Source: a virus
Lineage: Duplodnaviria > Caudoviricetes
IMG/VR virus record: IMGVR_UViG_3300036821_000215
Span: 1 to 34,781 of that record
Strand: one strand, 5' to 3'
Length of the DNA: 34,781 nucleotides
Position 1 is the stretch's first letter. The number at the start of each line of letters is the position of its first letter. Positions 1 to 34,781 of the stretch are shown piece after piece. A model generated the notes under the pieces. That model was not told the origin of the DNA, did no database searches, and worked only from the letters and a program-made list of their open reading frames with translations. The position numbers and the translations under genes are program-made.

Positions 1-867
1 ATGCAAAACATACTACATAATATTAAAACCAGCCTTCAAAACTTCTGTCTTATAGTTAAAAACATGAAATATGCCATTAATACTTTTGGTATATACCTTA
101 TTGGTATAGTTATATTTTCTATATTCTTTAACGAATCAAAGTTTGGCATATACAACATGGATTTTTGGCATGATTTCTTGATAAATGCCAATGCATCCAT
201 TCTTGATTTTCTCGTCATCGGCGTAGTCTTATATTATTTTGAAGCATCGAAACAAAATAAAGAATCAATTGGTGAATTATTGGAGGATTTGCAAAACTAC
301 TCCATACACTCATCTATTGAAATGAATATAAAAAAAATGAAAATAATAAGAAAGCTGAACTCTAAAAATGTAAAAAAGATAAACTCACTACGAATGAAGA
401 TGGACCATATAACAATTAAAAGAATTCATTTTACTGATTCAGAGCTTTCGGGACTTGACCTAACTAGCTCTCGCTTAGAGGAAGCTACCTTTACAGGATG
501 TAACATTCAAGCATTGATACTAAATAATGCAACATTGAAGAATGTTGTCTTTACTGATTGTAAAATCAGAAACATGAAGTGTATTAAAGCTAAATTATCA
601 AATGTAAAATTTATTAAGTGTAAGTTAGAAGGCTCAGATTTTAGTGAATCTTCATTAATAGCTTGCATGCTCAAAGGTTCTGATCTTAATAATGTGAACT
701 ATTTAAAGACTGACCTAAGAAATGGCAACATTAAAGATTGCACAAATATCAATATTATAAAACTAACTGAAGCAAAAAATTTGAATTATGTTGTATGTAC
801 AGAAGAGCAAAGAAGGGGGATTAAGCAAATCAAAGAAAGTGTGAAATTTACGGAGTTGGGGAATTGA
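1..867 (+). CDS. Pentapeptide-repeat protein with N-terminal transmembrane segments
   Basis: Two hydrophobic stretches (FGIYLIGIVIFSIFF; ILDFLVIGVVLYYF), then about 20 tandem pentapeptides (SELSG LDLTS SRLEE ATFTG CNIQA LILNN ATLKN VVFTD...). Very AT-rich; exact start uncertain. Confidence 0.85.
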   Translation: MQNILHNIKTSLQNFCLIVKNMKYAINTFGIYLIGIVIFSIFFNESKFGIYNMDFWHDFLINANASILDFLVIGVVLYYFEASKQNKESIGELLEDLQNYSIHSSIEMNIKKMKIIRKLNSKNVKKINSLRMKMDHITIKRIHFTDSELSGLDLTSSRLEEATFTGCNIQALILNNATLKNVVFTDCKIRNMKCIKAKLSNVKFIKCKLEGSDFSESSLIACMLKGSDLNNVNYLKTDLRNGNIKDCTNINIIKLTEAKNLNYVVCTEEQRRGIKQIKESVKFTELGN

Positions 868-1030
868 ACACCCTGACGGTGGATAAATCCACACGCTGAC
901 CCACATCTCTCCTGCTGAAAACAGTAACAACACGGCGGGAAAACGTCAATGAAATCCTAACATTATTGAGCTATTTTTGTGAACTGAAGCAATTCCCAGC
1001 ATGATAACGCCTTGGTGGTAAGGCATCAGT

Positions 1031-1049
1031 CAGCCACATATACCACATG
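1031..1049. promoter_or_regulatory. Candidate integrase arm-type sites (attR-side arm)
   Basis: CCACA at 1034 and 1043 (minus strand TGTGGTATA TGTGGCTGA) resembles the P2 Int arm consensus TGTGGACA; same orientation as TGTCCATA at the int 3' end. Confidence 0.35.
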
Positions 1050-1076
1050 TCTAAAAGATACTTTTATGTGTCTTTA

Positions 1077-1295
1077 TCACATCAGAAATGTTTGTTGTCC
1101 ATTTGATGTTGGGTGAGGCATCACTGCGTTGATATGCCCCGGCTTCATAATTGAGCCGTCGAATGACTCCATCGTCTTAAACGTATGTCCGCAGTTGATG
1201 TTCTGGCACTGATTATATCGCTCTTTGGTATTCTCACTCAGGTAACGGCTGGAGCGGGTATGCGCCGCATATTTGCAGATTGGACAATGGAACAT
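1077..1295 (-). CDS. ogr: Ogr/Delta-family late transcription activator (C4 zinc finger)
   Basis: MFHCPICKYAAHTRSSRYLS...RYNQCQNINCGHTF, 72 aa from ATG 1295, preceded by GAGGTG; downstream of D as in P2. Confidence 0.96.
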   Translation of the reverse strand: MFHCPICKYAAHTRSSRYLSENTKERYNQCQNINCGHTFKTMESFDGSIMKPGHINAVMPHPTSNGQQTFLM

Positions 1296-1378
1296 GATCA
1301 TCACCTCAAGGAATCGCTTTAATATGCAGCACATTCTAGCCACTAAACACATATAAAACAATGAGTTAATTAGGTAAA

Positions 1379-2545
1379 TCATTCTCCCTCTTTGCTTTGA
1401 TACTCCACATCTGAAAGCCTTACCTCAAGGTCTAAGGACGTCGTGTAACCACTATTACTGAGTGAGTGAACCACCTTAGCGATAATCCATGACTGGTCGT
1501 CTATGACGCGCTTAAACCCTTTAACCTGCACCGGCGTTTCAGGATATAAATCCGCGCGCCCGATGGCCAGATTAATGGAGAATTCCGCCACCCCGCGCTG
1601 CAACTTATCCCACTTTGCCGCCGCTGCGCGCATGGCCTGCGCTTTGCTGGCATAGATGGTGGTCAGTGCAAACACGTTATCCGCTTCACCGGCCATGTAT
1701 TCACCTTCTTTGGCTTCGGGTGTTTTGACAGCCGCCGCCTTGGCTTTAACCGGTTTCGCTTTGGGGTGTTGCAGTGCGCGCAGCTGTTTAAACTTGGGCT
1801 TTCGCTGGATTTTAACCTTTTGCTTTTTCGGCTTAGGATCTTTGGTATGTAACCATTTGGCCGTGACGCCGGTGTAAGCGCCCCGGTCAGCAATAGCAAA
1901 CTGATGCCGGTCACCGTCGGCTCGCTCAATCGTCATAGTCGGTATGGGCTTGCCGCTGGCGGTCGTGCCGCTTCCCGCTTTCAGAAAAAGTAACTTACCG
2001 GCTTTCACCGAAACATCCGCCCCGTTGCGCGTGGCCAGACGGGTTAAAAACTTGGCGTCAGATTCCTGAGACTGATCGATGTGCGGAATACTGATGGAGT
2101 TTAATTGCGGGGCTACGCTGGCCGTCAGCTTATTGCGCGCGGCGATTTGCTCCACCACCTGACCGAGCGTGGTGTCGTGGTAAGACATTTCCCGCCGTGA
2201 GTTAAGGGTGCCGCGAAAGTCAGCACTGCGTGCCCGGACGGTCAGCGTATCCGGCGCGCCACGGTGTTCAACTTCATCAACCGTAAATTTCCCCTTACCC
2301 AGCAGCGCCGAACCCTGCCAGCCCAAGAGCAGGGAGAGCACCGCGCCGCGCGCAGGCATCTCCACCAAACCGTCGCTGTCATCGAGCTCAATGTCGAGCT
2401 GGTCAGCTTCAAACCCCCGGTTATCCGTGAGCGTCAGAGATAACAGACGGGCGCTGATATCTTTCGTGATGTCATTACCCGCCTGCGTCAGCATAAACGC
2501 CGGTGCCAGTTTCGCCCCGGCATCGAGTGTCATACCCGTTATCAT
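1379..2545 (-). CDS. D: Tail/baseplate hub protein gpD
   Basis: LTDNRGFEADQLDIELDD motif; ATGA overlap with the U stop; P2 synteny. Confidence 0.95.
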   Translation of the reverse strand: MITGMTLDAGAKLAPAFMLTQAGNDITKDISARLLSLTLTDNRGFEADQLDIELDDSDGLVEMPARGAVLSLLLGWQGSALLGKGKFTVDEVEHRGAPDTLTVRARSADFRGTLNSRREMSYHDTTLGQVVEQIAARNKLTASVAPQLNSISIPHIDQSQESDAKFLTRLATRNGADVSVKAGKLLFLKAGSGTTASGKPIPTMTIERADGDRHQFAIADRGAYTGVTAKWLHTKDPKPKKQKVKIQRKPKFKQLRALQHPKAKPVKAKAAAVKTPEAKEGEYMAGEADNVFALTTIYASKAQAMRAAAAKWDKLQRGVAEFSINLAIGRADLYPETPVQVKGFKRVIDDQSWIIAKVVHSLSNSGYTTSLDLEVRLSDVEYQSKEGE

Positions 2546-3006
2546 GACCATACCCCCTGTACCGCCGAGCTGGCTTTATTCAGCAATCCGTCAGCCTGCG
2601 CCTGCAAGTCACCAAACATGGAAGTCAGGGTCTCATCCACGCGGGTGAGCGTTAGCGTAAATTCAATGCTTCGCGCGCTGCCATCGGAAAAGAATTCACT
2701 GCGGATTTCACTGAGGCTTTCTACAACGAACATCCCATAAATGGTGCCGGAGCCCTCAAGCAGCGGCCACGCCTTGCCCTCATCGGCCATCTGGTTAAGT
2801 ACCAGCAGTGACATTCGTCCGCCGGTGATTTCCGGCATCAGCACCCCTGACAGGGTGATTTTTTCCTCATTCACGCCGAGAAATTGCAGTGCGGGACGCT
2901 GGCCAACACGGCTGTTTGACGGCCAGCGGTAATCAACATTGCGTTGCAGGCTCTGATAAGGGACGGTCTGAAGCTGAAACACAAATAATCCGAGCGTTAA
3001 CATCAT
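2542..3006 (-). CDS. U: Tail protein gpU
   Basis: MMLTLGLFVFQLQTVPYQ...QFLG typical of GpU; between T and D. Confidence 0.95.
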   Translation of the reverse strand: MMLTLGLFVFQLQTVPYQSLQRNVDYRWPSNSRVGQRPALQFLGVNEEKITLSGVLMPEITGGRMSLLVLNQMADEGKAWPLLEGSGTIYGMFVVESLSEIRSEFFSDGSARSIEFTLTLTRVDETLTSMFGDLQAQADGLLNKASSAVQGVWS

Positions 3007-3018
3007 ACGAATATCTCC

Positions 3019-5469
3019 TTAGTCATAACCTAGCCGTGAGCGTAAATCTGCACGCCGCTGGCGTTCACGGGCTTCCAGCGCATCCATCACCTGACGGCTG
3101 GTATCCTGTGCGCCCATACCGGCACCGACGGAAATCTGATAATTGTTTTTGCTGTTATCGGTGTAAGAACGCCCGCCACCCGCCGACACAGGCACGTAGC
3201 CGTAACTGAATCCAAAATTACCGCCCGGCGGCTGGTACGGTTCTGAGCTGGCATCCCGAGAGACTAAGCGTTGATCGGTTTTGTCAGCGATTTTGCCAAT
3301 ATCTGCGGATTCACTTTTGATGATGCCGAGTTTATCAAGCAGCCAGTCAATGCCTTTACGCAGTTCGTTGAGTAACTTGAATGGCCAGCTAAACGCATCT
3401 GCAATACCTTGCCCAACGATTACACCCACATTTTTGAAATTATTCAGCGTATCCTGCGTAGCTTTCACTGGCGCAATCAGATCCTTAAACCATTGAATGG
3501 CGGATTTTAACTTCCCTCCGAGCGCATCAAATACCGGCTTGAGCGGCGCAAAAAGCTCTTTGATAGGCTCGAAGGCAACACCCAACCCCTCAACTACACC
3601 GGAGAAAAAGGCGCTGATAGGTTCCCAGTATTTACGGATAAGCAGAGCCGCAGCGACGAACAGCGCGCCGACGGCCAGCACTGGCCATGTTATTGCACCC
3701 AGCGCAGTGACAATGGCCGTTCCCGCCGTGCTGAATATCACCCCGAGCGTACCGGCGACGGCGATAATCGCATTAATGCCCGCTATCACCGGCCACGCGA
3801 TAAGACCAATTCCGCCCAGTACGCCGATGATGGCCAGCGCACCGGAGGCCACAGCAAAAAGTGTTTTCGTCAGCTCTGGATTGGCTTTCGTCCATGCCCC
3901 GATTTTCCCTAACCAGTCGGTGGCCGAGGTGGTCAGGCGGCGCAGGGTCTTATCCTGTTTCTCAAAGACCTCAATCTGTAAATCTTCCCATGCCGAGGCG
4001 AGGTTTTTTAAATCGCCGTCGAGGTTGTCGGTCTGGACTTTGGCGATACGCTCCGTGGTGCCGGCAGAGTCTTTAATCGCCCCTTGCTTCTCGGCAAGGT
4101 TGCCGTTGCCCGCAGCGGCTACCAGCTTAACCGCGCCCTTCATGGCCTCTTCACCAAAAATAACTTTCAGGTATTCAGCCTGCTGCGCGGTGCCGAGTTT
4201 GTTCTTTTTAAAAGACCGGTCAATCGACTGGAGGATCCCCACCACCGGCAGCATGTTGCCTTTTGCGTCTCGGGTTTTAATACCCAGCTCATTGAGCGCT
4301 GCCGGAGCCTGACCAACGGGAGCTTGCAGACGGCTGAAAATAGCGCTTGCTCCTGTACCGGCCATCGACCCTTTAATCCCGTTATCCGCCATCACGCCGA
4401 GCATGGCCGTCGTGTCTTCGATGCTGGCACCTGCCGCCTCAGCAATGGGCGCCACATATTTCATCGCCTCGCCAAGCTCAATCAGCCCGGTATTTGACGA
4501 GGTAAACCCCTTGGTCATCACGTCCGCTACGCGCTGAATTTCCGTGGTCGGCAGGTTAAACGCCGATTGCATATTGGTGATGATGTCGGCGGCTTCGGCG
4601 ATATCCACATCCGCCGCAAGGCTCAGGTTAACCGTGGATCCCGTTGCGGCCAGCACTGAATCGGCGTCATAGCCCGAGCGGGCAAGCGTGGTCTGCGTGC
4701 GGGCAACGTCGCCCGGAGAAAACGCCGTTGTCGCGCCGATATCACGCGCCTGCTTACGAATTTGGCCGAGTTTTTCATCGCCCTTATCGAGGCCAAGAAT
4801 GGCCTGCGTGCCTGACATCTGTTTATCAAAACCAATGCCCGGCGCGATAAACCGGGCTTCCCCATACAGCCCGGCGGCACCCACACCGACGCCAGCCATG
4901 CCCGCCCCGCGCGCACCGACGGCTAACTGTTTGCCGGAGTCATAGCGCTTTTTTACCGCACCGAGTCTGGCCTGCTGCGCACTGACGCGGGCAAGCGCAT
5001 CACGCTGACGGTTGAGCTGTGCCGTGGTCTCACTGACTGAGGTTTGCAGGCGGCGCTCATCGGCTGACAGCGTGCGCGTATTAATCCCGGCCTGCGCCAG
5101 TTCCTGACGCTGACGCTGCACCGATTGCCGCAGTCCGTTGTATTTAATTTGCAGGTCAGACGCGGCACGCTTGGCATCTTCCAGCGCCTTGGCCTGCGCC
5201 CGCGTTGGATTGGTGGTGTTTTTAAACTGGACAGCCAGCGCGGCGGCTTCCTGTTTTGCATTTTTGAGAGACTGGCCGGTAACGGCAAGCTGACCGCTCG
5301 TTTTACGAAAACCCTCAATACGCCCGGCTTGGGCGTTCAGGGATTTGAGGGAGTTTTGGGTATTTCGGATATCCCCGGACAGCGACTTACTCGCTGTCTG
5401 AATGGATTTAAACGGGCGACTTGCCTGGTCAACGGCCTTGAGCAGAACCTGCAACTTAACGTTACTCAT
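3019..5469 (-). CDS. T: Tail tape measure protein gpT
   Basis: 816 aa, Ala-rich helical protein with TP901-type core (ARDIGATTAFSPGDVA...LADNGIKGSMAGTG-like segment) and a hydrophobic region; start MSNVKLQ. Confidence 0.95.
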   Translation of the reverse strand: MSNVKLQVLLKAVDQASRPFKSIQTASKSLSGDIRNTQNSLKSLNAQAGRIEGFRKTSGQLAVTGQSLKNAKQEAAALAVQFKNTTNPTRAQAKALEDAKRAASDLQIKYNGLRQSVQRQRQELAQAGINTRTLSADERRLQTSVSETTAQLNRQRDALARVSAQQARLGAVKKRYDSGKQLAVGARGAGMAGVGVGAAGLYGEARFIAPGIGFDKQMSGTQAILGLDKGDEKLGQIRKQARDIGATTAFSPGDVARTQTTLARSGYDADSVLAATGSTVNLSLAADVDIAEAADIITNMQSAFNLPTTEIQRVADVMTKGFTSSNTGLIELGEAMKYVAPIAEAAGASIEDTTAMLGVMADNGIKGSMAGTGASAIFSRLQAPVGQAPAALNELGIKTRDAKGNMLPVVGILQSIDRSFKKNKLGTAQQAEYLKVIFGEEAMKGAVKLVAAAGNGNLAEKQGAIKDSAGTTERIAKVQTDNLDGDLKNLASAWEDLQIEVFEKQDKTLRRLTTSATDWLGKIGAWTKANPELTKTLFAVASGALAIIGVLGGIGLIAWPVIAGINAIIAVAGTLGVIFSTAGTAIVTALGAITWPVLAVGALFVAAALLIRKYWEPISAFFSGVVEGLGVAFEPIKELFAPLKPVFDALGGKLKSAIQWFKDLIAPVKATQDTLNNFKNVGVIVGQGIADAFSWPFKLLNELRKGIDWLLDKLGIIKSESADIGKIADKTDQRLVSRDASSEPYQPPGGNFGFSYGYVPVSAGGGRSYTDNSKNNYQISVGAGMGAQDTSRQVMDALEARERQRRADLRSRLGYD

Positions 5470-5641
5470 TGGCGTGTCCACTTCGTTCGATTGCCTTTGC
5501 GCGCCATTGTGCGAGCTCGGCGGGGCTCATCGGATAGAGCTCTGACGGTGGCCAGTGAAAGACCACCGCCACGTCAGCCATCAGGTCATCTACCCCAAAG
5601 TGGGGCGGGAACGTCAGTGTTCCGAATTCGGCGATAAAAAA
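5462..5641 (-). CDS. E': gpE' extension, reached by -1 frameshift from E (tail assembly chaperone E+E')
   Basis: MADVAVVFHWPPSELYPMSPAELAQWRAKA is the GpE' signature; this frame is open from the T6 run at 5636-5641. Confidence 0.9.
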   Translation of the reverse strand, partial: FFIAEFGTLTFPPHFGVDDLMADVAVVFHWPPSELYPMSPAELAQWRAKAIERSGHANE

Positions 5642-5916
5642 CCAATCACCTTGCCCGCCAGCGCCACAAGGTCTGGCAGATCCAGCGCGTTGCACTCTTC
5701 TTTTGTCAGGCTCGGGTAAGTGATGCGCGGCAGCACCACCAGCAGCGCATCAACCTGCGCATTAGCCACGTCAGCCAGACCGACGCCGCGCAATGCTCCG
5801 GCAGTGGGACGGATAACCGTCACCGAATCAATCAGGGTTTCGCCGCGCTTGAGGGGTTTATCCAGCATCACGACATTGGTGTTTTCGTCGGCGGTAGTCA
5901 GGTCTTTATTGCTCAT
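5614..5916 (-). CDS. E: Tail assembly chaperone gpE
   Basis: LDKPLKRGET...LRGVGL...LPRIT...VIGFL; between FII and T. Confidence 0.93.
   Translation of the reverse strand: MSNKDLTTADENTNVVMLDKPLKRGETLIDSVTVIRPTAGALRGVGLADVANAQVDALLVVLPRITYPSLTKEECNALDLPDLVALAGKVIGFLSPNSEH
5635..5641 (-). other. Programmed -1 frameshift slippery site TTTTTTA
   Basis: GGT TTT TTA in the E frame; the -1 frame runs into E'. P2 uses TTTTTTG at the equivalent place. Confidence 0.85.
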
Positions 5917-5973
5917 CAGATTATCTCCACATCAGGTTATGGGCGCGGCCAGCACTCACCGGCCACGCGGTAA

Positions 5974-6492
5974 TTACAGGCCGATATTGCGGCGGTGTTT
6001 TTCTAGCATGTCGTTGCCGTTGACGATTTCGACCATGTTCACGGTATCGATTTCAATCAGCGTATTACCGTCAATCACCAGCTTGTAATACGTACACTGC
6101 GTGGTAATTTTGCTTTCGGTGTCCTCGCCCTGTTTCATGTCGCCGGTGTCGATTTCTTTGTGACGCCCCCGCATGACGATTTCCACGGCGGAAGTATCGC
6201 CGGTGTCGTCGCGCTGGAATGACCCGGCAAAACGCAGCGGCACATCAGCCGCACCGGCGGCGGCATACTGCGCCCACAGGGTTTCATCCGGGAGCCCGCC
6301 CATTGACCACTCAACGGTCAGCGCGTCGTCGTCCAGCCCAAAATCCACCGGCGCGGAGCCGTTCATACCGCCGCCGCGATAGTTCTCAAGCTTGCGGGTC
6401 AGCTTGGGCAGCGTGACAGACTGCACCACGCCCATGTAGCTCAGACCGTCGTTAAACAGGTTGAGGTATTTCAGTTTGCGAGGAAGTGCCAT
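5974..6492 (-). CDS. FII: Tail tube protein gpFII
   Basis: MALPRKLKYLNLFNDG...YRGGGM, 172 aa. Confidence 0.97.
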   Translation of the reverse strand: MALPRKLKYLNLFNDGLSYMGVVQSVTLPKLTRKLENYRGGGMNGSAPVDFGLDDDALTVEWSMGGLPDETLWAQYAAAGAADVPLRFAGSFQRDDTGDTSAVEIVMRGRHKEIDTGDMKQGEDTESKITTQCTYYKLVIDGNTLIEIDTVNMVEIVNGNDMLEKHRRNIGL

Positions 6493-6503
6493 TGTGATTG
6501 CCC

Positions 6504-7691
6504 TTAGCTGTTAACGGATGCGGCCAGATTAACGAGGTAGGTGTCCGTGATACGCTGACGCAGGGTAAGGCTCTCCAGCGGCGGCACCGGCGTGTAGTCA
6601 TAATCGATATAAAGTTTCCCGGCTTTCAGGGTCTCTTTATCGTTGGCTGATTCATCAAACCAGCAGGTGCCGTCAATGATGTAGCCATTCGATTTGAGCT
6701 CACGGAATTTGGCGTTGATGCCGTCGATGATGTCGCGGATAAGCGAGGCGGTCATCGGTTTATCCACCGCCCACATATGCGCTTCGGCCATCGTGTCAGC
6801 CAGCACCTGCGCGGTGCGGGTGTAGTTCTCAAACAGGAAAAGCGGGTCATCAGAACAGGTGCGGTTACCCCAAAAGCGGAAGCCGTCTTTACGCACCAGC
6901 GTCGTGACACCGGCCTCATTGAGCAGGTCAGCATCGGTGCCGGATGCCTGCAAATCCCAAAACACCGAGGCGCTGATACCGGTCACGCCGTTAACGCCAA
7001 CGTTAGACAGGGTTTTATGCCAGCCGGTGTCTTGGTCTATTTTGGCGCGCAGACCTAACGCGCGCGCCGTGGCGTAGGCGGTAGAGCTGGCGTTTAGTTT
7101 GGTGTCCCAAGAAATAAAATCAGGCCAGATAAGCATCAGTTCACGCTGGCTGAAATTGTCCCGGTACTTAATCGCATCAGAGATCGTTTTGCATTCCCAC
7201 GCGCTGATATAGCCGAAAGCGCGCAGCGACTGACAAACCGTGGCCAGCGCCGTAGCAACTGCCTGCGGATCCAGCCCCGGCACGCCGAGAATGCGCGGTT
7301 TAACACCGGTGGCCGCTTCGGCGGTGAGCAATGCTTTCATGCCCGTATACTGACCATTTTCATCAGCCCCGCCGATGATGTTAGAAAGGGTTTCGGCGGC
7401 GGCGGCTTCCTCGTCTTCGTTTTCTGATTCCGCCACGCGCACCACAACGGTGACCGGCTTGCACTGGTCGCCAATGGCCGTCAGCGCCGGTAACAGCGTG
7501 CCGGTTTTCCCCGCCTTGCCCTGCGCTGCGATCACATCGGTGATTAACACCGGTGTGTTAAGAGGAAAAACTTTTTCGTCAGCATCGTTGGCCGTGCAGA
7601 CCATGCCAATAATGGCCGTGGATACGGTGGTAATGACGCGCGTTCCGTCGTTGATTTCGACGACCTGCACGCCGTGGTGAAAATCACTCAT
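6504..7691 (-). CDS. FI: Tail sheath protein gpFI
   Basis: MSDFHHGVQVVEINDGTR...GFRFWGNRT...YTPVPPLE. Confidence 0.97.
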   Translation of the reverse strand: MSDFHHGVQVVEINDGTRVITTVSTAIIGMVCTANDADEKVFPLNTPVLITDVIAAQGKAGKTGTLLPALTAIGDQCKPVTVVVRVAESENEDEEAAAAETLSNIIGGADENGQYTGMKALLTAEAATGVKPRILGVPGLDPQAVATALATVCQSLRAFGYISAWECKTISDAIKYRDNFSQRELMLIWPDFISWDTKLNASSTAYATARALGLRAKIDQDTGWHKTLSNVGVNGVTGISASVFWDLQASGTDADLLNEAGVTTLVRKDGFRFWGNRTCSDDPLFLFENYTRTAQVLADTMAEAHMWAVDKPMTASLIRDIIDGINAKFRELKSNGYIIDGTCWFDESANDKETLKAGKLYIDYDYTPVPPLESLTLRQRITDTYLVNLAASVNS

Positions 7692-7721
7692 CGGCTTAAC
7701 TCCGTTAAAATAGGCAAGGTA

Positions 7722-7780
7722 ATTTTGTTGTTTAACGGGAGTCAGGGCGAGGGATGAGCGTTGGGAGGGAGTCAGTACAA
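7722..7780 (-). promoter_or_regulatory. Ogr-dependent late promoter pF
   Basis: TTGTACTGACTCCCTCCCAACG (7759-7780), 31 nt, then -10-like CAAAAT (7722-7727); same geometry as pV, pO and pP. Confidence 0.75.
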
Positions 7781-7786
7781 CAGGCG

Positions 7787-7807
7787 AAAAAAAGCCCCTT
7801 TCGGGGC
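7787..7807 (-). terminator. Rho-independent terminator of the V-to-G operon
   Basis: Minus strand GCCCC-GAAA-GGGGC-TTTTTTT just after the G stop. Confidence 0.9.
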
Positions 7808-7813
7808 AATGAT

Positions 7814-8329
7814 TTATTCAGGTAACAAAGGCCAATCAATATCTGGAGCCAGAGATAAATCGAGTCGATTCAGCGAGACTCGATACTTTTTCCAGACAGT
7901 CAGACTTTCCTGTTCGTCGTCGCTTGCATCAGCAATATCAACAGCATCTTGCAGCGGAGCAATGGCCGCAGTTGCCACCGCCATTAATGCATCACGCTTA
8001 TTTTTCGCCAGTTCAACCAGTTCCGCTGTCGTATATTCTCGCGCTATAATTTTCTTTCCGTCGAAAGCCCATCCACCATTAATATCTACGTTATCCGGCA
8101 CCGCATCGGGAGCTATCTCAGCAACTGAATTACCCGCAGGCCAAAGAGACGAAACATCATTACTCATCGAAACAATCACACCCTCAGAATTGAATATGAT
8201 TTTTAAAGTATCGTCTGCAAAGTTCTTTTGAGATTCATACCAATCAGCGCCGGTTTCGTCTATGGCTATCCCGATGATCATTCCATTGATATCAACATTT
8301 TTTGCGGTGAAGTTTTTCATAATAATCAT
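7814..8329 (-). CDS. G: Tail fibre assembly protein (gpG/Tfa-like)
   Basis: DETGADWYESQ N-terminal motif and C-terminal IAPLQDAVDI...WKKYRVSLNRLD...DIDWP motif; follows the fibre gene. Confidence 0.9.
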   Translation of the reverse strand: MIIMKNFTAKNVDINGMIIGIAIDETGADWYESQKNFADDTLKIIFNSEGVIVSMSNDVSSLWPAGNSVAEIAPDAVPDNVDINGGWAFDGKKIIAREYTTAELVELAKNKRDALMAVATAAIAPLQDAVDIADASDDEQESLTVWKKYRVSLNRLDLSLAPDIDWPLLPE

Positions 8330-8341
8330 TTTACTATTTCC

Positions 8342-11044
8342 TCAAACAGAGCCCGCAGCCACCCACTGCCCATTTGCTAAAAGATATTGAAGCTGTCTAA
8401 CCCGCCACTGTGCTTTGTTAAAGTCGGAACCTCCGACACCGGCAGCTCCCGTGACAATTTCGCCGCCACCTAAGCTCACCACGCCTCCACTGGCATTGGT
8501 TGAGGCTTGAACACGCTCGCCGCCCAGCCTCACGGCAATTACGTACCCGCTTAAATCTATCCCCGGCGGCGGGTTATTTGGACTATATACGCGCTGTCCC
8601 ATCTCATAAATCCCGCCACCGTCAGTGTAAAAGTTACCCTGCGCGCTAATGTCGCCAGTGCCGGAAATTCTGACGTATCCTGTTTGTGCTGAATTCGCCT
8701 GATTAACGATGCGAAAAACAAATCCACCCACACCGCCGCCTTTGTTGTTCACAAAGTTAGACTCACCCTGACCGCCGCTTTCATTCCAGCCTAAATATGT
8801 CCCTTGCCCGTTGCCGGGTTGCGGGAGGGTTATCGCCCGGAGAAAATTAGCCGTTACGCCGCCGTTGACATCACCGCCATTTCGGGGAAATGCGCCAACA
8901 TTATCTGCATTCAGCGCGATATCTTTCGTACCGTCAAACGCCACACCGGCAATCTTTCGCGCCGTAGCTAATTTGGTTGCCGCCGCCGCAGTGCCAGCAG
9001 CAGGAAGTGCGCCAACGTCTGCGGCAGTGGGTTTATTATTTGGGCTGTATACCTCGACCCATGCAGACCACGGACCATCTGCGCCGTTCCATGCGCCGGT
9101 AGCTGCTCGGGTAAACTGTCGGCCATTATTGTTAAAGGCTATCTGCTGTGTCGCATTCGGACCCCACGTCACGAAAATGACACCAACAAAACCGTTCATC
9201 GGATAGCCTTTTTGCGTGGTCGCTGCTGCTGCGCCCGGCACCCCATAATGACCAAACATGGCACTGCCGCGAATCGTGTTTGGGGAGTCTGTCGCGGTTA
9301 AGTTAGCGCGGATCTTAAACGCCGTTGCGATTTCATCAGCCAGTGCTTTTTCGCTGGCGGCGCTTTGTGACGCCGTCCATGCGCCCACGTCTGAGGCTGT
9401 TGGCTTATTATTGGTGCCGTAAACCGCGACCCACGGGCGCCATGGTCCATCCTTACCGTTCCAGTTGGTAGACAGTCCGCGCATCCAGACGTTGCACGTA
9501 TCAAACGTGATATACATCTGCTGACAGCCATAGGCACTACCTGTAACAAATAACGTGCCAGCCTTGGCCTCCGGGTAGTTTCGTTCCACTGTCGCAGACG
9601 CATTAGCAGACTGATGGTATATAGCGGCCTGCACCCCCGTCAGACCAAATCCAACGGTATTCAGGTCTGTTGAACCAAGCGCAGTATTTGCCGCAACGGA
9701 GCCGACACCACTCACTTGCACCCAGTCACGCCATGGTCCGTCAGTACCATTCCACGAAGCATTTAACGCCCGAGTCCATACCATGCCGCTATTTTGGACG
9801 GTGTAACGCTGCAACACACCGCCCGTCCAAGATGCAGGCATTACCTCCAGTACCCCCGCAGCCTGTGAGCCTGCGGGGTAACCATTGGCTACGGTGGCAT
9901 TTGCGCCAGTGCTTTGCACATACAGGCCAATTTTTGTCAGATTAAACGTATTTATATTGGCCGTACCCAGCACGCCGGAGACTACGGGTAAAGCTCCCAC
10001 ATCTGAAGCTGTCGGCTTTTGCGCGGAATCATAGACTTTTCTCCAACCGTTAGCGTCACCGGACAAACTTGTGCCATGCCATGTAATAACGCCCGATGAG
10101 ATACCGCCGGTTCGAACGTAGATAGCGCCACCGGTCATGTAGAGATATTGAATTAAGGAACAACCGGCATCGTAAGTACGGCGAATATTATGCAGGACGC
10201 CCGTTGGACTGGTATTTCCTGCCGGAGCATCCGTATAACCGCTGGTGACTGTCCACGTCGATTCAAAACCAATAATCGAAGGATCTGCCAGCAATGTAAT
10301 AGTTGAAGGTAATAACGGTGCTTTACCTCCCAGACCAAATTCACCGGGCGCGATTGCGCCCACATCGACCGATGACAGCGTGATATCAGCACTTAGTGCT
10401 TTATTATTTACCTTGCGGGTGGCGGGAACGCGGGTATTGGCGTTGTCATTCGCCGCTTTCACCGCCTTTGGCGTCGCCGCCAGCGTTTCGCTGGTACTGC
10501 TGACCGAGCTGTTAAGCTGCACAAAACCTTTTGCCGTCAGCGTGCCGTCGGGATGGTTGCGGGATTTTTCATGTGCGGCCAGCTTATCGTCTACATAGTC
10601 TTTCGTGGCCATCACTGTAGAGCCGTCAATGCTCAGCGCGATAGACTCAATTTCATTGACGATAAGCACCATGCGCAGCGTCTGTAACCGGCCTGACCCT
10701 TCTGCCAGTTGCGGTTTATAGCTTTCGGCCATATTACTGACAGCAATCAGCACGCCGTCAGCATCGTATAAGCCCATTTCACGCATCCAGAAACCGCCGA
10801 CGTCAGGCTGGATCACCAACTCGGCCACCAGATAATTACTGTTTTTGGCATCGATGCTCAGGCGGTTGAGATTAGCGCGGTAAACCTCATTAACAAGTTT
10901 GGTTTGTTTTGGGTCAGGCGTCGGAAGCTTTCCGCCCCCGTCACCGACGGCCATACGTGTTATTTTGACCTGCGTTCCACCAGCCGTGGCGGCGGCAATT
11001 TTGGCCGCTCCGGCGGTAGTCAGTAATGCTTTATAAGTCGCCAT
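8342..11044 (-). CDS. H: Tail fibre protein gpH with repeated knob-like modules
   Basis: P2 H N-terminus (GGFWMREMGLYD, ESYKPQLAEGSGR, HEKSRNHPD, ETLAATPKAVK); internal GxDGPWxxW and KPTAxDVGA repeats. Confidence 0.95.
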   Translation of the reverse strand: MATYKALLTTAGAAKIAAATAGGTQVKITRMAVGDGGGKLPTPDPKQTKLVNEVYRANLNRLSIDAKNSNYLVAELVIQPDVGGFWMREMGLYDADGVLIAVSNMAESYKPQLAEGSGRLQTLRMVLIVNEIESIALSIDGSTVMATKDYVDDKLAAHEKSRNHPDGTLTAKGFVQLNSSVSSTSETLAATPKAVKAANDNANTRVPATRKVNNKALSADITLSSVDVGAIAPGEFGLGGKAPLLPSTITLLADPSIIGFESTWTVTSGYTDAPAGNTSPTGVLHNIRRTYDAGCSLIQYLYMTGGAIYVRTGGISSGVITWHGTSLSGDANGWRKVYDSAQKPTASDVGALPVVSGVLGTANINTFNLTKIGLYVQSTGANATVANGYPAGSQAAGVLEVMPASWTGGVLQRYTVQNSGMVWTRALNASWNGTDGPWRDWVQVSGVGSVAANTALGSTDLNTVGFGLTGVQAAIYHQSANASATVERNYPEAKAGTLFVTGSAYGCQQMYITFDTCNVWMRGLSTNWNGKDGPWRPWVAVYGTNNKPTASDVGAWTASQSAASEKALADEIATAFKIRANLTATDSPNTIRGSAMFGHYGVPGAAAATTQKGYPMNGFVGVIFVTWGPNATQQIAFNNNGRQFTRAATGAWNGADGPWSAWVEVYSPNNKPTAADVGALPAAGTAAAATKLATARKIAGVAFDGTKDIALNADNVGAFPRNGGDVNGGVTANFLRAITLPQPGNGQGTYLGWNESGGQGESNFVNNKGGGVGGFVFRIVNQANSAQTGYVRISGTGDISAQGNFYTDGGGIYEMGQRVYSPNNPPPGIDLSGYVIAVRLGGERVQASTNASGGVVSLGGGEIVTGAAGVGGSDFNKAQWRVRQLQYLLANGQWVAAGSV

Positions 11045-11058
11045 GAGTTTTCCTCTGC

Positions 11059-11589
11059 TTAGGCCGGATAAACGGTGATGACGTCGCCGTCGTAAGAAAG
11101 CGCGCCGACAAAAATATGGCCGGGGATATCCTGAATAATGGTCAGCGTCTCAAGGTGGCGACTAGCGGGTTTCGCATCCGCAATGAGTCGCTCCATCTCC
11201 TGATACATTTCTTCGGTGATGCCGCTTTCCAGTACACCGATATCGAGGCGAAACGTGCCGGGTGGGCTGTTGGTTTCCCACCACTCAGAAATATTGATGA
11301 CGTACCCCAGCGGCTCAACCACCCGGCGGATTGCGCTGATGGTGCCTTTATGGGTATGGATAAAATAAGCTGACTGGATCACGCCGCGTTTTGTTGCCTC
11401 CGGCCAGCTTTCGTCCCAACGGTCAACCGAAAACGCCCATGCGAGATAAGGCAAAAACTTCGCCGGACAGGTCTGCGGGTTCCATAAATCACGCAGCGGC
11501 ACAGGGACAGCGGTCAGCTCGGCGCAGGCCGCAGCGGCGGCAACCTCCAGCGGAGAAGAACCCACAGGCAACAGGCGCACATTACTCAT
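11059..11589 (-). CDS. I: Baseplate/tail protein gpI
   Basis: 176 aa from MSNVRLLP; LWNPQTCP...LPYLAWAFSVDRWD. Confidence 0.95.
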   Translation of the reverse strand: MSNVRLLPVGSSPLEVAAAAACAELTAVPVPLRDLWNPQTCPAKFLPYLAWAFSVDRWDESWPEATKRGVIQSAYFIHTHKGTISAIRRVVEPLGYVINISEWWETNSPPGTFRLDIGVLESGITEEMYQEMERLIADAKPASRHLETLTIIQDIPGHIFVGALSYDGDVITVYPA

Positions 11590-12490
11590 CGGTGCCCCCG
11601 ATAGTGATTGAGGACTCAGTGCAATATGACGCTTGGGTATCATCCAGTACGATATCGGCCAGCGGCTGCGTGAGCTCGACACGCTGCACACCTTCAACAT
11701 GCAGCGCAGCATAGATAGCCGAGAGACGAATATCACGCCCCAGCCTGTGCTGTGCCAGCGTGTAGGCGTCAAGCTTATCCACTGCGGCCAGCCTGATGGG
11801 TTCTAATTCCGGCCCCGGATAAACATAGAGCTTGGCGGTGATCTGATAAGGGACAACCTTCGCTGACTGCACGATCACGCGGTCAGCCACCGGGCGCACG
11901 TCCTCGGCGTTAAGCGCTTTATTCACAATTGCGATAAGCTCCGCGCTGGCCGTGCCGTCACCCTCACGCGAAAGCACAGAAATAGTCACATTGGCCGGTT
12001 CCGGGCTAATCACCGACACATCCGCCACCCGACCATCAGCACTGCGACCATGAAACTGATAAGCACCCGTTGAACCGGCCACGCTCAGACCCTCGAAAGC
12101 CTGCTGAATACGCACACGGAAATCACTGTCACTTTCCAGCACCTCGGCAACCGGAGGCAGCACCGTATCATCAGCCTCCGTAATAACCAGCCGCGCAACG
12201 TTATAGTTTGCCCCGAGCTGGTCGAGGTCAGCGCCGGTGGCGTAGGCCAGCATATTGGCGCGCGCCGCCTCGTTGACACGCTGACGCAAAATCACCTCTC
12301 GGTAAGCGTTCTCCTGCAAGAGCTTGACGACAGGCTCAGATTCCAGCGCTAAGGTGCGGGCGACGGCCTCCCGTTCGCTTTCGTCATAGAGTGACAGCAA
12401 CGTGGCTTTGCGTTCTTCAAACAGGGTTTCATAGTCCAGCTCTTCGACCACATCCGGCGCGGGGAGCAGGCTTAAATCAATCGTGGCCAT
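11582..12490 (-). CDS. J: Baseplate wedge protein gpJ
   Basis: MATIDLSLLPAPDVVEELDYE...LSVAGSTGAY, 302 aa. Confidence 0.96.
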   Translation of the reverse strand: MATIDLSLLPAPDVVEELDYETLFEERKATLLSLYDESEREAVARTLALESEPVVKLLQENAYREVILRQRVNEAARANMLAYATGADLDQLGANYNVARLVITEADDTVLPPVAEVLESDSDFRVRIQQAFEGLSVAGSTGAYQFHGRSADGRVADVSVISPEPANVTISVLSREGDGTASAELIAIVNKALNAEDVRPVADRVIVQSAKVVPYQITAKLYVYPGPELEPIRLAAVDKLDAYTLAQHRLGRDIRLSAIYAALHVEGVQRVELTQPLADIVLDDTQASYCTESSITIGGTDE

Positions 12491-12494
12491 AGCG

Positions 12495-12845
12495 TTAACT
12501 CAGTGAGATGGAAGAAGAGAAACCGCCGGGAGAATCATTACGGTTGCCGGTAATGTTGATCACCATTTCCCCGGTATAAGTGGTTTCAAAAGTAATGCCG
12601 GTCAGGCTGACGCGCGGCTCCCAGCGGAGGATCCCCGAATAACATGCGGCCATGATTTGCAACCGCAGCGCCGCGTTTTGTGGCTGGTCGGTCAGAGCGG
12701 AAAGCAGCGAGCCATAATTTCGGCGCATGACCCGAGAGCCTAACGGCGTTCGCAAGATGTCACTGACTGACTGGTTGATGTGCGCCATGTCTTCAACCGA
12801 GCGCCCTGACTGGCGTGACATGCCGAGATATTTCGCGTTAGTCAT
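12495..12845 (-). CDS. W: Baseplate protein gpW (gp25 family)
   Basis: HINQSVSDILRTPLGSRVMRRNYGS...WEPR; start moved to the ATG behind GAGG. Confidence 0.94.
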   Translation of the reverse strand: MTNAKYLGMSRQSGRSVEDMAHINQSVSDILRTPLGSRVMRRNYGSLLSALTDQPQNAALRLQIMAACYSGILRWEPRVSLTGITFETTYTGEMVINITGNRNDSPGGFSSSISLS

Positions 12846-12862
12846 TATCAAAACCTCAGCTA

Positions 12863-13504
12863 TCAATTCGGTTTACCGGTGTTTCCGCCACCGGTCTGGA
12901 CTCCGCCGTGTGTGTGGGTATCAACCTGCACACCGTTGGAGGTAAACGCGCCGCCGCTGTGTGCAATATTGCCTTTCATCGCACCGCCTTTTTTCACCTC
13001 TAATGAACCAGTGGTCAGCTTGTTCGTACACACAACCTCCGGCGTATCAAACGTGATTTTGCTGCTGGCCGTGACGGTGACATTCGGCGCGGTGGCACTG
13101 ATTGACGTTGCAGCGGAAATATCAGCGGTCTGAACACCGCTCACAGTCAGCGCGCCGGTTTCCGGCTCGTACTCCAGCACGGCACCGTCAGAAAAACTGA
13201 CGTGATACGCCTGCGTTGATGCAGAGGGCGCAGGGAAATCATCGGAATAAATGCCCGGCAGCACGAACCCGGTATCAAGCTCACCGCCAAGTGAAAGCAG
13301 CAAAACCTGCTCACCTACGGAAGGAGCCCACCAAGCGCGCCCACTTCCGGCGCGGGACGTCAGCCAGTGCAGCCAGTCAGTGAGAATATCGCCCGTCTGG
13401 ATGCGGCATAGAGCCACCTCGGTATCGACTTCTGCGACAACACCAATACGGATAATGTCGCGCATCGCGCGGGAGAGTTCGGAAAGCGTTTCGTGTGTAT
13501 TCAT
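12863..13504 (-). CDS. V: Baseplate spike protein gpV
   Basis: WWAPSVGEQVLLLSLGGEL and C-terminal HTH metal-binding tip (DTHTHGGV); start MNTHETL. Confidence 0.95.
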   Translation of the reverse strand: MNTHETLSELSRAMRDIIRIGVVAEVDTEVALCRIQTGDILTDWLHWLTSRAGSGRAWWAPSVGEQVLLLSLGGELDTGFVLPGIYSDDFPAPSASTQAYHVSFSDGAVLEYEPETGALTVSGVQTADISAATSISATAPNVTVTASSKITFDTPEVVCTNKLTTGSLEVKKGGAMKGNIAHSGGAFTSNGVQVDTHTHGGVQTGGGNTGKPN

Positions 13505-13570
13505 GGGGGGAAGAATGCAGACAAAGGAAGTTATCAGCAATTTGAGGACGTAGGATAAGCTCTGGTACAA
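13505..13570 (-). promoter_or_regulatory. Ogr-dependent late promoter pV (likely leaderless transcript)
   Basis: TTGTACCAGAGCTTATCCTACG (13549-13570), 31 nt, CATTCT (13512-13517), 7 nt, ATG; no Shine-Dalgarno. Confidence 0.75.
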
Positions 13571-13607
13571 CGGATTATTTGCAAAAGTTATCAAGCAACT
13601 TGTATAT

Positions 13608-13636
13608 AAAATAGAAAAGCCGCTTATAAGCGGCTT
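13608..13636 (-). terminator. Terminator after the DUF4145 moron / head-lysis operon
   Basis: Perfect 20-bp palindrome AAGCCGCTTATAAGCGGCTT (13617-13636) running into TTCTATTTT on the minus strand. Confidence 0.8.
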
Positions 13637-13669
13637 AAAAGTTAATGATTAGAATTTTGGATTATCTAG

Positions 13670-14383
13670 TTATTTCTTTGGTTTCTTTGGTCTCGGTGTT
13701 TTTTTAGGGAGTAGCGCCGCAATATGAGAAATATTATCGCCCTTCACGACCGTTCGAAGAACAAAACTTTCGATAACATCCAAGAGTGTTCTGAATTCAG
13801 TAGCATTCGGAGACCAAGCCCTATGCGCGGCAGAGTTGCCAGCATCTGTAACGATTAGAAGCTGCTCTCGCTCTGTATCGCCAATAAACCCACCAGTACG
13901 AAGCTCATCAACTTTTTCATTTAAAGGCAAACCAGGATGAATGCTTAATACCTCGGTCGTTCTGTCAAAAATAGTTCTAAGACCTATGGAAGCCAAAATA
14001 AATGATTTACTTTGATAAGCAGAATACATTTCATTCATTATTTCATATAATTGATAATCCCTAGCTCTGATATCATTGAGCCAATCAGGCCGAATCTCTT
14101 CCTCTTCTTGCGTAGGGTAGGTAATGACAGAGTAATGGAAGTTAATTGTCTCCTGCCCACTCCAATCTATACCGTGTGAATACTCCTCGCTGTTATGGGA
14201 TTTAATCTGTGTAAATATAGCATCGCAGCCCATGCACTCTAAAAGTTGATATTCACTTTCTGCCCAGAAGACGTCATTCACCTCTTCTTGAGTCCATTGT
14301 CTTGTTTTCTCGCCAAGAATAGAACAATTTTTTTGACCACCGCACTGTGGACACTGTGCTTTTGTTTTTTTTAACACTGACAT
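13670..14383 (-). CDS. Moron: N-terminal Zn-ribbon plus DUF4145 (HEPN-like) domain protein
   Basis: CPQC...CMGC cysteine pairs; ASIGLRTIFD...LNEKVDEL...GNSAAH pattern typical of DUF4145; AT-rich; in the P2 orf30 slot between S and V. Confidence 0.75.
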   Translation of the reverse strand: MSVLKKTKAQCPQCGGQKNCSILGEKTRQWTQEEVNDVFWAESEYQLLECMGCDAIFTQIKSHNSEEYSHGIDWSGQETINFHYSVITYPTQEEEEIRPDWLNDIRARDYQLYEIMNEMYSAYQSKSFILASIGLRTIFDRTTEVLSIHPGLPLNEKVDELRTGGFIGDTEREQLLIVTDAGNSAAHRAWSPNATEFRTLLDVIESFVLRTVVKGDNISHIAALLPKKTPRPKKPKK

Positions 14384-14540
14384 TTCAATTTTCCTTTTGA
14401 TTAAAGATTTACAATATTCAACCGGATTTTGAAAGTAAAGCAGGCAGTGACAAAAGAGGTGATTTTTATTTTTACAGCTAACTAAAATCTAACCAGTTCG
14501 TATCGAAGGTGTTGATGATGAATAATAACCAGTGCGACTC

Positions 14541-14999
14541 TTAAAAATTTTTATAGCTTAAGTGATAAAAAATCACATCTTCAACTATCTGGAGGTCACC
14601 AGCGCTAAAGCCTAGCAACGGACGCACCTCATACTTCACTGGTATACAGTTTTTATTCGGTTTATCCGTTAAACCTTCGTGATGAATCCGCGCAATCCGC
14701 TGTACCCTGCCAGCAAATTCGACCGCCGCAGCCTCACTGCTGCCTTTCGTCTTGAGGTATCGCACCGTGCGCAATTTGGTGAACATTTCCCGCTTAACAC
14801 GTCCCTTTTTACCCCTGACCTGTTGACGCTTACGGGCTGTATAGGGCGTACCGTCCGGTGCTTTTTGTTGCTTAATGCGCTGCTGCTGGCTGGCTCGCAG
14901 CTTTTTAGATATTTCAGCGGCCATCTTGCGACGGCCAGCGATTGACAGGCTGGCCAGCAGACCGGATAACTTATCGTCAAAAGGCTTGAGCTCATTCAT
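14541..14999 (-). CDS. S: Tail completion protein gpS
   Basis: LRASQQQRIKQQKAPDGTPY...RIARIHHEGL...RPLLG. Confidence 0.94.
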   Translation of the reverse strand: MNELKPFDDKLSGLLASLSIAGRRKMAAEISKKLRASQQQRIKQQKAPDGTPYTARKRQQVRGKKGRVKREMFTKLRTVRYLKTKGSSEAAAVEFAGRVQRIARIHHEGLTDKPNKNCIPVKYEVRPLLGFSAGDLQIVEDVIFYHLSYKNF

Positions 15000-15459
15000 C
15001 CCATTTACTCACCAGCTCGCCATGCACATACAACTCCATAGGCCGGTGTACCGACTCCGGCGGTGGGGGCTCGTCCAGTGGCGTCACGTTTAGCCTGTGG
15101 TCAACCTCTTTGACGATAGTGCGCTCGGTCAGTTGCAGGCTCATGCGCACGTCTTTGCTATCGTCACTGTTAATATCCGCCACGTAGGTGAAGCCGCGCT
15201 TCTTCCCTTCTTCGGTGGTCATAATGTCCGGCTGATGCTCACGCAGCCAGACGTTGACCGGCACAATCAGCAGGTTTAAATCACCGGTGTAATCGGTTAC
15301 CACAATATCCAGCGTGTAGCGGTTCTCGAATGAAAGCGACGCGGCCAGCGTGGCGTTAATAACGCCGCCGTCCACAAACATGTGCAACATGTCCGGGTTA
15401 TCACGCAGCAGCGGCACGGATTTAAAGAGCGCCTTTCTCAGGCTGGCGGGCTTCAACAT
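14992..15459 (-). CDS. R: Tail completion protein gpR
   Basis: MLKPASLRKAL...WLREHQPDIM...LQLTERTIV, 155 aa. Confidence 0.94.
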   Translation of the reverse strand: MLKPASLRKALFKSVPLLRDNPDMLHMFVDGGVINATLAASLSFENRYTLDIVVTDYTGDLNLLIVPVNVWLREHQPDIMTTEEGKKRGFTYVADINSDDSKDVRMSLQLTERTIVKEVDHRLNVTPLDEPPPPESVHRPMELYVHGELVSKWDE

Positions 15460-15712
15460 CGTAGGACTCCTGACACTGTTTAACGGCTTCGACTTGCAGC
15501 GCACAGTTCACCAGCGCGCCCTCAAGCTGGCGATTGTCTTCGCTTAAATCACCGTTGGTTTTCGGACGACTGGCCGGTATCGGGCAACTGCTGACCTTCG
15601 GACAGCCAACGTAAATAATCGCCGGGGTTGTCGAACGCGGGGCGGGTGTGCAGCCGGATAATGTCATCAGGCAAAGGAGACTGAAACCAGCCGCGCAGCG
15701 CTTCATTTTCAT
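15422..15712 (-). CDS. lysC: Outer-membrane spanin LysC (Rz1-like lipoprotein)
   Basis: Signal peptide with lipobox LSGC, Pro-rich linker, CPKVSSC...TNGDL; overlaps the lysB 3' end. Confidence 0.9.
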   Translation of the reverse strand: MKMKRCAAGFSLLCLMTLSGCTPAPRSTTPAIIYVGCPKVSSCPIPASRPKTNGDLSEDNRQLEGALVNCALQVEAVKQCQESYDVEARQPEKGAL

Positions 15713-15971
15713 TGAGTAACCTCGTAATCGTCTGATTCCGACGCGCGGCCAGCGCACCCGCCGCATTAACCTGCTGACGGAGCACAACCAGCGCACGCTC
15801 ATTACGCTGACCGCTGGCTTTCAGCTCACTGATGGCCAGCGCGCTGGCTTCCAGCGTCGTTGTTAATTGCTGAATGTGATGGTTTGCCGCTGCCACTTTC
15901 TGATTTGCTCCCCGCCACGCAAAGAGCGCACCCGCGAGTGTCAGCACTAACACCGTGATGATGTATTTCAT
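15549..15971 (-). CDS. lysB: Inner-membrane spanin LysB (Rz-like)
   Basis: N-terminal TM, coiled coil, LLNENEALRGWFQSPLPDDIIRL. Confidence 0.92.
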   Translation of the reverse strand: MKYIITVLVLTLAGALFAWRGANQKVAAANHHIQQLTTTLEASALAISELKASGQRNERALVVLRQQVNAAGALAARRNQTITRLLNENEALRGWFQSPLPDDIIRLHTRPAFDNPGDYLRWLSEGQQLPDTGQSSENQR

Positions 15972-16477
15972 GGCACCCCCTTCATGCAGTGTTTCAGCTC
16001 AACCGCCCGGCGGTTCTTGAGCCCCTTATTCCACACGCCATTGACATACACCCAGCGGGGGAGCTGCTGGCAGGCCTGCGACCATTCACCGTGCCTGATG
16101 AAGTAGGCCAGCGTGGATTTACACGCCGCCCCCCTGCCGATGTTAAACGCCAGACTGATCACGGCGTCATACACCGGCTGCGGCATGGTCACCGGCATGC
16201 ATTTATCCACGGAGCGCTCCGTCATGATGATGTCAGCGATCAGATTACGGGCGGCGTCCTGCTCCGTAATGTTCTGCGCGGGCTTCACACCCGCAGTGTG
16301 GCCGATGCCAGATGTCCAGACTCCGGCGCTGCACTGGTACGGATTCAGGCGGCATCCTTCGAGGTTGGCAATAATGGCCAGCCCCTCGGCGGAGGTTTTG
16401 ACAAACCGGTAATCAGGCATCAGCGCGGCGAGTGCCAACACGACGGCCACACTGCAACGTTTAACGATTGAGTTCAT
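15968..16477 (-). CDS. SAR endolysin, GH24 lysozyme of the P1 Lyz type
   Basis: Weakly hydrophobic N-terminal helix containing Cys8; catalytic E40-x8-C49-x5-T55 (EGCRLNPYQCSAGVWT); C-terminal GLKNRRAVE. Confidence 0.92.
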   Translation of the reverse strand: MNSIVKRCSVAVVLALAALMPDYRFVKTSAEGLAIIANLEGCRLNPYQCSAGVWTSGIGHTAGVKPAQNITEQDAARNLIADIIMTERSVDKCMPVTMPQPVYDAVISLAFNIGRGAACKSTLAYFIRHGEWSQACQQLPRWVYVNGVWNKGLKNRRAVELKHCMKGVP

Positions 16478-16670
16478 CGAAAACCCTCTGACTCAGGCCG
16501 TTACGCTCCAGCAACTTGTAGCTTTTGCGCCGGTAGTACCAGTTAACGAAAAACGTCCCCACGGCCACCGCAGCACCCACCAGAAAGGCGAAATCCTGCG
16601 GCGTCAGCGCGCCGATAAAAGCCAGCAATGCCGCGAGCCCATAGGCAAACATTGAAGATATTTTTTCCAT
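16461..16670 (-). CDS. Holin (HP1-family / pinholin-like, two TM)
   Basis: MEKISSMFAY..., two hydrophobic segments, TFFVNWYYRRK; directly upstream of the endolysin. Confidence 0.9.
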   Translation of the reverse strand: MEKISSMFAYGLAALLAFIGALTPQDFAFLVGAAVAVGTFFVNWYYRRKSYKLLERNGLSQRVFDELNR

Positions 16671-16672
16671 CG

Positions 16673-16876
16673 TCAGTCCCATAGCTGGACGGTTTCAGAA
16701 GTGGAGGCGGTATCAACGTCTGGCAAAATCACGGTGGTACCGTGCGGCAGGACTTCGCCTAATTCAGCCAGACCGGGATTCGCGATCAGTACCGTCTCAA
16801 CGACGCCCCCGGTTCGCCCGTAGTAGCGAAAACACAGGGCGTCGAGCGTGTCGCCCTGCTGTGCGATGACTTTCAT
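16673..16876 (-). CDS. X: Tail protein gpX (LysM-like)
   Basis: MKVIAQQGDTLDALCFRYYG...ANPGLA...VQLWD, 67 aa. Confidence 0.96.
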   Translation of the reverse strand: MKVIAQQGDTLDALCFRYYGRTGGVVETVLIANPGLAELGEVLPHGTTVILPDVDTASTSETVQLWD

Positions 16877-17370
16877 CAGAGCTGGCTCACCATGCCGCGC
16901 GCCTGCCCCTGTAACCGGGACAAATGCCAGCGCATGTCACGCCACTGGTCATCCACCGACACCTCCAGCGCATCGGCCTTTTTGTCACCCTTCGCGCTGG
17001 CGTCATAGCTGCGGTAACGCTCATAAATCACGGCGGTGGTCATCGCACAGACTGCGCTCAGGTAGTGGAAACACTTCACGCTTTCCCCGTCGAGCGCTTC
17101 AGCGGGCACATCCGCCAGCATTTTAAATCCTGCCTCGATCTGCACCTCCCGGAAGAGATAAAGCTCGGCGTTGACCTCGGCCATTGCGGACTTAATCGCG
17201 GCGCGCAGTCTTTCATCCGTCACGACGTGACCGAGGCGGATACGTTCGCTCACCAGTTTTGGGTCAACGTCCGGGAAAAAGAACGTATTGGTGATAACGG
17301 GAATGACCGCCTGCTCAGGGGAGATCACTACGGTGGAGCTCGCCGCTGCTGCGGTCATGACAATATCCAT
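16876..17370 (-). CDS. L: Head completion/stabilisation protein gpL
   Basis: ITNTFFFPDVD...AEVNAEL...YERYRSYDAS. Confidence 0.93.
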   Translation of the reverse strand: MDIVMTAAAASSTVVISPEQAVIPVITNTFFFPDVDPKLVSERIRLGHVVTDERLRAAIKSAMAEVNAELYLFREVQIEAGFKMLADVPAEALDGESVKCFHYLSAVCAMTTAVIYERYRSYDASAKGDKKADALEVSVDDQWRDMRWHLSRLQGQARGMVSQL

Positions 17371-17465
17371 GTTCAAACCTCAAATAGGTGGACGGTGGAC
17401 GCAGGCGTCAGACGAGGTAAAAACCTGCATCGGTCTGCGTGCCGTCCGGCGCGGGGCGCTTTCTG

Positions 17466-18212
17466 TTAACAACTGGGCTTTGCCTTACGCGGGCGGCCAC
17501 GCTTAGCCGGGGTGGCTTTAGGCTTGGTTTTGCGCGGGGCGGCATCAGGCTTCGCCACCACCACCTCTGGCCGCAGTGCTCTCTCCAGTTGCTCTATGTC
17601 TTTTTTCACACCGGCAACGCTATCAAGCTGCATCGCGCGTTTTAGCTGAACAAGCGCCTGTTCGGGCTGGCCGTTGTCGCGCAGTACCAGACCGGTAATT
17701 TTGTGCAGCTTAGCGCGCACCGGATCCGGCATGTCGTGCGGGAGTGTCATATCAATCACGGTCAGCAGGTCATCAACGCTGACGGCCTCCCCGGCACTGC
17801 GGGCGCGCATCGCGGCCAGCGCAACATCTTCGGCAAATAAATACGGCGTCGGGCGCTTGTTATTCGGCACACTGAGACCGTGTTTTAGCGCATAGCGCGC
17901 CATGTCGAACGTGCCGCGAATGTCCCCCGCATCGAGTGACCACTGCAACATCGTCATCAGGACGTCATCCTGATTTCCGGCATCGCTGGCCAGCACACCG
18001 GCAATCCACGGCGCATAGGCTGGCAACATGTCGCGCTTGCGTCGGGCTTTGTCTTCAACGGAATAAATGGATTTGAGTATCTGGCGGTCTCCGCGCAGCT
18101 TCATCAGCATCTGACCGTATGGCAGTGCCGAACGCAGCGGATCACTGACCCGCTGCGATGAGGCTTTTTCAGCAGAGACCCGCATCATGTGACGCTGTGC
18201 AGGACTCAGCAT
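17466..18212 (-). CDS. M: Terminase small subunit gpM
   Basis: MLSPAQRHMMRV...QDDVLMT...AGVKKDIEQLER; follows N. Confidence 0.94.
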   Translation of the reverse strand: MLSPAQRHMMRVSAEKASSQRVSDPLRSALPYGQMLMKLRGDRQILKSIYSVEDKARRKRDMLPAYAPWIAGVLASDAGNQDDVLMTMLQWSLDAGDIRGTFDMARYALKHGLSVPNNKRPTPYLFAEDVALAAMRARSAGEAVSVDDLLTVIDMTLPHDMPDPVRAKLHKITGLVLRDNGQPEQALVQLKRAMQLDSVAGVKKDIEQLERALRPEVVVAKPDAAPRKTKPKATPAKRGRPRKAKPSC

Positions 18213-18214
18213 GG

Positions 18215-19315
18215 TTACGCCTCGGTTTCAGGTTGGGTTTCAGTCACCGGTGATGAGGCCGGTTCGTTTTTTTCAGAGGTGAAATCGCCGAGCTCGATGT
18301 TTTCAATCATCGCCGCGCAGCCGTAGTCTTCGACCACAAAGTCAATTTTCAGGGACTCGTAGTTTTCGATGCGGTCACGGCGCGCTACTTCTTCGATATG
18401 ACGGCGGTGTGAGCTGTCCATGATGTAGATAGACAGGTTATCCAGACGGGTGATCAGCAGGGCATTGTCCGGGAAGTAAGGCACACGCACCGCAGGCAAA
18501 TTACCGATGCGTTTCTGGCTGACGATAATGTCTCCGGCCAGTTTTTCGCTGTTTTCCTGCGACTTGTTAATCAGCGGGAAATACTTATCGGAAAGCATTT
18601 TGCGGCCGCAAATCACTACCAGTCCGGGGTCTTCTGAATGCCACGCATCCAACAGAAAATCGGTGGCGTTCATGACCGCAGCGTCGATATTTTCGAAATC
18701 ACCGTTCTTACCGATTCGCACGGTGGCGGTAACCACCGCGCCGGTGTCGTCAGTGATTTTATCCATCACGCGCTCGGCCGCTTCGTTACGCAGCTTTTGC
18801 AGCCAGCCGACAGCCACGTCCTGCAACATCTGGAACTTGCTGCGGTCAGACGTTTCCGCGCGGCTTACGCCGTTGAAACCGGCCATGATGTAATCCAGTG
18901 CCTGACGTTTAGCGATTGCATCGCGCAGACGGGTCTGGAAGTCCTGATAACGCGCCCACAAATCGAGGGTGTTGTAACGGATATGGAAATCGAAATTGAC
19001 CTGCTCACACTTATATTTGCGTGAAGCCAGCGCCTGAAAATCTGCGGTTTTACGCTCGCTGCCACCGTCGGTGTCTGTGGTACTGGCAATAGAGCCGGTC
19101 ACGCCAAGGCCGATTTTTTCACCTTCCTGTTCGTCCACCGGCACCATGTTGATGCGGCTCAGAAATTCAGAGGACTCCTGCACGGTGGTGATAAGGGTCT
19201 GCGTGACAGAAGGTTCAACGCTGAATTTTTTACTCAAATCCTCCACATCGACGCCGTTCAGCTCGGCCAGACGGGACAGGTAGGCATTAAATTTAAAACG
19301 GGTGTTCTTACGCAT
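18215..19315 (-). CDS. N: Major capsid protein gpN
   Basis: MRKNTRFKFNAYL...FSVEPSVTQTL...QDVAVGWLQK. Confidence 0.97.
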   Translation of the reverse strand: MRKNTRFKFNAYLSRLAELNGVDVEDLSKKFSVEPSVTQTLITTVQESSEFLSRINMVPVDEQEGEKIGLGVTGSIASTTDTDGGSERKTADFQALASRKYKCEQVNFDFHIRYNTLDLWARYQDFQTRLRDAIAKRQALDYIMAGFNGVSRAETSDRSKFQMLQDVAVGWLQKLRNEAAERVMDKITDDTGAVVTATVRIGKNGDFENIDAAVMNATDFLLDAWHSEDPGLVVICGRKMLSDKYFPLINKSQENSEKLAGDIIVSQKRIGNLPAVRVPYFPDNALLITRLDNLSIYIMDSSHRRHIEEVARRDRIENYESLKIDFVVEDYGCAAMIENIELGDFTSEKNEPASSPVTETQPETEA

Positions 19316-19358
19316 GTTTCTCTCACTGTTTATCAGGAATAAAGGGGAACGCCGCCGG

Positions 19359-20204
19359 TTAGCAGTTCGTCAAAAAGGTGCTTTCACCGTTGCCACCCGG
19401 AGAGACCGGGCGTTTCGGTTGTTTGAAACTTTCGGTGCTGTCGAGGGAGGTTTTTAACGAGCTAAGCGCCGCATCGCTGGTTTTCACCTGCCCTTTCAGC
19501 GCGGTAATTTCCTGCTCCAGTTCAGAGAAGCGTTTTGCGGTGGTTTCACCGGCGGTTTGTAATTCCTCGGCTACGACCGTGATCGCGCCCTGCAGGTCAG
19601 AAAAACGGGCGTCATCGCTGGTCTGTTTGGTGCTGAACATCCCTTTGATCTTTTCCGTCAGGCTGGTAAGCAGGTTGTCGGGCAGGTCTTCGAAATCCAG
19701 CTCGGCAATGGTGGCCACGGAGAACAAATCATCCGGCTGGTCTTTCTTACCGGCGAACGGGTTGACCTTAGCGCGGGCGCTGAATTCGAGCATTTCCGTT
19801 CCAAGGCTGGCGGGGTCATCAGTCACGGCCAGACCGACCAGATAGGCTTTACCGCTGTTGGCGAAATTCGGGCGAATTTCCATGGAGGTGTAAATTTTCT
19901 GCCCCGCTTTGACCATTGCGGCCAGCTCGTCAGTCGGGGTGATTTTGGCAAACAGTGCCCACTTACCTTTCAGGGCTGAATCATCATCAATTTTCTCGCC
20001 TTTCAGTTCGACGACATCACCGAGGCGCTTAAAGTCACCGCTGGGTAATAAGCCTCTGATGTGCTCCAGATTGATGCGGCAACCGTAGACGCGCGGATCA
20101 AACGCTGCGGCCATTTGCTGAATGTCGCTTGCCTCAATATTGCGGCCGTCGCAGGTATCACCCTCAACGCCGATTCGAAACCATTTCGATACTTTCTTTG
20201 CCAT
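19359..20204 (-). CDS. O: Capsid scaffolding protein/protease gpO
   Basis: FRIGVEGDTCDGR...INLEH...GLAVTDDPASLGTE. Confidence 0.97.
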   Translation of the reverse strand: MAKKVSKWFRIGVEGDTCDGRNIEASDIQQMAAAFDPRVYGCRINLEHIRGLLPSGDFKRLGDVVELKGEKIDDDSALKGKWALFAKITPTDELAAMVKAGQKIYTSMEIRPNFANSGKAYLVGLAVTDDPASLGTEMLEFSARAKVNPFAGKKDQPDDLFSVATIAELDFEDLPDNLLTSLTEKIKGMFSTKQTSDDARFSDLQGAITVVAEELQTAGETTAKRFSELEQEITALKGQVKTSDAALSSLKTSLDSTESFKQPKRPVSPGGNGESTFLTNC

Positions 20205-20241
20205 TGTTCAGATGTCCTGAGTAGGAGTTAGGTTCGGGGCT

Positions 20242-20339
20242 AGTTTCCCGACCTGAAGCCCGCACGGCCAGCGGTGGCCGTCTGACGATCCATTACACAA
20301 CAGGGGGTTAATGCGAGGGTGTGAGCGGTTGCGTAGCGT
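20242..20339. promoter_or_regulatory. Divergent late promoters pO and pP sharing one Ogr site
   Basis: Site at 20279-20302; GAAACT 31 nt away on the minus strand (20242-20247) and TAGCGT 31 nt away on the plus strand (20334-20339). Confidence 0.75.
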
Positions 20340-20368
20340 GACGCTCATCCATTCAGCGGAGCGACACA

Positions 20369-22138
20369 ATGACCGAGAACAACGCAGGATTAATCAGCGA
20401 CCCGCGCAGACAGGCGGCACTGCTTTACTGGCAGGGTTTTTCCGTCACGCAAATAGCGGAAATGCTCAGTCTGAAAAAACCCACAGTGCAGAGCTGGAAA
20501 CAGCGCGAAAAATGGGATGCCGTCGCCCCGATTTCACGCATTGAAACCAGCATCGAGGCGCGGGTCATTCAACTGGTGATGAAGAGTAAAAAAGAGGGGC
20601 AGGATTTTAAAGAAATCGACCTGCTGGGCCGACAGATTGAGCGCCTCGCAAGGGTTAACCGCTACATGTCCACCGGCAGCGAAGCGGATTTAAATCCGAA
20701 CGTGGCGAACCGCAATAAAGGGGAGCGGAAAAAGGCGGAGAAAAATGTTTTCACGGATGACGCTATCGCCAAACTCAGTGACATTTTTCTCGATGAGGCG
20801 TTTGAGTATCAGCGCGGCTGGCATCAGGCGGGTTTACAGCACCGCATCCGCAATATTCTCAAATCTCGCCAGATTGGCGCGACCTTCTTTTTTGCCCGCG
20901 AGGCGCTGCTTGATGCGCTGACCACCGGACGTAATCAGATATTTATCTCGGCCAGTAAATCACAGGCGCACGTCTTTAAAAATTACATCATCGACTTTGC
21001 CCGTCAGGTTGACGTAGACCTCAAAGGCGACCCGATGCAGCTTTCAAACGGGGCGCGCCTGTTCTTTCTCGGAACAAATATCCGTACCGCTCAGAGCTAC
21101 ACCGGCAATCTTTATCTGGATGAATATTTCTGGATCCCCAAATTTCAGGAGCTGCGCAAAGTGGCCTCCGGGATGTCACTGCATAAAAAATGGCGTACCA
21201 CCTATTTCTCCACACCGTCGAGCCTAGCCCACAGCGCCTATCCGTTCTGGTCAGGTGAGTTATTTAATAAAGGGCGTCGGCATAAAGACCAGCGAATTCA
21301 GCTCGACCTCAGCCACAGCCATTTAGCCGCCGGTGTGGAATGTGCCGACGGCCAGTGGCGGCAGATTGTCACCGTGGAAGATGCGCTGTCCGGGGGCTGC
21401 GACTTGTTCGACATCAATCAGCTTTCGCTCGAATACGGCCCGTCCGAATATCAGAACCTGCTGATGTGTGAATTTGTCGATGATAAATCGTCGGTATTCC
21501 CGTTTGAGGAGTTGCAGGGCTGCATGGTGGACAGTCTCGAAGAGTGGCCGGACTTTAATCCCTACGTCTTTCACCCGTTCGATGACAATCCGGTGTGGAT
21601 TGGTTACGACCCGTCGGAAGCGAACGGCGGCGACAGTGCCGGGTGCGTGGTCATTGCTCCACCTGAACAACCGGGCGGCATTTTCCGCATTTTGGAACGT
21701 CACCAGTGGCAAGGTATGGATTTTGATGCACAGGCCAAGGCCATCGAGGCGCTCACAGAAAAATATAACGTCGAATACATCGGTATCGATGCCACCACCG
21801 TGGGTCAGGGCGTTTATCAGCTCGTCAGGCAGTTTTACCCGGCGGCGCGTGAAATCAAATACACGCCGGAAGTGAAAACGGAAATGGTGCTGAAAGCGAA
21901 AAACACCATCCATCGCGGCTGTCTGCAATACGACGCTGGCCACACTGATATCACGGCGTCATTCATGGCCATTCAGAAAACCATGACGGCCAGCGGAGCG
22001 AAATCCACCTACCGCGCGAGCCGCAGCGAAGAAGCCAGCCACGCCGACGTCGCATGGGCAACGATGCACGTTTTGATTAACGAACCGCTGACCGCCGCCT
22101 CCGGCAAACAAATAAAATCTACCTTGGTGATGTTCTGA
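20369..22138 (+). CDS. P: Terminase large (ATPase) subunit gpP
   Basis: Walker A-like KSRQIGAT, Walker B LYLDEYFW, nuclease motifs WIGYDP and HADVAWA. Confidence 0.97.
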   Translation: MTENNAGLISDPRRQAALLYWQGFSVTQIAEMLSLKKPTVQSWKQREKWDAVAPISRIETSIEARVIQLVMKSKKEGQDFKEIDLLGRQIERLARVNRYMSTGSEADLNPNVANRNKGERKKAEKNVFTDDAIAKLSDIFLDEAFEYQRGWHQAGLQHRIRNILKSRQIGATFFFAREALLDALTTGRNQIFISASKSQAHVFKNYIIDFARQVDVDLKGDPMQLSNGARLFFLGTNIRTAQSYTGNLYLDEYFWIPKFQELRKVASGMSLHKKWRTTYFSTPSSLAHSAYPFWSGELFNKGRRHKDQRIQLDLSHSHLAAGVECADGQWRQIVTVEDALSGGCDLFDINQLSLEYGPSEYQNLLMCEFVDDKSSVFPFEELQGCMVDSLEEWPDFNPYVFHPFDDNPVWIGYDPSEANGGDSAGCVVIAPPEQPGGIFRILERHQWQGMDFDAQAKAIEALTEKYNVEYIGIDATTVGQGVYQLVRQFYPAAREIKYTPEVKTEMVLKAKNTIHRGCLQYDAGHTDITASFMAIQKTMTASGAKSTYRASRSEEASHADVAWATMHVLINEPLTAASGKQIKSTLVMF

Positions 22139-22139
22139 T

Positions 22140-23153
22140 ATGACCCGTAAAAAAAACCGCATCAATCAAAAACTGACGCCCCAATCCGACACCCAAAAAA
22201 GCGAGATTTTTCGTTTTGATGAACCCGCCACGGTGATGGATCGCCGGGATATTCTTAATTATCTGGAATGCCTCAGCAACGGGAAATGGTACGAGCCACC
22301 GGTCACTTTCTCCGGGCTGGCTAAAAGCTTCCGCGCCGCCGTTCACCACAGTTCGCCGATGTACGTTAAGCGTAATATTCTGGCGAGTACGTTCATCCCT
22401 CACCCACTGCTTTCTCAGCAGCAATTCAGCCGCTACGCGCTGGACTACATTGTTTTTGGTAATGCGTTCATCGAAAAACGCCTGAGCGTGACCGGCCAGC
22501 TTCTCAAACTGGAGGCATCACCGGCCAAGTACACGCGCCGTGGCGTAGAGGAAGATGTTTACTGGTTCGTGGAGAATTACATAACCCCTCACGCCTTTGG
22601 TCAAGGGAGCGTATTTCATTTGCAAGAGCCGGACATTAATCAGGAACTGTACGGCCTGCCGGAATACCTCAGCGCATTAAATAGCGCGTGGCTCAATGAG
22701 TCAGCGACGCTGTACCGTCGGAAATATTTCCTCAACGGCGCACACGCGGGCTATGTCATGTATGTTACCGACCCGGCGCAAAACTCGCAGGACGTGACCG
22801 CACTGCGCGACATGATGACGAAATCCAAAGGGTCAGGGAATTTTAAAAATATTTTCTACCACGCACCCGGCGGAAAATCGGATGCGATCAAAATCATTCC
22901 CCTCAGCGAAGTGGCGACCAAGGACGATTTCTTTAACATCAAGAACGCAACACGCGACGACCTGCTTAGTGCGCACCGGGTGCCACCGCAGATGATGGGC
23001 ATCATCCCGAACAACACCGGCGGGTTTGGTGATGTTGAGAAAGCGGCAAAGGTATTTGTGCGTAATGAGCTGGTTCCTTTGCAGGAACGCATGAAGGAGA
23101 TAAACGAGTGGGTTGGGAAGGAGGTGGTCAGGTTTATTAATTATGAGCTTTAA
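22140..23153 (+). CDS. Q: Portal protein gpQ
   Basis: WYEPPV...HHSSP...DINQELYGLPEY...AHRVPPQMMG. Confidence 0.97.
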   Translation: MTRKKNRINQKLTPQSDTQKSEIFRFDEPATVMDRRDILNYLECLSNGKWYEPPVTFSGLAKSFRAAVHHSSPMYVKRNILASTFIPHPLLSQQQFSRYALDYIVFGNAFIEKRLSVTGQLLKLEASPAKYTRRGVEEDVYWFVENYITPHAFGQGSVFHLQEPDINQELYGLPEYLSALNSAWLNESATLYRRKYFLNGAHAGYVMYVTDPAQNSQDVTALRDMMTKSKGSGNFKNIFYHAPGGKSDAIKIIPLSEVATKDDFFNIKNATRDDLLSAHRVPPQMMGIIPNNTGGFGDVEKAAKVFVRNELVPLQERMKEINEWVGKEVVRFINYEL

Positions 23154-23336
23154 ACTAACTATTGCAAAAACAGCCGGGCGAAATGGCAGTTTAATTTTCC
23201 CCATGAACTTTATTAGTCAAAATTTAATCTTTGGCTGAATAAGACTACATGGAATTGTGACTTTGAAGGAGGAGCAGAATTTGATTTGCCATACGATTTA
23301 TTCGTTAAATGTGATTAATTAGATTTTCACAATTTC

Positions 23337-23373
23337 ATTAAATGCCTGTACGGATATCTTGCAGGCATTTAAT
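23337..23373. terminator. Hairpin between the convergent Q and OLD genes, possible bidirectional terminator
   Basis: 12-bp inverted repeat ATTAAATGCCTG (23337-23348) / CAGGCATTTAAT (23362-23373), 7 nt from the OLD stop. Confidence 0.65.
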
Positions 23374-23380
23374 ATGGATA

Positions 23381-25261
23381 TTAAATACCTAAAAGACGGA
23401 TATTATTTCCCTGATCATTTGCTTTTGCCCAATCCGTCAACTCCGCAAGGATTTGAGAAATAAACTCATCGTCTGGATCATGCCCTATCGGATCGAATTG
23501 ACGCCCATCAAATAAACTTGATATGAGTCCTTGCACTCTTTCTTTCAATTTTTCATCAGATGAGATACGTTTAAAAGCTGCATAAGGTTTATCTTTTCCA
23601 AGTTCCTCCCCTCCAAGAAAACGTTCAAAATCAGGAATGCTCCAGCGATGAAAAACTGTGTGGCCGTTTTCTCTGCATTTTATGATCTCGTTACGAATCG
23701 TTGTATTTATCGTCCACATTCCATTTCCAGAACCGTCTTTTCGGTATGGCCAATCAATATCATGGACAATTCCAAAGTCGGTCTTGAAATGACGTAACAT
23801 TTTAATTAATGGTACAAGAACCGCTTTGCCGCGAGCACGAATAATACTTACCTTGCCAGTCATTTCATGTTGTGTTTTTACAATTGCAGATATAAAGGCT
23901 GCATGTTCAGTATCACCCTCTACGACAATCGGATAGCTTCCAAAGAAGACTTCTGCAAAACCTATATCAGTAAGTTGTAAAGCCTGTAAGTTATCTTTTT
24001 CCTCATCAGAAAAATTTGCTTCATCAGCGATATATAACCGTGGTGAAAGTGCTTTACCATCAGTTGACCTCTGCATACGGGCAATTGTCGTGTGATCCTC
24101 GAGAGGATTGATAAAGTAAGGTGAGTGTGTAGTTAACAATACTTGCCAATCAGGATGTTTTCCAAGAGCATAAAGGTGTGATTGCGCGGCTCTAGCGGCC
24201 ATTGGGTGCAGTGCATTTTCTGGCTCATCCATCAAAAGAATATATCCGGGTAATGCAGGATCTTCTGCATCTTCAGGTACCGGGTCACCATTTTCCATAG
24301 CATCAATTTGCTGATTAAGTAATTTTACTTCTTCACTGTCGACTCCTTTTTTAGATTCCTTCTTCAATTGATCTTTCAAGGTTTTAAGAAGAGCTTCGCG
24401 TTTTTCAGTTTGACGACTAATCTCATTGTGAACTTGCAACATCGCCCAAAACAATGCCCGCCTTGCTCCCGTTCCTTGTTGACCGATCCGAGATTGACCG
24501 GCAGCCTCCTCAATCAACAATCCGGAACCTTGTTTTAAAAGATTTTCGATTTTCAGTTCGGGAGGAGTCATTTCAACATGAAGTTGTACGCCTAATCCTG
24601 GGAAAATACTTTGAAATCCAGTTTGTATCTGCTGAGAAATACTAGATAACCTTTTCTGGTGTGGTTCAGCTAAGGCATTTACTGTAGCTGCCAAGGCAGA
24701 TTTATCTTTAGATATTTGTGAATTCTTATCACTCTCGAGTGTTTTGAGTTCTTTTACCAGCGGGCTCAAAGCAAGAGTAAGCAATATATCTTCTGAAGTT
24801 ACAGCGTCATCAAGAGATTTGATGCGCATAGGTCTTGGTAGCCGAGATTTAAAAACATTATCAGCTCCTCCAGCCTTACCATCAGCAGCCCAATCATCTA
24901 ATTGTGGGTCCCATGTTTTTCTTACAGGTTTTCCTAATTCATCCCATGTCCATAAACTTCTAACTATTCTTTTTTCATCTTCAATAATTTTCCATTTTTC
25001 ATCCACATTTCCCATTCCCTCAGGAATATGAACATCGAGGATTACCTCTGATGGCTGTTCCGCAGTGGCCCAATTACATCTATCATTGGTAATATTGAAG
25101 GAACTTGGGTTAAATGCTAGCTCATAAGCCCTGAGTATTGTTGTCTTTCCCGAATTGTTAGGTCCAACAAGGCAAAGGATATCATCAAGCTTAACCTGAA
25201 CCCCTTCCGGTCCGATGCATCCTATATTCTTAACAAAGATATTTAGTAATTTTGATCTCAT
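23381..25261 (-). CDS. old: OLD-family ATP-dependent nuclease (ABC ATPase + TOPRIM), probable anti-phage gene
   Basis: Walker A GPNNSGKT, signature-like QGTG, Walker B/D-loop LLMDEPENALHP, switch TTHSP, TOPRIM VVEGDTE and HDID, C-terminal DFE. Confidence 0.9.
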   Translation of the reverse strand: MRSKLLNIFVKNIGCIGPEGVQVKLDDILCLVGPNNSGKTTILRAYELAFNPSSFNITNDRCNWATAEQPSEVILDVHIPEGMGNVDEKWKIIEDEKRIVRSLWTWDELGKPVRKTWDPQLDDWAADGKAGGADNVFKSRLPRPMRIKSLDDAVTSEDILLTLALSPLVKELKTLESDKNSQISKDKSALAATVNALAEPHQKRLSSISQQIQTGFQSIFPGLGVQLHVEMTPPELKIENLLKQGSGLLIEEAAGQSRIGQQGTGARRALFWAMLQVHNEISRQTEKREALLKTLKDQLKKESKKGVDSEEVKLLNQQIDAMENGDPVPEDAEDPALPGYILLMDEPENALHPMAARAAQSHLYALGKHPDWQVLLTTHSPYFINPLEDHTTIARMQRSTDGKALSPRLYIADEANFSDEEKDNLQALQLTDIGFAEVFFGSYPIVVEGDTEHAAFISAIVKTQHEMTGKVSIIRARGKAVLVPLIKMLRHFKTDFGIVHDIDWPYRKDGSGNGMWTINTTIRNEIIKCRENGHTVFHRWSIPDFERFLGGEELGKDKPYAAFKRISSDEKLKERVQGLISSLFDGRQFDPIGHDPDDEFISQILAELTDWAKANDQGNNIRLLGI

Positions 25262-25623
25262 GCCTACTTCCTTTTGAAGTTAAACAACCGAATATGGACA
25301 TAGAAAATCAATTAATTTTATATACTCAATTAGAGGTAAATAGCTACTTCTTTTACTGTTAGATGTGACTAACCTCGAATGCCCAAAGTATTCTCTGAAC
25401 ACGCCCACCTTGGGCATAAAGCTGGCTGCCAGATTATTAAGTATTGGACGGAGTCGAAAATGTGGCAGATCTGGTCAGACACTAAAACATCTAAACATAA
25501 CTCTATGAGCGCCACGACAGGGCGCGAACTAGCAAAACCACCTGAGGCCTAACCGAGCCAATAAAACATACCCACGGCGCGCGCACAAGCCCGTATAAAT
25601 ACAAAAAAGTGGGTTTGCGCGCA

Positions 25624-25642
25624 ATGCTATCCCCGCCACGCC
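25624..25642 (-). other. cos cohesive end (19 nt)
   Basis: Minus strand GGCGTGGCGGGGATAGCAT, one mismatch from the phage 186 cohesive end as I recall it (GGCGTGGCGGGGAAAGCAT); lies between Q and A as expected. Confidence 0.9.
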
Positions 25643-25964
25643 TACCCGCTTTACATGTCGATTGTAATGCAGCTTTTTAAAATCATTTTATAGTGGTCTG
25701 CACTGGTGGGAAGTTCTGATTGCCGTTCCAAAAAAAAATGCAAAGTCATGCAACAAGAATGCAAATCTCTATGCGTACAGCAAAGGCTTCATCAGAGATG
25801 TGCATGCTAATCTTGAGTGGGACTAACATTCTCCTACTTCATGAAAATTATCAACTTGCAATCGTATTTCAAAGAATTAGATCATAATAATATTTTATGT
25901 TTGGCATTGACGGGAAATAAAAAATAATTTAAAAAAACTTATCAAACTAGTGGGGAAAGATAAA

Positions 25965-27422
25965 ATGACGGATCAGGTTGATGCTATTTTATTCGATTTA
26001 GACAACACACTCATAAACACTCAAGCCCTAAAGAACTATAGAGAAAATAGTTTGCGAGGCGATTTTACACAAGGACTTCTAGATTTAACAAAGATCTATC
26101 CAAAGACAAGAAGCATTCTGGACAGTCTCGCGCAAAGGAACATTCCATTAGGGGTAGTCACTAACTCTCCAAAAAGATACGCACTAAAACTGTTAGAACA
26201 CTATGATCTGACTAATTATTTTAAAGTTATAATTACCTATGATGACGTTAAAAATGGCGGAGCAAAACCCTCTCCTATAGGTATTAATCTAGCATTAGCT
26301 CAACTGGGGCTAAGCTCTAAAAACAATATTCTTTTTATTGGTGATGAAGAAAATGATGTAAATGCTTCATATGCTGCAGGAGTCAAACCTATTGCCCCAG
26401 CTTGGGCATCAAAGGAATTCATTGGGCAAGTACCTGCTGCGATGTTAAGCACCAGTCTGCTACTTAGTGAAATACAAAAATTTAGTAATATAAACCTCAT
26501 AGCTGACAGATGTGCAAATGAAAACAGTTTTGAAATAGAGAAGAAGCAACTTTATTTCATACCCATGACAATTGACGGGCAAATTGGTGCTATTAAAAAA
26601 GATGATATCGACATCATATGCTTAGGAAGGTATTTCAGCCAAGGAAGTGAGTTAACCGCTAGAATACATGACATGCATCCACTGTCTAAAGAAATTTACA
26701 AGAAAGAGTTATCGAACACATATGTAATCCCCGAGTACTGGGTTAGACTATTGAATCATTTTGTAGAAAAAACCCCAGCATATATTTTTAATAACACTAG
26801 CGATTTTAATATTGTTACAGTTATACCATCAAAGAAATCTAAAAACCCTCGCCTTGAAAATATGCTAAATAGGATTTCGAGGATATCAAAATCCACAGCA
26901 AAATTCATTCCTGATCTTTTCGAATTTCAAGAAAATGCGAAGAGTTTAAAAACTTTAGGTAGAAAGGAAAATAGGCAGCATGAGATAGGCCAGAACCTTC
27001 GAATTAAAGATAAATACTCTACATTGATTGGCAATGCCAAAATACTTATTATTGACGATGTTGTGACAACTGGCGCAACCTTTGAGGGGGCATTTAATCT
27101 ACTAAGTAGCTATCGCCCTGAACGTATTTTAGGGATTTGTTTAGCTAAAACCGTGAGTGTTTCGGCAGAGTTAAAATTTTGCCCGGATTGCGGAAGACGA
27201 ATGAAATTACGCACGAATCACAAAGACGACACTCACTTCTGGGGGTGTACCGGATTTCATGAAACCCCTCAATGTAAACACACAGAGAACATGAGGATTA
27301 AAGAATGTCCATCTTGTGGTGGAAACATGTACCAAAAGAGAAACAAGAAGGGAGAACTTTTCCTGACATGTGAAGAGTACTATACTGTGAGAAATTGTCG
27401 ATATACAGAGGATATCTTGTGA
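25965..27422 (+). CDS. shosT: ShosT-like toxin: HAD hydrolase + phosphoribosyltransferase + two topoisomerase-type Zn ribbons
   Basis: HAD motifs FDLDNTL, VVTNS, KPSP, GDEEND; PRPP-binding loop IIDDVVTTGAT; C-terminal CPDC..WGC..C and CPSC..C..C; paired with DprA. Confidence 0.85.
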   Translation: MTDQVDAILFDLDNTLINTQALKNYRENSLRGDFTQGLLDLTKIYPKTRSILDSLAQRNIPLGVVTNSPKRYALKLLEHYDLTNYFKVIITYDDVKNGGAKPSPIGINLALAQLGLSSKNNILFIGDEENDVNASYAAGVKPIAPAWASKEFIGQVPAAMLSTSLLLSEIQKFSNINLIADRCANENSFEIEKKQLYFIPMTIDGQIGAIKKDDIDIICLGRYFSQGSELTARIHDMHPLSKEIYKKELSNTYVIPEYWVRLLNHFVEKTPAYIFNNTSDFNIVTVIPSKKSKNPRLENMLNRISRISKSTAKFIPDLFEFQENAKSLKTLGRKENRQHEIGQNLRIKDKYSTLIGNAKILIIDDVVTTGATFEGAFNLLSSYRPERILGICLAKTVSVSAELKFCPDCGRRMKLRTNHKDDTHFWGCTGFHETPQCKHTENMRIKECPSCGGNMYQKRNKKGELFLTCEEYYTVRNCRYTEDIL

Positions 27423-28405
27423 GTTTTGTCTCTATAAACACAAAAAAGCTTTTAGCAATTAGCCAATTAAAAGGTGTCGGAGAAAAGTCACTTTCTTCTT
27501 TGGCTAATCTAGAACACTTTGATGATATGAGTATTAGTGACATTACAGAGAAGTCCTTAAACAAAAAATATTCAGCAAATGAAATCGATTCAGCGGTTTC
27601 TTTTGCTGAAGATCAGATTCATAAATCTGACACACAGAAACACAGAATAATCTCTTTTTTTGACAAGGAATATCCTCATTCTCTGAGACTCATAGAAACC
27701 CCGTCGCCGATACTTTTCTGTGCAGGTAATTTAGAAGCGCTTAACGAAAAATGCATTACTGTAATTGGTACTCGCGAACCAACTGGACACGGGGAGATCA
27801 TCGCAAAAAACCTTACAAAATGGTTTTCTGAAAATGGTTGGAATATAGTCAGCGGTTTAGCAATTGGTGTTGACTCGCTTGCACATCAGGCCTGTATCGA
27901 TGTGCAAGGAAAAACAATTGCTGTATTAGCTCACGGCCTGGAAACTATTTACCCTAAAAGTAATAGAAAGCTTGCTGAGGATATTTTATCTCAAAATGGT
28001 ACGCTCGTTAGTGAATACCACTATGATTCTTTCATAGCAAGATCTAACTTTGTAAAAAGAGATGCCGTACAAGCTGCGCTAGCGTCTGCTGTTTTTCTCG
28101 TTCAAAGTGGTGTACCCGGCGGTAGCTTGCACGCATCAAAAGCTGCTTTGGATTTAAACAGACCTTTAATCGTCGTTGGCCAGTCAAAAACAGATTTGAT
28201 TAATAATGAATCCAAATGCAAAGCTAATATATTATTGTCTGGTAACAATCTAAATGAGATAAAAAAAGCTTTAAAAATAAACTCGTTCGACAAAAACCTA
28301 ATAATAGCAATGCCGAATAAATCATACTATAAAAAAGTAGATGATGTTTTACAAAATTACCTTTTTACTGTTAAAGAAACCCCTACTGAAGGGTTTGGGT
28401 TTTGA
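27419..28405 (+). CDS. shosA: ShosA-like DprA/Smf-family antitoxin
   Basis: LKGVG, YPHSLRLIETPSPILF, VIGTR, IVSGLAIGVDSLAH, LVSEY, FVKRD, SGVPGGSL; GTG start overlaps the upstream TGA (GTGA). Confidence 0.88.
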   Translation: MSFVSINTKKLLAISQLKGVGEKSLSSLANLEHFDDMSISDITEKSLNKKYSANEIDSAVSFAEDQIHKSDTQKHRIISFFDKEYPHSLRLIETPSPILFCAGNLEALNEKCITVIGTREPTGHGEIIAKNLTKWFSENGWNIVSGLAIGVDSLAHQACIDVQGKTIAVLAHGLETIYPKSNRKLAEDILSQNGTLVSEYHYDSFIARSNFVKRDAVQAALASAVFLVQSGVPGGSLHASKAALDLNRPLIVVGQSKTDLINNESKCKANILLSGNNLNEIKKALKINSFDKNLIIAMPNKSYYKKVDDVLQNYLFTVKETPTEGFGF

Positions 28406-30635
28406 AATCTATAATAGGATAAGATATTTCCTTCCCATTAATTAGCATCGTGGCCCCACGCGCCAGCACATCTAATTGCCAATTTGATGGGTGGATACCT
28501 ATTTTCACCAAATCAAGGAATATCCTTACGAATCTTGTTCGCTCTTCCCTCGTTAGTCTCGAAGAGGGTGCTAGCTTTCGAGATTTTGAAGGGTTATAGC
28601 TTTGCTGTAGATGTTTAACCGTCGGTAATCGTCTCCTTATAGCGTCTCTCAACACCATAACGACGTCTGTGTCGTCCCACCCAATACTCCCCTCTTCAAT
28701 TAACTTCAAGACCGCTGCGGTATACTCCGAAGATATCGGAATTATTAACTGTCCTGATTCTCTCTCAACCTTCCCACAGTTATTGACAGGACTCCGAGGC
28801 GCGCCGGAGGCGCTTATTAAATTCAAAGGATGAACGGCAACTTCAACAGCCTTGGCGACAATGCGCCATTTTGTTGTGCGTGTTTCGTGGATGAGGTCAG
28901 TGCCAAGATGAGGGGCATAAACGCCGATGATTTTCTGGATCTCTTCGTCGTACTCGTTTAACTCATCAATCACTTGGCGGGCAGTTCTTACCGTTTGCTC
29001 ATCGCGTGGGACATTCGCCCCACCCTGCGCAGAAATATATGCGGCGAAATCACCAACGTCTGCCGCTGCTCTTGCAGCTTCGACAAGTTCGTCAAACTCG
29101 CTAGCGATACTCACGCCACGCGGCAATCTGCGCAGCTCGCGATAGGCTCCCATTGTTGGTACACCGATAGATTTAAATTGCGGTATACGCCATGTAGAAG
29201 CCCATGCAGTAACGGCTGCGGCAGTCTCTGACAATGATCGGCCAGTCTCATGGTCTATCTCACCTTCCAGAGCATAACCATCAATATTCTTGGCTATGTA
29301 TTTAGCGATATAGCCTGCCGCTCCGCCTTTATTTAAATGCTTACACTCAAAACGCTGAGCTTGTGCCCCCCGTTCATCACCATCTTCTTGGAGTGCATAG
29401 CGGCGCATGATGTCAACGGCAGGCTGACGGTGAGCTTTATCGCAAAACAGCATCATATGCCAGTGAGGTGTAGCGTCGTGGTGAGGCTCAACTACGCGCA
29501 TTCCGTATACCTTGATGCCGTTATCTTTGAATGCTGTACGCATCTTGCCCCAGATTTTCACCAGATAGCGCTGGCCATCCTTTGGTGAAAACGCCTCTTC
29601 ATCCCACTTATGATTAAAATTAACGCGGCGATCAGTCTTTTTCCCGACCATGCGTGTTGGATGGTATTTTGACGGTGTGGTTATCGTGAGGAACATGCCA
29701 ACATGACCAACTTCTGAGGCATATTTTTCAATTCCTGCAATAGTGCTCATCAACTCCATACGACGGATTTCAGGGTTAGAAATACTCCCCATTACCTTAT
29801 CGATGAGATCTATACGTTCCCCTGTTTCGATGTTTTCTAAATCACAGGATTTCAGATATTCCATGTTTGCTAAGCGGCGCGCCCGAACATCCCTGATAGC
29901 CTGTTTGCTGGCATAGCCAGACTTTTGCAGACTAACCTCGCCAACAGCAATCAGGAGAGATTCGCGCCATTGAGTGCGCTGCGCTTTTAACTGTCGAATC
30001 CACCACTCATCATTTACCAATCGCGCGATGCTGGAGAACGCTGAGCGCATATCCAGTTTGCGTTTACAGTATTTTTGCCAGTGCATTGGAGTGATATTAA
30101 AAACGCGGGCAGCACCGGCAACCTCACCATAAATTTTCTGCTGTGCGCTATCGGTGAATAACTTGGCTTGAACCCCGTTGTGCTGGCTTAGGAGCTGATC
30201 GCTTTGCTCTTCATATTCGGTGAAAAGCCGTGATGAAATTTGCATAGCGAGACGTTTCAGCGCCTTGTCATTCATACCCGCTAGCTGGCGGTAGCTCTCG
30301 GCTTCATCGGTGAATATTTCGTTAGTTCGACCATTTAAAATCAGCTCATATTTAGCCTGTACGACTTCGATACGTGGCCAAATGCGTGGCATAAAAACGT
30401 TGATGAGATAGCGATGAGCAGCCAGTAAACCGCTACTTTCTTTCAGGTATTCATATCGACCCGAGAAAATGCCGCTAAGAAAAAATGGCAGTGCGTGGAT
30501 TTTACGTAAGGCATCTTGCCCCTGCTGGAATTCATCACGGGTAAGAGGTCTTTCTTTTGAGATTGCAGGACGGGGAGCGTTCCAGTAATAACTCCATTCC
30601 TTATCTTCCAACGCAGCGGCTAAATGATCGAGCAT
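28383..30635 (-). CDS. A: Rolling-circle replication initiator gpA (HUH endonuclease)
   Basis: FLTITTPSKYH, EPHHDATPHWH, and the two-tyrosine motif YIAKYIAKNIDG; TAATG overlap with the upstream gene. Confidence 0.97.
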   Translation of the reverse strand: MLDHLAAALEDKEWSYYWNAPRPAISKERPLTRDEFQQGQDALRKIHALPFFLSGIFSGRYEYLKESSGLLAAHRYLINVFMPRIWPRIEVVQAKYELILNGRTNEIFTDEAESYRQLAGMNDKALKRLAMQISSRLFTEYEEQSDQLLSQHNGVQAKLFTDSAQQKIYGEVAGAARVFNITPMHWQKYCKRKLDMRSAFSSIARLVNDEWWIRQLKAQRTQWRESLLIAVGEVSLQKSGYASKQAIRDVRARRLANMEYLKSCDLENIETGERIDLIDKVMGSISNPEIRRMELMSTIAGIEKYASEVGHVGMFLTITTPSKYHPTRMVGKKTDRRVNFNHKWDEEAFSPKDGQRYLVKIWGKMRTAFKDNGIKVYGMRVVEPHHDATPHWHMMLFCDKAHRQPAVDIMRRYALQEDGDERGAQAQRFECKHLNKGGAAGYIAKYIAKNIDGYALEGEIDHETGRSLSETAAAVTAWASTWRIPQFKSIGVPTMGAYRELRRLPRGVSIASEFDELVEAARAAADVGDFAAYISAQGGANVPRDEQTVRTARQVIDELNEYDEEIQKIIGVYAPHLGTDLIHETRTTKWRIVAKAVEVAVHPLNLISASGAPRSPVNNCGKVERESGQLIIPISSEYTAAVLKLIEEGSIGWDDTDVVMVLRDAIRRRLPTVKHLQQSYNPSKSRKLAPSSRLTREERTRFVRIFLDLVKIGIHPSNWQLDVLARGATMLINGKEISYPIIDFKTQTLQ
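28779..28802 (-). other. Replication origin (gpA nick site) inside gene A
   Basis: Minus strand GCGCCTCGGAGTCCTGTCAATAAC matches the P2 ori (nick at CG/GA). Confidence 0.9.
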
Positions 30636-31432
30636 TAACCGCACCACTCATTAAGAAGTTCAAACTGAACTGGAGTGGCACGTCGTCTTTCTAACCACTC
30701 AGATATTGTAGGTGGCGAAACTGCTTCAATAGCGCCTTTAAGAATTGCGCAACGATGACGCTTTACTTGCTCCATTCCATATCCAGCAGCCAAAACATTA
30801 TTTGTAAGCTCTGGATATTTACTAAGGTATTTAGGCACATTACAGGCGAGGTTCGTACTATCAGCACTATGTAGTGGGTAGTTACCCAACACTCGGCCAT
30901 CAAGCATTCTCAGCCCATGTATTTTAGTTGTATAACCCTTACGGAGATAAATCATATCGAATGCATCTAACATTCGTTTGTGCCAGCGGGGTGTTCGAAT
31001 TTGCGCATACTCCCCAGAGGAACCAAAACATACACGTGGCCACTCTTCGCATAGTGAGACTAAACGTTCAAAACTCTCGTGAAGGTGCCAGACTGGAGCT
31101 GCCTTATCTCGGAAAGCTGTTGGCAGTTGTTTTATCAATACATCGTTATCAATCTCCCCACCCTCAACAACATCGGGAATAACAAAAAAAATCATTTTTT
31201 TATTTGAGTAATGAGGTGCTAACCACGTGTAAAAGTCACACCAATTAATTTTAAGCCCACGCTTCCATGCGCTGAAAGCCCCGTTGTCGATTGCAACAGC
31301 ATCAGCAATAGTTAATGACTGCTGTAATTGGTCTGGGCGAGCATATGAAACAAATGCACCGGAGCCAGAAACTGCGATCCGGTGAATCTCTCCAGCATCA
31401 CCCCATATTGGAGTACCATGGAAATGAGACAT
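30635..31432 (-). CDS. TGT/DpdA-like TIM-barrel protein, putative nucleic-acid base-exchange (transglycosylase) enzyme
   Basis: Ordered motifs IDNGAFS (D49), VIPDV (D87), PVWH, VCFGS, IHGL, SADS (D191) parallel the TGT/DpdA DSG, D, GG, HxxG and catalytic-D strands. Confidence 0.65.
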   Translation of the reverse strand: MSHFHGTPIWGDAGEIHRIAVSGSGAFVSYARPDQLQQSLTIADAVAIDNGAFSAWKRGLKINWCDFYTWLAPHYSNKKMIFFVIPDVVEGGEIDNDVLIKQLPTAFRDKAAPVWHLHESFERLVSLCEEWPRVCFGSSGEYAQIRTPRWHKRMLDAFDMIYLRKGYTTKIHGLRMLDGRVLGNYPLHSADSTNLACNVPKYLSKYPELTNNVLAAGYGMEQVKRHRCAILKGAIEAVSPPTISEWLERRRATPVQFELLNEWCG

Positions 31433-31713
31433 TAATTAGATTTCTTTTCTGCTTGTAAAAAATATTTCTGGCATGACTGTGCCACTTGATTTATTACCTT
31501 TGATAAAGCAGCTATTTCATTAACGTTGGAAAGACGAATCTCAAAATGGATAAGACCATTTATTAGTTGTTCAATTTTGGCGTAATATCCAACTACTTCT
31601 AAATATCCCTGCCCTTTCTTATCACCAGAAAGAACAGTTTTCTTTTTGTTGAGAATGAACTGGTAGCAGTCGCTCGTCACAACCCAATTGTCACCTACGG
31701 AAATTCGAATCAT
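31432..31713 (-). CDS. P2 Orf83-like / DUF5405 protein
   Basis: MIRISVGDNWVVTSDCYQFILNKKK...VVGYY; position after the DksA-like gene. Confidence 0.75.
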   Translation of the reverse strand: MIRISVGDNWVVTSDCYQFILNKKKTVLSGDKKGQGYLEVVGYYAKIEQLINGLIHFEIRLSNVNEIAALSKVINQVAQSCQKYFLQAEKKSN

Positions 31714-31715
31714 GT

Positions 31716-31934
31716 TTAGCTCCTGAAATGTTTTTTCTGTTGTTCGGTGATTTCTTGGCATGGCACACAACGCACGACACCGGGAAACGCTGCGCGACGT
31801 GCCGCAGGGATTGGCTGGCCGCAGTCTTCACAGACTGAGGCCGATACCCCATTGCTATGAATACGATGTGCACCTACCTGATGAGTCAAAATTTCGAGAT
31901 TTCTTTCCTGCACGGAATCCATTAAATCTGGCAT
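31716..31934 (-). CDS. TraR/DksA C4 zinc-finger protein (P2 Orf82-like)
   Basis: MPDLMD...CEDCGQPIPAARRAAFPGVVRCVPCQ. Confidence 0.93.
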   Translation of the reverse strand: MPDLMDSVQERNLEILTHQVGAHRIHSNGVSASVCEDCGQPIPAARRAAFPGVVRCVPCQEITEQQKKHFRS

Positions 31935-32176
31935 TACATCACCCCTTTATTTTCTAAACCTTCGTTGTGAAAACGGATGGACTCTTGTCCGAGTAATTCA
32001 AGAATTTCAACCCTGTCTAATTGCTCTTGAATCGCGTGACTAATTAGCGAATCCAGATGCGAGGAAAAGGTGATTGCTGCATCAGCCTTAGCCTGATTTC
32101 GTGCCTGATTTAACATCCAATTCGTTGCTTCGCTGTCTGCTTTATTTCTCATTTCCTGACCAACTGTTAAGCTCAT
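31934..32176 (-). CDS. P2 Orf80-like / DUF2732 protein
   Basis: LNQARNQAKADAAITFSSHLDSL...EILELLGQES; GGAG upstream of ATG 32176. Confidence 0.75.
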   Translation of the reverse strand: MSLTVGQEMRNKADSEATNWMLNQARNQAKADAAITFSSHLDSLISHAIQEQLDRVEILELLGQESIRFHNEGLENKGVM

Positions 32177-32235
32177 ATCTGGCTCCAGACAAAGGGATTC
32201 CCTACGCAATCAAGCGCAGAATTAAAAATGGTTAA

Positions 32236-32736
32236 TTAGTGGAGGTAAGTTTCGGGGCGAACCGACGTTAATACAGTCGGCGCATTTTCGAACAGGCTAA
32301 ATAATTCCCGTAGTGCCCGGAATAAAGCCTCTCTCCATGAGCAGGTTTCGTCATCGATTCGCCAATATGGCTGGCTGAATTCTTCTTCCGTTAATCCTGC
32401 ATGAAAATATAAAGTACGACGTTCGCTAATATTTAAACGTCCGATAAAACATGACTTGGTGATCCTGAAACTACGATACTTTGCAAAAGCAGCCCGGAGC
32501 TCATCAATTGCGCAGACAATACGCTCACGATCGCAATCGTTCATTTCCTGCAATTTCATAACTGAATGCCGTTGTCTTAATTGAGCATGAAAACAGATGG
32601 TCAGACGTTCACGTTCGCTCATCTTGTTATAGAAATCACAAGAGGTTTGCCAGCGAGCTGGCGCAAGGCGCTCACCAACAGCAGCGCGAAGCCCGGCAGG
32701 CTGATTCATTACGATAGCAGCAGTGATTACTGTCAT
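32236..32736 (-). CDS. B: Replication protein B
   Basis: 166 aa; QPAGLR...ERERLTICFHAQLRQRH...LTSVRPETYLH; ATGA overlap with the upstream gene. Confidence 0.9.
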   Translation of the reverse strand: MTVITAAIVMNQPAGLRAAVGERLAPARWQTSCDFYNKMSERERLTICFHAQLRQRHSVMKLQEMNDCDRERIVCAIDELRAAFAKYRSFRITKSCFIGRLNISERRTLYFHAGLTEEEFSQPYWRIDDETCSWREALFRALRELFSLFENAPTVLTSVRPETYLH

Positions 32737-32900
32737 TTCTTCCCCCATGATAAAAACCTTTTTACTGCTACTGCGCGCATAGAACGGCGTGAGCAGATAA
32801 TGATTCCTGTGCGGCCTTTCCCATGTGTAATTGAATTATTCATGGGACGTGCGGTTTGATGATTCCAGAGCAGTGGTGCTAAAGAGATTGGGTTTTGCAT
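32733..32900 (-). CDS. P2 Orf78-like small early protein
   Basis: PISLAPLLWNHQ...ITHGKGRTGIII, 55 aa, between cox and B. Confidence 0.75.
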   Translation of the reverse strand: MQNPISLAPLLWNHQTARPMNNSITHGKGRTGIIICSRRSMRAVAVKRFLSWGKK

Positions 32901-32914
32901 ATTACTGGCCTCTT

Positions 32915-33286
32915 CTATGCTGCGCGGCCGCGTCCACGGCAAGGCTTACTTGCACTAATACGGTCTTTCCATCCGTGCCACTCTGCCGGTGCATCTTCAA
33001 CAAGCTGATCAGCAAACTTGTCCCACTCTTTACGGCTAATCCATAACTCTGCATGTCCTCCGGGCTTTAGTGGATCAGCCATGTAAAAAGCTGGGAGTTT
33101 TCCAGCCTTGGCCATGGCTACAATTGCGGCTGGGGTTTTACCCACGTAAAGCGCAAAGCCTTCCTTTGAAAGTAGGTTGCCGGGCTTTTCCGACAAACTG
33201 ACTGGTTTGCGTTTAACGATGCCCCCGCTTTCCTCCACACGTTCCTCATCATTCGACTGGTCTGATGTTTTAGCTTTCGTATTCAT
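32915..33286 (-). CDS. cox: Cox-family repressor / recombination directionality factor
   Basis: LSKEGFALYVGKT...GKLP...ELWISRKEWD...PAEWHGWKDR; first gene of the early operon. Confidence 0.88.
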   Translation of the reverse strand: MNTKAKTSDQSNDEERVEESGGIVKRKPVSLSEKPGNLLSKEGFALYVGKTPAAIVAMAKAGKLPAFYMADPLKPGGHAELWISRKEWDKFADQLVEDAPAEWHGWKDRISASKPCRGRGRAA

Positions 33287-33370
33287 TTGCTATTCTCCAA
33301 CTTACTGTCCGATCACCAATTGGAACTAGTTAGATCTATATTGGTGCTGTTCCTTAACTATATATCCAAA

Positions 33371-33399
33371 ATAATGGGAGATATGCGATTAAATGTCAA
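33371..33399 (-). promoter_or_regulatory. Early lytic promoter Pe
   Basis: Minus strand TTGACA (33394-33399, overlapping the C start codon), 17 nt, CATTAT (33371-33376), pointing into cox. Confidence 0.8.
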
Positions 33400-33692
33400 T
33401 TGATCAATCTGAAAAATTAAAGCTCATAAGAGACTCCGAGCGTCTAAAATCGAAGGAAGTGGCTGAATTAGTTGGACTTAATTATTCCAGCTATCATGGC
33501 TATGAGTCTGGGAAAGCCAAAATGTCGATGGAAGCGGGGATCAAGATTTTCAAACACCCGCGTTTTCGCAAGTATCGCGATTGGTTCATGTTTGACGAAA
33601 CCGACCCAGCTTCCGGCCAAATTGCGCCGGCACTCGCACACTTTGGGCCAGAAAATCCAACCTCATCCCACTCAGACCAAAAGACTGGCTGA
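33393..33692 (+). CDS. C: Immunity repressor C (HTH)
   Basis: 99 aa; EKLKLIRDSERL...YESG...HPRFRKYRDWFMFDE...GQIAPALAH; divergent from cox. Confidence 0.93.
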   Translation: MSIDQSEKLKLIRDSERLKSKEVAELVGLNYSSYHGYESGKAKMSMEAGIKIFKHPRFRKYRDWFMFDETDPASGQIAPALAHFGPENPTSSHSDQKTG

Positions 33693-33794
33693 CCATATAC
33701 GCCGCACAAATATGTAATTTTTGTACAGTGGCCGACTGTTACAGCCACAAACAGACAGTACCGAACAAAGTTGTAACCATTGGAGGGCTTCGCT

Positions 33795-34781
33795 ATGTCA
33801 ATTAAGAAGCTCGATGATGGTCGATATGAAGTGGACGTAAGGCCGCAGGGTTCCGAGGGAAGACGAATCCGGCGTAAATTTAATACGAAAGGTGAGGCTC
33901 AGATTTATGAGCGTCATGTGCTGGTTAACTACCATAATAAAGAGTGGTTAGAGAAACCGGCAGACCGCCGCAAACTGACTGACTTGCTGGAATTGTGGTG
34001 GCTATACCACGGTAAGCACCATAACCGTGGTCTGATAGAAAAAGGCAGGCTTTCAGCAATCATGATTAAGTTTGCTGAAATCGGGGTGACCAGAGCTGAC
34101 CAGATAACCAAGAAAGCTATAACGGATTATCGGGTCAAGATGATGAATGAAGGCTTGAAACCAGCCAGTGTGAACCGTCATCAGGCTATATTCAGCGGTA
34201 TGTTTACCAAGCTGATTGATGCCAATGAATATCACAGCGAGCATCCTTTCAGAGGCGTGAAAAAGCTTAAAGAGGCTGAGCCAGAAATGGCGTTTCTTTC
34301 CACGGAAGAAATCACGCAGTTGCTCGATATGCTGGAGGGAGATAACCGCAACGCTGTGTTGCTTTGTCTGGCCACCGGTGGCCGCTGGAGTGAAGTTGCA
34401 GATCTTAAAGCTGAGCACATTATTAACTGCATGCTGACATTCATGAAAACGAAGAATGGTAGACGCAGAACAATACCGCTGTCAGAGGGCTTGGTTAAAA
34501 TGGTGAAAAAACGTAGTACCGGAAAACTGTTTACGCCCAATTACGACACGGTGCGAAACACACTGCGAACAATGAAGCCAGACCTACCCGCCGGACAGGC
34601 TGTCCATGTACTGCGGCACACATTCGCCACGCATTTTATGATGAATGGAGGTAATATTATTACACTACAGCGAATTTTAGGGCATTCCACCGTACAACAG
34701 ACAATGGTTTATGCGCACTTTGCACCGGACTTTTTGCAGGATGCAGTCTCATTAAACCCACTTAACGGAGTGTCCATATAA
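33795..34781 (+). CDS. int: Tyrosine integrase
   Basis: MSIKKLDDGRYEVDVRP; catalytic motifs TGGRWSE, KTK, HVLRHTFA, LGH, VYAH. Confidence 0.97.
   Translation: MSIKKLDDGRYEVDVRPQGSEGRRIRRKFNTKGEAQIYERHVLVNYHNKEWLEKPADRRKLTDLLELWWLYHGKHHNRGLIEKGRLSAIMIKFAEIGVTRADQITKKAITDYRVKMMNEGLKPASVNRHQAIFSGMFTKLIDANEYHSEHPFRGVKKLKEAEPEMAFLSTEEITQLLDMLEGDNRNAVLLCLATGGRWSEVADLKAEHIINCMLTFMKTKNGRRRTIPLSEGLVKMVKKRSTGKLFTPNYDTVRNTLRTMKPDLPAGQAVHVLRHTFATHFMMNGGNIITLQRILGHSTVQQTMVYAHFAPDFLQDAVSLNPLNGVSI

What the first reader, a model, noticed from the sequence alone, without database searches (positions are those of the whole stretch)
30635..31432. TGT/DpdA-like base-exchange enzyme coupled to the replication gene, in the slot usually held by a DNA methylase
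Seen: a 265-aa ORF with TAATG stop/start overlaps on both sides (orf83-like upstream, gene A downstream), so it should be expressed with the early replication operon. It carries ordered motifs DNGAFS, IPD, PVWH, FGS, HGL and SADS. Known: tRNA-guanine transglycosylases and their DNA-acting DpdA paralogues use a DSG Asp, a second base-binding Asp, an HxxG strand and a late nucleophilic Asp. DpdA inserts 7-deazaguanines into phage DNA and blocks restriction. Several P2-like phages carry a Dam-type methylase just upstream of A. Inference: this temperate phage may swap guanines for a host-supplied precursor (preQ0/preQ1), since no folE/queC/queD/queE genes are in the window. That would be a minimal one-gene DNA-modification or anti-restriction system. 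An RNA substrate or another base is also possible, because DNG replaces DSG, HGLR replaces HxLG, and there is no TGT Zn site.
Basis: partly seen in the sequence, partly recalled or inferred. Interest (0 to 1): 0.85.

Follow-up and report, generated by a model that had tools for sequence, protein, structure and literature searches.

The report
Lone DpdA gene in P2-like prophage
This prophage carries, just before its replication gene, a member of an already catalogued family of lone phage enzymes that likely swaps a few guanines in phage DNA for a host-made 7-deazaguanine base (likely ADG); the family is known, but what the sparse mark is for is still open.

Summary
The ORF is real (minus strand, 265 aa, TAATG overlaps at both ends) and is predicted to be a TGT-type barrel with its catalytic aspartates intact. 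It is a new member of the published 'DpdA-only' gamma-proteobacterial phage clade. Its 66-68% relative SEN1 gp38 sits in the same orf83-A slot and was listed as DpdA in 2019. Two relatives' phages were assayed (MED16, 57%; 7-11, 39-42%) and carry only traces of dADG (354 and 50 per million nt); MED16 DNA is still cut by most restriction enzymes tested.

It does not replace a methylase: the slot is empty in 18 of 21 closest phages, and 20 of 31 P2-like carriers have Dam right beside it. DNG, HGLR and the missing Zn site do not suggest an RNA substrate.

One lead is testable: the valine that limits DpdA to preQ0 is a glycine in most of this clade, which could explain ADG insertion without DpdC. 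This scan found the family before on other DNA (at least 8 earlier follow-up reports). Ordinary member; its function is open.

The parts
30635..31432 (-). dpdA: singleton phage DpdA (DNA-guanine transglycosylase family), 265 aa; predicted (beta/alpha)8 barrel; D49, F53, D87, H116, G137-S-S-G140, H172-G-L-R175, D191
30585..31567 (-). Exchanged cassette: 3' part of orf83 + dpdA + the first codons of gene A; missing from close relatives, which align at 92-96% and 85-93% on its two sides
   Evidence: L096, L114, L097, L111 break at 31568 and 30584; L117 is 99.8% identical throughout
31432..31713 (-). orf83-like DUF5405 gene (likely start ATG 31713; longest ORF starts at 31770); its stop overlaps the dpdA start
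28383..30635 (-). Replication gene A (rolling-circle nickase); ATG 30635 overlaps the dpdA stop (longest ORF starts at GTG 30647)
31716..33286 (-). Upstream early genes: cox, phrog_235 gene, DUF2732, DksA/TraR zinc finger
33371..33399 (-). Sigma-70-like site TTGACA-17-CATTAT upstream of cox; candidate early promoter for the operon that includes dpdA
   Evidence: best-scoring site, 10 of 12; the number of sites in the region, 6, is not above shuffles, 9.4 +/- 3.0

Best explanation
The gene encodes a stand-alone phage DpdA-family protein that likely acts as a DNA-guanine transglycosylase, swapping a few guanines in phage DNA for a host-made 7-deazaguanine and likely leaving dADG at roughly 3-25 sites per genome. 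Steps: (1) Shown: the gene lies in the early cox-to-A gene run, with stop/start overlaps on both sides. (2) Inferred from P2 biology (recalled): it is expressed in lytic growth and repressed in the lysogen. (3) Predicted: D191 attacks C1' of the target dG while D49 acts as acid/base and D87/H116 read the Watson-Crick edge, as for D256, D95, D130 and H181 of Salmonella DpdA. (4) Inferred: the base comes from the host queuosine pathway, since the prophage has no synthesis genes. (5) Inferred: the specificity loop GSSG lacks the valine gate of preQ0-specific DpdAs (GGMV), so the enzyme may take free ADG, the QueC intermediate, directly with no need for DpdC. (6) Least certain: the sparse mark protects a rare motif against one specific host defence, not against restriction enzymes in general.
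For: Fold: pLDDT 95.6, eight strands alternating with helices. The top four of 48,161 chains are TGT-family: Cap10 Z16.0, rmsd 3.3 over 229; arcTGT Z15.1, 4.8 over 248; DpdA 7UI4 Z14.0, 4.0 over 225; bacterial TGT Z13.7, 3.9 over 227. Profile match to CAjan DpdA: 98.8%, E 9e-17, pairing D49/D63, H116/H132 and D191/D206. Conservation among non-gap homologue rows: D49 260 of 261, D87 264 of 264, H116 263 of 263, D191 235 of 235. Both dADG-carrying phages (MED16, 7-11) fall with this protein in one 26-row clade, SH-aLRT 95, quick tree. dADG 354 vs dPreQ0 3 per 10^6 nt in MED16; dADG 50 vs dPreQ0 <6 in 7-11, while CAjan has 70,628 dPreQ0 and <6 dADG, so spontaneous hydration is an unlikely source. 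Position 140 is Gly in 222 of 261 rows, where CAjan has Val; the valine-gate rule is from PMC10164549. Relatives are coupled to deazaguanine genes: mini QueF-L in 12 of 85 loci, Vut_1/YhhQ in 3, QueD-like in 3.
Against: In the papers read, no member of this clade was knocked out or assayed as a purified enzyme, so the link from gene to dADG is a correlation in two phages; the host of MED16 is unsequenced and a host Dpd system could have written the mark. Hutinet et al. proposed a separate phage oxidase for 7-11. An open pocket would also admit preQ1, yet 7-11 has <6 dPreQ1 per 10^6 nt. No sequence hit to any solved TGT or DpdA, no profile match to E. coli TGT, no Pfam DpdA hit. D87 is offset from the CAjan Asp in the pairwise alignment. 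The tree is the quick one and carries a long-branch warning. No expression evidence: the one RNA run laid does not cover the gene.
Confidence: 0.68

Rival explanations
1. It is an ordinary preQ0 insertase like CAjan DpdA working at low level, and dADG arises afterwards through a host or phage nitrile hydratase (DpdC-like) or another enzyme.
For: Bacterial DpdA inserts preQ0 and DpdC converts it (PMC10164549); a trace of dPreQ0 (3 per 10^6 nt) is seen in MED16; other branches of the family pair with QueF-L-fold proteins, whose solved relatives act on preQ0; Hutinet et al. favoured a phage oxidase for 7-11.
Against: No recurring partner gene next to dpdA in MED16, 7-11, SEN1 or the P2-like loci other than Dam, orf83 and A; the cassette that moved here holds only dpdA; two unrelated phages in different hosts both end at ADG.
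Confidence: 0.2
2. The trace dADG in MED16 and 7-11 comes from host Dpd systems, and this clade does something else with a deazaguanine, for example binding an NDG-modified immune protein as Cap10 does (a decoy against type IV CBASS) or acting on RNA.
For: The best structural match is Cap10 (Z16.0; Foldseek E 2.7e-4), which keeps TGT catalytic residues and binds a 7-amido-7-deazaguanine linked to a protein. Modification levels are very low, with no restriction protection in MED16.
Against: Cap10's lead over arcTGT is under 1 Z unit (a tie) at 10% identity; by sequence the protein is much closer to DNA-acting CAjan DpdA (22% identity, E 9e-17, same PHROG 887); it sits beside DNA methylases in many loci; no PADLOC hit.
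Confidence: 0.08
3. The gene is a decayed or neutral passenger with no current activity.
For: Most close relatives of this phage lack it (18 of 21 have an empty slot); low GC3 (0.34 vs 0.46 for gene A and 0.64 for the capsid gene) marks it as foreign.
Against: Intact frame, near-invariant active-site residues, dN/dS 0.05-0.17 in relatives; intact in three other runs; at least two different dpdA lineages entered this slot (L146 at 40% vs L150 and L162 at 65-67%).
Confidence: 0.04

Closest known systems
Salmonella P2-like phage SEN1 gp38 (YP_009217891; listed as DpdA in Hutinet 2019 Supplementary Data 1) and SW9 gp39
   Same: 66-68% identity over the full length; same slot orf83-dpdA-A in a P2-like phage, no Dam, no precursor genes nearby.
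   Different: A separate sub-branch in a phage only about 61% identical to P2 in gene A. No DNA assay for SEN1 in the papers read.
Pantoea phage vB_PagS_MED16 gp38 (DpdA/TGT_1 cluster, PMC8306585)
   Same: 57% identity; same DNGAFS, IPD, WH, FGSSG, HGLR and DST motifs; DpdA only; DNA carries 354 dADG per 10^6 nt.
   Different: Lytic siphovirus with its own adenine methylase six genes upstream; the link to dADG was not tested genetically in the passages read.
Salmonella phage 7-11 gp032 (group 3 'DpdA only', PMC6884629)
   Same: 39-42% identity; same catalytic residues; 50 dADG per 10^6 nt.
   Different: Virulent podovirus; specificity loop GCMG instead of GSSG.
Escherichia phage CAjan / 9g DpdA1 (pathway-encoding phages)
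   Same: Same PHROG 887; aligned catalytic motifs; no CxCxxC Zn motif.
   Different: CAjan encodes FolE, QueD, QueE and QueC, has a GGMV loop and replaces about 32% of G with preQ0, which blocks some restriction enzymes; the window has no pathway genes and a GSSG loop.
Bacterial DpdABC (S. Montevideo DpdA, PDB 7UI4)
   Same: Fold Z14.0; end product dADG at under 0.1% of G.
   Different: Needs the DpdB ATPase and DpdC, has a Zn site and 413 aa, and is part of a restriction island; here a single 265-aa gene.

Membership tests
TGT superfamily | (beta/alpha)8 barrel most similar to TGT-family structures | tested here: met
   the top four of 48,161 chains are Cap10, arcTGT, DpdA and bacterial TGT (Z 13.7-16.0); the next barrel, PdxJ, is at 13.6, so the margin over unrelated barrels is small
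TGT superfamily | Acid/base Asp on beta3, base-binding Asp after beta4, nucleophile Asp on beta8 | tested here: met
   D49 ends strand E45-49, D87 follows E80-84, D191 lies in E189-192; D49 and D191 align to CAjan D63 and D206; conserved 260/261, 264/264, 235/235. No atom-level superposition was available.
Phage DpdA1 (Hutinet 2019) | Conserved His on beta5 (the His that DpdA2 lacks; H181 in Salmonella DpdA) | tested here: met
   H116 conserved in 263 of 263 and aligned to CAjan H132; equating it with the paper's 'histidine 196' and with H181 is inference from its barrel position
Gamma-proteobacterial singleton ('DpdA only') clade | Groups with SEN1, MED16 and 7-11 DpdAs | tested here: met
   26-row clade, SH-aLRT 95, quick tree with a long-branch warning; identities 68, 57 and 42%
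Gamma-proteobacterial singleton ('DpdA only') clade | No preQ0 or G+ synthesis genes in the phage | tested here: met
   0 of 1 for QueC, PTPS/QueD, FolE, QueF and radical SAM; no tblastn hit for mini-QueF-L, Vut_1 or QueD-like queries
Phage DpdA (any) | Inserts a 7-deazaguanine into DNA | not testable with these tools
   Known only for the DNA of relatives' phages
preQ0-specific DpdA/arcTGT | GGhsbb specificity loop with the valine gate (PMC10164549) | tested here: not met
   The loop is G137-S-S-G140-E-Y; CAjan has GGMV
tRNA-acting TGT (bacterial) | C-terminal CxCxxC Zn site and sequence similarity to Tgt | tested here: not met
   No CxCxxC in the query; present in E. coli Tgt at 302; hhalign to E. 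coli Tgt probability 1.6%
Cap10 (type IV CBASS) | Encoded with Cap9/QueC and a CD-NTase | tested here: not met
   No QueC family hit in the provirus; the neighbours are orf83 and gene A; no PADLOC hit

The most novel reading that the evidence does not exclude
This clade is a one-gene ADG insertase: with the valine gate lost it takes the QueC intermediate 7-amido-7-deazaguanine directly and writes it at a rare motif during lytic growth, forging the 'self' mark of bacterial Dpd restriction systems (or of another motif-specific defence), a one-gene anti-Dpd counter-defence carried in the early operons of temperate phages.
Probability: 0.17. Interest if true: 0.65.

Novelty: new member of a known kind. 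Interest (0 to 1): 0.22.

Why it matters
As a gene find it matters little: the clade and even this slot were catalogued in 2019, though most records still call these proteins hypothetical. The open questions named by the MED16 authors (how dADG is made without DpdC and what so few marks do) remain. A small single-gene member whose near-isogenic sister phages lack the gene is a clean test case, and the GSSG-versus-GGMV loop gives one precise residue to test.

Tried and rejected
Sequence search of solved structures found nothing relevant (0 hits with the protein; only coiled-coil noise with the profile). Pfam, NCBIfam and PADLOC gave no real hit for the protein. The profile comparison with E. 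coli Tgt was uninformative. 'Methylase slot swap' was rejected; in that survey one locus has a C5 methylase in the slot and two have a PAPS-reductase-like gene. RNA substrate was rejected as the leading reading. Expression could not be judged: the single RNA run laid (X20) covers only 224 nt of gene A. dN/dS for the window's own gene could not be computed because synonymous sites are saturated. The target motif was not inferred: about 33 sites per MED16 genome and 9 per 7-11 genome (my arithmetic from the published rates and record lengths) fit either full modification of a 6-7-bp motif or partial modification of a short one. The host species was not determined; the nearest named phages are 68% identical in the head genes. 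The careful tree did not finish; the quick tree is used. Literature searches found no genetic or biochemical test of a member of this clade; the library lacks most subscription papers.
Full report
Observation. The window is a complete P2-like provirus (head genes 68% identical to P2-type phages; gene A about 61%). The ORF 30635..31432 lies on the minus strand and encodes 265 aa. It sits between a DUF5405/orf83-like gene and replication gene A, with TAATG stop/start overlaps at both ends. Three other runs from three studies hold the whole region in one contig, with no listed change inside the gene (7 of 47 variant rows not shown), so it is not an assembly artefact.

Family. PHROG 887 (queuine tRNA-ribosyltransferase) matches at E 6.1e-79; Pfam, NCBIfam and PADLOC give no real hit. 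There are 1376 homologues in the protein collection and 107 phage records with a match. The closest named ones are the Salmonella P2-like phages SEN1, SI22 and SW9 (65-66% by tblastn), Pantoea phage MED16 (57%) and, further off, HK106, SfI, SPN3UB, BTP1 and 7-11 (35-41%). SEN1 gp38 lies in the same slot, between a 279-bp gene and the replication gene. Hutinet et al. 2019 (PMC6884629; I read parts 1-4 of 7 of the text and searched its supplements) define a group of 76 phages with DpdA but no pathway genes and a gamma-proteobacterial singleton cluster; their Supplementary Data 1 lists SEN1 gp38, 7-11 gp032, HK106, SfI and SPN3UB as DpdA. The MED16 paper (PMC8306585; passages and the Discussion read, supplements not read) names SW9 gp39 and SEN1 gp38 as its closest viral homologues.

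Fold and active site. AlphaFold2 on a 124-sequence alignment gives pLDDT 95.6 and eight strands alternating with helices. VIA-align against 48,161 chains ranks Cap10 (Z16.0), archaeal TGT (15.1), Salmonella DpdA 7UI4 (14.0) and bacterial TGT (13.7) first; the unrelated barrel PdxJ follows at 13.6. Foldseek's top PDB hit is also Cap10, and most of its named viral hits are 'queuine tRNA-ribosyltransferase'. The profile aligns to CAjan DpdA, the phage enzyme shown by knockout to be needed for dPreQ0, at 98.8% probability, pairing DNGAFS with DSGAFS, VWH with CFH, HGL with HAF and ADST with CDSS. Among the 270 homologues aligned, the non-gap counts are D49 260/261, D87 264/264, H116 263/263 and D191 235/235. 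Gedara et al. (PMC10164549; passages and Discussion read) assign D95, F99, D130, H181 and D256 in Salmonella DpdA; D49, F53, D87, H116 and D191 occupy the matching strands, which is my inference from barrel position and not an atom-level superposition. CAjan DpdA also has no CxCxxC motif, so the missing Zn site is normal for a phage DpdA.

Likely product. The DNA of two phages carrying clade members was measured. MED16 has 354 dADG and 3 dPreQ0 per 10^6 nt; 7-11 has 50 dADG and under 6 dPreQ0 or dPreQ1. CAjan, with 70,628 dPreQ0, has under 6 dADG, so simple hydration does not explain it. A quick tree of 49 rows puts the window protein, MED16, 7-11 and SEN1 in one 26-row clade (SH-aLRT 95; long-branch warning). 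Scaled to this genome, those rates mean about 3-25 marks (arithmetic). Gedara et al. state that a valine in the Gly-rich beta6 loop (G206-G207-M208-V209) restricts DpdA to preQ0 and that small residues there open the pocket. CAjan has GGMV; this protein has G137-S-S-G140, with Gly at 140 in 222 of 261 rows and Ala in 14. I infer a wider pocket that could take free ADG, the QueC intermediate. Against this, preQ1 should then fit too but is not seen in 7-11, the QueF-L-linked branches have the same GSSG loop, and neither phage was tested by knockout in the text read, so a host Dpd origin of the mark is not excluded (the MED16 host is unsequenced).

The slot. Picking loci by gene A (the best 80 of 593) gives a view that does not depend on dpdA. 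Of the 22 closest (A 82-98% identical), 21 show the slot: 18 have orf83 directly against A, 2 have an unrelated 75-aa ORF, and 1 (L117, 99.8% identical to the window and so not independent) has dpdA. None of the 80 has Dam in the slot; 4 of 80 have a dpdA homologue, 1 a C5 methylase and 2 a PAPS-reductase-like gene. Picking by dpdA, 31 of 85 loci are P2-like, and 20 of those have Dam immediately upstream (many are near-identical prophages, and the viral scan kept only 80 of 597 hits). So dpdA is an optional insert just before A, beside Dam where Dam exists. In this lineage it came in as a 983-bp exchange (window 31567-30585) with crossovers inside orf83 and at the YxWNAPR start of A. Its GC3 of 0.34 against 0.46 for A fits a foreign origin, and relatives show purifying selection.

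Genomic support for a deazaguanine role. In more distant branches the gene is coupled to an 80-90-aa protein (12 of 85 loci within 250 bp) whose model matches archaeosine synthase QueF-L at Z12.7, rmsd 1.5 over 81 residues, to a Vut_1/YhhQ-type transporter (3 of 85) or to a QueD-like protein (3 of 85). None of these is in the window, nor are QueC, QueD, FolE, QueF, radical-SAM or Dam genes.

Function. Broad anti-restriction is unlikely at this density: MED16 DNA was cut by most enzymes tested and the authors saw no noticeable effect of dADG. The level resembles that of bacterial Dpd, under 0.1% of G (Cui et al. preprint, passages and Discussion read; its supplements were not seen and may list more members of this clade). 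The same base is that system's self mark. This makes mimicry of Dpd, or protection of a rare motif, the most interesting open reading, but nothing here tests it. Cap10-like binding of an NDG-tagged protein (preprint 10.1101/2025.04.06.647259, passages read) is a distant rival.

Verdict. Observation confirmed; interpretation partly right. This is a new member of a known kind, already found several times by this scan in other P2-like prophages. Interest 0.22; 0.65 if the one-gene ADG mimicry reading holds (probability about 0.17).

Noticed in passing
L048, L054, L056, L058, L061, L062, L070, L072, L074, L076, L081, L085 (gene just upstream of the dpdA homologue; e.g. L056:5759-6001): An unnamed 80-90-aa protein (phrog_37496) with invariant C12-P13, H48-E49 and H69-x-G71-V72, folding like QueF-L (Z12.7, rmsd 1.5). 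These dpdA branches are therefore not true singletons. Earlier scan notes report the same pair.
   Followed up: partly
L050, L051, L082 (upstream of dpdA): QueD-like (PTPS) gene whose motif reads SxxIHGH, with Ser where QueD's CxxxHGH has its catalytic Cys; it may do a different reaction.
   Followed up: no
window 23381-28405: The accessory region between the portal gene and gene A holds an Old-family ATPase-TOPRIM gene (23381-25261, minus) and a ShosTA-like pair: HAD-PRTase-zinc-ribbon (25950-27422) and DprA-like (27395-28405). The ShosT-like protein has an extra N-terminal HAD domain.
   Followed up: no
window 30526-31462: No listed differences across the dpdA cassette in three other runs, while the flanks carry 18-28 changes per run: a hint of recent spread of the cassette (7 variant rows not shown).
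   Followed up: no
L136 and L145:2410-3423; L161:2629-3420; L146:2734-3318: The slot before gene A also takes a 337-aa PAPS-reductase-like gene, a C5 cytosine methylase and a second, distant (40%) dpdA lineage: a hotspot for likely DNA-modification genes.
   Followed up: partly
window 1-867 (+) and 13670-14383 (-): Two AT-rich accessory genes: a pentapeptide-repeat protein (weak HalA- and Qnr-like hits far below their cut-offs) and a DUF4145 protein with a zinc-finger start.
   Followed up: no
L037:5208-6001: A P2-like dpdA homologue that appears broken (longest matching ORF 156 aa).
   Followed up: no
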